64,000 nucleotides of DNA from an uncultured Gemmataceae bacterium. Its GTDB lineage: Bacteria > Planctomycetota > Planctomycetia > Gemmatales > Gemmataceae. Location: contig CAVVPN010000003.1 of NCBI GenBank assembly GCA_963750165.1, positions 320,001 through 384,000 of the forward strand, written 5' to 3'. The notes beneath the pieces were generated by a model. The model ran no database searches, was not told the DNA's origin, and saw only the letters and a program-made list of their open reading frames with translations. Of the stretch, positions 1 to 64,000 are shown in pieces. Position 1 is the stretch's first letter. Each line of letters begins with the position of its first letter. The translations under genes were made by a program, and so were the position numbers.

Positions 1-1293
1 CCGGCGGCGCCGGGCTCTGGCATGGGTCAAATCTGGTGGCTGACGGCGCTGCTGTTCGTCGGCATCTCGTCGATGATGGGCTCGGTGAACTACATCACGA
101 CTATTGTGAACCTGCGGGCCGCCGGCATGACGCTGTACCGCATGCCGATGACGACCTGGGCCATGTTCATCACCGCCATCCTGCAGGCGTTCGCGCTGCC
201 GGTGCTGACGGTCGGCCTGATCCTGCAACTGCTCGACAAGACCATCGGCACGACCTTCTTCCTGCCTCCGGCGGGCATTGACTTCGGCAACTATCACATC
301 GGCCCCGGCGGCGGCCAGCCGCTGCTGTGGCAGCATGTGTTCTGGTTCTACTCGCACCCGGCGGTGTACATCATGATCCTGCCGGCGATGGGCATGGTGT
401 CGGACATTATTTCCACGTTCGCGCGGCGGCCGCTGTTCGGCTACCGGGCGATGGTGTATTCCATTGCGGGCATTGCCGGCCTGGGCTTCATTGTCTGGGG
501 CCATCACATGTTCCAGAGCGGCATGGACCCGCGGCTGGGCACCGGTTTCATGATTGCCACCATCATGATCGCGCTGCCGTCCGCCGTGAAGGTGTTCAAC
601 TGGCTGGGCACGGTCTGGAACGGCAACCTGCAATTGACGACGCCGATGTTGTTCGCGCTGGCGTTCGTGGCCATGTTCATCATTGGCGGCCTGAGCGGTA
701 TTTTCATGGCCGCGACGCCGGTGGACATCTTCATCCACGATACCTATTTCATCGTCGCCCATCTGCACTACGTGCTGTTCGCCAGTAGTTTGATGGGCAT
801 CTTCGCCGGCATCTATTACTGGTTTCCCAAGATGTTCGGCCGGTTGATGAATGAGCCCTGGGGCAAGGTCCACTTTTTCCTCACGTTCGTGGCGGGCAAC
901 TGTGTGTTCTTCCCGATGCACATCCTGGGCGTGGCCGGCCTGCGCCGCCGCATCGCGGACGTAACCGCCTCGAACCTGGAGGCGCCGCTGCTGGGCATGA
1001 ATCAGTTCATCAGCATTAGCGCCTTCGTGCTGGGGGCCGTCCAGGTGATTTTCTTTGTGAACTTCTTGTGGAGCCTGTTCCGCGGCAAGGTCGCGGGCCG
1101 CAATCCGTGGAACAGCAACACGCTGGAGTGGAGCGCTCCGTCGCCGCCGCCGCACGGCAACTTTGAGGTGGACCCGGTGGTGTTCCGCGGCCCGTATTTC
1201 TATGGCGAACTGGGCATTGAGGAGGACCATGTGCCGCAGTTTCAGGCGCCGGATGGCAAGTCCGGCAACCTCACGCCGGCGGGGCATCATTAA
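1..1293 (+). CDS. ctaD: Cytochrome c oxidase subunit I, A2 type (5' part outside window)
   Basis: FWFYSHPAVY (YS motif of A2 oxidases), VWGHHMF CuB ligands, HDTYFIVAHLHY heme ligands, RR pair; frame is open from base 1. Confidence 0.97.
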   Translation, partial: PAAPGSGMGQIWWLTALLFVGISSMMGSVNYITTIVNLRAAGMTLYRMPMTTWAMFITAILQAFALPVLTVGLILQLLDKTIGTTFFLPPAGIDFGNYHIGPGGGQPLLWQHVFWFYSHPAVYIMILPAMGMVSDIISTFARRPLFGYRAMVYSIAGIAGLGFIVWGHHMFQSGMDPRLGTGFMIATIMIALPSAVKVFNWLGTVWNGNLQLTTPMLFALAFVAMFIIGGLSGIFMAATPVDIFIHDTYFIVAHLHYVLFASSLMGIFAGIYYWFPKMFGRLMNEPWGKVHFFLTFVAGNCVFFPMHILGVAGLRRRIADVTASNLEAPLLGMNQFISISAFVLGAVQVIFFVNFLWSLFRGKVAGRNPWNSNTLEWSAPSPPPHGNFEVDPVVFRGPYFYGELGIEEDHVPQFQAPDGKSGNLTPAGHH

Positions 1294-1301
1294 TGATTGT
1301 T

Positions 1302-1376
1302 CTGCCGCTTGCGGCCTGGCGGGCTGCAACCCTTCTGAGACTCAATTGGGTTGCAGGCGCCAGGCCGCAAGCGGCA
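1302..1376. repeat. REP-like hairpin, family CTGCCGCTTGCGGC...GCCGCAAGCGGCAG
   Basis: Inverted repeat after the ctaD stop; related copies at ~8665-8710, ~57005-57051 and half copies at ~49430, ~50425, ~54097. Confidence 0.8.
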
Positions 1377-1428
1377 GACAAGACGGGTCGCAGCGTCAGG
1401 TTATTGGGTTGGGTTCTTTGAAACGGAT

Positions 1429-2411
1429 ATGGCCACCACCCTCACCACTCCTGTCCGCCACGGGATCCGGCCCGGCGCCTGGGCCCACGGCTGGGCGGTG
1501 CTGACGGCCGCGTGTACGCTGCCGCTACTGACGCTCGGCGCGGAGGTGACCACGCACGGCGTCGGCATGGTGGACCGCCGCGGCTTCCGCGAACCGTGGC
1601 ACCTGCTCGCCCTGTGGCTGCAGGGCGAACCGCTGACGCCGGGCTACGTGATCGAGCATTCGCACCGGACGTTTGGCTTTCTGGTCGGCATCTGTGTGAT
1701 CGTGCTGACGGTGAGCCTGTGGCTGTGTGAGCCGCGCCGCTGGGTGCGCTGGACGGGCGTGGCGGCTTTGGCGGGCGTCTGCATTCAAGGGGTACTCGGC
1801 ATCCTGCGCATCGATCTCAACGCCCTGATGGGCGGTACGCTGCCGCTGGTCCACGGCCTGTTCGCCCAGCTGGTGTTCGCGCTGCTGGTGGGCCTCGCCG
1901 TGGTGACCTCGGGCGGCTGGCAGACGGCTCAGCCCGCGGCGGACACGGAGCGCGTCGCCAACCTGCGGCGCTGGTCGGTGACAGCGGCCGGGCTGGTGTA
2001 CGGTCAGATCATCCTGGGGGCGCTGGTGCGGCACAAGGATTTCGCGCTGGGGCGCGGGCGCACCTGCTCCTGGCGTTCGGCGTGGTCGCGGCGCTGGTCT
2101 GGCTGGCGAAAATGATCTTCACCGAGGTCGAACCGGATCGGCCGGTGCGGCGCGGCATGGGTGTGGTGCTGGTGATCCTGGTGGTGCAACTTTGGCTGGG
2201 CGTCGAATCGTGGCTGAGCAAATTTGCGGGGATGGGGCAAGCGCTGCGCCAGGCGGAGCCGCTGCCGGTACACGCCGAGCTGGTGCGGTCGCTGCACTAC
2301 CTGACCGGGGCGTTGCTGTTCTCAACGACGGTGGCGCTGGCGCTGCTGGCGCACCGCTCCGTGATCGCCGCCTGGCAGTCCGCGGCGCCGACCAGGGAGG
2401 GGGCAGCATGA
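1429..2411 (+). CDS. ctaA: Heme A synthase (COX15/CtaA family), apparent frameshift near 2050
   Basis: LGAEVTT..GM, IEHSHR, LVHGLFAQ, QIILGALVRH; continues in ORF 2082-2411 (QLWLG, SLHYLTGALL); operon context. Confidence 0.88.
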
Positions 2412-3334
2412 AGACCGAACTCATCGCCACCGCTGCCCTGCCCGTGGCCCGCTCGCGCCTGGCCGATTACGTCGAACTGACCAAGCCGCGTATCGCCGTG
2501 CTGGTGCTGTTCACCGTCGCCGCCGGCTACTGGCTCGGCAGCCTCGGCAGCACGGATCCGCTCGGATTGCTGCACACGGTCTGCGCCACCGCTCTGATCG
2601 CCGCCGGGGCCAGCGCCCTCAACCAGCTGCTGGAGCGCCACAGCGACTCCCGTATGCGCCGCACCGATCAACGGCCGCTGCCCGCCGGCCGGCTGCTGCC
2701 CGTGGAAGTGCTGGTGTTCGGCCTGGCGCTGGGACTGTTCGGGCTGGCGTACCTGGCGCTGGCGGTGGGCCGGCCCCTGCCGGTGCTGGTCGCCGCGGTG
2801 ACCTTCCTCGGCTACGTCGCGGTGTACACGCCGCTGAAACGGCTGACGGTCTGGAACACGCTGGTGGGCGCGGTCCCCGGGGCGTTGCCGCCGGTCATCG
2901 GCTGGGCGGCGGCACGCGGCACGCTGGACGCGGACATCGGCGCGGTGTTTTTGATCCTGTTCCTGTGGCAGGTGCCGCACTTCCTGGCCATCGCCTGGAT
3001 TTACCGCGACGACTACGGTCGGGCCGGGCTGCGGATGCTGCCGGTGGGCGACCCGCTGGGCAACCGTACTGCCCGGCACATGGTCGGCTTCTGCGCGGCG
3101 CTGGTGCTGGCGAGTCTGCTGCCGGTGCTGCTGCGGTTGGCGGGGCCGGTGTACCTGGTGGGTGCCTTGCTGCTGGGGCTGCTGTTCCTGCGGGCGACGC
3201 TGCGGTTCTGGCTGGAGCGGACTGCCGTGCAGGCTCGGGGCGTCCTGCGGGCGTCGCTACTGTATCTGCCGTTGCTGCTCGCGCTGTTGTTGTTGGAAGG
3301 GGTGTTGCGCCTGACCATCCACGACCCAGGATAG
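2408..3334 (+). CDS. ctaB: Protoheme IX farnesyltransferase (heme O synthase)
   Basis: LTKPRI, NQLLERHSDSRMRRTDQRPLP, YTPLKR, WQVPHFLAIAW..DDY; ATGA overlap with ctaA stop. Confidence 0.96.
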   Translation: MKTELIATAALPVARSRLADYVELTKPRIAVLVLFTVAAGYWLGSLGSTDPLGLLHTVCATALIAAGASALNQLLERHSDSRMRRTDQRPLPAGRLLPVEVLVFGLALGLFGLAYLALAVGRPLPVLVAAVTFLGYVAVYTPLKRLTVWNTLVGAVPGALPPVIGWAAARGTLDADIGAVFLILFLWQVPHFLAIAWIYRDDYGRAGLRMLPVGDPLGNRTARHMVGFCAALVLASLLPVLLRLAGPVYLVGALLLGLLFLRATLRFWLERTAVQARGVLRASLLYLPLLLALLLLEGVLRLTIHDPG

Positions 3335-3347
3335 AAGTTGATCTCTC

Positions 3348-4883
3348 ATGACACAAACGCTTCTGCAAGAGCCGAAACCGACGACCCACGCCGAACACGC
3401 TCCGGGGCACCCGGCCGGGCACATGGGCCTGCCGCTGCCGCACGGCAAACTGGCCATGTGGCTGTTCCTCATCACGGAGATCATGTTCTTCACCGGGCTG
3501 ATCGGCGTGTACATTATCCTGCGCAACGGCCAGCCAACCCGCAGCGAGCCGTGGCCCACCCCGCATGACGTTCACCTGGTTGAGTGGATCGGAGCGCTGA
3601 ACACCTTCGTGCTCATTTGCAGCAGTTTCACCGTCGTGCTCGCCCACCTCGCCCTGGGCAAGAAGAACGTCCGGGCGGCGGTCGGCTACATCGCCGTCAC
3701 GCTGGCCCTGGGCTGCGTCTTCCTGGGCATCAAGGCCTACGAATATCAGGCCAAGTTCCAGCACGAAATCCTGCCCGGCAAGATTCCGGAAAAGCTCGAC
3801 ACCCCCGCTGGCTTCCGCTACGTCAACCACGTTCGCGACCAGCTGGAAAAGATCGTCAAGGAGCCGGCCAAGTTCACCGGTGCCTCGAACCTGTCGATGT
3901 GGCACTGGAACTACTTCCTGCGCCAGGTGGACAGGCTCAAGACCGCGAACAACGCCGCCCGGGTCGAAATCGACAACAAGTACAAGGAGGCCGGCACGAA
4001 CTTCGACACGCTCGACCCGGAACTGGCTAATCAGGTGGCCAAGCCGCTGGAGAGACGCAAGAAGATCGAGGCGGACTTCTCGGACATCAAGAACCTCGAA
4101 AAGGTCGATCCGGCGCTGGCGAAACAGATCGCCGGCCTGGACGCGAAAAAGGCCGCCGTCGAGAAGAAGTACGCGACCACCAAGGACTTCAGCAAGCTCG
4201 ACCCGGAACTGGCGAAAACGCTGGCCGGGCTGAAGGGCAAGGAGAAGGACAAGGCTGCGGCGAAAGCGATTACGGACGCCCGGGAGAAGAAACTGTTGCC
4301 CCTGGAGAACGCCAAAACCGCGGCCATCGAAAAGGCCAAGGGCTTGCTGATTGCCCCCATTGATGCCCAGGTCGCCAGTGAGGTGAACGCCGCCAAGGAC
4401 CGAAAAAAGAAGATCATCGACGACGCCATGGCCGCGGCGATCGAGAAGGAACGCAAGGTCCTGTACGACCTGCACCGCGACCTGCACCCGGTCATCGACA
4501 GCTGGGAACTGCTGGAAAAGCTGCCGAACCTGACGCCGAAGCAGCTCAACCTGGAAGTCGCCGGCAGTCACGTCAAGCCCGTGGACCGGGTGCCGGGCTA
4601 CAAGGTGGACAAGGGGTTGCTGGAGAAACACGAGGACAGGGATTTGCAGGTCGCGCATGCCATCCCGTTCGGCAACATGTGGGCGTCGTGCTACTTCGCC
4701 ATGACGGGCTTCCACGCCCTGCACGTCTTCGGCGGGTTGGTGATTTTCGTCATCGTCCTCGTCCTGGCGGCCAGGGGCCGCTTCGGGCCGCAGCACGAGA
4801 GCATGCTCGAACTGACCGGGCTGTACTGGCACTTTGTTGACATCGTGTGGATTTTCCTGTTCCCGCTGCTATACCTGGTGTGA
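3348..4883 (+). CDS. ctaE: Cytochrome c oxidase subunit III with large soluble insertion
   Basis: [53 protein letters not shown]; ~290-aa hydrophilic insert. Confidence 0.93.
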
Positions 4884-4916
4884 CGCAAGCGCCGTTCGCG
4901 GCGAGGAGAAGGCAAC

Positions 4917-5279
4917 ATGGCGGAAAGTCACGGCGGCGAGCACGGACACCACGGCCCCACTATCATGCTCTACCTGGGCGTGTTCGCGGCTCTGTGCGTG
5001 TTCACGGCAATGTCGTTCGGCATTTTCGAGGTGCTGAGCGAGCAGAAAATGATTGCCATGCTGATTATCCTCCTCGTGGCTGTCTGCAAGGCGTTTCTGG
5101 TCGCCACCTACTTCATGCACCTGAAGTGGGATTGGGGCAAGGTCTACTTCATCATGATTCCGGTGATGATCGTCGCCCTGATGATGATGCTCGTGCTGCT
5201 GCCGGACATCGTGCTCGACTGGCACCACGAGCACGAGCGCGACGAACCCGCCGCTGAGATCACCCACGATCATCACTAA
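4917..5279 (+). CDS. ctaF: Cytochrome c oxidase subunit IV family
   Basis: KAFLVATYFMHLKWD motif, three hydrophobic helices, follows subunit III. Confidence 0.9.
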   Translation: MAESHGGEHGHHGPTIMLYLGVFAALCVFTAMSFGIFEVLSEQKMIAMLIILLVAVCKAFLVATYFMHLKWDWGKVYFIMIPVMIVALMMMLVLLPDIVLDWHHEHERDEPAAEITHDHH

Positions 5280-5289
5280 CGAGGCCCTC

Positions 5290-6381
5290 ATGCGTGCCGC
5301 GGTTGTCGCCCTGATACTGCTCGCCCTGGCCGCCCCGGCCCGGACCGACGAGCCGACAGGCGCCCCCGCATCCTTGCGCACCCATGTCGGCGCCGTGCCG
5401 GACTTCACGCTGACCGAGCGCAGCGGCAAGCAGGTGCGGCGCGACGACCTCAAGGGCAAGGTCTGGGTCGCCGCCTTCACCTACACCTGCTGCGACACCG
5501 GCTGCGACAAGCTCACCGCCAACCTGGTCAAACTGCAAAAGCGCCTCGCTGACTGCCCGGACGCGCGGATCGTCACCTTCAGCGTTCACCCGGAGCAGGA
5601 CACGCCGGCAGTGCTGGAAAAGTACGCGAAAAAGCACGAGGCCGACGCCGACCGCTGGCTGTTCCTGACCGGCGACGAGAAGGCCATGTACGCGCTGGTG
5701 GAGCAGGGGTTCAAGCTGGCCGTCTCCCGCAACAAGGACGCCCCGAAGGGGCAGGACGTCCAGCACAGCTTTTTCTTCATGGTGGTGGACCGCCGGGGCC
5801 AGATCCGCGGTTACCTCGACGGCCGCAAGGCGGAAAACATGCAACACCTGGAAAAGCGTGTCCGGGAACTGGTCGCGGCCAGGGCGGGTGACCCCGACGC
5901 CAGCGCCGCGGACGACCTTGACGCACCGCAGCCACGCCCGGAGCCGCCACAGACCAGCGTCTTGCCCGCCGTCAACGCCTTGCTCAACGGGGCCTGTGCG
6001 CTGCTGCTCATCCTCGGTTACGTGTCGGTGCGGCATGGGCGGATCACCCTGCACAAGGTCTGCATGCTGACGGCGCTGTGCGTGTCGGTGGTGTTCCTCG
6101 GCTGCTACCTGTATTACCACTTCGCTGTCAAGAACGGCGAACCGACCCGCTTCCCCGGAGTGGGCTGGGTGCAGCCGGTCTACTACGGCATCCTCGGGAC
6201 GCACACCGTCCTGGCGGCCCTGGTGGCGCCGCTCGCCCTGCTGACGACGTACCGCGGCCTGCGCGGCACCATCACGAAGCACACGCGGCTGGCGCGCTGG
6301 ACGCTGCCGATCTGGTTGTACGTGTCCGTTACCGGCGTGGTTGTGTACTGGATGCTGTATCAGCTGTATCCTGCCCACTAA
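5290..6381 (+). CDS. SCO (SenC) copper chaperone fused to DUF420 membrane domain
   Basis: FTYTCCDTGC (CxxxC), SVHPEQDTP, conserved His (QHSFFF); C-terminal LPAVNALLNG...WLYVSVTGVVVYWMLY of DUF420. Confidence 0.9.
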   Translation: MRAAVVALILLALAAPARTDEPTGAPASLRTHVGAVPDFTLTERSGKQVRRDDLKGKVWVAAFTYTCCDTGCDKLTANLVKLQKRLADCPDARIVTFSVHPEQDTPAVLEKYAKKHEADADRWLFLTGDEKAMYALVEQGFKLAVSRNKDAPKGQDVQHSFFFMVVDRRGQIRGYLDGRKAENMQHLEKRVRELVAARAGDPDASAADDLDAPQPRPEPPQTSVLPAVNALLNGACALLLILGYVSVRHGRITLHKVCMLTALCVSVVFLGCYLYYHFAVKNGEPTRFPGVGWVQPVYYGILGTHTVLAALVAPLALLTTYRGLRGTITKHTRLARWTLPIWLYVSVTGVVVYWMLYQLYPAH

Positions 6382-6480
6382 AGCGGATTGCGGTTGGGTG
6401 TAGCGGAAGTCGCCAGACTTCCGTCCGGTGCTGCTCGGAAGTCTGGCGACTTCCGCTACACCCATTCGAAATCTGCAATA
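6379..6480. mobile_element. 102-bp TA-bounded MITE-like element with internal GTAG-REP doublet
   Basis: Core GTAGCGGAAGTCGCCAGACTTCC..GGAAGTCTGGCGACTTCCGCTAC; near-identical inverted copy at 15437-15538, related copy at 32407-32519. Confidence 0.85.
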
Positions 6481-6507
6481 AGCAGGCGGACAAGGTCGGC
6501 CATGCTC

Positions 6508-6584
6508 TCCGAGCCGCGCACGCAGCGCAGCGGAGTAAGCGGCCGCACCAGAGCTTACTCCGCTGCGCTACGTGCGCGGCTCGG
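6508..6584. repeat. REP-like hairpin CCGAGCCGCGCACGCAGCGCAGCGGAGTAAGC
   Basis: Long imperfect palindrome; second copy at ~32556-32638. Confidence 0.8.
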
Positions 6585-6643
6585 AGGAAAAAGTGCTACC
6601 CGGTTTTCGCGTCCGGGTTACAATAGGTGAGAAGGAGGCGGTC

Positions 6644-6970
6644 ATGCGCTGGTTGCTGCTGCTGTTGGTCCTGACCGGGGTGGCGTTTCTGCTGACACCG
6701 CACGCCGCTGTGGCGTGTCCGCTGTGCCGCGATGCCGTGGCGGCATCCACCATTCTCGAAGGGGACGACGGCGAGACCGAGGAAGAGGACGGCATCAGCG
6801 TCGGCGCCGCCTATAATTACAGCATCTATCTGATGATCGCCGTGCCCTATCTGTCGTTGGCCGTCGTGTCCTTTCTGATCTACCGTGGCCTGAAGAAGAA
6901 CGCGGACTATCTCCGAGCCCACGGCAAACTGGTCGAGAACCCGCTGGCCCCACCCGCCAGCCAGTGCTGA
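6644..6970 (+). CDS. Small exported/membrane CxxC protein at end of the oxidase operon
   Basis: GAAGGAGG RBS, signal-peptide-like N-terminus ending AVA-CPLC, acidic linker, C-terminal TM (YSIYLMIAVPY). Confidence 0.75.
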   Translation: MRWLLLLLVLTGVAFLLTPHAAVACPLCRDAVAASTILEGDDGETEEEDGISVGAAYNYSIYLMIAVPYLSLAVVSFLIYRGLKKNADYLRAHGKLVENPLAPPASQC

Positions 6971-7105
6971 CCCGCTGCCACGGCTCCTGGGCTGTTCGGG
7001 CGTGGGCGGCTCGCAACCCTGCCGCTTGTCGGTGAGATGGTCCGCACGGACGTTTCCAGTCACTGACCGCCGGCGACCCACCGCCGGCCCGGCAAGGGGC
7101 CTCTC

Positions 7106-8653
7106 ATGCTCTCCAGCTACAGCCGCCGCGAATTCGTCACGCAGTCCGCCGCCGCCGCCACTCTGGCCAGCCTCGGCGACTTCCGCTTCCTGGACGGTCT
7201 GCCGTCACTCAGCGCCGCCCAGGTGCAGGTCCAGCCCAACATGGTGCAGTTCAGCCCGGACATCGAACCGCTCGTCCGCTTCCTCGAAACCACCGACCGC
7301 AATGACCTCATCGCCGCCGCCGCCCAGCGCGTCCGCAGCGGCACCAGCTATCAGCAAATGCTCAGCGCCCTGCTGCTGGCAGGCGTGCGCAGCATCAAGC
7401 CGCGGCCGGTCGGCTTCCAGTTCCACGCGGTACTGGTGACCAACAGCGCCCACCTGGCCAGCATCGCCGCCCAGGACCGCGACCGCTGGCTGCCACTGTT
7501 CTGGGCCATCGACAACTTCAAAAACTCGCAGGCCACCAACAACCGCCAGAACAACGGCTGGGTGATGCCGCCCGTCGCCGAGGCCCAGGTGCCCGCCGCC
7601 GGCCAGGCCCGCCAGCGCTTCCACGAGACGATGGACAACTGGGATGTGGACGGTGCCGACCGTGCGGTCGTCGGCCTGGTGCGCTCCGCCGCCGCGGCCG
7701 AGGTGATCGAGCCGTTCTGGCGCTACGGTGCCCGCGACTTCCGCGACATCGGCCACAAGGCCATTTATGTCGCCAACGCCTGGCGCACCCTGAACACCAT
7801 CGGTTGGCGGCACGCCGAGCCGGTGATGCGTTCGCTGGCGTTCGCGCTGCTCGACCACGAGGCCGGCAACCCCGCGCAGCGCGACGCCGAGCCGGATCGG
7901 CCGTGGCGTGAGAACCAGCAGCGTGTGCTGCGCATCCGCCCCGACTGGCAGCGCGGCCGCCTGGCCGAGACGGCGGCGCGCGACGTGGTGCAGGCGCTGC
8001 GTACCGCCACGCCCGGCGAGGGCTCCGAACTGATGGTGCGGCTGCTGAACCAGGGTGTGAGCCCGGCGAGCCTGTGGGACGGTATCTTCCTGACCTCCGG
8101 CGAACTGCTGATGCGGGCGCCGGGCATTGTCGGGTTGCACTGCGTCACCAGCGTCAACGCCCTGCACTTCGCCTTCCAGAACTGCGGCAACGACGAGACG
8201 CGGCAACTGATGCTGCTGCAGGCGCCGGCGTTCCTGGTGATGTTTCGCCAGCGTCTGGGCAACAACCTGCGCAACCTGCACGTGGATATGTTGGAACCGC
8301 TGAACCCGACCGCCCAGGGCGCCGAGGCGGTGCAGGAAATCCTGACCGACTTCAGCGGCGCCGGCAACGGCAACAGCCGGGTGAACGCGGCCCGCAAGAC
8401 CATTGCGCTGCTGCAGGGCGACAACACCGGCGCCCGCGCCGAAATGCTGATGGCGGGGGCGCGGCGGCTGATCTTCAGCAAGGGCCGCGATTCGCACGAC
8501 TACAAGTTCAGTTCGGCGGCGCTGGAGGATTTCTATCACACGACGCCGGCGTGGCGCAACCGTTTCCTGGCGATGGGCGCCTTCTATCTCAAGGGCGCCA
8601 ACGACGCCAACAATAACCTCATTCAGCGCGCCGAGGCGGCGCTGTCGGCGTGA
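7106..8653 (+). CDS. Tat-exported hypothetical protein with duplicated His motifs
   Basis: SRREFV twin-arginine motif; FHAVLVTNSAH / LHCVTSVNALH; strong codon bias. Confidence 0.8.
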   Translation: MLSSYSRREFVTQSAAAATLASLGDFRFLDGLPSLSAAQVQVQPNMVQFSPDIEPLVRFLETTDRNDLIAAAAQRVRSGTSYQQMLSALLLAGVRSIKPRPVGFQFHAVLVTNSAHLASIAAQDRDRWLPLFWAIDNFKNSQATNNRQNNGWVMPPVAEAQVPAAGQARQRFHETMDNWDVDGADRAVVGLVRSAAAAEVIEPFWRYGARDFRDIGHKAIYVANAWRTLNTIGWRHAEPVMRSLAFALLDHEAGNPAQRDAEPDRPWRENQQRVLRIRPDWQRGRLAETAARDVVQALRTATPGEGSELMVRLLNQGVSPASLWDGIFLTSGELLMRAPGIVGLHCVTSVNALHFAFQNCGNDETRQLMLLQAPAFLVMFRQRLGNNLRNLHVDMLEPLNPTAQGAEAVQEILTDFSGAGNGNSRVNAARKTIALLQGDNTGARAEMLMAGARRLIFSKGRDSHDYKFSSAALEDFYHTTPAWRNRFLAMGAFYLKGANDANNNLIQRAEAALSA

Positions 8654-8869
8654 GCTCTGCTGTTCTGCCGCTTGCGGCGTAGCGGGGAAGCGCTACGCCG
8701 CAAGCGGTAGAAACAGGAAGTTGCGCGATGCCATTTCAGCCGATGACATGTTGAAGCACCTCGGCGGCGCCCTCCTCACCACCGGTCCTCTTCTGCCGGC
8801 TCGATCGGTGGCACCTTGCCAGGTACTTGACGAAAGGTCTCGAGTTCCAGCGCCGGCTACGCAGGACAG

Positions 8870-10205
8870 TCATTTCCCAATACAGAATCGGCTGAAAATG
8901 CGGTCCAGCAAATCCTCCGTGTAGACAGCGCCGACCAGCGCCCCCAGTTGGTCGAGCGCCCGCGCAGCTCCAGCGCCAGGATTTCGGGCGGATCCTCGTG
9001 CAGCGCCACGCCGTGCGCCAGCCGCAGATGGTTCAGGCACGCCTCGACGTGATGACGGCAGCGGCTCAGACTCGGCGCCAGCGCCGGCTGCCGTCGCGCC
9101 CGCGCCCGCTCCGCCAGCAGCCGCCGCAGTGCGTCCAGCCCCGTGCCGCTGTGGGCGCTGGTCGCCAGCAGACCGGGCGGCGCCGCGGCCAGGTCGCACT
9201 TGGTCGCGATCATCACGACCGGCGGCCGACCCGCCTCCACCAGCCGTCGCTGCTCCGCGTCCAGTGCCGGCGCGGCAGCCTCGACGCACAGTAGCAGCAG
9301 GTCCGCCTGCGCCGCCTCGGCGCGGCCGAGCGCCTGGGCCCGGCCCTCGACCGCATTGACAGCGGTGCGCCAGCCGGCCGTGTCGAGCAGGTCCAACGCG
9401 ACACCGCCGAGGTCGAGGCGGCGCTGCAGATAGTCGCGCGTCGTGCCCGGCTGTGGGCTGACCAGCGCCGCGGCGGCCCCGGCCAGGGCGTTGAACAGGC
9501 TGCTCTTGCCGACGTTCGGCCGCCCCGCCAGCACCACGCGGAACGGTCGCTCGGAGACAGCCCGCTCCTGCAACTGTTTCCGCAACAGCGTCACCAGCGC
9601 CAGCCCCTTGCTCAGCCGCAGCAGCAAAGCGTCCTGGGCGATGAAGTGAATGTCCTCGTCGGCGAAGTCCAGGCCCGCCTCCACGTCGGCCAGCAGGTTG
9701 AGCAGATCCTCGCGGCAGTCCTGCAGCGGCCGCGTCACGCCGCCGGCCAGCTGGGCCAGCGCCTGCTTCAACTCGTCGCGGCTGCCGGCCTCGATGACGC
9801 CGAGCACCGCCTCCGCGCGCGGCAGGTCCAGCTTGCCGGCCAGGAACGCACGCAGCGTGAACTCGCCTGGCTGCGCCGCCCGCGCCCGGCGTTCAGACAC
9901 TCCGCGATCAGCACTTCGAGCAAGGGTGGACAGGAGATGGTGTGCAGCTCGACTAGCGGTTGGCCGGTGTAGGTGCGCGGCGCCGGCCAGATGTAAAGGT
10001 CGGCGGGCAGCGGCGCGGTCACGTCGGGCAGCCGAACCGCCCCGGGGTGGAGGCGGCGCTGTTGTGGGTCCACGTCGTCCGCCGTGTGGAAGACGCGCAG
10101 CGCGACGGTCAACGCCGCCGGCCCCGTCAGCCGCACGATGGCGCGGCCGCCGGGGCCGGGGGCGGTGGCGAGGGCAACAATGGTGTCCTGCGGATCGGGC
10201 AGCAT
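8870..10205 (-). CDS. mnmE: tRNA modification GTPase MnmE, two apparent frameshifts (~9890, ~8960)
   Basis: DTIVALAT, PGEFTLRAFLAGKLDL, GRPNVGKSSLFN, GTTRD, DTAG, C-terminal IFSRFCIGK spread over three ORFs. Confidence 0.95.
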
Positions 10206-10258
10206 GGTGCTCTGAGTTTACTCCCCCTCGCCCCCTAGCAGTGGGTGAGAGGGCCCTG

Positions 10259-10446
10259 GTTCGTAGTACCGGCTTTAGCCGGAATCAGACTGTCTGTTTC
10301 CGCCTGGAGCGGTTCACACTTGGTTTGCGCACAGCCTGTGGGACGGCTCTCCAGAGCCGTCCTTGTCTCGGAGACGGCTCTGGAGAGCCGTCCTACGGGG
10401 CGTGATCCACGCGGCTGTGAACCGCTCTAAAGGCGCTACTACGAAC
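10259..10446. mobile_element. Three-layer nested palindromic element
   Basis: Outer hairpin GTTCGTAGTACCGGCTTTAGCCGGAA interrupted by a GAGCGGTTCACA..TGTGAACCGCTC shell containing a REP doublet. Confidence 0.8.
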
Positions 10447-10450
10447 AAGG

Positions 10451-12165
10451 TCACACTTCCTCCGCGGATCGCTTCCGCCGTCGCAGCACCGCCGGCGCCG
10501 CGATCAGCAGACCGAGGCCGCCGAGGAAGCCGAGGTACACCAGGCTGTGCATCTGCGGCACGACCAGGCCGCGCACGCCCACGTCCGACTTCTTCGTCTC
10601 GCTGACCTGCACCCGGCGGGCTTTGCCGTGCGCGTCCCGCTCGTTCGACAGCTCCTGCTCCACGGAAATGCTGATCTCCCGCCGCGTACCATCCTGCGCC
10701 TGCCGCCGGCTTGGCACGATCATGGTGGTGTAATTCTCCTGCACTTCCCGGACGACGACCTTGAACGTGTCGCGCAGTTTGGCCACGTCGCGGGCGGGGA
10801 GGTACTTGCCGCCGGTGGCCTGGGCGATCTGCTGCAGGGCCTTCTCATCGATGCCCTGGGTGTGTAACTCGATGGACAGATCCTGGAAGCGTTTGATGAG
10901 TTCGTCCTGATTGTGGGCGTGCGAGAAACTGCCGTGCGTGGCCTTCGCCAGGGCGCTCATGGTGACCGCGTCCAGTTCGTCCTTGCGGCCGAAGGCAAGC
11001 ATGTGCAGCACCACGTCGGCGTCCCGGGCGCGTGCGATCACGTCCTCCTGACGGTGCCGGCTGCTGTTGTCCTTGCCGTCGGTCAACACCACCACGAAGC
11101 GCTTGCCCGGCGGGTTGTAGGCGTCCAGGGCGGCCACGGCGTCATAGGTCGCGTCCAGGAACGCTGTCTCCCCCTCCGGCTTCAGGTTGGCGACCTGGGT
11201 TTTCAAGGCGGCCTTGTTCCGGGTGAACGCGCCCAGGGCGCCCACGCGGGTGCTGAACGGCAGCAGAGCGGTCTCGGCCTGGGGGTGGGACTTGTCAATG
11301 AACAGCGTGGCGGCCCGCCGCAGGGCATCCATCTTGGGCGCGGTATCCTGGTCGTCGGCCGGCTCCTTCATGCTGCCGCTCTGGTCCAGGGCCATGATGG
11401 TCGTGATGCGCTGGCTGAGGCCCGGTTCGCCGACGCCAATCGTCCAGACCTGGACGCCGGCGCCCTGGCCGCGCGGATGACCTCCTCCCGTTTGGTCCGG
11501 CTGTAGACATCCACGCCGTCGGTCACCACCACCACGGCCTTGCGGCCCTTGACGCCCTTGAGCATCTGCACCGCCTGGGCGATGGCGTCATAGTAGGCGG
11601 TGCCATTTTTGGGTGCGGTGGCCTGCACCAGCTTGACCAGCTCGGCGCGGTGCTGCAACACGCGCTCGGGTTCCTGACAGGGTTCGCGTTTCAGTCGCAC
11701 CTGGTCGTCGAACAGAATGAGGCCGCAGTCCACCTTCGGGTCGAGAGTGTTGAAAAAGACCCGCGCCGCCTCCTGGGCCGCCTCGATGCGTGTCTTGCCC
11801 TTGCGCGGATCCTCCGGGTCGTTGTTGGCGTTGCTGCCGCGCACGTCCACGGCGAGCACGATCGTCAGACCGGTGTCGGGCTGCTCCTCAATGAGCTTCT
11901 CGCCGACTTTCTTGCCGTCCTCCTTGATGACGATCCAGTACTTACCCGCGCCGGCCGCCGGCAGCGCGCCGGTGCGCCGCACCCGGAACGTGACGCGCAG
12001 GTACAGGCCCTGCTTCTCGCCGGTTTCGTCGGTGCCGACGACCTGCACGCCTTCGTTGGGGTCAAAATCAATTTTGTAAAGTTCATTGCCGGCGGTCTGC
12101 CCGGAAGCCCCCGGTAGAGTGCAGAGCCAACCGACGGTGACCAGCGCAGCCAGGGTGAGTCGCAT
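10451..12165 (-). CDS. Exported, C-terminally anchored double VWA-domain protein, apparent frameshift ~11465
   Basis: Two MIDAS-like modules (AVDVRGS..TAYYDA..VTDG; ALDQSGS..TAFLDA..LTDG), signal peptide, C-terminal TM plus basic tail. Confidence 0.85.
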
Positions 12166-12188
12166 GGTATATTTCCCTTCTCCGGAAA

Positions 12189-12268
12189 GGCGAGCGGGGT
12201 TGCGTCAGCGCTCCGTGCGTCAGCGCTCCGTGCGTATTCCACGGGGCGCTGACGCGACCCCGCTCGCC
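12189..12268. repeat. REP-like hairpin GGCGAGCGG..GCGTCAGC with internal 15-bp tandem duplication
   Basis: Inverted repeat; GCGTCAGCGCTCCGT twice; related hairpin at ~54266-54332. Confidence 0.7.
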
Positions 12269-12275
12269 AGCCGGG

Positions 12276-14894
12276 TTATTTCTTCTTCGCCTCTTTCAGC
12301 ACGTCCTGCCACCAGTTCTTGAGCTTCTGCATGGCCGTGTCGGGTTCCTTCTCCTTCTTGACGGGTCGCTGCTTGCCGCGGCCGCCCGGCTTGCCACCGC
12401 CCGGCTTGCCGCCGCCGCCGCCGCCACCGCCGCCCGACGGGCCGCCGCCCGGTGTCGGCCCCGGCCCCACAGCGGTCGCGGCCGCCAGGGTCTTCTTCGG
12501 CAGCAGTCTCCGCTCCATCAGGCCCCACAGGCTGCTGGCGATGAAGTAGAGGCACAACCCGGCCGCCACCTTGTAGAAGAAGACGCCGAACACGATCATC
12601 ATGTACTTCATCATCTTCTGCTGCATTTCCTGCTGCTCGTCCGCCGGCGGCGGCGTCATCATCTTCTGCTGCGCCAGCATCAGAAACACCGCGATCACCG
12701 GCAACAGGTTCAGGTACGGCCCCAGGTAGAAGAACCAGCCGTAATAGTCTGGGTCGCTGATATACCAGATATTCTGGCCCCAGCGCAGGAGCATGTCCGG
12801 CGCCGCCAGGTTCTGAATCCACAGGAACGGTGCCAGCCGAAAGTGAATGCTCTCCTGCAGGGCGTAGTACAGGCCCAGGAAGATCGGCATTTGCAGCAGC
12901 AGCGGCAGGCAGCTGCCCAGTGGGTTGACGCCGTGCTTGCGGTACAGTTCCATCACCGCCTGATTACGCTTGGTCGGGTCGTCCTTGTATTTTTCCTGGA
13001 CCAGTTTCATTTCCGGCGCCAGGGCCTGCATCTTGATGCTCATCAGCGCCTGCCGGCGGCTGACGGGGAACATCAGGCCGCGCACCAGCACCGTGAGCAC
13101 GATGATCGTCAGGCCGTAAACGGGCACGACCGAGTGCAGCAGGTTCAGCAGCCAGTGCATCAGGTTCGTGCAATAGATGAGCAGCCACGTCCAGCCGATG
13201 GCCTGCGAGATGCCGCCGAACCAGCCGGCCGAGCGGTAGTCGGTGATGGTGCGCAGGTGCAGCGTCTCGGCGTAGCGCTTGACCAGGGCGGGGTCCACTT
13301 CCTTGTCGCCGGTGAACTGGTCGAGCAGGCCGACCTTGGCCGGGCCGTGGTAGAGCACATACTTGTGGATGAGTTTGCCGCGCGGCTTCAGCTCCGGCGA
13401 CGGGTTGCTGACGACACGGACGGTGAAGTCGTCGATCTGCGGCCGATGCTCCTTGCCGCGGCGAATCTCCACCGCCGCCAGGGCCAGCCGACCGCGGTCG
13501 TCGCGGCACTCGTAGAACGACACCAGCACGTCGTTGCCCTTCTCGAACTTGTGATGCCGCATTCGTTCGATGACGTGGGGCGTCAGCAGGAAACTGAGCT
13601 GCTTGTTTTTCAGGTCGGGAAAATGGTCGTCGAGGGCCATGACCACGAGGAGGCCCTTGCTGCCGTCGGTCTCGGCGAGGATGACGCGGCAGCGGAGTTC
13701 CTCGCTCTCCAGCGTGGGCCGGACGTAGGAGAGCACATCTTCCTTTTTGACGCCGCCCCTGGCGCGGTCGGCCTGCTTGTCATCGACGGCGGTGACGCTG
13801 GCGAAGAACTGATTCGAGGTGCCGGCGTACTGCACGTACCATTCGCCGGCGCGGACGACCTCGCCGCCCTTGCGGTTGCTGATGCGAATCTGGGTCTCGT
13901 CCAGGTCGCGGCGCAGGTTGCCGGACCCGTCCACCAGGCCGATCAGCGGCGTGCGGTAGGGGTTGGCGTAATACAGCCCTTCGATGGGCGTGCCGTGAGA
14001 ACCGGACAACTGGTAGCGGAAGGCACGGGCGGACTGGTCCGGCGACTTCTCGTCGCGCTGGTCGATGATCTCGATGGTCAGCCCAAGATGGTATTCCTTC
14101 GGGGCCAGGGTGAAGCGCTTGACGATCTTCAACTTGTCGTAGCCCGGGATTTGATCGCACGACAGCACAACCTGCTGCACCTGTTTGGTCAAGTCGGTGT
14201 CCGGCTCGACCTTCCAGACGATCTCGCCGAGCCGCGCCTGGACGGATTCTTCCTTTTTGGGGTCCGCGTAGTGGTAGAGCAGGAACGAGGCGTAAAACGG
14301 ATCGTCGCGGATCAGCCGAAGCGGGACTTTTTCGCCGTCGGCGTCGAAGACGGGGTGGCCCTCATCGTCGGCGGCCTGGAACATGGGCAGGATCAGCTCG
14401 CGGACGCCGCCGCCCCTGGTCGTGATGCTGGCCTGGATGAAATAGTCCTTGCCCTTGCCCAGGACGAGGGTGCGCGGCCCTTCCGGCGCCGGCGCCGGTT
14501 TGAGTTTGGGCAGCGGCAGCAAGGGGTTGAACGGTAGCTGCGCCAGCAGGGAGGCGGCCGCCAATTTCTTGTGCCCTTCGGGCGACACCTTCTTGAACAG
14601 CTCCCAGAAGGTGAAGCGCACGGTGCGCTCCTCCGCGAGGCGGGCGTCAATGGCCAGGCGGGCGGCGGTAAGCAGGCCAGCGCCGTCGGGCGCGGCGCTG
14701 AGGACCATCTGCGGCAGGATTTCCTTTTGCGCCTGCCGCGACTTCGGCCAGACGGGCGGGGCCGGCTTGTTGGCCTCTTGGTTCTCACCGTCCTGTTTGG
14801 TTTTCGGCGGCCACAGCTGGCTCTGCAAATACATCCAACCCACCCAGGTGGCGGCGGACAGGATGATGAACAGGATGAAGTTTCGTTGCTGCAT
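12276..14894 (-). CDS. yidC: Membrane protein insertase YidC with very large periplasmic region
   Basis: GWFG, YGLTIIVLTVLVRGLMFP, MELYRKHGVNPLGSCLPLLLQMPIF, WIQNLAAPD, AGLCLYF; upstream of mnmE. Confidence 0.95.
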   Translation of the reverse strand: MQQRNFILFIILSAATWVGWMYLQSQLWPPKTKQDGENQEANKPAPPVWPKSRQAQKEILPQMVLSAAPDGAGLLTAARLAIDARLAEERTVRFTFWELFKKVSPEGHKKLAAASLLAQLPFNPLLPLPKLKPAPAPEGPRTLVLGKGKDYFIQASITTRGGGVRELILPMFQAADDEGHPVFDADGEKVPLRLIRDDPFYASFLLYHYADPKKEESVQARLGEIVWKVEPDTDLTKQVQQVVLSCDQIPGYDKLKIVKRFTLAPKEYHLGLTIEIIDQRDEKSPDQSARAFRYQLSGSHGTPIEGLYYANPYRTPLIGLVDGSGNLRRDLDETQIRISNRKGGEVVRAGEWYVQYAGTSNQFFASVTAVDDKQADRARGGVKKEDVLSYVRPTLESEELRCRVILAETDGSKGLLVVMALDDHFPDLKNKQLSFLLTPHVIERMRHHKFEKGNDVLVSFYECRDDRGRLALAAVEIRRGKEHRPQIDDFTVRVVSNPSPELKPRGKLIHKYVLYHGPAKVGLLDQFTGDKEVDPALVKRYAETLHLRTITDYRSAGWFGGISQAIGWTWLLIYCTNLMHWLLNLLHSVVPVYGLTIIVLTVLVRGLMFPVSRRQALMSIKMQALAPEMKLVQEKYKDDPTKRNQAVMELYRKHGVNPLGSCLPLLLQMPIFLGLYYALQESIHFRLAPFLWIQNLAAPDMLLRWGQNIWYISDPDYYGWFFYLGPYLNLLPVIAVFLMLAQQKMMTPPPADEQQEMQQKMMKYMMIVFGVFFYKVAAGLCLYFIASSLWGLMERRLLPKKTLAAATAVGPGPTPGGGPSGGGGGGGGGKPGGGKPGGRGKQRPVKKEKEPDTAMQKLKNWWQDVLKEAKKK

Positions 14895-15121
14895 AATGGG
14901 CCATCGGCTGGGCGATCCTGGCCGCGGCGCGGCGCGGCGTTGTGCTCCCCGGAACATTGTTAGCATAGCAACTGGCGGCGACAACAGGGAGGTGACTTGG
15001 CGCCCGCGGTGCGCGAACGGCCCTTCGGTTTGACCGCCCGGGCCTGGGGGAGCTATCTTTCCGATACACCCGTCAAGACTCCGCCGCTCGGACACTTACA
15101 GCTTCACCCAGGACGCCACCA

Positions 15122-15436
15122 ATCACGGCGCTGTTGCTGCGACGGACGGGTGCGGCGGCGGAAATTCAGGCGTGGCTGCCGGCGGTGGCGACGTATGGAC
15201 GGCAGACGGTGGCGGCGCTACTGCTCGGCAGCGGCGAATTTCGCAACGACGCCGTGCGCACCTTCTACGGCGACCCAAGCGAGAGGCTGCTGCCGTGGGA
15301 GCCGTAGTTCGTGAACCTGCTGCGCCGCCGAGCAGCGCCGGCCGCCGCGGACATCAGCGGCTGGGTGAACTCGGGGTTCGACTTCCTGGCCCTGGAGGTG
15401 ACGCTGGCGGGGAGCCAGGAGTATTACGATCTGTAC
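15122..15436 (+). pseudogene. Remnant of a DUF4214-like surface-protein C-terminus
   Basis: Frame reads LLLRRTGAAAEIQAW..GRQTVAALLLGSGEF..FYG..[TAG 15305]..NLLRR..GWVNSG..LAGSQEYY; no start codon seen, internal stop. Confidence 0.6.
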
Positions 15437-15538
15437 TATTGCAGATTGCGAATGGGTGTAGCGGAAGTCGCCAGACTTCCGAGCAGCACCGGACGGAAGT
15501 CTGGCGACTTCCGCTACACCCAACTGCGAACCGCACTA
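15437..15538. mobile_element. Inverted copy of the 102-bp MITE-like element
   Basis: Reverse complement differs from 6379-6480 at 6 positions by manual comparison. Confidence 0.85.
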
Positions 15539-15749
15539 AAAATACTCCTGCTCGTCCTTGTCAAGCCGGTCTTGAGTACTGCTCATTAGTTGGCTGCGGT
15601 TACGTTCCAGGAATAAGACGAGGGCCCGTGTGGAACAGAACCTCTCAACCAGGGTCGATCAGGTGCTGACTGCGGTCCCAGAAGAGTGCCAAGCCTGACC
15701 GCCACGGTTCGGATCTGACGGGCACTTGCTGGCCGAATCAGGATGGGTG

Positions 15750-15977
15750 TCAGCTGCGCTCCGACACAAACGCCTTGATCCGCTCCTCAAGCGGCCCCGC
15801 CGCCGCGCGCTCCGGGGCGAAGGCGTGCGACAGCGATTCGTCCAACCGCCGCACCACCTCCAACTCCTCGCGGCAGGCGGTGCAGGTGGCGAGGTGCCGA
15901 TTCAACGCCTCGTCCTCGAACAGCAGTTCGCAGTCCACCCGGGCGGAAATCAATTGCAGGACGCGGTCGCAGTTCAT
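15750..15977 (-). CDS. Standalone zinc-binding anti-sigma domain (zf-HC2/ZAS), 75 aa
   Basis: MNC..HLATCTAC (C-x24-H-x3-C-x2-C); ungapped paralog of the N-terminus of 16060-17352. Confidence 0.85.
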   Translation of the reverse strand: MNCDRVLQLISARVDCELLFEDEALNRHLATCTACREELEVVRRLDESLSHAFAPERAAAGPLEERIKAFVSERS

Positions 15978-16017
15978 GGCCGGATGCCCTCGCAGTGCGG
16001 CACAACTCACACTTTTT

Positions 16018-16045
16018 TAGTCGAACGAGCCCGGCAAAAGGTTCC
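16018..16045 (-). promoter_or_regulatory. ECF-sigma-type promoter GGAACC-N16-CGACTA
   Basis: Minus strand GGAACCttttgccgggctcgttCGACTA, 40 nt upstream of the ATG at 15977. Confidence 0.6.
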
Positions 16046-16059
16046 CGCCGCGGCGCCGC

Positions 16060-17352
16060 TCAGGCCGACGCAACCTCGCCCGCGCCGGGGGCCGCCTCGG
16101 CGGGCGGCGGCGCCACCGGCTCGACCTCGACGCAGTTGCGGCCGCTGGCCTTGGCCCGCCGCAGCGCCGTCTCCGCCGCCTTCTTGACCTGCTCGTAGTC
16201 CGCCGGCCGATCCGCCTCCACCACCGCCAGGCCGACGCTGACCGTCACCGGGATTTCCTGGCCGTCGTAGACGAACTTGTGCGCCGCCACCTGCGCCCGC
16301 AGCCGTTCGGCCAGCGCCAGGCCGCCGGCGCGGTGCGTCTGCGGCGCGATCAGCAGGAACTCCTCGCCCCCCATGCGGCCCAGCACGTCGATCTTGCGCA
16401 ACTCCGCCGTCAGCACCCGGGCCAGTTCGCGCAGCACGTAGTCGCCGCCGGAGTGCAAATAGAGCGTGTTGACCTGCTTGAAGAAGTCCAGGTCGATGAC
16501 GCCCACCGTCAGCGCCGACGGGAAGCGCCGCCGCAGGTGCAACTCGCGCTCGACGAGGTGGTCCAGGGCCCGCCGGTTGGGCAACTGCGTCAGCGTGTCG
16601 GTCAGGGCGAACTTCTCCAGCGTCTGCGTCTTCTGCTCCAGTTCGCGGTTGGCCTCCTCCAGGGCGCGCGTCCGCTGCCGCACGCGCTCCTCCAGCTGGA
16701 CGTTCAGCTCGCTCAGTTGGGCCAGCACGCGGCCGTAGTCGCGCTCCAGCTGCAGCTGGCGGCTGGCGTCTCGCAGGGCGTTCAGCAGCGATGCGTTGTT
16801 GCCGAACGGCTTGAGCAGGTAGCGGAAGACGTGGCCGCGGTTGATGGCCTCGACCGCCTCTTCCAGGTCGCCCAGGCCGGTCATCATCAGCCGTTTGGTC
16901 TGGGGGTGGTGCGCCACGGCCCACTCCAGCAGGGTGACGCCGTTCATGCCCGGCATGCGCTGGTCGGTGAGCAGGATGTCGAAGTCGCGGCGCGCGAACC
17001 ACTCCTGGGCCTCGCGGCCGCCGCGGGCGGTCTCGACCTCGAACTCCTCGGACAGGAAGGTGCGCAGGAACAGCAGCGTTGCGGGCTGGTCGTCCACCGC
17101 CAGGACGGTGCAGCGGCGCACCGGCCGGCCGTGCGCCTGCAGGGACGCCTTGACCCGGTCCACCAGCACCTCGGCGGCCTCGCGCTCCGGCTCGTAGGCC
17201 CGCATCAGGAACTCGTCGAGCCGGCGCAGGCCGTCCAGCTCGTGGCGGCAGCCGGCGCAGCCCTCCAGGTGTTCGCCCAGCACCTTGTCCTCGAACAGGA
17301 TTTCACTGTCGATCCGGGCGGAGATCAGTTCCAGGGCTCGGTCGCAGTTCAT
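16060..17352 (-). CDS. zf-HC2 anti-sigma - receiver - coiled coil - GGDEF diguanylate cyclase fusion
   Basis: HLEGCAGC; AVDD..LTDQRMP..MTG..KPF; TDTLTQLPNRR, DLDFFKQVN, RKID I-site, GGEEF. Confidence 0.93.
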   Translation of the reverse strand: MNCDRALELISARIDSEILFEDKVLGEHLEGCAGCRHELDGLRRLDEFLMRAYEPEREAAEVLVDRVKASLQAHGRPVRRCTVLAVDDQPATLLFLRTFLSEEFEVETARGGREAQEWFARRDFDILLTDQRMPGMNGVTLLEWAVAHHPQTKRLMMTGLGDLEEAVEAINRGHVFRYLLKPFGNNASLLNALRDASRQLQLERDYGRVLAQLSELNVQLEERVRQRTRALEEANRELEQKTQTLEKFALTDTLTQLPNRRALDHLVERELHLRRRFPSALTVGVIDLDFFKQVNTLYLHSGGDYVLRELARVLTAELRKIDVLGRMGGEEFLLIAPQTHRAGGLALAERLRAQVAAHKFVYDGQEIPVTVSVGLAVVEADRPADYEQVKKAAETALRRAKASGRNCVEVEPVAPPPAEAAPGAGEVASA

Positions 17353-17431
17353 CGCTCGTCTCTCCCGTAGATGTGCGTGGAAAGTCGCAGATCGTGGCTG
17401 GGCTCGTGGGCGTTCCGTGGTCCCCGAAGTC

Positions 17432-17992
17432 TCACGGCTTCGGCTCCTTGGGCCCGGCCGTGTCCTCCGGCTCCAGGCAGGCGCGCAGCAGCTTGCGGGC
17501 GCGCGTCAGGCGCTGGTTGATGGTGGCGAACGTCACCCCGAGCCGCTCGGCCAGTTCGTCGTAGGTGGTCCGGCCCCCGGAGTAGTAAATCTCCACGACC
17601 TCGCGCAGCTCCACCGGCAGGCGGCGGACGCACTCCTTCAGGTCGTGGGAGCGCTCGCGCCGGGCGTCCGTGTCCGCGTCCGTGTCCGAGATCAGGTCCG
17701 GGGCATCGGCGTCGAGCGACAGATGCCGTCGGGCGGGGTCGCCGAGCCACTCCCGGCACAGGTTGCGGGCGACGGCGTACAGCCAGGAACCGAAGGAGGC
17801 CGGCTCGCGCAGGCTGGTGAGCTTGTCCAGGCCGCGGAGGAAGGTTTCCTGGGTCAGGTCCTCGACCACCTCGGGCCGGCGCACATGGGCCCGGCACAGC
17901 GCGGCGACCTGGCCCGTGTAGCGCTCCACCAGCCGGCCGTAAGCGCCGAGGTTGCCTTGCAACACCTGGCGCACCAGTTCCGCGTCGTCCAT
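17432..17992 (-). CDS. ECF RNA polymerase sigma factor
   Basis: DAELV, VEDLTQETFL, SFGSWLYAVARN, LPVELREVV, region 4 HTH; alternative in-frame start at 18103. Confidence 0.93.
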   Translation of the reverse strand: MDDAELVRQVLQGNLGAYGRLVERYTGQVAALCRAHVRRPEVVEDLTQETFLRGLDKLTSLREPASFGSWLYAVARNLCREWLGDPARRHLSLDADAPDLISDTDADTDARRERSHDLKECVRRLPVELREVVEIYYSGGRTTYDELAERLGVTFATINQRLTRARKLLRACLEPEDTAGPKEPKP

Positions 17993-18250
17993 TAACAGCA
18001 CCTCCGAGCAAGGGCGGGCTTGACAGGGCGGCCGGCTTTTTTTGCAACCGGCCCGGGCCGGGCGGCTGCCGCGGTGCGGGCACAGCAGTTCCTCGTCGTG
18101 CATCGCTTCGCCTCCCGGTTGGGTCGGGACTTCTCGCTGTCCTCCCCCTTCCAGAAGGCCATCGGCCCGAAGTTATTACTGTAACATGCCGATTTTTTCT
18201 GCAAGAGTAGAATAAGTGCCGTTACCCGCTTACTCTGGAGGCCCCTCGCG

Positions 18251-18627
18251 ATGGCACACCAACACTCCCCGCAGTTCCTGAAGCTGGTCGAAGATGCCAA
18301 ATCGCGCGTCCGGGAGACGACAGTTGATGAGGTGAAGGCCCGGCTGGACCGTGGCGAGCGGTTCCATTTGGTGGACGTGCGCGAGGACGGTGAGTGGGCG
18401 AAGGACCATTTGCCGGTGCTGTCCACCTGGGCCGCGGCGTCATTGAGCGCGACATCGAGCAGACGATCCCCGACAGGGCGGCGCCGATCGTGCTGTACTG
18501 CGGTGGCGGCTTCCGCTCGGCGCTGGCGGCGGACAACTTGCAGAAGATGGGTTATACCAACGTGCTGTCGATGGACGGCGGGCACCGCGGCTGGCGCGAG
18601 AAGGGCTACCCGTTGACGACGGGCTGA
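18251..18627 (+). CDS. Single-domain rhodanese/sulfurtransferase, apparent frameshift ~18412
   Basis: LVDVREDGEW..HLP[G]AVHLGRGVIERDIE..YCGGGFRSALAA..SMDGG. Confidence 0.9.
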
Positions 18628-19697
18628 CGGCGGCCGAATACCAGGGCCGGCAGCAAACGGCCGCGTGCGACGAAGTACAGGCCGGCGCCGCTGACCAGTG
18701 CCCAGTCCAGGGCGTGCGTGACGGCGGCGAAGGCCAGCGCCGCCTCGCCGCTGCCCAGCGCCACCAGGTACAGGCCCAGCCGGGCGAAGCCGTGGAAGGT
18801 GCCGACCGAACCCGGCGCCGCCGGGATCAGCGCCTCCGAACGAGGTTACCACCAAAACCGGCACGTAATGCCACGGCGCCAGGCCGAGCCCCAGTGCCTG
18901 GCCGACGCAGTAGTACGCCGCCGCCGCCGTCGCCCACCAGGCCGCCGACAGGCCCAGCACAAGCACCGTCTGTCCCGGCGACGCAAACACCTGCAACCCT
19001 TCCAGAAAACGGCCGGTCAGATGTTCCACCCTGTCGCCCAGGGCCGGGCTTACCCAGCGCACCGGCGCCGCGACCACGCGCTGCAGCCACGCCCGCCACC
19101 AGTAGCCGACCACCAGCACCAGGGCCAATCCGCCGCCGGCCAGCAGCGCCAGCCGGCCGGCGACCAGCAACTCGGGCCGGTCGGCGCCCACCAGCAGCAC
19201 GTAGACACCCAGCAGGCAAACCAGCGTCAGCACGTCCAGCACGCGCTCGACGGCGACCGTGCCGAGGCCGCGGGCACTGCTGCCGCCCTCGTGGTGGCGC
19301 AGCACGCCGACGCGCACCAGGTCCCCGAGGCGGAAAGGCAGGACGTTGTTGGCCAGCAGGCCGACGCAGATGCCGCTGAGGCAGGAGTGCAGCCGCACCT
19401 GCTGCTGCGCCGCCAGCAAGGCCCGCCAGCGCCACGCCCGCAGCGCCAGGGTGCTCAGAACGAGCGCGGCGGCAGCCAGCAATTCCGGCCCGCGGCACTG
19501 GCAGATCAATTGCCAGCTGTGCGCCAGGTCCACACCGCGGAAGGCCAGCAGCGGCAGTGCGATGCTCAACGCCACCGCCACCGCCAGGGTCACGCCGACG
19601 CGGACACCCGGGCTGCGCGCGCGCGCCGTGCGGGTGGTTCGGTAAGGTCCGGGCAGGTCGGTCGGGCCATCGGCCCGGGAATGGTCAGCGTCTGCAC
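18606..19697 (-). CDS. Lysylphosphatidylglycerol-synthase-TM (UPF0104, flippase-like) membrane protein; probable frameshifts ~19620 and ~18830; start uncertain
   Basis: RAWRWRALL, NNVLPFRLGDLVR, VERVLD, IPAAPGSVGTFH. Confidence 0.82.
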
Positions 19698-19807
19698 AGG
19701 CAAATCTCCGCGCGGGTGTCCTGCGGGATGGCTCTCTGTTCCGGCCCCGGGGCGTGACACCCTTCGCCATAACATAGCTCACGCGCCGCCAAAAAACCCG
19801 ACCGCTG

Positions 19808-19823
19808 TGCCATCCGTGTGCCA
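19808..19823 (-). promoter_or_regulatory. Possible sigma54 -24/-12 site
   Basis: TGGCACACGGATGGCA: GG-N10-GC, one mismatch to TTGC; upstream of the flippase-like gene. Confidence 0.35.
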
Positions 19824-19878
19824 GAGTTAAGTAGAGCGGCGCCGTCTGCCTCTCTCGTAACCTGCAGAGAGCCTCCCC

Positions 19879-21618
19879 ATGATTGCTCCCCCACAGCCCG
19901 CGCCAGTTGCAGTCCCCGTCCCGGCCTCGGATGCCATCACGGTTTACTGTCCTGCGCCGGCCGCAATCCGGTCGCCCCTCTGCTGGCCGCTGGCATTGGC
20001 CGGCCAGTTCGTGCTCGTCTTCGCCGTCGTCACCCTGTCCGCCCCCGGCCGCATTGACATCGTCGATGGCCAGACGCGCTACGAGGTGGCCCGCAGTCTG
20101 GTCGATCACGGCGATTCGAAGATCCGCGACGAGAAGACCTGGTTCGCCGTCTACAACGGCCGCGATGGCGACCTGTACACCGACTACCGCTTCCCGCAGT
20201 CCAGCCTCGGCGTGCTGCTCATCTGGGCCGCCGACGCCACCGGCCCCGTCTGCGAACTGCGCCGCCAGTTCTTCTACGCGCTGATGAGTCCCCTGGCGTG
20301 TGCGCTGCTGGCGCTGGCTTATTCCGTCTGGTTCCGGGCGCTGGGCTACCGCCCCCGGGTCAGCCTGTTCTGGGCGACCGCCGGCATCTTCTGCACGCCG
20401 AACTGGTTCTACGGCACCAGCACCTTCGACGACATTCTCGGCACCGCGACGGTGGTGCTGGCGGTGGTGGTGATGTGGCTGGGCAGCGCCCGGCGACCAC
20501 TGCTGGCGGCGGTGGTGACGGGGCTGCTGTTCGGCTGGGCGTACAACTGCAAGCCGCCGCTGGTGTTCTTCGCGCTGCCGGCACTCGTGGCCGGCTGGCG
20601 CGGCGCCTGGCCGGGCCGGCGGCAGTTCGCCCAGGCGGCCGTGGTGGCCGGCGGCGTCCTGCTCGGCATGGTCGCCATGAAGCTGTACCACGCCCACAAG
20701 TTCCCCGACTACGTCCTCGACCCGATGGAGGAGTACGAGAGTCTGTACGGGCCGTATTTCACATCAAACCCGCTGCCGGGCCTGGTCAGCCTGATCTTCA
20801 GCCCGTCGGCCGGGGCACTGTGGTATTGCCCGACGCTGCTGCTGGTGGTCCACGGGCTGGTGGCGTGGCGCGGCCGATACCGGGCGTTCACGGTAGCGGC
20901 GCTGGCGGCGTGCCTGGCGTTCTTCGGGTTCGTGTCGTGCCTGTCCTTCTTCAAGGGCGAGCCCTGCTGGGGGCCGCGCTACCTGACACCGCTGTTCGCG
21001 CTGCTGTGGGTCTGGGCGCCGGCGGCCCTGGAGCGCGTCGGCCGCGGTCTGGTAGTGAGCGTGCTCGGCCTGGGACTGCTGATGCAACTGCTCGGCCTGA
21101 GCATGGACCCGCACCGGCTGTTCCTCGAAGTGCCGCTGCACTGGAACTACTATGTACGCTATCCCTGGCTGAGCTTCGCCCCGACGACCTCGCATCTGCT
21201 GTATCGGCCCGGTGAGATTGTGGACGTGCTGACTTCTGGCCGCCGGTCGCCGGAGTTCGGCCCCGGGCCGCTGGCGACGCACGTCGGCGGCTTCGAGACC
21301 GAGCGGCGTGTGGTGCCGATGAGCCTGGCGACTCTGCTCGGCACCCTGGCCATGCCAGTGGGGCCGGCGCCGGTGGTGGCGGTGTCGTCAATGAGGATGT
21401 CCACCGTGCCGCAGAACATGGAAGCGATGCAGGCGGCGTGCGGCCGGTATCACATTTTTAACGCATTCCGGCCGTGGTGGGCGTCACAGGGCTACCTGGC
21501 CCCGGCGGATCGGCCGGTGGACCTGGAACGCACGCTCGTGCTGCTGCTCGCGCTGATCGGCGGCGGGTTGGGGTTGATGCTGATCGGCGGCCGACTGCCG
21601 CGGGGCGAACGGGCATGA
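19879..21618 (+). CDS. Polytopic GT-C-fold (ArnT/PMT-like) glycosyltransferase, paralog 1
   Basis: First-loop IDIVDGQTRYEVARS, WFYGTSTFDD, SP..G.LWYCP, WGPRYLTP; many TM segments. Confidence 0.7.
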   Translation: MIAPPQPAPVAVPVPASDAITVYCPAPAAIRSPLCWPLALAGQFVLVFAVVTLSAPGRIDIVDGQTRYEVARSLVDHGDSKIRDEKTWFAVYNGRDGDLYTDYRFPQSSLGVLLIWAADATGPVCELRRQFFYALMSPLACALLALAYSVWFRALGYRPRVSLFWATAGIFCTPNWFYGTSTFDDILGTATVVLAVVVMWLGSARRPLLAAVVTGLLFGWAYNCKPPLVFFALPALVAGWRGAWPGRRQFAQAAVVAGGVLLGMVAMKLYHAHKFPDYVLDPMEEYESLYGPYFTSNPLPGLVSLIFSPSAGALWYCPTLLLVVHGLVAWRGRYRAFTVAALAACLAFFGFVSCLSFFKGEPCWGPRYLTPLFALLWVWAPAALERVGRGLVVSVLGLGLLMQLLGLSMDPHRLFLEVPLHWNYYVRYPWLSFAPTTSHLLYRPGEIVDVLTSGRRSPEFGPGPLATHVGGFETERRVVPMSLATLLGTLAMPVGPAPVVAVSSMRMSTVPQNMEAMQAACGRYHIFNAFRPWWASQGYLAPADRPVDLERTLVLLLALIGGGLGLMLIGGRLPRGERA

Positions 21619-23381
21619 ACACGTGCGCGTGGCCCTGGGTACTGGTCTGTGCGGGCCAGTTCGTGGCGGTGTTCGCGCTGGCGGCGCTGTCCGGGCCGGG
21701 TCGCATTGACATTGTGGATGGCCAGACACGCTACGAGGTGGCGCGCAGTGTTGTCGAACACGGCGACGTGAAAATCCGCGACGAGCGGGTCTGGTTCCTG
21801 GTATTCCCCGGCCGCGACGGCGCGCGCTACACCAAATATCGGCTGCCGCAGAGCGTGCTGGGCGTGGCCGCGATCACACTGGCGGACGCGACCGGCCCCG
21901 CGACGGAACCGCGGCGACGCTTCTGCTTTGTGCTGACCAGCGCGTTCGCGTGCGCCCTGGTGTCGGTGGCGTTCGCGCTGTGGTTTCGCCGCACCGTGGG
22001 GCAGACATTCCTGTCTGCCAGTCCCGCGGCAGACAGGAATGTCTGCCCCACGAGCCGAAGCGCCGTCGCCTGGGCGCTGCTGGGCATCGTGGCGACGCCG
22101 TGCTGGTTCTACGGCACCAGCACCTTCGACGACATCCTCGGCACGGCGGGCCTGGTCTGGGCGGTCGTGCTGGCGTACCTCAGCCGCGAACACCGGCCGC
22201 TGCTCGGCGCCGCCGCGGCGGGGCTGCTGCTCGGCTGGACGTTTCACTGCAAGGAACCGCTGGGCGTTTTCGTGCTGGCCGTGCTGGCCGCCAACCTCGA
22301 CTGGCGACGGCCGCTGCGGGCTCAATGGCCGCGAGTCGCCCTGATCGTCGGCGGACTGGCGCTGGGCGTTGCCACCTACCAGGCTTACGAAGCCTACAAA
22401 TTTCCCCCCGAAGCGACGGCGAACCACGCGGAACTGCTGCGGCGCTACGTGCCCTACTGGACCGCCAATCCGCTGCCGGCGCTGGCGGCGTTCACGCTGA
22501 GCCCGGGCGCCGGCGTCCTGTGGTACTGCCCGCCGCTGCTGCTGTGCCTGGTCGGCCTCTACCGCTGGTGCGCCGCCGAACCGTGGTTGTGCCGGGCGGT
22601 CGTGGTCGGTTGCGTCGTCTTCATCGGCTTCCTGTCGTTCCTGACGTTCTTCAACGGCGACCCGGCGTGGGGGCCGCGCTACCTGACGCCGCTGTTCGCG
22701 CTGCTGTGGTTGTTCGCGCCGGCCGGCGCCGCGGTGCTGCGGCCGCTGCCGGTGCGGGCGCTGCTGGTGCTCGGCGTCGTCGTGCAGCTGCTCGGCCTGA
22801 GCGTGGACCCGCACCGTCTGTTCCTGGCTCGCAACCTGCCGTCGGCGTTCTACCACAACCTGCCCGGTGGGCCGTGGCTGTACTTCGATGCGAACGTCTC
22901 GCAGCTGGTCAACCGGCCACGGCTGATCGGCGAAATCCTGCAGTCCAATGGCGAACAGGAGGTCGCGTTCACGCCGGGGCCGGAGCCGACCTTCGCGTTC
23001 CCGGTTCTGGATTTCGTCGATCGCGCCGACTCGGTGCTGCTGACCAGTACCGTCGGCCTGGCGGCGGGTCTGCCGCTGACGAGCCCGGCCGTGTTTCTGA
23101 CGCGCGACCTGCACGAACGCCGGCGCACGGACGCGGTTCACCGTTACCACGTTCTGAACTCGTTCCGCCCGTGGTGGGCGAACCAGTGGTATCTGCCGCC
23201 GGCGGCCCGGCCAGTGGACCTCGCGGCGACGGCGGCACTGCTGGCGGCACTGCTGCTGGGCGGTCTCGGCGCGGTGACCCTGGGGCTGCGGGTGGCCAGG
23301 AACCGTTTGCCTCCCCCGGAGCCGCGACCTATGTTTGAACAACCTGGAAAAGCTGGGACGGAAGAGGCGTTATCCCCTTAA
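21615..23381 (+). CDS. Polytopic GT-C-fold glycosyltransferase, paralog 2 (carries in-frame REP)
   Basis: Same motifs as paralog 1; ATGA overlap. Confidence 0.7.
   Translation: MNTCAWPWVLVCAGQFVAVFALAALSGPGRIDIVDGQTRYEVARSVVEHGDVKIRDERVWFLVFPGRDGARYTKYRLPQSVLGVAAITLADATGPATEPRRRFCFVLTSAFACALVSVAFALWFRRTVGQTFLSASPAADRNVCPTSRSAVAWALLGIVATPCWFYGTSTFDDILGTAGLVWAVVLAYLSREHRPLLGAAAAGLLLGWTFHCKEPLGVFVLAVLAANLDWRRPLRAQWPRVALIVGGLALGVATYQAYEAYKFPPEATANHAELLRRYVPYWTANPLPALAAFTLSPGAGVLWYCPPLLLCLVGLYRWCAAEPWLCRAVVVGCVVFIGFLSFLTFFNGDPAWGPRYLTPLFALLWLFAPAGAAVLRPLPVRALLVLGVVVQLLGLSVDPHRLFLARNLPSAFYHNLPGGPWLYFDANVSQLVNRPRLIGEILQSNGEQEVAFTPGPEPTFAFPVLDFVDRADSVLLTSTVGLAAGLPLTSPAVFLTRDLHERRRTDAVHRYHVLNSFRPWWANQWYLPPAARPVDLAATAALLAALLLGGLGAVTLGLRVARNRLPPPEPRPMFEQPGKAGTEEALSP
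21996..22051. repeat. Intragenic REP doublet with perfect 24-bp arms
   Basis: GTGGGGCAGACATTCCTGTCTGCC-agtcccgc-GGCAGACAGGAATGTCTGCCCCAC. Confidence 0.92.
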
Positions 23382-23396
23382 CGGCAGGAGAGACTC

Positions 23397-24200
23397 GTGG
23401 CAACTTCCGAACTGACCTGCGCCGACACGTCCAAACAATCCCCACGGCTGCACCCGCCCGAGCCCGGCACCCCTCGGCTCGAAGCCCTGCTGTCGAGCCG
23501 GCTGCAGCGCTACATCCTGTTCGACCGCATCAACCGTCCGTACCTGCGCTGGCAGGTGGAGCAGTTTGACAAATTCCTCGGCGCGCGCGTGCTGGAGATT
23601 GGCTGCGGCGTCGGCGGCATCATCAACCTGCTGAAGCCGCGCGAGCTGATTTACGGCCTCGACGTGGAAAGCGACGTGCTGGAGTACGCCGCCGAGCGCT
23701 TCAGTGATCGGCCGGAGTGCAAGTTCGCCCTGCTGGACATCAACAACACCACGCCCGAGAAGTTCGCGGAGTTGCAGGCCCAGCGTTTTGACAGCATCGT
23801 CTGCATCAACGTGCTGGAGCACATCGAGGACGACGTGGCGGCCCTGCGGCGCATGGAGAGCCTGCTGCAACCTGGCGGCACGTTGGCCCTGCTGGTGCCG
23901 GCGCACATGGCCCTCTACGGCCCCTATGACAAGCTCGACGGCCACTACCGCCGCTACAGCAAGTCCTACTTCCGCAAGATCGTCGCCCAGACTTCGCTTC
24001 AGGTCCGCAGGCTGCGTTACTTCAACTTCCTGGGCGCGATGGGCTGGTGGGTGCAGTACAAACTGCTCCGGCGCACCATCCACGGCGAGGGCCAGTTCGG
24101 CATCATGAACTACGCGCTGCCGGTGGTGCGGCTGCTGGAGAAACTGTGCCCGCCGCCGTTCGGCCTGTCACTGGTCACCGTCTGTCAAAAGCCCGTTTAG
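23397..24200 (+). CDS. Class I SAM-dependent methyltransferase
   Basis: VLEIGCGVG, NVLEHIEDD, LVPAHMALYGPYD..GHYRRY (type seen in glycosylation loci). Confidence 0.9.
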   Translation: MATSELTCADTSKQSPRLHPPEPGTPRLEALLSSRLQRYILFDRINRPYLRWQVEQFDKFLGARVLEIGCGVGGIINLLKPRELIYGLDVESDVLEYAAERFSDRPECKFALLDINNTTPEKFAELQAQRFDSIVCINVLEHIEDDVAALRRMESLLQPGGTLALLVPAHMALYGPYDKLDGHYRRYSKSYFRKIVAQTSLQVRRLRYFNFLGAMGWWVQYKLLRRTIHGEGQFGIMNYALPVVRLLEKLCPPPFGLSLVTVCQKPV

Positions 24201-24307
24201 TCATTAGTCATTAGTCATTAGTTCAGAGGATGAGCGCCGGGAGAAGCGCCCATCCTCTGAACTAATGACTAATGACTAATGACTAATGACTAATGACTAA
24301 TGACTAA
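24197..24307. repeat. Inverted heptamer arrays (TTAGTCA)3 / (TGACTAA)6 around a hairpin
   Basis: Directly visible; central arms TTAGTTCAGAGGATG / CATCCTCTGAACTAA. Confidence 0.92.
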
Positions 24308-24390
24308 ACGAAAATTTGCCCGCGGCGTGAGTGTGATCTATGGTTTGGCAGGTTTTGACAAACCAACGTCATCCCCTCCGAGGCGCACTC

Positions 24391-25626
24391 ATGCAAGCGA
24401 CCCACTCCGACCCCGCCATCCTGCCCTTGCCGGTCGATCCGAACAACATCGAGGTCACCATCGTCATGCCGTGCCTGAATGAGGCGCTGACGGTCGGCAC
24501 CTGCATCCAGAAGGCGCTGGCGGCGCTGCAGAAGGCCAACATCAACGGCGAAGTGGTCATCGGCGACAACGGCAGCACCGATGGCTCGCAGGAGATCGCC
24601 ACGAAGCTCGGCGCCCGCGTGGTGCCGGTGGCGAAGCGCGGCTACGGGGCGGCGCTGCAGGCCGGCATCGCCGCCGCCCGCGGCCGCTACATCATCATGG
24701 GCGACTCGGATGATTCCTACGACTTCAGCAACATCGACCCGTTCGTGGAACGGCTGCGCTCCGGCGACGAGCTGGTCATGGGCAACCGTTTCCGCGGCGG
24801 TATCAAGCCGGGCGCCATGCCCTGGCACCACCGCTACATCGGCAACCCGGTGCTGACCGGCATTCTGAACCTGTTCTTCCGCACGCCCATCGGCGACGCC
24901 CACTGCGGCCTGCGCGGCTTCCGCAAGGACGCCTACGAACGCCTCGGCCTGACCACCACCGGCATGGAGTTCGCCAGCGAGATGGTAGTCAAGGCGTCGC
25001 TGAGCAAGCAGAAGATCAGCGAGGTGCCGATCATCCTCTACCCCGATGGCCGCGACCGGCCGCCGCACCTGCGCAGCTTCCGCGACGGCTGGCGGCACCT
25101 GCGCTTCCTGCTGCTGCTCTGCCCGCTGTGGCTGTACCTGATTCCGGCTGCGTTCCTGCTGACGGTCGGCCTGGGCCTGATGGCCTGGCTGACGCCGGGA
25201 CCGCAAACGGTCGGCCGCGTGGTCTTCGATGTGAACACCATGCTCATGGGCACCATGATGGTGTTCGTCGGCTACCAGCTGGCGTGGCTGGGCGGCTTCG
25301 CCAAAACGCACGGCTGGACCAGCGGCCTGTTGCCACCGGACACCTTCTCGCTGCGCCTGTTCGACTACTTCTACCTGGAACGCGGCCTGATCTTCGGGGC
25401 CACGCTGTTCCTGTCCGGCGTCGGTCTGACGGGCTACCTGGGCTGGTTCTGGTGGGCCAACAATATGGGCACTCTGGACATGCAGGTGACCGTTCGCGCT
25501 ACTCTGTGGGCCTTCACGACGTTGGTCCTCGGCCTGCAAACGATGTTCGGCAGCTTCTTCCTGAGCATGCTGGGCATGACCGAAAAGGCCCGCGAAGCGC
25601 GGTCCAAAGCCCGCGTCGCCGCGTAA
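24391..25626 (+). CDS. GT2 polyprenol-phosphate glycosyltransferase (DPM-synthase-like) with C-terminal TM domain
   Basis: MPCLNE, DNGSTDGS, GYGAA, MGDSDDSYD, GDAHCGLRGF, GMEFASEM, DGWRHLRF. Confidence 0.92.
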   Translation: MQATHSDPAILPLPVDPNNIEVTIVMPCLNEALTVGTCIQKALAALQKANINGEVVIGDNGSTDGSQEIATKLGARVVPVAKRGYGAALQAGIAAARGRYIIMGDSDDSYDFSNIDPFVERLRSGDELVMGNRFRGGIKPGAMPWHHRYIGNPVLTGILNLFFRTPIGDAHCGLRGFRKDAYERLGLTTTGMEFASEMVVKASLSKQKISEVPIILYPDGRDRPPHLRSFRDGWRHLRFLLLLCPLWLYLIPAAFLLTVGLGLMAWLTPGPQTVGRVVFDVNTMLMGTMMVFVGYQLAWLGGFAKTHGWTSGLLPPDTFSLRLFDYFYLERGLIFGATLFLSGVGLTGYLGWFWWANNMGTLDMQVTVRATLWAFTTLVLGLQTMFGSFFLSMLGMTEKAREARSKARVAA

Positions 25627-25639
25627 CCTGACCTTCTTC

Positions 25640-25667
25640 GTGGGGCAGACATTCCTGTCTGCCCCAC
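25640..25667. repeat. Single REP GTGGGGCAGACATTCCTGTCTGCCCCAC
   Basis: Same family as 21996-22051, 35906-35933 and 49396-49423. Confidence 0.85.
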
Positions 25668-25742
25668 GCAGAAACGCCTTGTCCGCCGCCGCCGGGGCCG
25701 GTATACCTCGTGCCGCCCACCCCCCGCACGGAGGCCCCCGGC

Positions 25743-27029
25743 ATGGCGTCCCCCCAACTGCCCACCCCAGCCAAACCGCTGCCGTCGCAGCGCACCTTGC
25801 TCATCCTGGGCGTGCTGCTGCTCGTCGGCTGGGCGGCGCTCTGGACAGTCAGCCTGACGCGCAACCGCCTCGTCGGCGGCCGGCACACCTGGCTGCCTGC
25901 GTGGGAGTTTCTCGGCCTCGACTTCCTCAGCAACTATTACGCCGCCAACCACTGGCTCCGCGGTGGCGACCCGTACTCCGAGCCGTTCAACGACCCCCTC
26001 GGCCGGCCGATTTGCTATCCGCCCGTCGTTCTGCCGCTGTTCGCCTGGTGCGGTCTGCTGTCGGCGCGCGCGGCCGTCGTCGTCTGGACGGTGGCGCTCG
26101 CGGCGTTCGCGGTCCTGGGCGCCGTCGTGGCCTGGCGGACGCGGCGGCAACTGGGGCTGACGGACCTGCCGCTGCCGTTCGTGCTCGCCGCAGTGCTGTG
26201 CAGCACGCCGGTGCTGTTCGCCCTGGAACGCGGCAACTGGGACCTGATGGTGCTGGTGCCGCTGACCATCGCGGCCTGGGCGCTGCGCGAAAAGTCGGCG
26301 GCGCGCGACGGCCTGGCCGGCGCCTGCCTGGCGCTGGCGGCGTGGCTCAAACTCTATCCGGCGCTGCTGGTGTTGGTGTTCCTCGTCCAGCGCCGGTATC
26401 GCGCCCTGGGCGTCTTCGCCGCGGTCTGTGCCGGCCTGGTCGCGCTGTACTGGCCGCAGTTCCCGCAGATGTACGCCAACATGCAGGCGGTCATCCAGCA
26501 CAACACGCCTGGCGGCTTCGACCCGACCGCCCACACCATCAGCGGCTTCTGGAAGTATTTCTTCGAGGGCTGGACGGGCACCCGACTCGCGTTCCTGGCG
26601 CGGCTGCCGGCGACGGTCGCGGCCTGCGTCCTGGTGCTGCCCGTGGTGCTCGGCGTGTCGTGGCGGCTGTGGCAGACGCCGCAGCGTGAGCGACTCGTCT
26701 TCCCGTACCTGCTCTGGCTCGCCGCCGCGGCGACCTTTATGCCGAAGACCGCCAACGACTATAACTTCTTCTTCCTGCCGCTGGCCGTGCTCGCCGTGTG
26801 CGACCGCCGCGACGGCGTTGTCGTCCACATGCTGCTGGGCCTGCTGCTGCTGTGGTGGCAGCCGAAACTGCTGCTCATCCACCCGAAACTGCTCTTCTGC
26901 TTCAAGGTCGGCGGCTTCCTGGCGCTGACGTACTGCCTGCTCCGCCGCGCCGCGGAACTCCGTGCGGCGGCGGTGGAAGGCACCGCGCCGCCGGTGCCGG
27001 ACGCTGTGCCGCAGCGCCGCGCGGCGTGA
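25743..27029 (+). CDS. GT87/DUF2029-family GT-C glycosyltransferase
   Basis: DFLSNYYAA..GGDPY..YPP, LERGNWD, LKLYP. Confidence 0.85.
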   Translation: MASPQLPTPAKPLPSQRTLLILGVLLLVGWAALWTVSLTRNRLVGGRHTWLPAWEFLGLDFLSNYYAANHWLRGGDPYSEPFNDPLGRPICYPPVVLPLFAWCGLLSARAAVVVWTVALAAFAVLGAVVAWRTRRQLGLTDLPLPFVLAAVLCSTPVLFALERGNWDLMVLVPLTIAAWALREKSAARDGLAGACLALAAWLKLYPALLVLVFLVQRRYRALGVFAAVCAGLVALYWPQFPQMYANMQAVIQHNTPGGFDPTAHTISGFWKYFFEGWTGTRLAFLARLPATVAACVLVLPVVLGVSWRLWQTPQRERLVFPYLLWLAAAATFMPKTANDYNFFFLPLAVLAVCDRRDGVVVHMLLGLLLLWWQPKLLLIHPKLLFCFKVGGFLALTYCLLRRAAELRAAAVEGTAPPVPDAVPQRRAA

Positions 27030-27410
27030 AGTGCCAGCGGTGGGGGTGGCACTGAACGGGAAGGTGAGGTTTACGAAGCCAGGACACGTTTCCGAGACCT
27101 GCTGACTACCGGTTGGCTTGCGCCGCCTCGTGGGTTCGGTTTATTTACACGACGCGCGTGGTGGACATCGCGTGCGGCGCAACAAAACGAAGTCGGCCTG
27201 ACGCGGCACGTCGCCGACCGGCATGTTGAGTTCCAGCTGGTAGTGGCTCTCCACCAGCGGCCGCAGGAGTTCGGCGAATACCGGATGCCATTGCTTCTTC
27301 GTCACGCCTGCCTCCGGGAAAAGTGGTCAGGCGAGGCTGGACGGAGCAGCAGTTCGCCGGGGATTCGCTCGGGTATTCTTGGCGCGTGTGCAGGGAAGTC
27401 AACGCGCCGG

Positions 27411-27564
27411 ATCTCGACATATGAAAAAGTTGGCGTCCCTGGCGTTCTTGGCGTCCTTGCTGTGGCAACCGCCGCCATCAGGCGCCGCACCGTGCCGGCA
27501 AGGCTGCCCAATCTCGACGTATGAAAAAGTTGGCCCCCTTGGCCTCCTTGGCCCCCTTGCTGTG
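27411..27564. repeat. Two 54-bp direct repeats 100 bp apart with internal 9-mer units
   Basis: ATCTCGAC(A/G)TATGAAAAAG(TTGGCNNCC-like)x3 TTGCTGTG at 27411 and 27511. Confidence 0.85.
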
Positions 27565-27677
27565 TAGCCCGGCGCCGCCCGCTGCCTGCCCGTGCCAGCC
27601 GCCCGCGGTTGCGAATCGCCCGGCCGGTCCCCTATACTACAACAGTGTCCAGCACGCCAACGAGGGGAGTGTGTACC

Positions 27678-29113
27678 GTGGCCATCCCGCAAGTCGCGAT
27701 TGTCGGCCGGCCGAACGTCGGCAAGTCGTCGCTGTTCAACTGGCTCGCGGGCCGGCGTATCGCCATCGTCGATCCGACGGCCGGCGTCACGCGCGATCGC
27801 CTCACGACCCTGGTGCGCGCCGACGACCGCTTCTTCGAACTGGTGGACACCGGCGGCCTGGGCATTGAGGACGTGGACGGCCTGACCGCCGACATCGAAC
27901 GCCAGATCAACAACGCCATCGAACAGGCCGCCGTGATTCTGTTCATCGTGGACGCGCGCCGGCCTGATGGCCCTGGACGAGGAAGTGGTCCAGCGGCTGC
28001 GGCACGTGACGCCACCGGTGATCCTGGTGGCGAACAAGTGCGACACGCCGGAACTGGAGCCGCAGGTCGCGGAGTTCTACAAGCTCGGCCAGGGCCGGCC
28101 GGTCTGCGTCAGCGCTCGAGCAGAACCGTGGCCGCCAGCTGTTGCTGGACCTGATCCGGGCGCGACTGCCGGCCGCCAGCGACGAGGCGCTGCCGGACCC
28201 GCACGCGGCGTTGAAGTTGGCCATCGTCGGCCGCCGTAACACCGGCAAGAGCACGTTCATCAACTGCCTGGCGGAGGGCGACCGGGTCATCGTCAGCGAG
28301 GTGCCCGGCACCACCCGCGACAGCGTGGACGTGCGCTTCGAGCGCGACGGCAAGGCGTTCATCGCCATCGACACGGCGGGCGTGCGGCGCAAGGGCAGCC
28401 TGGCGTCGGACATTGAGTTTTACAGCCTGGCGCGTGCGGAGCGTTCGATCCGTCGGGCCGATGTGGTGCTGCTGTTCTTCGACGCCGCGGAGTCGGTCAG
28501 CAAGGTGGACAAGCAGCTGGCGCACTACATTCTGGAGGAGCACAAGCCGGCGATCTTCGTGGTGAACAAGTGGGACCTGATGAAGGGGCTGGCGACGGGC
28601 GAGTTCGGGACGTATTTGCGGAAGACGTTCCCGAACCTGGACCATGTGCCGCTGGCGTTCATCACGGCGAAGGACGGCAAGAACGTCAAGGCGGTGCTGA
28701 ACCTGGCCCAGGCGCTGCACAAGCAGGCGAGCGCCCGCGTGAGCACAGCCGACCTGAACCGGGTGTTGCGGCAGGCACTGGAGCAGGCGCCGCCACCGAT
28801 GCGGCAGAACCGGCGGGCGAAGGTGTACTACGCGACGCAGGTGGCGGCCAACCCGCCGACCATCGTGCTGTTCACCAATGGGCCGGAGCTGTTCGACAAC
28901 ACATATCAGCGCTACTTGCTGAAGGCGTTCCGCGATCACCTGCCGTTCCATGAGGTGGCGATCAATCTGTACCTGCGCCGCAGCAAGAGCGAGGAGCGGC
29001 CGGACGCCGCAGCGGAAACCGCGGCGCCGGCGCGGCTGGGGTCGAAGGCAAAGCGGGCGCGGGGGGCGGGCCAGAAGGCGGACGGGGTGCCGGAACTGTG
29101 GCAGGATCTGTAA
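27678..29113 (+). CDS. der: Ribosome biogenesis GTPase Der, two apparent frameshifts (~27960, ~28120)
   Basis: GRPNVGKSSLFN..GVTRD..DTGG..NKCD; GRRNTGKST..GTTRD..DTAG..NKWD; KVYYATQV..PPT KH-like tail. Confidence 0.96.
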
Positions 29114-29125
29114 GGGGGTCCGGGC

Positions 29126-29605
29126 ATGAAGACAGCGAAACGGCGGCTGGGGCTGCTGGCGGCGCTGCTGCTGGGGCTGAGTCCGGTGCTGACGGCGGTG
29201 GCGACGCCGCGGCAGGGGGGCGGGTTCAAGACGGCGGAGTTCAAGGGGAAGGTGCTGCCGCTGGCGAAGGTGCTGGAGCAGCGCGGCGCCAAACTGGACC
29301 CGGACGCGGCGCCGCAGTGGCTGGCGCTGGTGACGGACGACGGCAAGGCGTATCCACTGGTCAAGGACGACGGCAGCCGCATGTTTTTCAAGGACGCCAA
29401 ACTGCTGGGCCGGCCGATGCGGTTGACTGGCCGCCTGGTGGAGGGCACGGGGCTGCTCCAGGTCGTCAACGTGCATAGCTACGTGAAGGGCCAGTTGCAC
29501 GAGGTGTATTACTGGTGCGACATCTGTTCGATCCGCCGCAATGAGTTGAACAAGTGCGACTGCTGCGGTGAGATCCTGGTGCTGCGTGAGGCGCCGGTCA
29601 AGTAA
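29126..29605 (+). CDS. Exported hypothetical protein with C-terminal CxxC-x8-CxCC cluster
   Basis: Signal-like N-terminus; YYWCDICSIRRNELNKCDCCG. Confidence 0.75.
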   Translation: MKTAKRRLGLLAALLLGLSPVLTAVATPRQGGGFKTAEFKGKVLPLAKVLEQRGAKLDPDAAPQWLALVTDDGKAYPLVKDDGSRMFFKDAKLLGRPMRLTGRLVEGTGLLQVVNVHSYVKGQLHEVYYWCDICSIRRNELNKCDCCGEILVLREAPVK

Positions 29606-29617
29606 CGCGGTAAACAC

Positions 29618-29663
29618 AGGGCCCTGAAGAAGTCAACGCCTCTTCAGGGCCTTGCTCATTTTC
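29618..29663 (+). terminator. Hairpin between convergent genes
   Basis: GGCCCTGAAGA..TCTTCAGGGCC. Confidence 0.6.
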
Positions 29664-29680
29664 CATTCGCCACTGGCCGA

Positions 29681-31576
29681 TCAACGACCGCCGTCCCGCG
29701 CCGGGTAGACGACGTAACTGCGGCCCTCACCGTCCGAAACCAGTCCGCAGCCGAGGCAGCGCAGGGCGCCCTCGCCCTCGGCGATCAGCCGGCCGAGCCG
29801 GGCCGCGTCGATCTTCAGGTACACGCCGCTCGGCCGCGACGCCACCAGCTGCCGCAGCCAGTCGCTCAGGTCCAGGCAGGCGTCGCGCCGGTCGTTGTGG
29901 CAGTCTTCCTGCCCGACGAGCCGCAGGGCACGCGGATCGACCGGGACGTACACGGACGCCAGCCGATCAACCGCCGGCAACTCCTGCTCCTCCGAATCCT
30001 CGGTCGCCGGCGTGGACGACTCTTCCGTCGTGACGGTGATCGCCGGCGGCACCTCGGTAATTTCCCACAGCACGCGGTCCAGCGCCTCGATCATGTCCCA
30101 CGCGCCGCTGTCCTTCGGTGGCTCCTGCTCCTCCGCGGGCATCTCGCTGGCGCGCTGCTGCTCGATCTGAAACATGCGCTCGATGGCCAGGCGGCCGACG
30201 AGGCTTTCGGGACAGACCATGTGAACTTCCTGGAAGAAGGCATACGCCCGCTCCAGGTCGTTGGCGTTGAAGCAGCGCTCCGCCTCGTGGAACAACTCTT
30301 CCGCCTTGCTCTGGCGGTCGTCGGCGGGCCGCGGCGGCACGGTGGCCGGCGGCACCAGCGGATACCACTGCGGCTCCGGTCGCAGTTCGCGGCGCTGATG
30401 CGGCGACGGCGGCTCTTCCGCCTCCTCCACGCCGGATTCCCATTCCACGGCGCGGCGCAACTTGATCTGGGTGACGCGCACCGCCGCCTTGTGGGCGTAG
30501 CTGCTGGCGGGGCACGCTTCCATCGCTTCCTTGTAAAAGCGGCACGCCATGTCCCGGTCGCCGTTGCGACGGCAGTGCTCGCCGATGAGGTACAGATCAC
30601 GGGCGTCCTTCATGTTCTGCACGTCCGTCTCGCGCAGCACTGGCCGCGCCGGCAACATATGGGCGAACGGGCAGCACGGGCTGCCGTGCTCGTTCTCGTA
30701 ACACGGGCCGTCGTGCTGCGCCCCCGGCCGACAAGCTTCCGCCGCCTGCGCCAGCTCCTCGGCCAGCTCGCGCAGGAACCGCGCCAACTCTTCGACCTCT
30801 TCGCGAGCCGCCTGCTCCTCTTCGGTCGTGTTCGGCTCCTCGGGCATTTGCAGGCTGTCGTCGGACCACGTCTTCCAAAATTCGGACAGGGTGAACAGCC
30901 GGACCTCGGCCATCGCGGCCAGGTTGCTGTTGGGGCACAGGCGCTGCACTTCCTCGTAGCAGTTGCGGGCCATGTCGTCATCGCCCCGGACGCGGCAGCG
31001 TTCGCCGATCAGGAACAGATGTCGGGCCTCCTTCAACCGGACGGTCACGGCCGGCTCCGGCGGGATGTCGCGCTCGAGGATTGTCGAGGATACCGTGGGC
31101 GGCTCAGTGCAGAGCGTGCGGAACGAGCCGGTCCAGCCGTTCCACTCGTACGTCAGGCCGCCGCCGGGCAGAAAGGGCTCGCCGTCGGGGAACAGTTCCG
31201 TCTTGTCGGAAACGAAGTCATCAATCTTACGGATCGATGACCCCTCTCTGAAAGTCGGGAGCATTTCCCCGGTTTTCTCCGGCGTCCGCTCCTGACCGAA
31301 ATTCAGTTCGATGCCACTCGCGGGCGTGGCGGCCACCGCCTGCCAGACGTGGCGCACGACGGTCAGTACGGACGTGGTGAGATGCCTGCAGCCCGTGACG
31401 GCGGCCGTGGGCTGCTTCTCCTGGTCCACGATGGGGTCCGCGGCGAAGGCGGCACAACTGGGCCGCGGGTCGAGCGGCAGGTCGGCCGGGTGCTGGGCGG
31501 CGGCCGTCGCCGGGGTCAGGCCGGCCAACGTCAGCACGGCCGCGGTGAGTGTGGCGCTCACAAAGCGCTTGGACAT
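29681..31576 (-). CDS. Exported acidic protein with three dispersed TPR-like Cys-containing modules
   Basis: ARHLFLIGERC..CPNS, ARDLYLIGEHC..CPAS, AEELFHEAERC..CPES. Confidence 0.7.
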   Translation of the reverse strand: MSKRFVSATLTAAVLTLAGLTPATAAAQHPADLPLDPRPSCAAFAADPIVDQEKQPTAAVTGCRHLTTSVLTVVRHVWQAVAATPASGIELNFGQERTPEKTGEMLPTFREGSSIRKIDDFVSDKTELFPDGEPFLPGGGLTYEWNGWTGSFRTLCTEPPTVSSTILERDIPPEPAVTVRLKEARHLFLIGERCRVRGDDDMARNCYEEVQRLCPNSNLAAMAEVRLFTLSEFWKTWSDDSLQMPEEPNTTEEEQAAREEVEELARFLRELAEELAQAAEACRPGAQHDGPCYENEHGSPCCPFAHMLPARPVLRETDVQNMKDARDLYLIGEHCRRNGDRDMACRFYKEAMEACPASSYAHKAAVRVTQIKLRRAVEWESGVEEAEEPPSPHQRRELRPEPQWYPLVPPATVPPRPADDRQSKAEELFHEAERCFNANDLERAYAFFQEVHMVCPESLVGRLAIERMFQIEQQRASEMPAEEQEPPKDSGAWDMIEALDRVLWEITEVPPAITVTTEESSTPATEDSEEQELPAVDRLASVYVPVDPRALRLVGQEDCHNDRRDACLDLSDWLRQLVASRPSGVYLKIDAARLGRLIAEGEGALRCLGCGLVSDGEGRSYVVYPARDGGR

Positions 31577-31669
31577 GAACGATTCCCTCCGTTCCTGGGA
31601 AAAAACGTCGGCCACCCTTAGCGGGAGACGGTCGCCGACGATCCGACACAAGACATGAACTCTGTACCG

Positions 31670-32308
31670 TCAGGCGAAGCGCAGGTGGCGCACTGTCGCC
31701 GGCGGCACGTTGAGAAAGACCCATTGCTCGCGGAACTGGTGGGCGCGGAGTTGCCGTCCCAGCAGGTCGCCGAGCCGGCGCAACCGCTGCCGCTCCGCGG
31801 CGGCAGACAGCAGCCCTTTCAGATCGCGAACCCACAGGTACTCGAAGTAGGACAGGACACCGCCCGGCCGCAGCAGCCGCCGATAGGCCGCGAAGACCTC
31901 CGCCACCAACGACAGGGAGAAGTTGTTCAGCGGCAGCCCCGAAACCAGAAAGTCGTAACACCCCGAGCCGGGCACGTCCTGCAGCGGGGTGTGCAGCAGT
32001 CGAACCTGACCGCGACGGTCGCGGAACAGCGGCTCCTCGGCGAAGCGGCGCTGCAACAGGGCGACGAAGTGCTCGTTGATCTCCACGAGGTCCAGGTGAT
32101 CGCCGGGCCGCAGCAGCCGCAGCAGGGCCACAGTCACGGCGCCGGTGCCGGGACCGACTTCGAGCACACGCCGCGGCGGCGCCGCCTTGTGGACCTCGGA
32201 CGCCAGGGCACGGGCCAGGACGGGACTGCTGGGCAGGACGGACCCGGTGTCGTGGTAGCGGGTGCGAAACTGGCGCCAGAATTCCTGGCACAACGTCCAG
32301 TAGCGCAT
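31670..32308 (-). CDS. Lipid N-methyltransferase (Sinorhizobium-type PmtA / OlsG-like)
   Basis: TGSVLPSSPVLA, VLEVGPGTGAVT, VEINEHF, VSGLPL, NVPPA. Confidence 0.8.
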   Translation of the reverse strand: MRYWTLCQEFWRQFRTRYHDTGSVLPSSPVLARALASEVHKAAPPRRVLEVGPGTGAVTVALLRLLRPGDHLDLVEINEHFVALLQRRFAEEPLFRDRRGQVRLLHTPLQDVPGSGCYDFLVSGLPLNNFSLSLVAEVFAAYRRLLRPGGVLSYFEYLWVRDLKGLLSAAAERQRLRRLGDLLGRQLRAHQFREQWVFLNVPPATVRHLRFA

Positions 32309-32406
32309 GCTGTGCCTCGGCGGCCGTCTCTGACGTGAGGTGCCTCTCCTCGCGTCGGCGGGATAGCATACCGTTTTTTCCAGGGCGAACAACGCGAACT
32401 CGCGGC

Positions 32407-32644
32407 TAGAGCGATTTGCGTTTGGGTGTAGCGGAAGTCGCCAGACTTCCGAAGCCGCTACGGAAGTCTGGCGACTTCCGCTACGAGCAAGCCGCTACAC
32501 TCGACCGCAAAGTGCTCTAAGCAGGCGTCCGCGGTTGGGTAGCGCGTTATTTCGTCCGGGCCGCGCACGCAGCGCAGCGAAGTAAGCGGCCACACCAGAG
32601 CGGCGCTTACTCCGCTGCGCTGCGTGCGCGGCTCGGAGCGCTGC

Positions 32645-32647
<3 letters not shown>
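32407..32647. mobile_element. Two abutting TA-bounded palindromic elements
   Basis: TAGAGCGATTTGCG..CGCAAAGTGCTCTA (32407-32519) and TAAGCAG..CTGCTTA (32518-32647), each holding a REP doublet. Confidence 0.78.
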
Positions 32648-35406
<2,759 letters not shown>

Positions 35407-35422
35407 GACGCCGCCTCGATGG

Positions 35423-35803
35423 TCATGAGCACACTCCGGCGGTCGCCAGGCGCGCCATGCGTTCGGCGAAAGCGATGGGATCCTCAGTCAGCGGCTTAGT
35501 CACATACTCCTTGCAGCCGCAGGCCAGCGCCTGGCGAATGTCCTCCTGCAGCGCGTGTGCCGACAGCGCCACCACAGGGATGTCCGCCCGTGCGGGGTCT
35601 TTCTTGATGAGGCGCAGGAACGACAGGCCGTCCATGCCGGGCAACTGGATGTCGAGCAGGATCAGGTCCGGTTTATGATGTTCGAGCAACGCCAGCGCGA
35701 TCTCGGCGGTCTCGGCCTCCAGCACCTCGAACTGCATCTCCATGATGTCCCGGAACAGTTTCCGGTTCATGAAGTTGTCTTCCACCATCAGGACCAGCGG
35801 CAT
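35423..35803 (-). CDS. Single-domain response regulator (DivK-like)
   Basis: VEDN, LLDIQLPGMDG, ALSAHA, YVTKP. Confidence 0.93.
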   Translation of the reverse strand: MPLVLMVEDNFMNRKLFRDIMEMQFEVLEAETAEIALALLEHHKPDLILLDIQLPGMDGLSFLRLIKKDPARADIPVVALSAHALQEDIRQALACGCKEYVTKPLTEDPIAFAERMARLATAGVCS

Positions 35804-35898
35804 GGAACGCTCCTCGGACAGCGACCCGGCAACGCGCCAAAGGCACAGGAGCCGCGGCGGCCCTGTGCCTCAAAGATCAGGCGCTGGGGTGAAGCGCA

Positions 35899-35940
35899 GC
35901 TTCATGTGGGGCAGACAGGAATGTCTGCCCCACATGAAGC
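35899..35940. repeat. REP hairpin (GTGGGGCAGAC family)
   Basis: GCTTCAT-GTGGGGCAGACAGGAATGTCTGCCCCAC-ATGAAGC. Confidence 0.85.
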
Positions 35941-35965
35941 GGCAGAAAAGCACCACCCCACTCTG

Positions 35966-36694
35966 TTATTTCTTGAACCGATCCACGGCCTTGCGCACGC
36001 CCGCGGCCAGGTCCTGGGCCGCACCGCTCAGCCGCGTGGAAAAGTCATTCCATTCCTGGGCCGTGGCGTGCTGCACATGCTCGTACTGCTTGCTCAGCTC
36101 CTGCCGCTGCTTTTCCAGGCGGCTAACTTCCTTGTCCATTTCTTCTTTGGCCTTGCCCGTTGCGGTCTTGGCCCGCGCCTGGAGGTCTTTCATGTCGGCG
36201 TCGATGTCTTTCATCGTCTTGCCGATGTCCGCACTCAGTTTCTCGCGGTCCTTCTTGAGCTTCTCCTCGGCCGCGACCGGGCTGTGCAGGCTGGTGTGAC
36301 CGGTGGCCTTCCTGATCTCGATGGTAATCGAGCGCGAATCCGAGACGCCGCCGCCGGAGGCCATCACGGTCATGGTGTTCTTGCCCGGTTTGGCTTTCTC
36401 GCCGGCCTTCAACTTGAGGATGACTTCCTTCTTGCCCTTCTCGATCTTGGGCTCCTTGTCCAGCAGGACAACGCCCTCTGGCAGCTTGTCCACCGTGACT
36501 GTGACCGGCTCGTCAAAGTTCTTGCGCTCGATGCTGACGGTCACCTTCTGCTCGCCGTTCTGGTCGATCTCCACATCCTTTGGCGTCGAGAGCGTGAACT
36601 TCTTGCCGTCCTTGCCCTCAGGAGGCGATTTCTGCGTGTTGCAGCCCGCAACCACCAGAACCATCAGCGCCACCGGAACGAGCACGTTCTTCAT
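35966..36694 (-). CDS. Lipoprotein with Ig-like beta domain and C-terminal coiled coil
   Basis: AAGGAG RBS, lipobox VAGC, VTVTVDKLPEGV; Lys/Glu helical tail with ATAQEWNDF. Confidence 0.8.
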   Translation of the reverse strand: MKNVLVPVALMVLVVAGCNTQKSPPEGKDGKKFTLSTPKDVEIDQNGEQKVTVSIERKNFDEPVTVTVDKLPEGVVLLDKEPKIEKGKKEVILKLKAGEKAKPGKNTMTVMASGGGVSDSRSITIEIRKATGHTSLHSPVAAEEKLKKDREKLSADIGKTMKDIDADMKDLQARAKTATGKAKEEMDKEVSRLEKQRQELSKQYEHVQHATAQEWNDFSTRLSGAAQDLAAGVRKAVDRFKK

Positions 36695-36815
36695 CCTTGC
36701 ACTCCTTTGTACAGCTACCCAAAACTGGAACCCGTATGACGAAATCCGTTCGGCCGCGGACCCTGGGCGAATGCGTCGCGCTCGTCCAGAGCCCCCGGCC
36801 AAACGGTGGATCGGC

Positions 36816-37043
36816 TCACGCCTCGTGCGGCCGCCGTCCCAGCAAGATCAACAGACCTCCGACCACCAACGTAGTGATGCCCACGATGGGCGGCAACCAG
36901 ACCGTATGCTCCCGCGTCTGGTTGACCGACATCGGCCCAACCTGCGCCACCTGATCGTGCGTGAAGTACGTGAAACCCTGGTAACCCAGGGCGAGAATGC
37001 CCAGCGCCACCAGAATCAGGCCGAGAATCACCAGGAATCGCAT
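36816..37043 (-). CDS. Small two-TM membrane protein (DUF3185-like)
   Basis: GLILVALGILALGYQGFTY..VGP..PPIVG. Confidence 0.75.
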   Translation of the reverse strand: MRFLVILGLILVALGILALGYQGFTYFTHDQVAQVGPMSVNQTREHTVWLPPIVGITTLVVGGLLILLGRRPHEA

Positions 37044-37127
37044 GGCGTCTCTCCTCTCTGTGCCGAAAAAAAGCGCTGCTGTCGCCGATCCACGGCGGCC
37101 GGCGTTATTGTCCGTCTCACTTCTTGA

Positions 37128-37143
37128 AGCAGCTTGTGTGCCG
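37128..37143 (-). promoter_or_regulatory. Putative sigma54 promoter
   Basis: Minus strand CGGCACACAAGCTGCT, GG-N10-GC, ~85 nt upstream of the DUF3185-like gene. Confidence 0.5.
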
Positions 37144-37346
37144 CCAGTGTCGCCGCCGCGCTAATTTTTCGGAACCCGTTCCTGCCTGGGGAGTTGCAAT
37201 CCCTGGGTTCCGCCAAAACGCCGCCGATGCGTGAGAATCGCGCTGCCCGGTTGCATGCGGTTGACTTCCCAGATAGGATGAGAGAAAGGGACCACCTTTC
37301 CGACCCAAGCAGGACGTTTCCCAACCATATTCCCCTTGAGCGTTCC

Positions 37347-38825
37347 ATGGTCACCTCCCCCACTTCAACGCCCACGGCTCTGACCGCCAGGCCGGTCCCC
37401 GCCCGAACGCCGACCGCCGAACTCCATCCGCGCATTCTCATCGCCGAGGACAATGCGCCGCTGCGCCAGCAACTCCGGCAGGTGCTGGAAACCGAACCGG
37501 GCGTGAGCGTGGAGACGACCGGCGACGGCCAGGAAGCCCTCGACCTGCTGACGCGCAGCGGTCGTCCGTTCAGCATTATCCTGACCGACCTGAAATTGCC
37601 CGGCCTCGACGGCCTGCAACTCGTGGAGCAGATTCAGAAGCAGGCACTTCCCGTCACGGCCATCGTTTTCACCGCCTACGGCAGCATCCAGGATGCCGTC
37701 CACGCCATGCGCCTCGGGGCTCATGACTTCTTACCCAAACCCATCGACCCCGACCACCTGCTGCTGGTCGTCCGCCGCGCCCTGCGCGAGCGCGCCCTGC
37801 GCGACGAAATCCTGGAACTGCGCGAGCAGATGCAGGAGCGCTACGCCTTCCAGAACATTTTGAGCAAGAATCCGCAGATGCACGCCATCTTCGAGCTGAT
37901 TACCAACGTGGCCCAGACCACCACGACGGTGCTCATCGAGGGCGAGACCGGCACCGGCAAGGAGTTGATCGCCCGCGCCATCCACCAGGCGTCGGCGCGC
38001 TGGCGCACGGGCGCGTTTGTCGCCGTCAACTGCGCGGCGCTGCCCGAGACGCTGCTCGAAAGTGAGCTGTTCGGCCACGAAAAGGGGGCGTTCACCGGCG
38101 CTGCCGGGGCGCGCGTCGGCCGCTTCGAGGCGGCGCACGGCGGCACCCTGTTCCTGGACGAGCTGGGCGAAATCCCGCCGTCGATCCAGGTGAAACTGCT
38201 GCGCGTGCTGCAGGACCACAGTTTCGAGCGCGTCGGCGGCAGCAAGAGCGTCGAAGTGGACGTGCGTCTGGTGGCGGCCACCAACAAGTCGTTGAAAATG
38301 CTGACGCGCAAGGGCAAGTTCCGCGAGGACCTGTATTTCCGCGTCAACGTGGTGCGCCTCGAGCTGCCGCCGTTGCGCGATCGTCCCGAGGACATTCCGC
38401 TGCTGGCGGCGCACTTCGCGGTCAAGTACAGCCGGCTCGGTCAGGCGCCGAAGCAGTTCAGCCCCAAGGCAATGGAGGTGCTGCTCAACTACAACTGGCC
38501 GGGCAACGTCCGCGAACTGGAGAACGTCATCGAACGGGCCTGCGTGGTCTCGCCCGGGGAGGTGATCGGCCCGGCGCAGCTGCCGCCAGACCTGGTGGCC
38601 CCGGCGCCGCCGCGGCTGCCCCTGCGCATCAACCTGGAACGCGGATTGCACGAGCAGATGCAGGAACTGGCGGCCCAGTTCGAGCAACAGTACCTGCGCA
38701 AAGCACTGAAAAAGGCGCGCGGCAACGTCGGCCGTTGCGCGGAGATCTGCAATCTGTCGCGGCGAAGCCTGTCCACCAAACTCGCCGAATACAAACTCGA
38801 CAAGAACGAATTCAAGGGCTCATGA
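37347..38825 (+). CDS. NtrC-family sigma54-dependent response regulator
   Basis: REC (LTDLKLP), [38 protein letters not shown], Fis HTH. Confidence 0.96.
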
Positions 38826-39933
38826 GCCAACCCACCCCCCCCGCGCGGCCTGGAGCGCACGCCATCGCGGCCATTCTACGGCAAATGCCGGACAGTCTGG
38901 CCCGAGCCTGCCAGCTGGCCCAGTTGCTGCGGGCGCATTGGCCCGAGGCCAAGCTGTATGCCTGTCAGGTGCCGGACGGGGCCGCTACAGCGCTGTGCGT
39001 GCTCGACGACACCGGCACCGAGCAACCCACCTGGGAGGCTGCGCTGGCACCGCGGCTGCGCAAACCGGGCGCACGTTCGCGCCGCCGCCTGCGCTGCACC
39101 TGGAGGGCCAACGGTTGTACAGCGCCGGCGGCGGCCGGCTCGGCTTCCCACGGACGGTGCTGGCGCTGGCCCTGCCCGAGGCACGCGACCGCCAGGCCCT
39201 GGCGGCGGCGCGGCGCGACCTGGCGGCCTGGGCCGAGGAGGTCGCTTTCCACCTGTGCCTGGAAGCGCACGGCGGCGGTGGTTTGCTGGTGCGCCAGGAG
39301 TTGGCGGAGGAGCGTGGCCTGGGCAACGTGTGTGAGGCCAGCGGCGTCTTTCTGCACGAACTGGGCAATTCCTTGAACGTGCTGCTGTTCGAGTTGGCGA
39401 TCCTGGAGCGAAAGTCGCCGGAGGAGTTGCGCGGCAGTCTGGCGGGACTGCGCGAGGTGGGCCGCGACATCGCATGCCAGATGCAGGAGCTGCGCAGCTA
39501 CGAGGACAGCCAGCGGACGGCGGTGTACGCCGTGGACCTGAACGCCGTGGTGCGGGCGGCGGCGGACGAGGGCCTGACCGTCTGGGCGGCGCCCGCGACG
39601 CTGACGCTGGAGGCCAACCTGCCGGCGGTGCTGGCGACGGTGGCCGACGTGCAGCGACTGCTGCGGTTGCTGGTCGGAGTGGCGGCGCGGGTGCCGGAGG
39701 CGCGGCCGCCGCTGGAACTGCAAACGCGCCGGGCGGCGGAGGGCGTGCAACTGCGCCTGTGCTGGGCCGGCCCGGAGAGCGCCGAGCCGCCGACGCTGCC
39801 ACAGGTCCAGGAGGTGCAGTTTGCCTGGCCCGTCTGTCAGCGGCTGGTGCGCCGCCTGCGGGGGGTGCTGCGGCTGGAGCCGCAACCGAGCGGCGGCGCC
39901 CTGTGCGTCGATCTAGCGGCGGCCTCCGCGTGA
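38822..39933 (+). CDS. Histidine-kinase-like protein with intact H-box and degenerate ATPase domain; apparent frameshift ~39075
   Basis: [39 protein letters not shown]1 and G2 boxes not recognisable. Confidence 0.65.
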
Positions 39934-39999
39934 CTTCCACGAGAAGCGCATTTCTCAGCTGCTTGAACCACTCGCCTCACCCGTCGGCCCTTTTTCTTC

Positions 40000-40015
40000 T
40001 GGCACGGCGCTTGCA
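40000..40015 (+). promoter_or_regulatory. Consensus sigma54 -24/-12 promoter upstream of csbD
   Basis: TGGCACGGCGCTTGCA. Confidence 0.8.
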
Positions 40016-40174
40016 ACACGAACATTTACTTCCCATTTCTCGCCCGGGCAAGAGGCCGGAAGGTTGGCGGGAAATGAAATGATTTGCTGACGGTGCCGGA
40101 CGCGACGAGGTGACCGCGCACCGCTGACGGATCGGCTGTACCAAGTATCGATCAGAGCAGAAAAGGAGGCAACG

Positions 40175-40363
40175 ATGAACGCGACGAGCCAGAAGTGGGA
40201 GGGCCGTTGGGACCAGTTGAAAGGCAAGGTCAAACAGGCCTGGGGCATGTTGACCGACGATGACCTCAAGCAGGTGGAAGGCAAGTACGATCAGTTGATC
40301 GGCCTCATCAAGACGAAGACAGGCAAGACGCAGGCCGAGATCGAAAAGCAACTGAACGACTGA
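40175..40363 (+). CDS. csbD: CsbD-family stress protein
   Basis: [32 protein letters not shown]. Confidence 0.92.
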
Positions 40364-40392
40364 CGACCGGGGCCGGAAGTGCGAGGCGCGAG

Positions 40393-40429
40393 GACCGCCG
40401 TCCTGGAAACGGGGCGGCGGTCTTTGTGT
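40393..40429 (+). terminator. Intrinsic terminator after csbD
   Basis: GACCGCCGTCC-tggaaacg-GGGCGGCGGTC followed by TTTGTGT. Confidence 0.6.
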
Positions 40430-40609
40430 GCGCCCGTCCTGGTTTCGGATCCTCTTTCGTGGGGCAGGCTGGGCGGTATAATGCTTGAGGAAGTGCCAGG
40501 GAGGGCTTGCATCTCGTTTCATTTCTCAGACCCCCTGAAATCTCCGGGGGTCGCGCTGATTCCCTGCAACCAGTTGGTCGAGGCACGGCGCCCCCGACGG
40601 CGTTTGCCC

Positions 40610-40710
40610 TTGACGCCGCCCTTCGGCGGTCGCTACAGTTTTCGTAGACAGCGTTGCGTCTGCACCGGGAATGCCTGATGCCACTGGGCGGCACAGGCGT
40701 TTTTTATGTC
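40610..40710 (+). promoter_or_regulatory. purA promoter and leader with hairpin plus intrinsic terminator
   Basis: TTGACG-N18-TACAGT; GTAGAC..GTCTGC stem; AATGCCTG..CAGGCGTT followed by T-run. Confidence 0.55.
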
Positions 40711-40769
40711 CTGAAACCAAGCGGGGCCGTCGCGCAACCCGAGCGCGGCCCCCGAGCTGGGTGGCTGGA

Positions 40770-42059
40770 ATGGCCTACACCTGCGTGGTCGGCCTGCAAT
40801 GGGGCGACGAGGCCAAGGGGAAAATCGTCGATCTGCTCACCGAACAGCACGACTTCGTTGTGCGTTACAACGGCGGCGCCAACGCCGGCCATACCGTCGT
40901 CAAGAACGGCCAGACCTTCAAGTTCTCGTTGCTGCCGACCGGCATCCTGCAACCCCACGTCCAGGCGGTCATCGGCAACGGCGTCGTCGTCAATCCGGTG
41001 CGCTTCTTCGAGGAGGTCCACCAGTTGCGCGCCGCCGGCGTCAGCATCGGCGACAACCTCGTCGTCAGCGACCACGCTCATGTCATCTTCCCCTACCACG
41101 TCGAGGAGGAGCGGTTGACCGAACAGGGCGGCGGCCAGGTCATCGGCACCACCGGCCGTGGCATCGGTCCGTGTTACATGGACAAGGTGAGCCGCAGTTT
41201 CGGCGTCCGCGTCGGCGAGTTGCTGTACCCGGACCACCTGCGCGAACGGCTGCGGCTGATCGTGGCCCGCAAGAACCGCATCATCGCGGCGCTGGCCAAC
41301 GGTGACGGCAAGCAGTTCGACGCCGACGCCCTGGCGGCGGACTTCGCGAATCACGGCGCGGCGCTGCGGCCGCACATCCGGGACACGGCGCGGCTGCTGC
41401 ACGAGGCCGGCAAGCAGGGCAAGCGCGTGCTGTTCGAGGCGGCCCAGGGCAGTCTGCTCGACATCGACCACGGCACCTATCCGTATGTGACCAGTTCCAA
41501 CAGTTCGACGGCCGGCGTCTGGAGCGGCTCGGGCGTGTCGGCGCGGAAGCTGGAGCGTGTCATCGGCGTGCTGAAGGCGTACACCACGCGCGTTGGCCGC
41601 GGCCCGTTCCCGACGGAGCTGAACGACGGCCCCGACGGCATCGGCGAGCGCATCCGCCGCACCGGGCGCGAGTACGGCACCGTCACCGGCCGGCCGCGGC
41701 GCTGCGGCTGGTTCGACGCCGTGGCCGCCCGCTACACCGCGGCGCTGTCCGGCGCCGACCAGCTGGCGGTGATGCTGCTCGACGTGCTCAGCGTCGTCGA
41801 GGAACTGAAGGTGTGCGTCGCCTACGAACTGGACGGCGCACGCATCGACTACTTCCCGGCGGACGCTTTTTTGCTGGAGCGCTGCCGGCCGGTGTACGAG
41901 ACGCTGCCGGGCTGGCGCGTGCCGGTGGACGCGTCGCGGCGGCTGGCGGACCTGCCGGCGGCGGCACGGCGCGATGTGGAGCGGCTGTGCGAATTGGTGG
42001 AGCTGCCGGTGACGATGGTGTCGGTCGGGCCGGATCGGGCGCAGACGATTGTGGTGTGA
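40770..42059 (+). CDS. purA: Adenylosuccinate synthetase
   Basis: QWGDEAKGK, GGANAGHT, IGTTGRGIGPCY, GTYPYVTSS, EYGTVTGRPRRCGW. Confidence 0.98.
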   Translation: MAYTCVVGLQWGDEAKGKIVDLLTEQHDFVVRYNGGANAGHTVVKNGQTFKFSLLPTGILQPHVQAVIGNGVVVNPVRFFEEVHQLRAAGVSIGDNLVVSDHAHVIFPYHVEEERLTEQGGGQVIGTTGRGIGPCYMDKVSRSFGVRVGELLYPDHLRERLRLIVARKNRIIAALANGDGKQFDADALAADFANHGAALRPHIRDTARLLHEAGKQGKRVLFEAAQGSLLDIDHGTYPYVTSSNSSTAGVWSGSGVSARKLERVIGVLKAYTTRVGRGPFPTELNDGPDGIGERIRRTGREYGTVTGRPRRCGWFDAVAARYTAALSGADQLAVMLLDVLSVVEELKVCVAYELDGARIDYFPADAFLLERCRPVYETLPGWRVPVDASRRLADLPAAARRDVERLCELVELPVTMVSVGPDRAQTIVV

Positions 42060-42096
42060 GGCCCAGCGGAATTGTTTAGATTGACAGGACAAGCGG

Positions 42097-42396
42097 ATGG
42101 CAATTCGCAAGAAAGGGGCGCGCCGCATTGTGGTCGATGGTGAGCCGTACCTCTGGCGGGTGCGTCAAAAACCGTCCTACATTCAGGGGCTCGGGTGGAC
42201 CAGCCTGACAGTCGCGGTACAGCACGCGACCGCATCGGGAACTACCCTCGTCGGCCGTGTACGCCGACCGCGGTTAGACAACTGGGGGGAGTTGCCGTCC
42301 GCCCCAGTGATACCGTCTGAAGTGGCTGACCTGATCCGTCAAGCCATCGCGGCCGGTTGGCAGCCACGTGTCCCCGGCAAGCAATTTATCTTGTAA
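42097..42396 (+). CDS. Hypothetical protein
   Basis: 99-aa ORF, KKGARRIVVDG.Y.WRVR..AI.AGW.P pattern; lower-GC islet. Confidence 0.65.
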   Translation: MAIRKKGARRIVVDGEPYLWRVRQKPSYIQGLGWTSLTVAVQHATASGTTLVGRVRRPRLDNWGELPSAPVIPSEVADLIRQAIAAGWQPRVPGKQFIL

Positions 42397-42439
42397 CGAA
42401 TAAACTGCTCATTATCGTCGAACGCGACTGGAGTGAGCC

Positions 42440-42805
42440 ATGAATGAATTCGATTATGACGACGGCTTCATCGAGGGGATCACCCTTTTCCCGATCTATT
42501 ACCTCGACGAAACCGGGAAGCCTGTTGAAGTTCCTGAAGTCCCGCCGGAGCAGATCAGCTTCCACGGCAGTTTCTCCTGGATCCTCTACCGCCCGTACCT
42601 TGCCTTTTTCGCTAGACACCAGCGGCGCCAGATCCAATGTGAAGTGTCGTGGAAAACGCTCTCTGCACTGTTTCACTCGAAGGTGAGTAGCGAGGGCGAA
42701 GCCGAGGCGCTGTACCTGGCCCACCGGCACGAACTGGAAGAGATGGCCCGAACGCTCATCGAGCAGGGCAAGGTGACGGCCGACGACCGCGTCCTCATCG
42801 AATGA
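42440..42805 (+). CDS. Hypothetical protein, C-terminal half DUF1488-like
   Basis: IQCEVSWKTL..F..HRHELEEMARTLIEQG pattern; GGAG RBS; ATGA overlap with uppS. Confidence 0.55.
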   Translation: MNEFDYDDGFIEGITLFPIYYLDETGKPVEVPEVPPEQISFHGSFSWILYRPYLAFFARHQRRQIQCEVSWKTLSALFHSKVSSEGEAEALYLAHRHELEEMARTLIEQGKVTADDRVLIE

Positions 42806-43602
42806 CCCCGTCCCCCGCACCAATGGAACCGTTGCGGATGACCAGGACCTTTTCCGCCGATACGCTGCAACGTCTGCACGCCGCCGGCCTCGACCCCGAC
42901 CGGCTGCCGCGGCACGTCGCCGTCATCATGGACGGCAACGGCCGCTGGGCGCAGCAGCGCGGCAAGCCGCGCATCGAGGGCCACCGTCGCGGCGTCCAGA
43001 GCGTCCGCGGCACCATCGAGGAGTGCTGTCGCCTCGGCATCGGCCAGCTGACGCTCTACTGCCTGAGCGTCGAGAACTGGAAGCGGCCGCAGGCGGAGCT
43101 CGACTTCCTCATGGCCCTGCTGCACCAGTACCTCCTCGCCGAGCGCGCCGAGATCATGGAGCAGAACATCCGCTTCACGACCATCGGCCGCCGCAGCGAA
43201 CTGCCGCCGAACGTCCTCGCCGAGATCGACGAGAACGTCCGCGTCAGCAAGGACAACAGCGGTATGGTGCTGTGCCTGGCGATCAACTACGGCGGCCGCA
43301 CCGAGATCGTGGACGCCGTGCGCTCCCTCGCCCGCCAGGCCCGCGCCGGCCAGCTCGACCCGGACGCCATTGACGAGGCCCTGGTAAGCGCGGCGCTGTA
43401 CACGGCGGGCATGCCGGACCCGGACCTGCTCATCCGTACCGCGGCGGAGATGCGCGTCAGCAACTTCTTGCTCTGGCAAATTTCGTACGCGGAGCTATGG
43501 GTGACGCCGAAGTGCTGGCCGGACTTCGACGCGGCCACACTGGTGGAGGCGCTGCGCGACTACGCCGGCCGCACACGACGCTTCGGCGGACTCAAGGGTT
43601 GA
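42802..43602 (+). CDS. uppS: Undecaprenyl diphosphate synthase (isoprenyl transferase)
   Basis: HVAVIMDGNGRWA, SVENWKRP, NYGGR, DPDLLIRT, SNFLLWQISYAE. Confidence 0.97.
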   Translation: MTPSPAPMEPLRMTRTFSADTLQRLHAAGLDPDRLPRHVAVIMDGNGRWAQQRGKPRIEGHRRGVQSVRGTIEECCRLGIGQLTLYCLSVENWKRPQAELDFLMALLHQYLLAERAEIMEQNIRFTTIGRRSELPPNVLAEIDENVRVSKDNSGMVLCLAINYGGRTEIVDAVRSLARQARAGQLDPDAIDEALVSAALYTAGMPDPDLLIRTAAEMRVSNFLLWQISYAELWVTPKCWPDFDAATLVEALRDYAGRTRRFGGLKG

Positions 43603-43608
43603 CAGCCG

Positions 43609-44487
43609 ATGTTGCGCACCCGGCTGTGGATGGGCACCCTGCTGACGGCGGTCGTGCTCGGGTTGCTGGTGGGTGACGCCTGGCTGAGGCCGTGGTATCC
43701 CGGCCTGTTCCTGGTGATCCTGGGCCTGAGTCTGGCCGCCGCGGTGGAGTTGCTGCACCTGCTCGGCACCCTCGGCCGGCCGCTCGTGTGGCTGGTGTAC
43801 CTCGGCCTGGTCGCCGTGGTCGTGGCCAACTGGCTGCCGCACTTGCCGGTCTGGCCCATGCCCCTCGGTTCGCCCGCTTCGTGGATCCTGGGCACCTTTG
43901 TCGCCTTCGTGCTGGCGGTGTTTTTGAATGAGATGCGCACCTACCGCGAAGCAGGCACGTCGGTCCACCGCATGGCCGTGGCCGTCTGGGCGGTGGCGTA
44001 TCTGGGTCTGTTGCCCAGCTTCCTCGCTCAGCTGCGCTGGCTGCCGGGCGACGCAGGCCGGGGGGGTACGGTCGCGCTGGCGCTGGCGATCTTCGTGCCC
44101 AAGGGCGGCGACATCGGCGCCTACTTCGCCGGCCGCTACCTCGGCCGGCACCGCATGACGCCGCTGCTGAGCCCGAAGAAAACCTGGGAGGGCGCGGCGG
44201 GTGGACTGGCGGCGGCGGTGGCGGTGACGTTCGCCATCGACCGGCTGACGCAGGCACACCTGTTGCAAGAACTGGTGTGGGCGGAGGTCGGCTTCGGGCT
44301 GACGGTGGGCGTGGCCGGCATGCTCGGCGACCTGGCGGAGTCGCTCATCAAACGCGACTGCCAGTGCAAGGATGCGGGCGAGACGGTGCCGGGCTTCGGT
44401 GGTGTGCTGGACGTGGTGGACGCGGTGCTGTTCGCGGCGCCGGTGGCGTTCTGCTGGTTGTACCTGCTGCGGCCGACGCCGACGTGA
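43609..44487 (+). CDS. cdsA: Phosphatidate cytidylyltransferase
   Basis: DIGAYFAGR, SPKKTWEG, GDLAESLIKR..KD....PGFGGVLD. Confidence 0.96.
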   Translation: MLRTRLWMGTLLTAVVLGLLVGDAWLRPWYPGLFLVILGLSLAAAVELLHLLGTLGRPLVWLVYLGLVAVVVANWLPHLPVWPMPLGSPASWILGTFVAFVLAVFLNEMRTYREAGTSVHRMAVAVWAVAYLGLLPSFLAQLRWLPGDAGRGGTVALALAIFVPKGGDIGAYFAGRYLGRHRMTPLLSPKKTWEGAAGGLAAAVAVTFAIDRLTQAHLLQELVWAEVGFGLTVGVAGMLGDLAESLIKRDCQCKDAGETVPGFGGVLDVVDAVLFAAPVAFCWLYLLRPTPT

Positions 44488-44511
44488 ACCCGTAGCAGTT
44501 CAAGTGAGTCC

Positions 44512-44685
44512 ATGTTTTTGCCCCGAAGGGGCCCAACAACTTAACCCAGGGCAACGCCCTGGGAACTCTCACGGGTTGGTGGTTGTGCCCTTTCAGGGCG
44601 GAAAAGAAAAAGAGGAAATGGTTCTGATCCCCAACCCAGGGCGTTGCCCTGGGCTAAGTTGTTGGGCCCCTTCGGGGCAAAAACA
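44512..44685. repeat. Long REP-like palindrome
   Basis: TGTTTTTGCCCCGAAGGGGCCCAACAACTTAACCCAGGGCAACGCCCTGGG and its inverse. Confidence 0.85.
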
Positions 44686-44702
44686 GAACAGGCAAAACCC
44701 TC

Positions 44703-45674
44703 ATGACCGACGCCAACCTGAAGACCGTCACCCTGACGCTCGACAACCGCGAGGAAGCGGTGCTGCTGTTCGGCCAGCGCGACATCCACCTGCGCCTGCT
44801 GCGCGACGCCCTGGGTCTGCGCATCGTTGCCCGCGGCGATCAGATCAACATTGAGGGCGCCCCCGAGCAGGTCGATCAGGCGGAGCGCGCGTTCCAGCAG
44901 CTGCGGCACACGCTGAAGCAGAAAGGCGTGCTGTCGCCGGAGGAGGTGCGTACGGTCATCGCCGTGGTGCAGCGCGGCGGCGACCGCACGGGGCCGCAGA
45001 ACCTCACCGTGGTCGAGGGCGGCCGGCACGTGCGGCCGCGCACCGATGGCCAGGCCCGCTACGTCCACAGCATGCGCGACAACGACCTGGTAATGTGTGT
45101 AGGTCCGGCGGGCAGTGGCAAGACGTATCTTGCTGTGGGCATGGCAGTTACGTTGTTACGACAGGGCGCCGTCAAGCGCATCGTGCTGGTGCGGCCGGCG
45201 GTCGAGGCCGGCGAGCGCCTCGGCTTTCTGCCCGGTGACATCGTGGCCAAGATCAACCCTTACCTGCGGCCGCTGATCGACGCGCTCAACGACATGATGG
45301 AGCCCGAGCAGGTCAAGCGCTACATGGAGAATGACATAATTGAGATCGCTCCACTCGCATTCATGCGGGGAAGAACGCTTAATCATGCGTGCATCATCCT
45401 GGACGAGGGCCAGAACACGACGGTGGCGCAGATGAAGATGTTCCTGACGCGCATGGGCAACAACTCGAAGATCATCGTCACGGGCGACGTGACGCAGGTG
45501 GACCTGCCGCGGCAGACGCGCAGCGGCCTGAACGACGCCATTCAGCGGTTGCAGGGCATCGAGCGCATCAGCGTCGTCTACCTGACCGAACACGACATCG
45601 TGCGCAACCCGCTGGTGCAGCAAATTGTGCTCGCCTACGAGGACGCGAAGCCGCCCCGCAAAAAGAAGGAGTGA
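44703..45674 (+). CDS. phoH: PhoH-family ATPase
   Basis: GPAGSGKTYLA, RPAVEAGERLGFLPG, AFMRGRT, DEGQN, GDVTQVDL. Confidence 0.95.
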   Translation: MTDANLKTVTLTLDNREEAVLLFGQRDIHLRLLRDALGLRIVARGDQINIEGAPEQVDQAERAFQQLRHTLKQKGVLSPEEVRTVIAVVQRGGDRTGPQNLTVVEGGRHVRPRTDGQARYVHSMRDNDLVMCVGPAGSGKTYLAVGMAVTLLRQGAVKRIVLVRPAVEAGERLGFLPGDIVAKINPYLRPLIDALNDMMEPEQVKRYMENDIIEIAPLAFMRGRTLNHACIILDEGQNTTVAQMKMFLTRMGNNSKIIVTGDVTQVDLPRQTRSGLNDAIQRLQGIERISVVYLTEHDIVRNPLVQQIVLAYEDAKPPRKKKE

Positions 45675-45719
45675 CCGGCCGGCAGGCCGCCGGGCCGCGA
45701 ACGCCGGTCAAGGACGACC

Positions 45720-47498
45720 ATGTTCGGACCCAAAAAGAACCACCCCCGTCTCGGTCAGTGGGACGGCCGCAAGCGCTCCACGCGCGCCGAGGAACCGGTG
45801 CTGCCGGACCTGTGGCGGCGGCCCGTGCTGCTCCGTCTCGGCATCGTGCTGCTGACCACGGTCGCTGTCACGCTGTTCGCCTACCTCCTCGGGCCGCCGT
45901 TGCCTTACCGCCTTGGTCAGATTTATCCGTTCGACCTCCGTGTCCGCGTCGATTTCGAGGTGGTCAACCAGGTCGAGCTGGCCAACCAGAAAGAAATCGA
46001 GCGCCTGGAGACCAACGGCCCACGCCCCGGCAACGCCCGAACCGAGAAGCCCACCACCGAGAAGGACAAGCCGCCCATCGTCGAGCGCTACACGCGCGGC
46101 ATGCTGCTGCTGGAGCGCGGCCAACCGATCACCACGGAACGGCAGGTGGATCTGCTGGAGCAGGAGCACGACGCCTTTCTGGCGTCGCAGAAGCCGCGCG
46201 AGCACTTGCTGCGCGGCGTGGCGTTATTCCTGGTCTTCGGTCTGCTGGCGGCGCTGGTGGTGCTGTACGTCGCCCGCTTCCAGACCGGCCTGGCCGAAAG
46301 CGTGCCGACCATCACCGCAGTCTGCGCCCTGGTGTTCCTGACGCTGGTGCTCGGTGTGCTGCTCAGCCTGCCGCCGTGGTACGCCGTGTTTGTGCCGATG
46401 ACCGTGACCGCGATGGTGCTGACCGTTGCCTACAACCCGCAGTTCGCGCTGCTGATGTCCTTCAGCCTGACACTGGCCATGACCGTGCTGCTGGGTACGG
46501 ACATGAGCCATTTGCTCGTGCAAATGTCCGGATTGGCGACGGCGGTGCTGCTGCTGCGCAACGTGCGCACCCGGACGCGGCTGGTGAAGGTGGGCGTCGC
46601 TGCCGGCGCGGTGTATGCGCTCATGACGCTGGCGACCGGCCTGCTGTCGGGCCAGACCTGGCAGCTGATCGGCTCGGACGCGCTGCGGCATTTTCTGTGG
46701 GGTTCGCTGGCGGGCTTCCTGCTGACGGGCTGCCTGCCGCTGGTGGAGCGCTGCTTCGGCATCGTCACGGACATCAGTCTGCTGGAACTGGCGGACGGTG
46801 CGCATCCGCTGTTGCAGGAGCTGGTGAAGCGGGCGCCGGGCACGTACACGCACAGCATCACCGTGGCGACGCTGGCGGAGGCGGCGGCGGAGGCGATTGG
46901 GGCCAATCCACTGCTGACGCGCGTGGGCAGTTACTTCCACGACATCGGCAAGATGCTGAAGCCGCAGTATTTCATCGAGAACCAGACGGGCGAGAACCGG
47001 CACGACACACTGGAGCCGGCGCTGAGCACGCTGGTCATTATCGGGCACGTCAAGGACGGCCTGGCGCTGGCGCAGCAGTACGGACTGCCGCGGCCGATCC
47101 TGGACTTCATCGCGCAGCATCACGGCACCACGCTGGTGGAGTATTTCTACCGCGAAGCGCTGCGACTGCTGGGCGACAGCGGCCAGGACGCGGCACAGCT
47201 GGAGCCGTCGTTCCGCTATCCCGGGCCGAAGCCGCAGAACCGCGAGAACGGTGTCGTCATGCTGGCCGACGCGGTCGAGAGCGCCAGCCGTTCGCTCAGT
47301 GATCCGACGCCGAACAGCATGCGCAAACTCATCCACGACCTGCTCATGAAACGGCTGCTGGACGGTCAGTTCTCTGACAGCGGGCTGACGTTGACGGAAC
47401 TGCACATCATTGAGGAGAGTTTGTGCAAGAGCTTGATTGCGCTGTTCCACGCGCGGATCAAGTATCCGGAGGAGCGGCCGCTGGAGAAGGCGGCGTGA
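45720..47498 (+). CDS. 7TM-HDIG phosphohydrolase (PgpH-like)
   Basis: APGTYTHS, YFHDIGK, HVKDG, QHHGTT, FRYPGPKPQ, MLADAVE. Confidence 0.92.
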   Translation: MFGPKKNHPRLGQWDGRKRSTRAEEPVLPDLWRRPVLLRLGIVLLTTVAVTLFAYLLGPPLPYRLGQIYPFDLRVRVDFEVVNQVELANQKEIERLETNGPRPGNARTEKPTTEKDKPPIVERYTRGMLLLERGQPITTERQVDLLEQEHDAFLASQKPREHLLRGVALFLVFGLLAALVVLYVARFQTGLAESVPTITAVCALVFLTLVLGVLLSLPPWYAVFVPMTVTAMVLTVAYNPQFALLMSFSLTLAMTVLLGTDMSHLLVQMSGLATAVLLLRNVRTRTRLVKVGVAAGAVYALMTLATGLLSGQTWQLIGSDALRHFLWGSLAGFLLTGCLPLVERCFGIVTDISLLELADGAHPLLQELVKRAPGTYTHSITVATLAEAAAEAIGANPLLTRVGSYFHDIGKMLKPQYFIENQTGENRHDTLEPALSTLVIIGHVKDGLALAQQYGLPRPILDFIAQHHGTTLVEYFYREALRLLGDSGQDAAQLEPSFRYPGPKPQNRENGVVMLADAVESASRSLSDPTPNSMRKLIHDLLMKRLLDGQFSDSGLTLTELHIIEESLCKSLIALFHARIKYPEERPLEKAA

Positions 47499-47526
47499 TC
47501 GGGCCGGACGAAGGTTCGTGGTTAGT

Positions 47527-47573
47527 CCGAGCCCGAGCGCCAGCGAGGAGCCCCTCGCTGGCGCTCGGGCTCC
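47527..47573. repeat. REP-like hairpin GAGCCCGAGCGCCAGCGAGG
   Basis: Near-perfect inverted repeat after the HDIG gene. Confidence 0.75.
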
Positions 47574-47822
47574 GACCAGGAACAGGACACGCCAAAATCG
47601 ACACGTCAAGATCCTGCCCCCTTGCCGCCGGGCCGTGCTGATCGCTACGGTATGGGTGGCGAGTACGTTCCCCCATCCCGGCGGCGTTCTGCAAAAAAAT
47701 CGAAAAGATCCCGGCGGCGGCGACGAATATCCAGGCGAGGCAACCAGTCGCGAACTCCTCGGCGTCGCCTGCGATACTTCAAACCATTGAGGATCGATCC
47801 TTTCCCTTTGCGGAGGTACGTC

Positions 47823-48578
47823 ATGCGCAAGTTGGTGCTGGCAGCGTGCGGGCTGTGTACCTGGCTGGCCCTGGCCGGTTCGGCCCGCGCCCAGGACGAC
47901 GAATGCCGGGCGATCATCGCCAGGGCCATGAAAGCACACGGCGGCGAGGCCAAGTTGGCCGCCCTCAAAGCGACCCAGATGAAAACCAAGGGCACCCTCA
48001 GCGCCCAGGGCCAGGATCTGGAGTTCACGGCGGAGTTCTTCATCCAACAGCCCAACCGCTACAAGATCGTGGCCGACCTCCGCGTGGACAACCAGAACGT
48101 CCAGGTCACCGAGGTGTTCAACGGCGCCAAGGGCTGGGCTCACGTCATGGGCAAGACCATGGACCTGGACGCCGACACCATCAAAATGGGCAAGGACGAG
48201 GTCTACCTCGAAAAGGTTACCAACCTGACGGCCCTCAAGGACAAGGCGTTCAAGCTGTCGCCGCTCGGCGAGGTCAAGGTCGGCGAGCACCAGGCCGTGG
48301 GCGTGCTGGTGACGCGCAAAGACCAGCGCGACGTGAGCCTGTACTTCGACAAGAAAACGCACCTGCTCGTCAAGGCGGAGTGCCGCATCTTCGACCAGTT
48401 CACCAAGCAGGAAGTGAACCAGGAGAAACTCTACTCCGATTTCAAGGAACTGGTTCCCGGCCTGCGGCTGCCCGGCCGCATCCTGATCAACCATGAAGGC
48501 AAGCGCTTCATCGACATGACCGTCACGGAACTGCGTGGCGTCGAACAGCACGACGACAGCATTTTCGCACGGCCGTAG
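47823..48578 (+). CDS. Secreted protein, LolA-like/lipoprotein-sorting-like fold (paralog 1)
   Basis: Signal peptide ending ARA; AMKAHGGE; SLYFDKKTHLLVK; YSDFKE. Confidence 0.75.
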   Translation: MRKLVLAACGLCTWLALAGSARAQDDECRAIIARAMKAHGGEAKLAALKATQMKTKGTLSAQGQDLEFTAEFFIQQPNRYKIVADLRVDNQNVQVTEVFNGAKGWAHVMGKTMDLDADTIKMGKDEVYLEKVTNLTALKDKAFKLSPLGEVKVGEHQAVGVLVTRKDQRDVSLYFDKKTHLLVKAECRIFDQFTKQEVNQEKLYSDFKELVPGLRLPGRILINHEGKRFIDMTVTELRGVEQHDDSIFARP

Positions 48579-48619
48579 TCTCGCGGTGAGTTTCCATTCC
48601 CCGTTTCACGAGGTTTGAC

Positions 48620-49375
48620 ATGCGGACATTGACGTTGGCAGCGTGTGGGGTGTGTGCCTGGCTGGCCCTGGCCGCCCCGGCTCGCGCCCAGGACAACGAG
48701 TGCCGGGCGGTGATCGCCCGGGCGATGAAAGCCGTCGGCGGCGAGGAGAAGTTGGCCGCCAACCGGGCCCACTACCTCAAGGGCAAGGGTACGATCGCCG
48801 TCATGGGCATGGACCTGGAGTTCACCATCGAAATCTGGGACCAGCAGCCCGACAAGCAGAAGGCGGTCATCGAGATCAACGTCATGAACATGAACTTCAC
48901 GATCACCCAGGTCTACAACGGCGACAAGGGCTGGCAGAACATCATGGGCAAGACCAAGGCCGTGGACGCCGACGAACTGAAAGAGCACAAGGAGTCCACG
49001 AACGCCGAGCGCGTTGCCGGCCTGGTGGCCCTCAAGAACAAGGCGTACAAGCTGTCATCGCTGGGCGAGGTGAAGGTGAACGATCGGGCGGCCGTGGGCA
49101 TTCTGGTGACGCGCGACGGTTATCGCGATGTCAGCCTGTATTTCGACAAGCAGTCACACCTGCTGGTCAAGACCGAAACGCGGGCCAAAAACCCAAGCTC
49201 CATGCAGGAAGAGACGCAGGAGAAGCTTCTCAGCGACTACAAGGCATTGGACCAGGGGGTTCGGGTGCCAACCAGGCTGGTCATCAACTACGACGGCAAG
49301 AAGGTTCTGGACATGACCATTTCCGAGGCCCGCATGTCGGAACAGCATGACGCCAGCATTTTCGCCGAACCGTAA
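48620..49375 (+). CDS. Secreted protein, tandem paralog 2
   Basis: Colinear with 47823-48578 (ECRA.IARAMKA.GGE, LGEVKV, RDVSLYFDK, EQHD.SIFA.P). Confidence 0.75.
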   Translation: MRTLTLAACGVCAWLALAAPARAQDNECRAVIARAMKAVGGEEKLAANRAHYLKGKGTIAVMGMDLEFTIEIWDQQPDKQKAVIEINVMNMNFTITQVYNGDKGWQNIMGKTKAVDADELKEHKESTNAERVAGLVALKNKAYKLSSLGEVKVNDRAAVGILVTRDGYRDVSLYFDKQSHLLVKTETRAKNPSSMQEETQEKLLSDYKALDQGVRVPTRLVINYDGKKVLDMTISEARMSEQHDASIFAEP

Positions 49376-49388
49376 CGTTTTTCTGCCG

Positions 49389-49430
49389 CTCTTTCGTGGG
49401 GCAGGCTGGAAAGCCTGCCCCACGAAAGAG
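49389..49430. repeat. REP hairpin (GTGGGGCAG family variant)
   Basis: CTCTTTC-GTGGGGCAGGCTGGAAAGCCTGCCCCAC-GAAAGAG. Confidence 0.8.
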
Positions 49431-49537
49431 CCGCAAGCGGCCGTCCGACCGCCGACAACTGGAAAAGCGCACCGGCGGCGTTATGATAAGCTGGCGGGTG
49501 CTCAAACCAGTTGAGCCGCAGTGCGAGGGAGGCCCTC

Positions 49538-50416
49538 ATGACGCCAGCATCCATCACCGAGCAGGTGCGCGACCGCTACGCTGCGGCCGCCGCCAGCGAT
49601 CTGTCCGGCGCCAGCGACGGCGTGCGCCGCGTCGCGGAGGCGTTCGGCTACACCCCGGATGAGTTGGCGGCGCTGCCGGCGGAGGCCAACCTGGGGCTGT
49701 CGTGCGGCAACCCAACCGCGTTCGCCCACCTGCGACCGGGCGAGACGGTGGTGGACCTCGGTTGCGGCGGCGGTCTCGACGTGCTCCTGGCCGCTGTCAA
49801 GGTCGGCCCGACCGGCAAGGCCATCGGCATCGACATGACGCCCGAGATGCTGGAGCGCGCCCGCCGCAACGCCCAAAAACCAATCAACGACCAGGTGCTC
49901 ACCAACGTCGAGTTTCACCTGGCGAGCATCGACCGGCTGCCGCTGCCGGACGGTTCGGTCGATTGCCTCATCAGCAACTGCGTCCTCAACCTGGCGCCGG
50001 ACAAGCCGGCAGTCTTCCGCGAGCTGTGGCGTGTGCTGAAGCCGGGTGGCCGCGTCGCGCTCAGCGACATCGCGCTCAAGCAGCCACTGCCGGACGATCT
50101 GGTCCACGACCTGGGCGCCTACATCGGCTGCGTCGCCGGCGCCATCCTCGCGGCGGACTACGAGCGCGGCCTGCGCGCGGCCGGCTTCCCGTTCGTGCAG
50201 GTCGTGGACACGAACAAGGACCTGAACGTCTACGCCCAGATCGCGGATCAGGTGGTCTGCTGTTCGCCGGCGGCGGGCGGCCTGCCGCTGTCGGATGAGG
50301 CCGATGGCTGTTGCGGCACAACGCCGATCCACAAGGTGCTGGCGGAACTGCTCGCGAAGTATGATGTCAATGCGTACGCCGCCAGCGTGCAGGTCTACGC
50401 CCGTAAGGCGGAGTGA
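49538..50416 (+). CDS. arsM: Arsenite methyltransferase
   Basis: [43 protein letters not shown] pairs. Confidence 0.88.
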
Positions 50417-50467
50417 AGCGCGAAGCCGCAAGCGGCAGAAAAGCAGTCCACTGACGGAATCACCCCC

Positions 50468-51568
50468 ATGCGTGAAGTGCTCACCGAACTGACCCGCGCC
50501 CTGGAGCAGGGCCAGGACTGCGTTTACTGCGCCGTGGTGGAGACCCGCGGTTCAACGCCCCAGAAGGCAGGCGCGTCCATGCTGGTGTTCGCAGACGGCG
50601 GCCAGCGCGGCACGCTAGGTGGCGGCTGTGTCGAGGCAGAGGTCAAGCAGCAGGCACTGCGCACTCTGGTCGAGGGCGGCGCCGCCCCGGCGGTGCTGAC
50701 CTTCAACCTGGATGACAATTACGGCTGGGACGATGGCCTGATCTGTGGCGGCCGCATGACCATCCTGGCCGATCCGCTGACCGCAAGCGCTAACGGCCGC
50801 CGTCATCAGGCCGCCGACTACTTCTGCCAGTTCCGCAGCCTGATCGAGTCGGGCCAGGGCTGCACCGAGGCGGTCGTCGTGACGGAGCGCAGCCCGCAAC
50901 TGCGCGTTGGCCAGCGCTACCTCTTCGACGCGGGCGGTGCGGTCGCGGCCCAGCTCGCGGCGGAGCCGGTGTCCGCGGCGGTGCGCGACGGCCTGACGCC
51001 GGTGCGGCAACGGCCACGGCCGGCGCTGCGCGACGGCATCGCGTACCTGCCGGTGTGGCCGCGGATCACGCTGCTGATCGTCGGCGGCGGTCACGTCGGC
51101 CAGGCCGTGGCGAAACTGGCCGCCGAGGTTGATTTCGACGTGTGGGTACTGGACGACCGCGCCCACTACGCCAGCCGTGAGCGCTTCCCGCACGCCCAGC
51201 GCCTGCTGGTCGGCGATGTCGGCCCGACGCTGGAGCGGCTGGCCGGGACCGACATCACGGAGTCCACGTTTTGCCTGATCGTGACGCGCGGCCACGGTCA
51301 CGATGAGGAGGCACTGTACCACCTGGCCGGCAGCGGCGCGGGCTACGTTGGCATGATCGGCAGCAAGCGCAAGATCAAGCTGATTTACGAGGACTTGCAA
51401 GCCCGTGCCGTCCCCGCGGAGGCGCTGGCGAAGGTCCACGCGCCGCTGGGCTTCGCCATCGGCTCGCAGACGGTGCCGGAGATCGCCGTCAGCATCGTCG
51501 CGGAGTTGATCGCCTGCCGCAACCTTGGCGCCACCATCCCCGCGGCCCGCAAGCACGTCCCGGTATGA
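50468..51568 (+). CDS. xdhC: XdhC/CoxF-family molybdoenzyme maturation factor
   Basis: GSTPQKAGASM, GTLGGGCVE, GLICGG, VTRGHGHD, GMIGSKRK, TVPEIAVSIVAEL. Confidence 0.92.
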   Translation: MREVLTELTRALEQGQDCVYCAVVETRGSTPQKAGASMLVFADGGQRGTLGGGCVEAEVKQQALRTLVEGGAAPAVLTFNLDDNYGWDDGLICGGRMTILADPLTASANGRRHQAADYFCQFRSLIESGQGCTEAVVVTERSPQLRVGQRYLFDAGGAVAAQLAAEPVSAAVRDGLTPVRQRPRPALRDGIAYLPVWPRITLLIVGGGHVGQAVAKLAAEVDFDVWVLDDRAHYASRERFPHAQRLLVGDVGPTLERLAGTDITESTFCLIVTRGHGHDEEALYHLAGSGAGYVGMIGSKRKIKLIYEDLQARAVPAEALAKVHAPLGFAIGSQTVPEIAVSIVAELIACRNLGATIPAARKHVPV

Positions 51569-52194
51569 CCCCTGCACCGCGCACCTTCGCACTGATCCCG
51601 GCCGCCGGCAAGAGCCGCCGCATGGGCCGTCCCAAGCTGGCGCTGCCGCTCGGCGACCGCACCGTCCTGGAGCGCGTCGTCGATGCCGTGCGGCAGGCCG
51701 GCGTCGGCCCGGTGCTGGTCGTGCTGGGTCCGCACGTCGCGGAACTGGGACCGGCGGCGCGTGCGGCCGGCGCGGAAGTGCTGCTGCTGACGGGAGAGAC
51801 ACCGGACATGCGCGCCACCGTCGAACGCGGTCTGGCCTGGTTCGCGGAGGTGCTGCGGCCGGCGCCGGAGGATCGCTGGCTGCTACTGCCCGCGGACCAC
51901 CCCACGCTGGACGCCGGCGTGGTGACGCGACTGCTCCAGGCTCAGGCGGCGCGGCCGGCTGCCTCGGTCGTGGTGCCGACGTACCAGGGCCAACGCGGCC
52001 ATCCGACACTGATCGCCTGGCGGCACGTGGACGCCCTGCGAGCGCTGCCGGCCGGCCAGGGATTGAATGCGTTTTTCCGCGGCGGGGTGGACGTGCTCGA
52101 AGTAGCGGTCGATGATCCCGAAGTGTTGACGGATCTGGACACGCCGCAAGAGTACGAACGGTTGCGGCAGCGCTGGGTTTCCGAGAGCGGGTAA
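51565..52194 (+). CDS. mocA: Molybdenum cofactor cytidylyltransferase-like nucleotidyltransferase
   Basis: PAAGKSRRMGRPKL, ADHP, RGHP, DLDTP; coupled to xdhC. Confidence 0.85.
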   Translation: MTPAPRTFALIPAAGKSRRMGRPKLALPLGDRTVLERVVDAVRQAGVGPVLVVLGPHVAELGPAARAAGAEVLLLTGETPDMRATVERGLAWFAEVLRPAPEDRWLLLPADHPTLDAGVVTRLLQAQAARPAASVVVPTYQGQRGHPTLIAWRHVDALRALPAGQGLNAFFRGGVDVLEVAVDDPEVLTDLDTPQEYERLRQRWVSESG

Positions 52195-52195
52195 C

Positions 52196-52346
52196 AAGGC
52201 AAGAAAACCGAGCCCGCGAGATCACGGCCCGGTCGAAACAGGGCCGCGAAAGCATGGCGTCCCGTTGGAGCACTGGCTGGCAGATCGCCTCCAGGTCAGC
52301 GAGGAGGTCAGGGGAGAGCACGGTGTCCGAGTCGGTTGTCTTAATG
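52196..52346 (-). ncRNA. Candidate standalone structured RNA (~145 nt)
   Basis: Promoter TTGACA-N16-GACAAT at 52379-52352; 5' and 3' ends complementary; internal UUCG hairpin; no convincing ORF. Confidence 0.45.
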
Positions 52347-52403
52347 TAGTTATTGTCCCGACTTGACGGAGGGTGTCAACGGAGAATCAGACCACATTGC
52401 GGG

Positions 52404-54083
52404 TCAATGAAATCGGCAAACGCCGCGGCCGAAGTGGCGTTCCAACCGTTGTCGCAAACCCGGGTCCATCGAGATCGGGGGGTTGGGCCAAAACAACCGC
52501 ACCAACCGCGGCGGCCGCGGCAAGTCCAGTAATGCCTCCAGCCCCCGCTCGGTGATTTCGGTGGCGGCCACCTCCAGCCGAGTGAGGCACTCCACGAAGG
52601 GTGATAGCCACAACGCCAACAGCCCCGCGTCCCCGACCCTGGTATGGTTGAGGACCAGTGTGGTCAAGCGCCGCAGGTGCTTCGTGGTCGCCAGCGCCCG
52701 GACGCCGTCATCGCTGAATTCATTCGCGGACAGGTCCAGGCAGCGCAGCCACGCCAACTGGGGAAACGCCGCCAATGCTTGCAAGGCTTCGTCGCCCAAC
52801 CCGTTGCCCTGGAGGTTCAGCGTCTCCAATCCCCCAAAATGATTGGCAGAAGCCACGTCCTTGACGCCCCAGGCACTCAAGCCAGTCGCCGCCAGTCCCA
52901 GGAAGCGCAGCCGCCCCAGCCGCGCCGAGGAAGCCAGCGTCTTGGCCCCGTCGTCCCCCAGGGGGTTGGACCAGAGGTCGAGGTGGGTCAAGCCCGAGGC
53001 GGCGTCGCAGTTCGCCAGGGGCGCCAGAGCCCGTGCGTCCAGGTGGTTGTTTCCCAGTTCCAAAAAATGTGGCCGCAAGGTTGCCGACGCCGCCAGCGCC
53101 CGCGTGCCTGTCAGGCCGAGGGCTGTGCTGGACAGGTTCAATTCCGTTAGCGCCCCCAGGGTGCGCGAAGCGGCCAGCGCTTCCAACCCGGCGCTGCCCA
53201 GCGCCGGGTTGCCGTTGACCTCCAGCCTCACCAACCGCTTGAAATGGGGGGAGGACGCCAGCGCCCCCAGACCGGTCGGCTGCAGTTGCGTATTCGTCAG
53301 GCGGAGCATCGTCAGGGACTGACACAGCGGTGACGCCGCCAGCGCCTGGAGCCCGGCGGCTCCAAGGACATTGCCGCTCAGATCCAGATGGGTCAACTGC
53401 GTGAAAAGCCGCGCCTGCGCCAGAATTTCCATTGCCGCGGCACCGCAGACGTTATTTTGCAGGTCGAGTTCCCGCAAGCCACTGAGGTGGTGGGCCGCGA
53501 CCAGCGCCCGCATTGTGCCCGTGCCGACCCGGTTTCTCGCCAGCACTAACCGACGCAACCCGCCCAGGTGCGGCGACGCGATCAACTGTGTCACCTCAGA
53601 GTCAAGCAGGTTCCGGGTAGCGCCTTGTGGCGGCGTATCTGTCTGGCTCACATCCAGGCTGTGCAGGCGCCCCAGCAGGGGCGAAGCCGCCAGGGTGTCG
53701 ATATCGTGAGGGTCCAATGGCCGCAGCGTCAGGTCACGGATAGGGGCGAGGGCAAACAAATCAGCTCCGTGTTGGAGCAATTCCCGCGAACCCAGGGTGA
53801 CCGCCTCCGGCAGCCCGCCGTGCCAGCGCCAGTCGGAGCCGACCTTGCCGCCGAACCGGCACCAGTCCTTCGCGGCTGTTGCGGTCAACACACGGTCGCG
53901 CAACTCCAGCGCCGGCCGCTCCGGGGCGTCCTCGGCCAGGTGCGCCAGCCGGCACTGCACGCGGATCAGTTCCGCCCGCTCCGCCTCGCCCTGTTCCTCC
54001 AGCCAGTCGGCGTACACCAGGCGCAGGCCCTCGTCGTCGGTGTGATCGATGATCGCCTGCATCAGGCCGTGGCTGTCGGTCAT
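52404..54083 (-). CDS. TIGR02996-domain protein with RI-like leucine-rich repeats
   Basis: AII..DD..RLVYADWLEEQG..RAELIRVQC; ~28-aa LxxLDLxxNxLG repeats. Confidence 0.93.
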   Translation of the reverse strand: MTDSHGLMQAIIDHTDDEGLRLVYADWLEEQGEAERAELIRVQCRLAHLAEDAPERPALELRDRVLTATAAKDWCRFGGKVGSDWRWHGGLPEAVTLGSRELLQHGADLFALAPIRDLTLRPLDPHDIDTLAASPLLGRLHSLDVSQTDTPPQGATRNLLDSEVTQLIASPHLGGLRRLVLARNRVGTGTMRALVAAHHLSGLRELDLQNNVCGAAAMEILAQARLFTQLTHLDLSGNVLGAAGLQALAASPLCQSLTMLRLTNTQLQPTGLGALASSPHFKRLVRLEVNGNPALGSAGLEALAASRTLGALTELNLSSTALGLTGTRALAASATLRPHFLELGNNHLDARALAPLANCDAASGLTHLDLWSNPLGDDGAKTLASSARLGRLRFLGLAATGLSAWGVKDVASANHFGGLETLNLQGNGLGDEALQALAAFPQLAWLRCLDLSANEFSDDGVRALATTKHLRRLTTLVLNHTRVGDAGLLALWLSPFVECLTRLEVAATEITERGLEALLDLPRPPRLVRLFWPNPPISMDPGLRQRLERHFGRGVCRFH

Positions 54084-54461
54084 GCAACCCTTCTTTCTGC
54101 CGCTTGCGGCTTAACTTGGGATGAATCCCCACCCCTTCTCCGTATCCACCACCACGAAGAACATTGCCAGGGGTTTCATGGAACGCCTCGGCTTCAAGGC
54201 GATGGTCACGGGTTGCTGCGCCGACCGCGATGATACCGCGATGCCGGCGGTGGCACAACCTTCACGGCGAGCGGCGCGGCGTCGGCCCGCCGGTACTGCC
54301 GGCACCGGCGGGCTGACGCCGCGCCGCTCGCCAAAGCGCGAAAAAACTCTTCGCATTTCCCGCCGCGGCCCATTACACTGAAGGGATAAGGATGACCCAC
54401 CATCGGGTTTTGACCCGCCAACCAGGTGTCCCACCACCTTCGCACCGACAAGGGAGCCAGT

Positions 54462-56990
54462 ATGTCCCGCGTTGATCTTCCCCGCTCGGCAGGCTTCCGC
54501 CCGTTCCTCCGCCACAGCCTCAGCCTCGCCGTGCTCCTGGCCCTGACGCTGCCGGCCGCGGCCAGCCTCCCCAAAGACCCCGCCACCCGCGCCAGGGTCA
54601 TCGGCAGTCCGACCGCCCTGCGCGTGCAACCGGCGACCATCACGCTCAACGGCCCGCGCGCCAACGCCCAGGTGGTCGTCACCGGCCACTACGCCGACGG
54701 CACCGTCCGCGACCTGACCCACTTCTGCGATCTGCAACTGGACCGGGCCGGCGTCGCCGCGCTCGACGACGACCGTTTCCTGACACCGGTGCAGGACGGC
54801 AGCGTGACGCTGGTGGTCAAGGCGGGCGGCAAGGTGGTGTCGGTGCCGGTCACGGTCAAGCACCAGGCGACGGACCTGGATGTCAGTTTTCGCCATGAAT
54901 TTATCGCGGCCCTGAACGTCGGTGGCTGCAACTCGGGTGCCTGCCACGGCACGCCCAGCGGCAAGAACGGCTTCAAGCTCAGCCTGCGCGGCTACGATCC
55001 CGCCGCGGACTACCTGCAACTGACGCGCGACGTGCTCGGCCGCCGTACCGACCGCCAGGGCCCCGAGCACAGCCTGATTTACCTGAAGGCTCTCGGCCGC
55101 GTCCCGCACGAGGGCGGCCAGCGCTTCACGGCCAAAAGCGTGCCGGCCCGCACCATGCTCGCCTGGCTCGCTCAGGGGTTGAAGGACGACCCCAGAGAAT
55201 TGCCGAAGCTGCAAAAGGTGGAAGTGCTGCCGGGCGCACGGCTGCTCAACGACCCGGTGCGCTGGCAGCAGTTGTCGGTGCAGGCCCACTACAGCGACGG
55301 CAGCACGCGCGACGTGACGCGCCTGACCGTCTTCAGCAGCAGCGACCCCGCCATTGCCGGCGTGGATGCGAACGGCCTGGTCGAGTTCGGCCAGAGCGGC
55401 GAGGTGGCGGTGCTGTGCCGCTACCTGCACGAGATGATCGCGGTGCGGCTGACGTACCTGCAACCGAAGGAAGGCTTCAAATGGAGCAATCCGCCGGAAA
55501 ATAACTACATCGATAAGCTCACCTTCGCCAAGTTGAAGATGCTGAACATTCTGCCGTCGGATCTGTGCAGCGATCAGGAGTTTTTGCGGCGTGTCTACAT
55601 GGACGTGTGCGGCGTGCTGCCGACCGCGGCGGAGGCCAGGGCGTTTCTGGACAGCAAGGATCAAAACAAGCGGGCCCGGCTGATCGACGCGCTGCTGGAG
55701 CGGCCGGAGTACGCCGACCTGTGGACGCTGAAGTGGGCGGACGTGTTCCGCAGCAACCGCAAGACGATCCAGGTGAAGGGCGTCCACGTTTTCCAGAAGT
55801 GGCTGCGGACGCATGTCGAGAAGAACACCGGCGTGGACGTGATGGTGCGTGAGCTGCTGACCGCCAGCGGCAGCACCTACGCCAACCCGCCGGCGAACTA
55901 CTACCGCATCGCCACGGACCCGACCAACCTGGCGGAGACGACGGCCCAGCTGTTCTTCGGCGTCCGCATGCAGTGCGCCAAGTGCCACAACCACCCGTTC
56001 GAGCGCTGGACGCAGGACGACTACTACAGCACTGCGGCGTTCTTCGCCCGCGTCAAGAAGCGCAAGGACCCGACCAACCCGAGCGCGGCTCCGAACCAGA
56101 AGGGCGCGGAGTACATCTACGGCGCCCGCACCGGCGAGGTGATTCACCCGCGGACGCAGCAGGCGGCGGTGCCGCGCTTCCTCGGCGGCGTGACGCCAAA
56201 AATCCTGCCCGGTCAGGATCGCCGTGAGGTGCTCGCCAAATGGATCACGTCGGCGGACAACCCGTTCTTCGCGAAGTCGGTGGCAAACCGGCTGTGGTAT
56301 CACGTGCTGGGCCGCGGCATCGTCGATCCGGTCGATGATTTCCGCGACTCCAACCCCAGCGCCAACGACGACCTGCTTGATGCGCTGGCGAAGGATTTCG
56401 CGACTCACAAGTTCGACGCCAGGCACCTGCTGCGGACGATCCTGAACTCGCGGACGTACCAGCTCAGCGCCCAGAGCAACGACTTCAACAAGGACGACAA
56501 CAAGTATTTCTCGAAGGCGGTGACGAAACTGCACACAGCCGAGCAGTTGTTCGACGCGCTCTGCGCGGTGACGGACGTGCCGGAGAAGTTCGCAGGGCTG
56601 CCGCTGGGCACGCGGGCGGTGCAGCTGCCGGACGGCGAGGTGAACCACCCGTTCCTGAAGACGTTCGGCCAGCCGGCCCGCGAACTGGCCTGCGAGTGCG
56701 AACGCGAGGGCGACAGCAACCTCGCCCAGGCGCTGCAGCTCATCAACGGCCCGGCGGTCAACGACCGGCTGCGCAACGCCAACAACCGCATTGGCAAGGT
56801 GCTGGCGAAGAAACTGTCAAGCCGTGAGACGTTGAACGAGCTGTACCTGGTGACGCTGTCGCGGCTGCCGAACGAGGCGGAGGCCAAGGCGTCGCTGGAG
56901 CACGTCGAGCGGGCCATGAACGCCCGGCTGGCGTGGGAGGACGTGCAATGGGCGCTGATTAACTCGAAGGAGTTTTTGTTCCGGCATTAA
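54462..56990 (+). CDS. Planctomycete DUF1549/DUF1553 protein with Ig-like domains
   Basis: CNSGACHG, NYID..KL, EFLRRVYMD, CAKCHNHPF, GRGIVDPVDD, CECER, WALINSKEFLFRH. Confidence 0.93.
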   Translation: MSRVDLPRSAGFRPFLRHSLSLAVLLALTLPAAASLPKDPATRARVIGSPTALRVQPATITLNGPRANAQVVVTGHYADGTVRDLTHFCDLQLDRAGVAALDDDRFLTPVQDGSVTLVVKAGGKVVSVPVTVKHQATDLDVSFRHEFIAALNVGGCNSGACHGTPSGKNGFKLSLRGYDPAADYLQLTRDVLGRRTDRQGPEHSLIYLKALGRVPHEGGQRFTAKSVPARTMLAWLAQGLKDDPRELPKLQKVEVLPGARLLNDPVRWQQLSVQAHYSDGSTRDVTRLTVFSSSDPAIAGVDANGLVEFGQSGEVAVLCRYLHEMIAVRLTYLQPKEGFKWSNPPENNYIDKLTFAKLKMLNILPSDLCSDQEFLRRVYMDVCGVLPTAAEARAFLDSKDQNKRARLIDALLERPEYADLWTLKWADVFRSNRKTIQVKGVHVFQKWLRTHVEKNTGVDVMVRELLTASGSTYANPPANYYRIATDPTNLAETTAQLFFGVRMQCAKCHNHPFERWTQDDYYSTAAFFARVKKRKDPTNPSAAPNQKGAEYIYGARTGEVIHPRTQQAAVPRFLGGVTPKILPGQDRREVLAKWITSADNPFFAKSVANRLWYHVLGRGIVDPVDDFRDSNPSANDDLLDALAKDFATHKFDARHLLRTILNSRTYQLSAQSNDFNKDDNKYFSKAVTKLHTAEQLFDALCAVTDVPEKFAGLPLGTRAVQLPDGEVNHPFLKTFGQPARELACECEREGDSNLAQALQLINGPAVNDRLRNANNRIGKVLAKKLSSRETLNELYLVTLSRLPNEAEAKASLEHVERAMNARLAWEDVQWALINSKEFLFRH

Positions 56991-57058
56991 CCGGGCGCTG
57001 CTTATCTACCGCTTGCGGCGTAGCGCTCTTCCGCTACGCCGCAAGCGGCAGAAAAAAG

Positions 57059-57345
57059 CTGACCGTCACGGGTTGTGGGGCGGGCAATCTCAACTGGGCC
57101 GATCTTTACGCCGAAGGCGTGTTATCCCAGAGCCCAGGGTCGCGCAGCGCACCCTGGGAACCCGATGCCTCGAGGGTGCCCCTACGCCGAAGGCGTTGCA
57201 TCGCGCCAGCGGACGTGTGATGGAACCCCTTCGGGGTACGGGCGTTGGGGCCGATTGAGTCTCCCAGGGTGCGCTGCGCGACCCTGGGCTCTGAGATAAC
57301 ACGCCTTCGGCGTAAAAAACCCCGCCCCACAATCCGTGACGGTCA
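57059..57345. repeat. ~290-bp nested palindromic element
   Basis: Outer CTGACCGTCACGG.TTGTGGGGCGGG arms; inner ~55-bp arms TTTACGCCGAAGGCGTGTTATC..CCCTGGGA. Confidence 0.85.
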
Positions 57346-57417
57346 GGAAAAAAGACCTCCACTTCCACGTCGCGTATTCACTTCTGCAACGGCGAGCGCA
57401 GCGACCTGTCTCGTTGC

Positions 57418-57675
57418 TCACGCTTCCGGCTCTGGTGTCGAATCCGGGCCGTCAGCCACCGCCTCCAGCGACTCCTCGGGCAGTTCGGTGGTGTGTTCGT
57501 TCCACGGGTCCACACGCACTTTCACGCCATAGAGTCGGCGACCGCCGATGCCGATGTTGCCGCGATCCTCGATGACCTCGGCGATCAGCCCTTTGAACCA
57601 GTGCTTGGGACGCACTCGTTGGCCGACCCGGAATTTACCGGGGGGTTGGCCGGGAACTTGCATCAGGGGGTTCAT
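57418..57675 (-). CDS. Small SH3-fold-like hypothetical protein
   Basis: KFRVGQRVR..AEVIEDRG..YGVKV..LPEESLE; GGGAG RBS. Confidence 0.6.
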   Translation of the reverse strand: MNPLMQVPGQPPGKFRVGQRVRPKHWFKGLIAEVIEDRGNIGIGGRRLYGVKVRVDPWNEHTTELPEESLEAVADGPDSTPEPEA

Positions 57676-57689
57676 ACACGTTCTCCCGT

Positions 57690-58270
57690 TCACCAGGGGG
57701 CGCTGCCGGTGAGCGACTCCACGTAATCCCGTAACACCTCGTCGAACGAACGCGCCAACCCGTCACACGCTTTGCGCCACACTCGAACGCCTGCCAGGGT
57801 CAGGTGCGGCCGTCCTGCTTGCACCATCGCCGCGGTGAAATCCTGATGGGCAATCGCGTTCCGCCATTCATTCAGTTCTTCCAGGGCCAACCGTCGGCCG
57901 GGGTTTTTGGCATCACGAACGTCAACCATCGACCAGAATACCAGACCGAACCGGGTGAAATCGATGCCGAGGTTGCCGGGGTTGGGGTTGCCACGGTCAA
58001 TCCGCCGCCCGAACAGGAGGTTCTCGCGCAACATTTCTCGAAGGTCTGGGTCGGCCACTGGCGCCACAAAATATTCGGCGCACTCCGAGTGCAAATCGCG
58101 GCAAAAACCTTGAAACTGTGCGGACAGCAGCATGGCATAGGCCTGGTTGATCTGCTGCGTTGCCGCCCGCGCCCCGGACCGGACCCGCGCACCGAGCGGT
58201 GTGCGTTCTCGACATCGGCCAGAGTCGCTGCCCGCTCGGCAAACCATTTTCGCAGGGAAGACGATGGCAT
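57690..58270 (-). CDS. HEPN-domain protein (putative RNase), apparent frameshift ~58170-58190
   Basis: LLSAQFQGFCRDL, GNPNPGNL, LNEWRNAIAH (R-x4-H); N-terminus MPSSSL in ORF ending 58270. Confidence 0.75.
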
Positions 58271-58503
58271 CCGTGCTCCTCATTCGTCGCCGCCGATGTC
58301 TATACCTCCAGTGATTATTTCCGCGCCCAGCGGACGGTCAAGCACAATTCCTTGTCTGCGGGGGAACGTCAGGGGGATCGGAAGTCGCGACGGTGATTTC
58401 AGAAATCGCCATCGTGGCTCCCGATTCCCTTGCCACTCCGGAGCATGTATCCAAAATCACTACAGCCCACCGTTGACCACTTTATAGACGCGGAGGGCGT
58501 ATC

Positions 58504-59694
58504 ATGGCACAAACCCATTTCTGTAACGGTACTGTCATCCTGCCCGACCGCCTGTTGCCCGACGTCACCGTCACCGCCGCGGAAGGCCGCATCCTGTCCG
58601 TCAGCCAGGCACCACCCACCGGCGACGGCGAACGCATCGATCTGCACGGCGGCTACCTCGCCCCGGGCTACGTCGATCTGCACGTCCACGGCGGCGCAGG
58701 CGCCGACTTCATGGACGGCACGGAAGACGCCTTCCGCACCGTCTGCGCCGCCCACCTGCGGCACGGCACCACCGCACTGCTGCCGACCACGACCGTCGCC
58801 CGCCACGATCAGCACCTGGCGTTCCTGGAGACGTGTGCCCGCCTGCCGGACACTGCGACCGGCAGCGCCCGCAATCTGGGAGCGCACTTCTATGGCCCTT
58901 ACTTCGCGCCGGAGGCCCGCGGCTGTCACCCCGCCGCGCCGCTGCGGCCGCCGACCGCCGCCGAGTACGAACAGTACCTCGCCTTCGCCGGCGCCATCAA
59001 CCGGGCGACGGTCGCGGCAGAGCTGCCGGGCGCCGAGGACTTCGTGCGCGCCTGTCGGTCGCGCGGCATCGGCGGCAACGTCGGTCACTCCTATGCCACG
59101 TTCGCGCAGCTGGAGGCGGCCCTGGAGTGGGGCGTCGATCACGTCGATCACCTGTTCTGCGCCATGTCCGACCGCGCTCGCCTGCGCCAGAGTCAGACCT
59201 ATCCGATGCGCGGCGGCGTCCTGGAGGCGACGTTGTACTTCGACGCGCTGACCACCGAGGTGATCGCGGACGGCAAGCACCTGCAGCGGGAACTGCTGTT
59301 GCTGGCGTACAAGGCCAAGGGCCCGGATCGGCTGGCGCTGGTGACCGACTGCAATCGGGCGCTGGACATGCCAGACGGCGAATACTGGTTCGGGCCGCGC
59401 GACGGCGGCGAGAAAATCCTGCGCCGCGCTGGCGTCGGCGTCATGCCGGATGGCAAGGCGCTGGCGTCGGGCGTCGTGGGCATGGATGAATGCGTGCGCA
59501 CCTTCCACGCGCTGACGGGGGTGCCGCTGCCGGAGGTGGTGCGCATGGCGAGCCTGACGCCAGCGCACATCGCCCGCCGCGCCGACGTACTCGGCAGCAT
59601 CGCGGTCGGCAAATACGCGGACTTGCTGGTGCTGGACCGGGAACTGCGCGTGCGACAGGTCTTCGTTGGCGGACGGCTGTGCGACGGCTGCTGA
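58504..59694 (+). CDS. nagA: N-acetylglucosamine-6-phosphate deacetylase family
   Basis: PGYVDLHVHGGAG, GAHFYGPY, GHS, HLFCAMS, IADGKHL, LVTD. Confidence 0.9.
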   Translation: MAQTHFCNGTVILPDRLLPDVTVTAAEGRILSVSQAPPTGDGERIDLHGGYLAPGYVDLHVHGGAGADFMDGTEDAFRTVCAAHLRHGTTALLPTTTVARHDQHLAFLETCARLPDTATGSARNLGAHFYGPYFAPEARGCHPAAPLRPPTAAEYEQYLAFAGAINRATVAAELPGAEDFVRACRSRGIGGNVGHSYATFAQLEAALEWGVDHVDHLFCAMSDRARLRQSQTYPMRGGVLEATLYFDALTTEVIADGKHLQRELLLLAYKAKGPDRLALVTDCNRALDMPDGEYWFGPRDGGEKILRRAGVGVMPDGKALASGVVGMDECVRTFHALTGVPLPEVVRMASLTPAHIARRADVLGSIAVGKYADLLVLDRELRVRQVFVGGRLCDGC

Positions 59695-59764
59695 ACGCGC
59701 CACCGCAGTGCCTGGCGGCACGGAACGCCCTGCTGGCGTGCAGGCGCGGAAGTGATGGACAGGC

Positions 59765-60799
59765 TCAGGCCACGCGCACGCGGCCAGGCTTTCCTTCGTC
59801 GCCCGCGCAAACGATGTCGCGGTCCAGGAAGCGGCGGATGACGGCGACATTGGTCAGCAGGTGCTGCGTCACCACCGCGACCGGATAGCTGGACGGTCCC
59901 TCGGCCAGCGCCAGCGGCAGCACCAGCTGGTCGGCGCTGTGAACATCCACACCGGGCGGCGCCGCGGCCAGGTACTCCTTGACCTGCTCGACCGCCTCGT
60001 CCGCGACCTTCTCGGCGCGCTTGCCGCGCTCGCCCAGCGCGAAGAACAGCGTCGGCACCGGCTGCGTGTTCAGGATCACCGCCAGCATCGTGCCGGGGCC
60101 GCCCTGCCAGCTCTCCTGGCGCACGTCCGTTTCCAGCCGGGTGTCGCGCAGCCGCTTGAGCGCCTGCCGCGCCTGTCGGTCGGCGATGTCCTCCGGCAGG
60201 CCCGCGACGGCGCTCAGGATCGTGGCTCGTCGCGGCGGCTCCGTCCGGGTGAGTTGCAGACCCTTCAGCCGCGGACAGGGTTCGATGGTCGCGTGGAGGG
60301 TGCCGCCGCCGCGCGGGTAGAAGCCGGCGCAGCGCGTCTCCAGCCCAACGCGCAGGCCGAGGAGATCCAGATAGTGCCGCCAGGTATCGTTGAGGAAGTG
60401 AAAGCAGGGGCTGTGCGGGACGTGGGTGCCGCCGGTGACGGTAACGTTGCAGACCTGGCCGCCGGCCAGGGCCAGCGGCAGGTAGAGCGTGTGCAGCACC
60501 AGTCCGGTGGCGCCGGCGGTGCCGATGCCGAAGGTGTAGTTGCCGCCGCGGACGGCGCCCGGCTCGAACACGAGGTCGGTACTGTCCTTGCTGGCGCCGC
60601 GCAGCTGGGCACCGCCGACCGACGCCGCGGCGCGGACGCTCATCAGGTGCTGCGGTTGCAGGCCGGGCCGGGACCGCCGCGCCCGGATGTGCCGCAGGTG
60701 AAACGCCTTGCCAGTCAGCAGCGCCAGCGCCAGACTGGTGCGGAGGATCTGGCCGCCACCCTCGCCGAAGGAACCGTCGAGTTCGATCATCGTGCCCAT
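59765..60799 (-). CDS. rtcA: RNA 3'-terminal phosphate cyclase
   Basis: DGSFGEGGGQILR, PGLQPQH, GGTHV, GFYPRGGG, DVHSADQL, TQHLLTN. Confidence 0.95.
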   Translation of the reverse strand: MGTMIELDGSFGEGGGQILRTSLALALLTGKAFHLRHIRARRSRPGLQPQHLMSVRAAASVGGAQLRGASKDSTDLVFEPGAVRGGNYTFGIGTAGATGLVLHTLYLPLALAGGQVCNVTVTGGTHVPHSPCFHFLNDTWRHYLDLLGLRVGLETRCAGFYPRGGGTLHATIEPCPRLKGLQLTRTEPPRRATILSAVAGLPEDIADRQARQALKRLRDTRLETDVRQESWQGGPGTMLAVILNTQPVPTLFFALGERGKRAEKVADEAVEQVKEYLAAAPPGVDVHSADQLVLPLALAEGPSSYPVAVVTQHLLTNVAVIRRFLDRDIVCAGDEGKPGRVRVA

Positions 60800-60842
60800 A
60801 CTCTCATGAGAGCACAGGTCAGCGAAAAGTTCACGAACAAAT

Positions 60843-61697
60843 TCACGGTGCAGCGGACCAGGTGGCCTGCAGCGCCAGCGGCGGCGCGACGCCAATGTCC
60901 GTGCCCTCGAAGGCCGGCAAGCCGCGCGTCGTGCGAATCACCAGCAGCCGCTGTACCCGGGCCTCCTCATCCTCCTGCGTCAGACACTGGCCGCCCAGCG
61001 ATTCTGGGTCATCGAGTAACGCTCCCACAACCACCATCTCGTTCGGCGCCAACGTCACCTCCCAGCCGAGGTCCGGATACGACTCCTGCAACTTGCGGTA
61101 CTCCAGCATCCAGCCGCGGCGGTCGGGGGCGGGGTAGATGTCCGGCACCGTCTCGCCGTGGCGGAACTGCGGCGTGAAGCGCACGGTCGTGCGGCCGTCG
61201 TCTGTCAAGGTCGGCGCCAGCACCAGGAACGGCTGCGCCTGACCGAGGACCACCGGCGTCGCCTGGCCGTCCTGGCGCAGCGTGCAGCGGCGCTCCGGCA
61301 GGGCGGGCCCCAGGGGGACGCTCTTCTGGTCGCCCGAGGCCAGCATCTGCCGCCAGCACAGGGCGCAATGGCGGCCGCTGGTCAGCAGGTTCTGCAACTC
61401 CGCCGGCGGCGCGCCGACGACATGGCCGACACGAAAGCCGTTGTCCGCCAGCAGCGCCTTGCGTTCGATGCCGACCACCTGCTCGTCGGTGCAGGCCCAC
61501 AGGCCACGGTTGACGAAGGCGTCGCCGAGCGGCCGCTCGATGACCACGATGTCCAGCAAGACGCCATCGGGCGCCAGTGTGCGGTTGGCGGTGCGGACGC
61601 GGTCCAGCCAGCTGCTCGGCCGCGCCGACTCGCTGGTGAAACAGCCGGTCAACGTGGACAGCAACAGCGCCGTCAGCCAGGCCCCGAAACGGTGCAT
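60843..61697 (-). CDS. Hypothetical lipoprotein
   Basis: Lipobox LTGC; W...DEQ, L.DNGFRVG motifs. Confidence 0.7.
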   Translation of the reverse strand: MHRFGAWLTALLLSTLTGCFTSESARPSSWLDRVRTANRTLAPDGVLLDIVVIERPLGDAFVNRGLWACTDEQVVGIERKALLADNGFRVGHVVGAPPAELQNLLTSGRHCALCWRQMLASGDQKSVPLGPALPERRCTLRQDGQATPVVLGQAQPFLVLAPTLTDDGRTTVRFTPQFRHGETVPDIYPAPDRRGWMLEYRKLQESYPDLGWEVTLAPNEMVVVGALLDDPESLGGQCLTQEDEEARVQRLLVIRTTRGLPAFEGTDIGVAPPLALQATWSAAP

Positions 61698-61811
61698 GGT
61701 TGGCTTCCTTGTCGGCAAGCGCACAATATCCCCTGGAGAAGGACGCGGATAATAGCGACTGCCGGGTGGCAGTCAAGGGCAACCTGGGCGGGGCCGCACC
61801 TCTGATCGCCG

Positions 61812-61839
61812 TTGACGCGGCGGCGGAAAGCCCTAGAAT
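61812..61839 (+). promoter_or_regulatory. sigma70-type tRNA promoter
   Basis: TTGACG-N16-TAGAAT. Confidence 0.7.
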
Positions 61840-61857
61840 TCAAACATTCCCGAACCT

Positions 61858-61930
61858 GGGGCCGTAGCTCAACTGGGAGAGCGCAGCGTTCGCAATGCTG
61901 AGGTTAGGGGTTCGATCCCCCTCGGCTCCA
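61858..61930 (+). tRNA. tRNA-Ala(CGC), CCA not encoded
   Basis: GGGGCCG/CGGCTCC acceptor stem with G3:U70, anticodon loop TT-CGC-AA, GTTCGA T-loop. Confidence 0.97.
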
Positions 61931-61935
61931 CTGAA

Positions 61936-61975
61936 ACAAGGCTTGCGAAACTTCGCAAGCCTTGTACTTTTTTTG
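61936..61975 (+). terminator. Intrinsic terminator
   Basis: ACAAGGCTTGCGAA-ac-TTCGCAAGCCTTGT followed by T-run. Confidence 0.85.
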
Positions 61976-62007
61976 CGCCGCGCACATCACCCTACCACAC
62001 AGCGCGG

Positions 62008-62742
62008 TCAGCGCGGCGTGCGGCGGTGCAGGGGCAGGAAGTCGTGGACGTAGACCATCAGACCAAGGTCCACGAGTTCTTCCTCCACGTCCTCCGGTTC
62101 GGGGTGGTCGAGGGTCTCGGCGATCTCCTGGACCAGTAGTTCGGCGAACTTGAGGCGCGCGCGGCTGACCTGTTTACGGAAAGCGTCGGGCCGCAGGCGC
62201 TTGCCGCTGAGTTGGCTGGCGCGCTCGGCCAGGGACTTCGAGTCCTCGCCGGGGTAGCGAGCGCACAGGCGCAGCACGGTATGGAAGAGGTTGTCCGGCG
62301 ACTGCTGCTGGTGCTTCTCCAGGCGTTTCCAGGCGCGCTGCAGCAGGCAGCGTCGCCACTGCACGATCCATTCCTGGTCGGGGAAGTTCGGCGGCTCGGC
62401 GGCGTCCGGCACGTTGAGCAGGCCGTGGTCGGTGTGGGGCGGCGGTTGCTGGCGGTTGAGGTGGTTCTGCGCGGCGTTGCGGACGGTCTTTTTCAGGTAA
62501 TCGCGGAAGCGACCGCGGTCCTGGCTGGTCCGCGGCAGGCCGTTCTGGCTGACCCACAACAGGAAGTCCTGGGCGACCTCCTCGGCGTCGTCCTTGTTCT
62601 TGATGAGGGCGTACAGGTAACGCTGGATGGGCTGGGCGTAGCGGACCACGAGGTGCGCCGGCTCGAAGACCAGCGACCAGTCGGTTTCGATCTGGTCCAG
62701 GCCGAGGTCGGGCGCCGGTTCGGGTTGTGAAGTCTGCTCCAT
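62008..62742 (-). CDS. Atypical planctomycete ECF-type sigma factor
   Basis: ETDWSLV, DAEEVAQDF, RGRFRDYLK, RKQVSRARLKF. Confidence 0.75.
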   Translation of the reverse strand: MEQTSQPEPAPDLGLDQIETDWSLVFEPAHLVVRYAQPIQRYLYALIKNKDDAEEVAQDFLLWVSQNGLPRTSQDRGRFRDYLKKTVRNAAQNHLNRQQPPPHTDHGLLNVPDAAEPPNFPDQEWIVQWRRCLLQRAWKRLEKHQQQSPDNLFHTVLRLCARYPGEDSKSLAERASQLSGKRLRPDAFRKQVSRARLKFAELLVQEIAETLDHPEPEDVEEELVDLGLMVYVHDFLPLHRRTPR

Positions 62743-62876
62743 CGCTGGTTCCCCTTCCTTCCCGCCGGCCAGGTCGGGATCGGCGACGCGCAGGGAATCC
62801 CCCGACCCGCCGCGCACACAAGCGACAGGTTGATTTTGCACCCTGCCGAGTGCAATGGCAAGGGGAGTTCGTGACC

Positions 62877-64000
62877 TCACGCCTTGAGCATCTCGTCGTG
62901 GCGCATGCCACTGGGCGGCAGGTCGGCCTTGCGGACGTTGGCCAGCGCCGCCCTGGCGCCGGCGTGCTGTTCGGCGTCGTTGTCTTCCCACTCGATGCTG
63001 ACCGCCCCGTCGAAGCCGACGCGGTTCAGCTCGATCATGATCTCCTCGACGCTGTTGGCATCGCGGGCGCTGCCGGCGGTGACGAAGTTCCAGCCGTTAG
63101 CCCAGTGGCCCATCGGCCGATGGCCGCCGAGCAGGCCGGCGCGCGTGTGCTCACGGATCACCTGCACGCCCTTGATGTGAGCGCAGTGGATGCGCTCCGC
63201 AAATTCACGGATGAACTGCACCACCGAAACGCCCTGCCATTCCATGTGCGAGCCGTCCAGGTTGAAGCCTGTCACCGACTCGTAGCCGGCCTTATCCAGC
63301 GCCTTGAGGTAGTCCGTGGCGGATTCGATGTCGCCCATGGCGCGCTCGCTGGGGTGGCACTCCAGGTCGAAGGTGACGCCGTACTTCTTGCAGGCGTCCC
63401 AGACCGGGCCGAAGCGCTCGACCAGCAAGTCAAGGCTGACCTGGCGCACGTCGGGGATGTCGTGGCCGTCGAGGCTGCCCGGCAGCGGTGGGAACAGGAA
63501 GAAGTGGCTCCAGCAATGCGCCGGCGAGCCGACGAAGCCCGGCAGTGCCACCTTGCGGTCCTGCAACTTGCCGAGGTAGTGCGCCAGCCGGACGGAGGCG
63601 AGCAGGTCCTTTGTCGCCTGCTGGTGGATCAGCTTGCCGATGTCGTCGGGGACGAAATACGGGTTGGTGCGCGGCGGCTTGTTGCCCTTGTCGCGCCACG
63701 CCTTGTACGCCAGGCGGGCCTCCGTCTTCGGGCCGAGGAAGTTGAGCGTCTTGGCGCTGGGCTCGTCGCCGAGGACCTGGCCCTGCAGATGCGTGGCGAT
63801 GGTGAAGATTTCCAGGCCGTGCCGCTTCGCCAGGTCCACGCGCTCTTTCGCATACGCCTCGGCGCCGGCGTCGGTGCCGCAGCGGTCGAGGTCGAGTTCC
63901 CAGCTGGCCTCCTCCCAGCCGTCGAAGCCGGTGTCGGCGACGAACTTGACCCACGGCTCCATCGGCGCGTTGCCGAACTGGCCGCGCACCAGGCCGATCT
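62877..64000 (-). CDS. Sugar phosphate isomerase/epimerase (xylose-isomerase-like TIM barrel), 5' end outside window
   Basis: LECHPSE, NLDGSH, HCAHIK, SIEWED. Confidence 0.88.
   Translation of the reverse strand, partial: IGLVRGQFGNAPMEPWVKFVADTGFDGWEEASWELDLDRCGTDAGAEAYAKERVDLAKRHGLEIFTIATHLQGQVLGDEPSAKTLNFLGPKTEARLAYKAWRDKGNKPPRTNPYFVPDDIGKLIHQQATKDLLASVRLAHYLGKLQDRKVALPGFVGSPAHCWSHFFLFPPLPGSLDGHDIPDVRQVSLDLLVERFGPVWDACKKYGVTFDLECHPSERAMGDIESATDYLKALDKAGYESVTGFNLDGSHMEWQGVSVVQFIREFAERIHCAHIKGVQVIREHTRAGLLGGHRPMGHWANGWNFVTAGSARDANSVEEIMIELNRVGFDGAVSIEWEDNDAEQHAGARAALANVRKADLPPSGMRHDEMLKA

Follow-up and report, generated by a model that had tools for sequence, protein, structure and literature searches.

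A ZAS-receiver-GGDEF fusion family encoded beside ECF sigma factors in Gemmataceae, and a possible switch joining sigma release to c-di-GMP synthesis

A fusion of a zinc anti-sigma (ZAS) domain with a receiver (REC) and a diguanylate cyclase (GGDEF) domain is, judged from sequence, a real protein family of the Gemmataceae, and its architecture, apparently new, is built from known parts. The member described here lies in the window, by which we mean the whole stretch of 64,000 nucleotides analysed from an uncultured Gemmataceae bacterium. There, all on the minus strand, an ECF sigma factor gene is followed by the 430-aa fusion and then by a 75-aa gene (the mini gene) that consists of a ZAS domain only. 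We propose that the fusion couples ECF sigma capture, receiver and cyclase, and that phosphorylation would both start c-di-GMP synthesis and free the sigma factor; we regard the chances of this reading as evenly balanced.

The locus and its fusion protein

18148..18178, minus strand: promoter-like element of the ECF group, 5' of the sigma gene (group motif score 15.1)
17432..17992, minus strand: ECF sigma factor, 186 aa (Pfam/NCBIfam, homologue starts, tree)
17352-16060, minus strand: fusion of ZAS, receiver, coiled coil and GGDEF, 430 aa (Pfam)
17128..17352, minus strand: residues 1-75 of the fusion, a class I zinc anti-sigma domain, ASD/ZAS (zf-HC2, RsiW match)
16756..17115, minus strand: receiver of the fusion, about residues 80-199 (Pfam, D87/D88/D130/T158/K181)
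16606..16797, minus strand: long coiled-coil stalk, model helix 186-249 (AlphaFold2 model; similarity to WspR, DgcR and SiaD)
16060..16608, minus strand: GGDEF domain and C-terminal tail up to the stop codon (Pfam E 4e-37)
16017..16046, minus strand: candidate sigma-dependent promoter of the mini gene (-10 score 14.9, combined score 10.8)
15750..15977, minus strand: mini anti-sigma, a stand-alone 75-aa ZAS copy (zf-HC2, 41/71 identical to the fusion ZAS)

The sigma factor matches the Pfam models Sigma70_r2 and r4_2. Its longest open reading frame opens at 18103, but the homologues open instead at Met 17992, and a GGAGGT ribosome-binding site lies 6 nt upstream of that codon; we therefore take the protein to have 186 aa (17992-17432). 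The initial annotation, which had the locus span 15750..18103, was right about the genes and wrong about the sigma start. With the HMM of its ECF group the window sigma scored 168 bits, against 97 for the next ECF in its genome (G000), and it was the only member of this group found in the genome. In a tree, the group also contains planctomycete ECFs that have ZAS-FecR-VIT/HEAT anti-sigmas. A scan for sigma-70 promoters and terminators returned no sites, and Rfam no matches.

In the fusion, Pfam places zf-HC2 at residues 3-36 (19.4 bits, slightly below the cut-off of 22.2), Response_reg at 83-192 and GGDEF at 249-406 (E 4e-37). The best solved match to the ZAS, which has four helices in the model, is RsiW (5WUQ, E 4.6e-7), and the class I zinc motif (Cys + Hx3Cx2C) is present in both the fusion and the mini protein. 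All the zinc residues (C3/H28/C32/C35) and receiver residues (D87/D88/D130/T158/K181) are present, as are the I-site R319xxD322 and a GGEEF active site, and the helix 186-249 is continuous in the AlphaFold2 model. The protein thus has the intact phospho-acceptor pocket, stalk, active site and I-site of the WspR/DgcR type; the canonical ND..GH stretch of such cyclases reads NT..LH in the fusion family. Because the highest 19-residue hydropathy is only 1.18, the fusion has no transmembrane segment. The domains and residues first read from the letters (zinc motif, receiver, coiled coil, GGEEF, RxxD), and the order of a sigma gene followed by a soluble protein, were therefore all recovered.

Conservation, synteny and origin of the family

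We aligned 43 full-length family members from Gemmataceae, with 46-85% identity to the window protein. The C/H/C/C zinc ligands are kept in 42 of the 43, the receiver residues read DDDTK in 42 and DNDTK in one, and the I-site RD is kept in all. D287/K292/N295/D304/K401/R405 are intact in 40/43. The active site is AGDEF in 19/43 and SGDEF or SGEEF in two; AGDEF sites can be active, according to the available part of PMC3974145. Hydropathy rises above 1.6 (19-residue window) in three of the 43. An assembly artefact was rejected as the origin of the fusion, since the same in-frame junction occurs in dozens of independent assemblies. A metagenome locus scan contained at least one fused locus among the 80 listed. 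Five further candidates, G222, G224 and G225 (one genus, with longer N-terminal matches), G255 and G154, were rejected as fusions for want of a ZAS. A cluster of 198-aa proteins with receiver and zf-HC2 was also seen.

A sigma gene lies directly upstream (position -1) in all six assessable loci where sigma and fusion are separate genes, including L030, in which the sigma C-terminus was read from the DNA. The expected synteny thus holds for the sigma factor, but a conserved three-gene order does not, as the mini gene is missing at 3/3 other assessable loci. Among 31 neighbour ORFs scanned at seven other fused loci, a subset of those called, there was no histidine kinase; the nearest one within the window is about 15 kb from the fusion.

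The closest relatives of the ZAS are mostly ECF-linked ZAS-FecR proteins (FecR with VIT or HEAT in 8 of 10 scanned), and the REC-GGDEF module without ZAS is widespread in the family. Sequence relationships show that the fusion is derived from planctomycete ECF systems, the FecR-type part of the anti-sigma having been replaced by REC-GGDEF. In a quick LG+G4 tree of 39 rows chosen by hand, whose groups were defined once an earlier tree had been inspected, the ZAS-bearing REC-GGDEF parts formed two separate groups (AU test, p = 0.0002), so the linkage arose at least twice. From this repeated origin it seems that physical tethering itself was selected for, beyond co-expression alone.

The same comparison bears on another reading, in which the modules are tethered and independent: the ZAS would free sigma on zinc loss, oxidation or proteolysis, and REC-GGDEF would be an ordinary phosphorylation-activated cyclase. 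Little adaptation was required of the REC-GGDEF parts in the second clade, which share as much as 93% identity with stand-alone proteins, and in P0062 the module is joined to an XRE-type HTH instead. Redox sensing is moreover common in soluble ZAS factors (PMC8999054, PMC7406223, in the parts available). Yet an operon suffices for co-expression, and the in-frame fusion nevertheless arose at least twice with a short linker of near-constant length. We consider this reading, in which the sole link would be transcription of the cyclase gene by the sigma factor, improbable.

Predicted sigma binding, single-chain relatives and the mini gene

Binding of the sigma factor by the fusion ZAS, as put forward from the sequence, was predicted with a score of 0.83 (best control 0.00), a mark attained by 116 of 157 solved pairs and 2 of 215 mismatched pairs, although our prediction used custom alignments and a zinc ligand and so lay outside this calibration. 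At least 89% of contacts agree between runs, and the partner pLDDT is at least 82. Helix 4 contacts sigma2 in the prediction, in a geometry that fits the class I ASD interface in the available part of PMC7406223, and a second surface contacts sigma4. The pass may stem from likeness to solved ECF-ZAS pairs. On the model, contact of ZAS helices 3-4 with regions 2 and 4 of the sigma factor, in the manner of SigW-RsiW, is very likely. The predicted interface covers fusion residues 7-81 and is confined to the ZAS, which independent modules would also show; it stops at residue 81, with no confident sigma-receiver contact, and allosteric coupling is hypothetical.

Four relatives (P0148, whose sequence ends at the contig end, P0046, P0051 and P0137) carry sigma, ZAS and REC(-GGDEF) in a single chain. 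Every region of their sigma-like part has degenerated, with pairwise identity of 35-44%, and the group promoter is lost in the three with DNA (scores 2.4-4.4). One has no zinc ligands and another lacks the whole zinc knuckle, with the predicted sigma-binding helices kept. One such relative was modelled as a compact fold (pTM 0.82), its sigma having an rmsd of 5.5 A to the RsiW-bound shape of 5WUQ versus about 22-27 A to the polymerase-bound shape. Among longer proteins there were two matches, neither of them a further single-chain fusion, which is weak evidence.

That a tethered sigma-like part persists in spite of such decay would be expected if information flowed in reverse, with the bound sigma mainly regulating the cyclase via dimer geometry and the mini ZAS tuning the cyclase by removing sigma. 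Loss of the promoter and retention of the binding helices without zinc ligands or knuckle point the same way. Conservation of the N-terminal sigma2 region is high (73-76%) among sigmas of the window's sub-clade, unlike that of the -35 recognition helix in sigma4.2, which is 60% (n=3) compared to 87% in FecR-type sigmas (n=17); in the fourth sub-clade sigma this helix is deleted. The sub-clade sample comprises 3-4 sigmas only. Precedents are RmdB, whose GGDEF domain is the part that binds sigma-WhiG (PMC13232838, available part), and SiaD, for which a structure with the activator SiaC has been solved. However, a drifting sigma, locked by its own anti-sigma and kept open only as the in-frame upstream part, would account for the decay just as well; the promoter motif is kept before 3/3 other sub-clade sigmas, and no sigma-receiver contact is predicted. 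Reverse flow is, in our opinion, unlikely.

All 20 sigma genes of the group used for training have this promoter-like motif 5' of them, with leave-one-out scores of 15.9-34.4 bits, while 10 other ECF loci score at most 12.8. The window sigma site (15.1) has a near-consensus -35-like box (18178-18171) and a weak -10-like box (18157-18148, -0.3 bits) with a spacer of 13; the spacer is 12-13 in the window's sub-clade versus 10 in FecR-type systems. Before the mini gene, a near-consensus -10 box (16026-16017) follows a half-matching -35 box (16046-16039) at a spacer of 12. Its -10 score of 14.9 is reached by 35 sites per 19.24 million genome positions, or about 1.5e-4 for 82 bp, and the combined score is 10.8 (about 1e-3). 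From sequence matching, this -10 box suggests negative feedback. A search for the regulon in G000 with the group motif gave no spacer enrichment and unconvincing top matches. A GGAAC-N17-CGA 'ECF promoter' 5' of both ZAS genes was rejected, being neither conserved in relatives nor enriched in the genome (195 at N17 versus 203 and 209 at same-phase spacers).

The mini protein matches zf-HC2 with 23.1 bits, above the 22.2 cut-off. It had been described as a 75-aa ungapped copy of the anti-sigma domain alone with 41/71 identical residues, and the count is exact (160/225 at the nucleotide level). Helix 4 is changed: it carries P62 and, at the top predicted contact, E/G64 in place of the V/A seen in 40 of the 44 fused ZAS. 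Could the gene be the remnant, now in decay and without a regulatory role, of a partial duplication? Its absence at other assessable loci, the helix-4 changes, a modest dN/dS of 0.60 against the fused ZAS and a weak ribosome-binding site would agree with this. But homologues exist (P0122 at 75%, P0123 at 74%), forming one clade with support 99, and the three copies (74-75 aa, 74-76% identity) share all four zinc ligands and the helix-4 proline. The DNA repeat with the fusion is also limited to the coding sequence (228 nt, 71%), GC3 is 0.89, and the -10 match upstream is strong. We consider a relic improbable. Co-location of P0002 with P0123 has as its sole basis the equal size of their contigs (2781).

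The proposed switch, known systems and biological meaning

A coupling of phosphorylation, sigma release and cyclase is what we infer. The fusion ZAS would hold the neighbouring ECF sigma, and a kinase encoded elsewhere would phosphorylate D130, driving WspR-like dimerisation via the stalk, with I-site product inhibition of the cyclase. It is probable that the cyclase is active. The change would then reach ZAS helix 4 via the short linker and release the sigma, which is the weakest step and a slightly doubtful one. Once free, the sigma factor would drive expression of both its own operon and the mini gene, and the mini ZAS, because it has no receiver, would recapture sigma whatever the phosphorylation state. 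The outcome, in the window's sub-lineage only, may be that sigma activity comes as a brief pulse and c-di-GMP output continues, a proposal that we hold with middling confidence. That the sigma pair is an on/off latch of the cyclase, mutually coupled and built at least twice, with sigma in some lineages a permanent non-transcribing lid, appears rather doubtful.

Anti-sigma factors are usually switched by membrane proteolysis, by redox-driven zinc loss or by a separate anti-anti-sigma. In SigW-RsiW (5WUQ) and the soluble-ZAS groups ECF12 and ECF270, as in the window with its predicted dual interface, an Hx3Cx2C ZAS lies at +1 of the ECF, and ECF270s2 also has ECF-ZAS gene fusions (PMC7826278); the available part of that source describes no receiver or GGDEF on ECF12/ECF270 anti-sigmas, whereas the C-terminal part of the window anti-sigma is an enzyme. 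WspR, DgcR and PleD share REC-stalk-GGDEF with I-site and catalytic residues. Unlike them, the fusion has an extra N-terminal anti-sigma domain and a longer stalk, its family has AGDEF in 19/43 members, and no linked kinase was found at the seven fused loci scanned, a cognate kinase in the locus being usual but not strict for the WspR/DgcR type.

The proposed tie of receiver phosphorylation to ECF release resembles PhyR-NepR-EcfG (ECF15), and the single-chain relatives also recall PhyR, since in them a sigma-like domain, though degenerate, sits close to a receiver. In PhyR, however, the receiver sits on a sigma mimic, an anti-anti-sigma (PMC7826278, available part), whereas in the window it sits on the anti-sigma, with an enzymatic output in addition. 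The third gene is a ZAS and not a sigma mimic, and the mini protein is thus a second anti-sigma; 'partner switching' in the PhyR/NepR sense, as first suggested, does not apply, and a sigma-induced brake fits the mini protein better.

In Streptomyces, RsiG-WhiG and RmdB directly tie c-di-GMP signalling to sigma sequestration (PMC7005675, PMC8325347), and RmdB is a GGDEF-containing enzyme that binds sigma (PMC13232838). As far as the available parts of these sources go, the sigma is sigma-28, the proteins are separate and c-di-GMP is the anti-sigma input; in the window the sigma is an ECF and the anti-sigma carries the synthase. ECF290s2 has a conserved REC-diguanylate cyclase gene near the ECF, but as a separate gene at +3 and with a membrane anti-sigma (PMC7826278, available part). 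Planctomycete ECF/ZAS-FecR-VIT/HEAT systems share sigma group, ZAS type and promoter-like motif with the window and differ in the FecR-type part, swapped here for a cytoplasmic REC-GGDEF, and in the spacer (10 versus 12-13). The architecture is not known to have been characterised, and the literature searched, with two key planctomycete ECF papers outside it, gave no description of ZAS-REC-GGDEF; nor did it list a c-di-GMP-focused study of planctomycetes.

Because all parts are small and soluble, the coupling is testable in vitro or in E. coli, and the predicted promoter motif eases a sigma assay. The natural series of separate genes, an extra mini-ZAS and decaying single-chain fusions illustrates gain and loss of such switches. 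If the reading is true, three modes of signalling, ECF, two-component and c-di-GMP, would meet in one soluble protein, and a transcriptional programme would be coordinated directly with a lifestyle messenger in planctomycetes.

Three minus-strand genes and their neighbourhood

The initial annotation had proposed an ECF sigma gene, a protein with zf-HC2, receiver (REC) and GGDEF domains (the fusion) and a gene for the zinc anti-sigma domain (ZAS) only, and all three were confirmed as minus-strand genes; the sigma start at 18103 was corrected to 17992.

17992-17432, minus strand: ECF sigma gene, 186 aa
17352-16060, minus strand: fusion gene (zf-HC2 + receiver + GGDEF), 430 aa
15977-15750, minus strand: mini gene, ZAS only, 75 aa

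The fusion has no transmembrane segment and is soluble as first described, and the earlier count of 41/71 identical residues between the mini protein and the fusion ZAS was exact on recheck. The DNA repeat between the two genes is confined to 228 coding bases. All three genes are intact, unlike a rhodanese gene (18251-18627), mnmE (8860-10205) and a hybrid histidine kinase gene (32648-35406) in the same window, each broken across two frames, probably by indel errors in the assembly. About 210 bp 3' of the mini gene is an inverted repeat (15437-15538; 45-nt arms, 84% complementary), for which an Rfam search gave no match. Elsewhere in the window, two neighbouring, similar-looking membrane proteins (579 and 635 aa; 19879-23381), one with a weak PMT_2 match, lie inside a glycosyltransferase/methyltransferase cluster. 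At 57693-58283 there may be a HEPN module: a 197-aa ORF weakly similar to RiboL-PSP-HEPN (E 2e-4, short of the cut-off) and, after it, a 91-aa ORF.

The sigma gene was immediately 5' of the fusion gene in all six assessable separate-gene loci, including L030, where it was recognised from the sigma C-terminus visible in the DNA. No other neighbour was common to these six loci, and no histidine kinase was found among 31 neighbour ORFs scanned at seven fused loci. The suggested three-gene layout was not conserved: the mini gene was absent at all three other loci where downstream DNA extends for 7.9 kb or more, two further loci with too little such DNA having been set aside.

A conserved fusion family and its origin

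The ZAS-REC-GGDEF architecture is real, conserved and recurrent, and is assembled from known parts. The family was found in related loci of Gemmataceae (Planctomycetota). Residues 1-200 of the fusion gave 171 matches, and among the best 120 the top 44 have both ZAS and receiver; of 274 proteins collected, 48 scored for all three domains and a further 13 were ZAS-REC fragments. In an alignment of 43 full-length proteins, from which P0037 was left out for its frameshifted C-terminus, 42 have intact zinc ligands (the remaining one is truncated at the N-terminus) and 42 an intact receiver pocket. The I-site is present throughout, and 40 of the 43 keep six residues for catalysis or substrate binding; the active-site motifs are GGEEF (20), AGDEF (19), GGDEF (2), SGDEF (1) and SGEEF (1). 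Among 252 Gemmataceae genomes, at least five (G000, the window's own, and G033, G108, G206 and G212) carry separate sigma and fusion genes and at least three of one genus (G104, G105 and G043) carry single-chain fusions that share an upstream gene; these are lower bounds, since scoring covered 15-22 candidates in each genome. No fusion was found in 312 genomes from other families of the class. Stand-alone REC-GGDEF proteins of a similar kind are common, with the profile matching in 113 of the 252 genomes, mostly via the receiver, and one, at 53% identity, is present in G000.

The fusion ZAS is most closely related to anti-sigmas that belong to the same ECF group; of ten scanned, eight combine FecR with VIT or HEAT domains. 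According to PMC7826278, anti-sigmas of the FecR type are membrane proteins. The fusion thus has a cytoplasmic signalling enzyme in place of the FecR-type part. In the REC-GGDEF tree the ZAS-bearing parts fall into clade A (28 proteins including the window fusion, support 1.0) and clade B, in which they are intermixed with stand-alone proteins. A single grouping was rejected (AU p = 0.0002, on a quick LG+G4 tree of 39 chosen rows with groups named after an earlier tree). In clade B the identity between fused and stand-alone parts reaches 93%, indicative of gain, loss or conversion on more than one occasion. Within the pairs P0033/P0045 (93%) and P0027/P0048 (91%), the fused and stand-alone parts are closer to one another than to other fused proteins, which may mean that domains were captured repeatedly or that genes were converted. 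In P0062 the same module is joined to an XRE-type helix-turn-helix in place of the ZAS; the N-termini of P0168, P0179 and P0228 are of the same kind, with GGDEF seen in P0062 only.

Predicted sigma binding and the single-chain relatives

For the proposed binding of the ZAS to the adjacent sigma, a complex predicted from the sigma, residues 1-200 of the fusion and zinc has a score of 0.83, compared with 0.00 for the best control; 116 of 157 solved pairs and two of 215 mismatched pairs attain the mark. Contact agreement between runs was at least 89% and partner pLDDT at least 82. The model supports binding, and its score may be owed to resemblance to SigW-RsiW, the best PDB match of the ZAS. Confident predicted contacts are limited to fusion residues 7-81, with helix 4 placed on sigma2, like the arrangement that PMC7406223 gives for class I anti-sigmas.

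Single-chain sigma-ZAS-REC-GGDEF proteins occur at L212:6863-7786, L217:6038-7933 and L213:5777-7348 and as P0137. One such natural relative has a compact predicted fold (pTM 0.82, no control run), in which the sigma is nearest in shape to the RsiW-bound form. The sigma part is degenerate in the four single-chain forms, and these forms show stages of decay, from an intact zinc motif through lost ligands to a deleted zinc knuckle. P0046 has lost its zinc ligands and the ZAS of P0051 is reduced to the end of helix 3 plus helix 4. The L212, L217 and L213 genes have a common prenyltransferase/squalene-cyclase-like upstream gene, and the group's promoter motif is not present upstream of them. P0124 is a 1166-aa sigma-ZAS-TPR chain, a further ECF sigma fused to its own ZAS. 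As less likely rivals to the switch outlined below, the sigma could serve as a regulator of the cyclase, or the ZAS and REC-GGDEF could be independent modules tethered together.

Upstream motif, mini gene and a possible switch

A promoter-like motif of two boxes lies upstream of sigma genes of this group. Leave-one-out scores were 15.9-34.4 bits at 20/20 training loci, a test not fully independent since the seed was picked by eye from the same loci; scores were at most 12.8 bits at 10 other ECF loci and 15.2 at 21 stand-alone cyclase loci, and of three held-out group loci one reached 26.3 bits and two had no match. Of 17 loci outside clade A, 16 have a spacer of 10, and the three clade A loci other than the window's all have 12. 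In the window, the sigma gene combines a near-perfect first box with a weak second one (total 15.1); upstream of the mini gene it is the second box that is near-perfect (such sites number 35 in 19.24 million positions), with a half-match to the first at spacer 12. The picture of simple autoregulation by the sigma is weakened by two results: the motif shows no genome-wide enrichment, and in clade A the sigma4.2 helix is less conserved, one member having lost it altogether. An operator is another possible role for the motif. In the clade A sigma at L218:9301-9792 an in-frame deletion, either genuine or due to faulty assembly, has removed the sigma4.2 helix-turn-helix, with the upstream motif intact.

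No short ZAS-only frame was found in the other 251 Gemmataceae genomes at E <=1e-8. The mini protein has two homologues of 74-75 aa (P0122 and P0123), and the three form one clade (support 99) nested in clade A. A less likely reading is that the gene is a relic. Compared with the fused ZAS its dN/dS is 0.60, a value probably too high owing to a GC3 near 0.9, and the zinc ligands are kept in all three proteins. Their helix 4 has a common P62 and E/G64, compared to V or A in 40 of 44 fused ZAS. The mini gene is a retained sub-lineage addition whose affinity has perhaps changed.

In WspR and DgcR, phosphorylation leads to dimerisation and then to cyclase activation, and the REC-stalk-GGDEF of the fusion is structurally like both. 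The modelled ZAS most likely holds the sigma; an unlinked kinase would phosphorylate D130 of the receiver, and dimerisation of the stalk would switch the cyclase on as in these two proteins. The receiver change might also pass through the short linker so that the sigma is let go, a coupling that we propose only tentatively, at slightly below even chances. Once free, the sigma would turn on expression of the mini ZAS, which could act as a phosphorylation-blind brake on it.

Thirty planctomycete ECF groups were reportedly defined by Wiegand in 2020. The earlier view of the architecture as uncharacterised still stands, in that an anti-sigma fused to REC-GGDEF was not found described, judged mainly by titles and abstract openings; Wiegand 2020 or Jogler 2012 could mention it. 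In the part of PMC7826278 available, 'GGDEF' has 0 occurrences and 'diguanylate' two, both for separate neighbouring genes. In the ESM Atlas, where no ZAS-REC-GGDEF cluster was seen, 72 proteins form a 198-aa receiver/zf-HC2 cluster (54% of them with zf-HC2), most often from Acidobacteriota and possibly a phosphorylation-controlled anti-sigma lacking a cyclase. Because of this cluster, the coupling of ZAS and receiver may be wider than the Gemmataceae fusion family.
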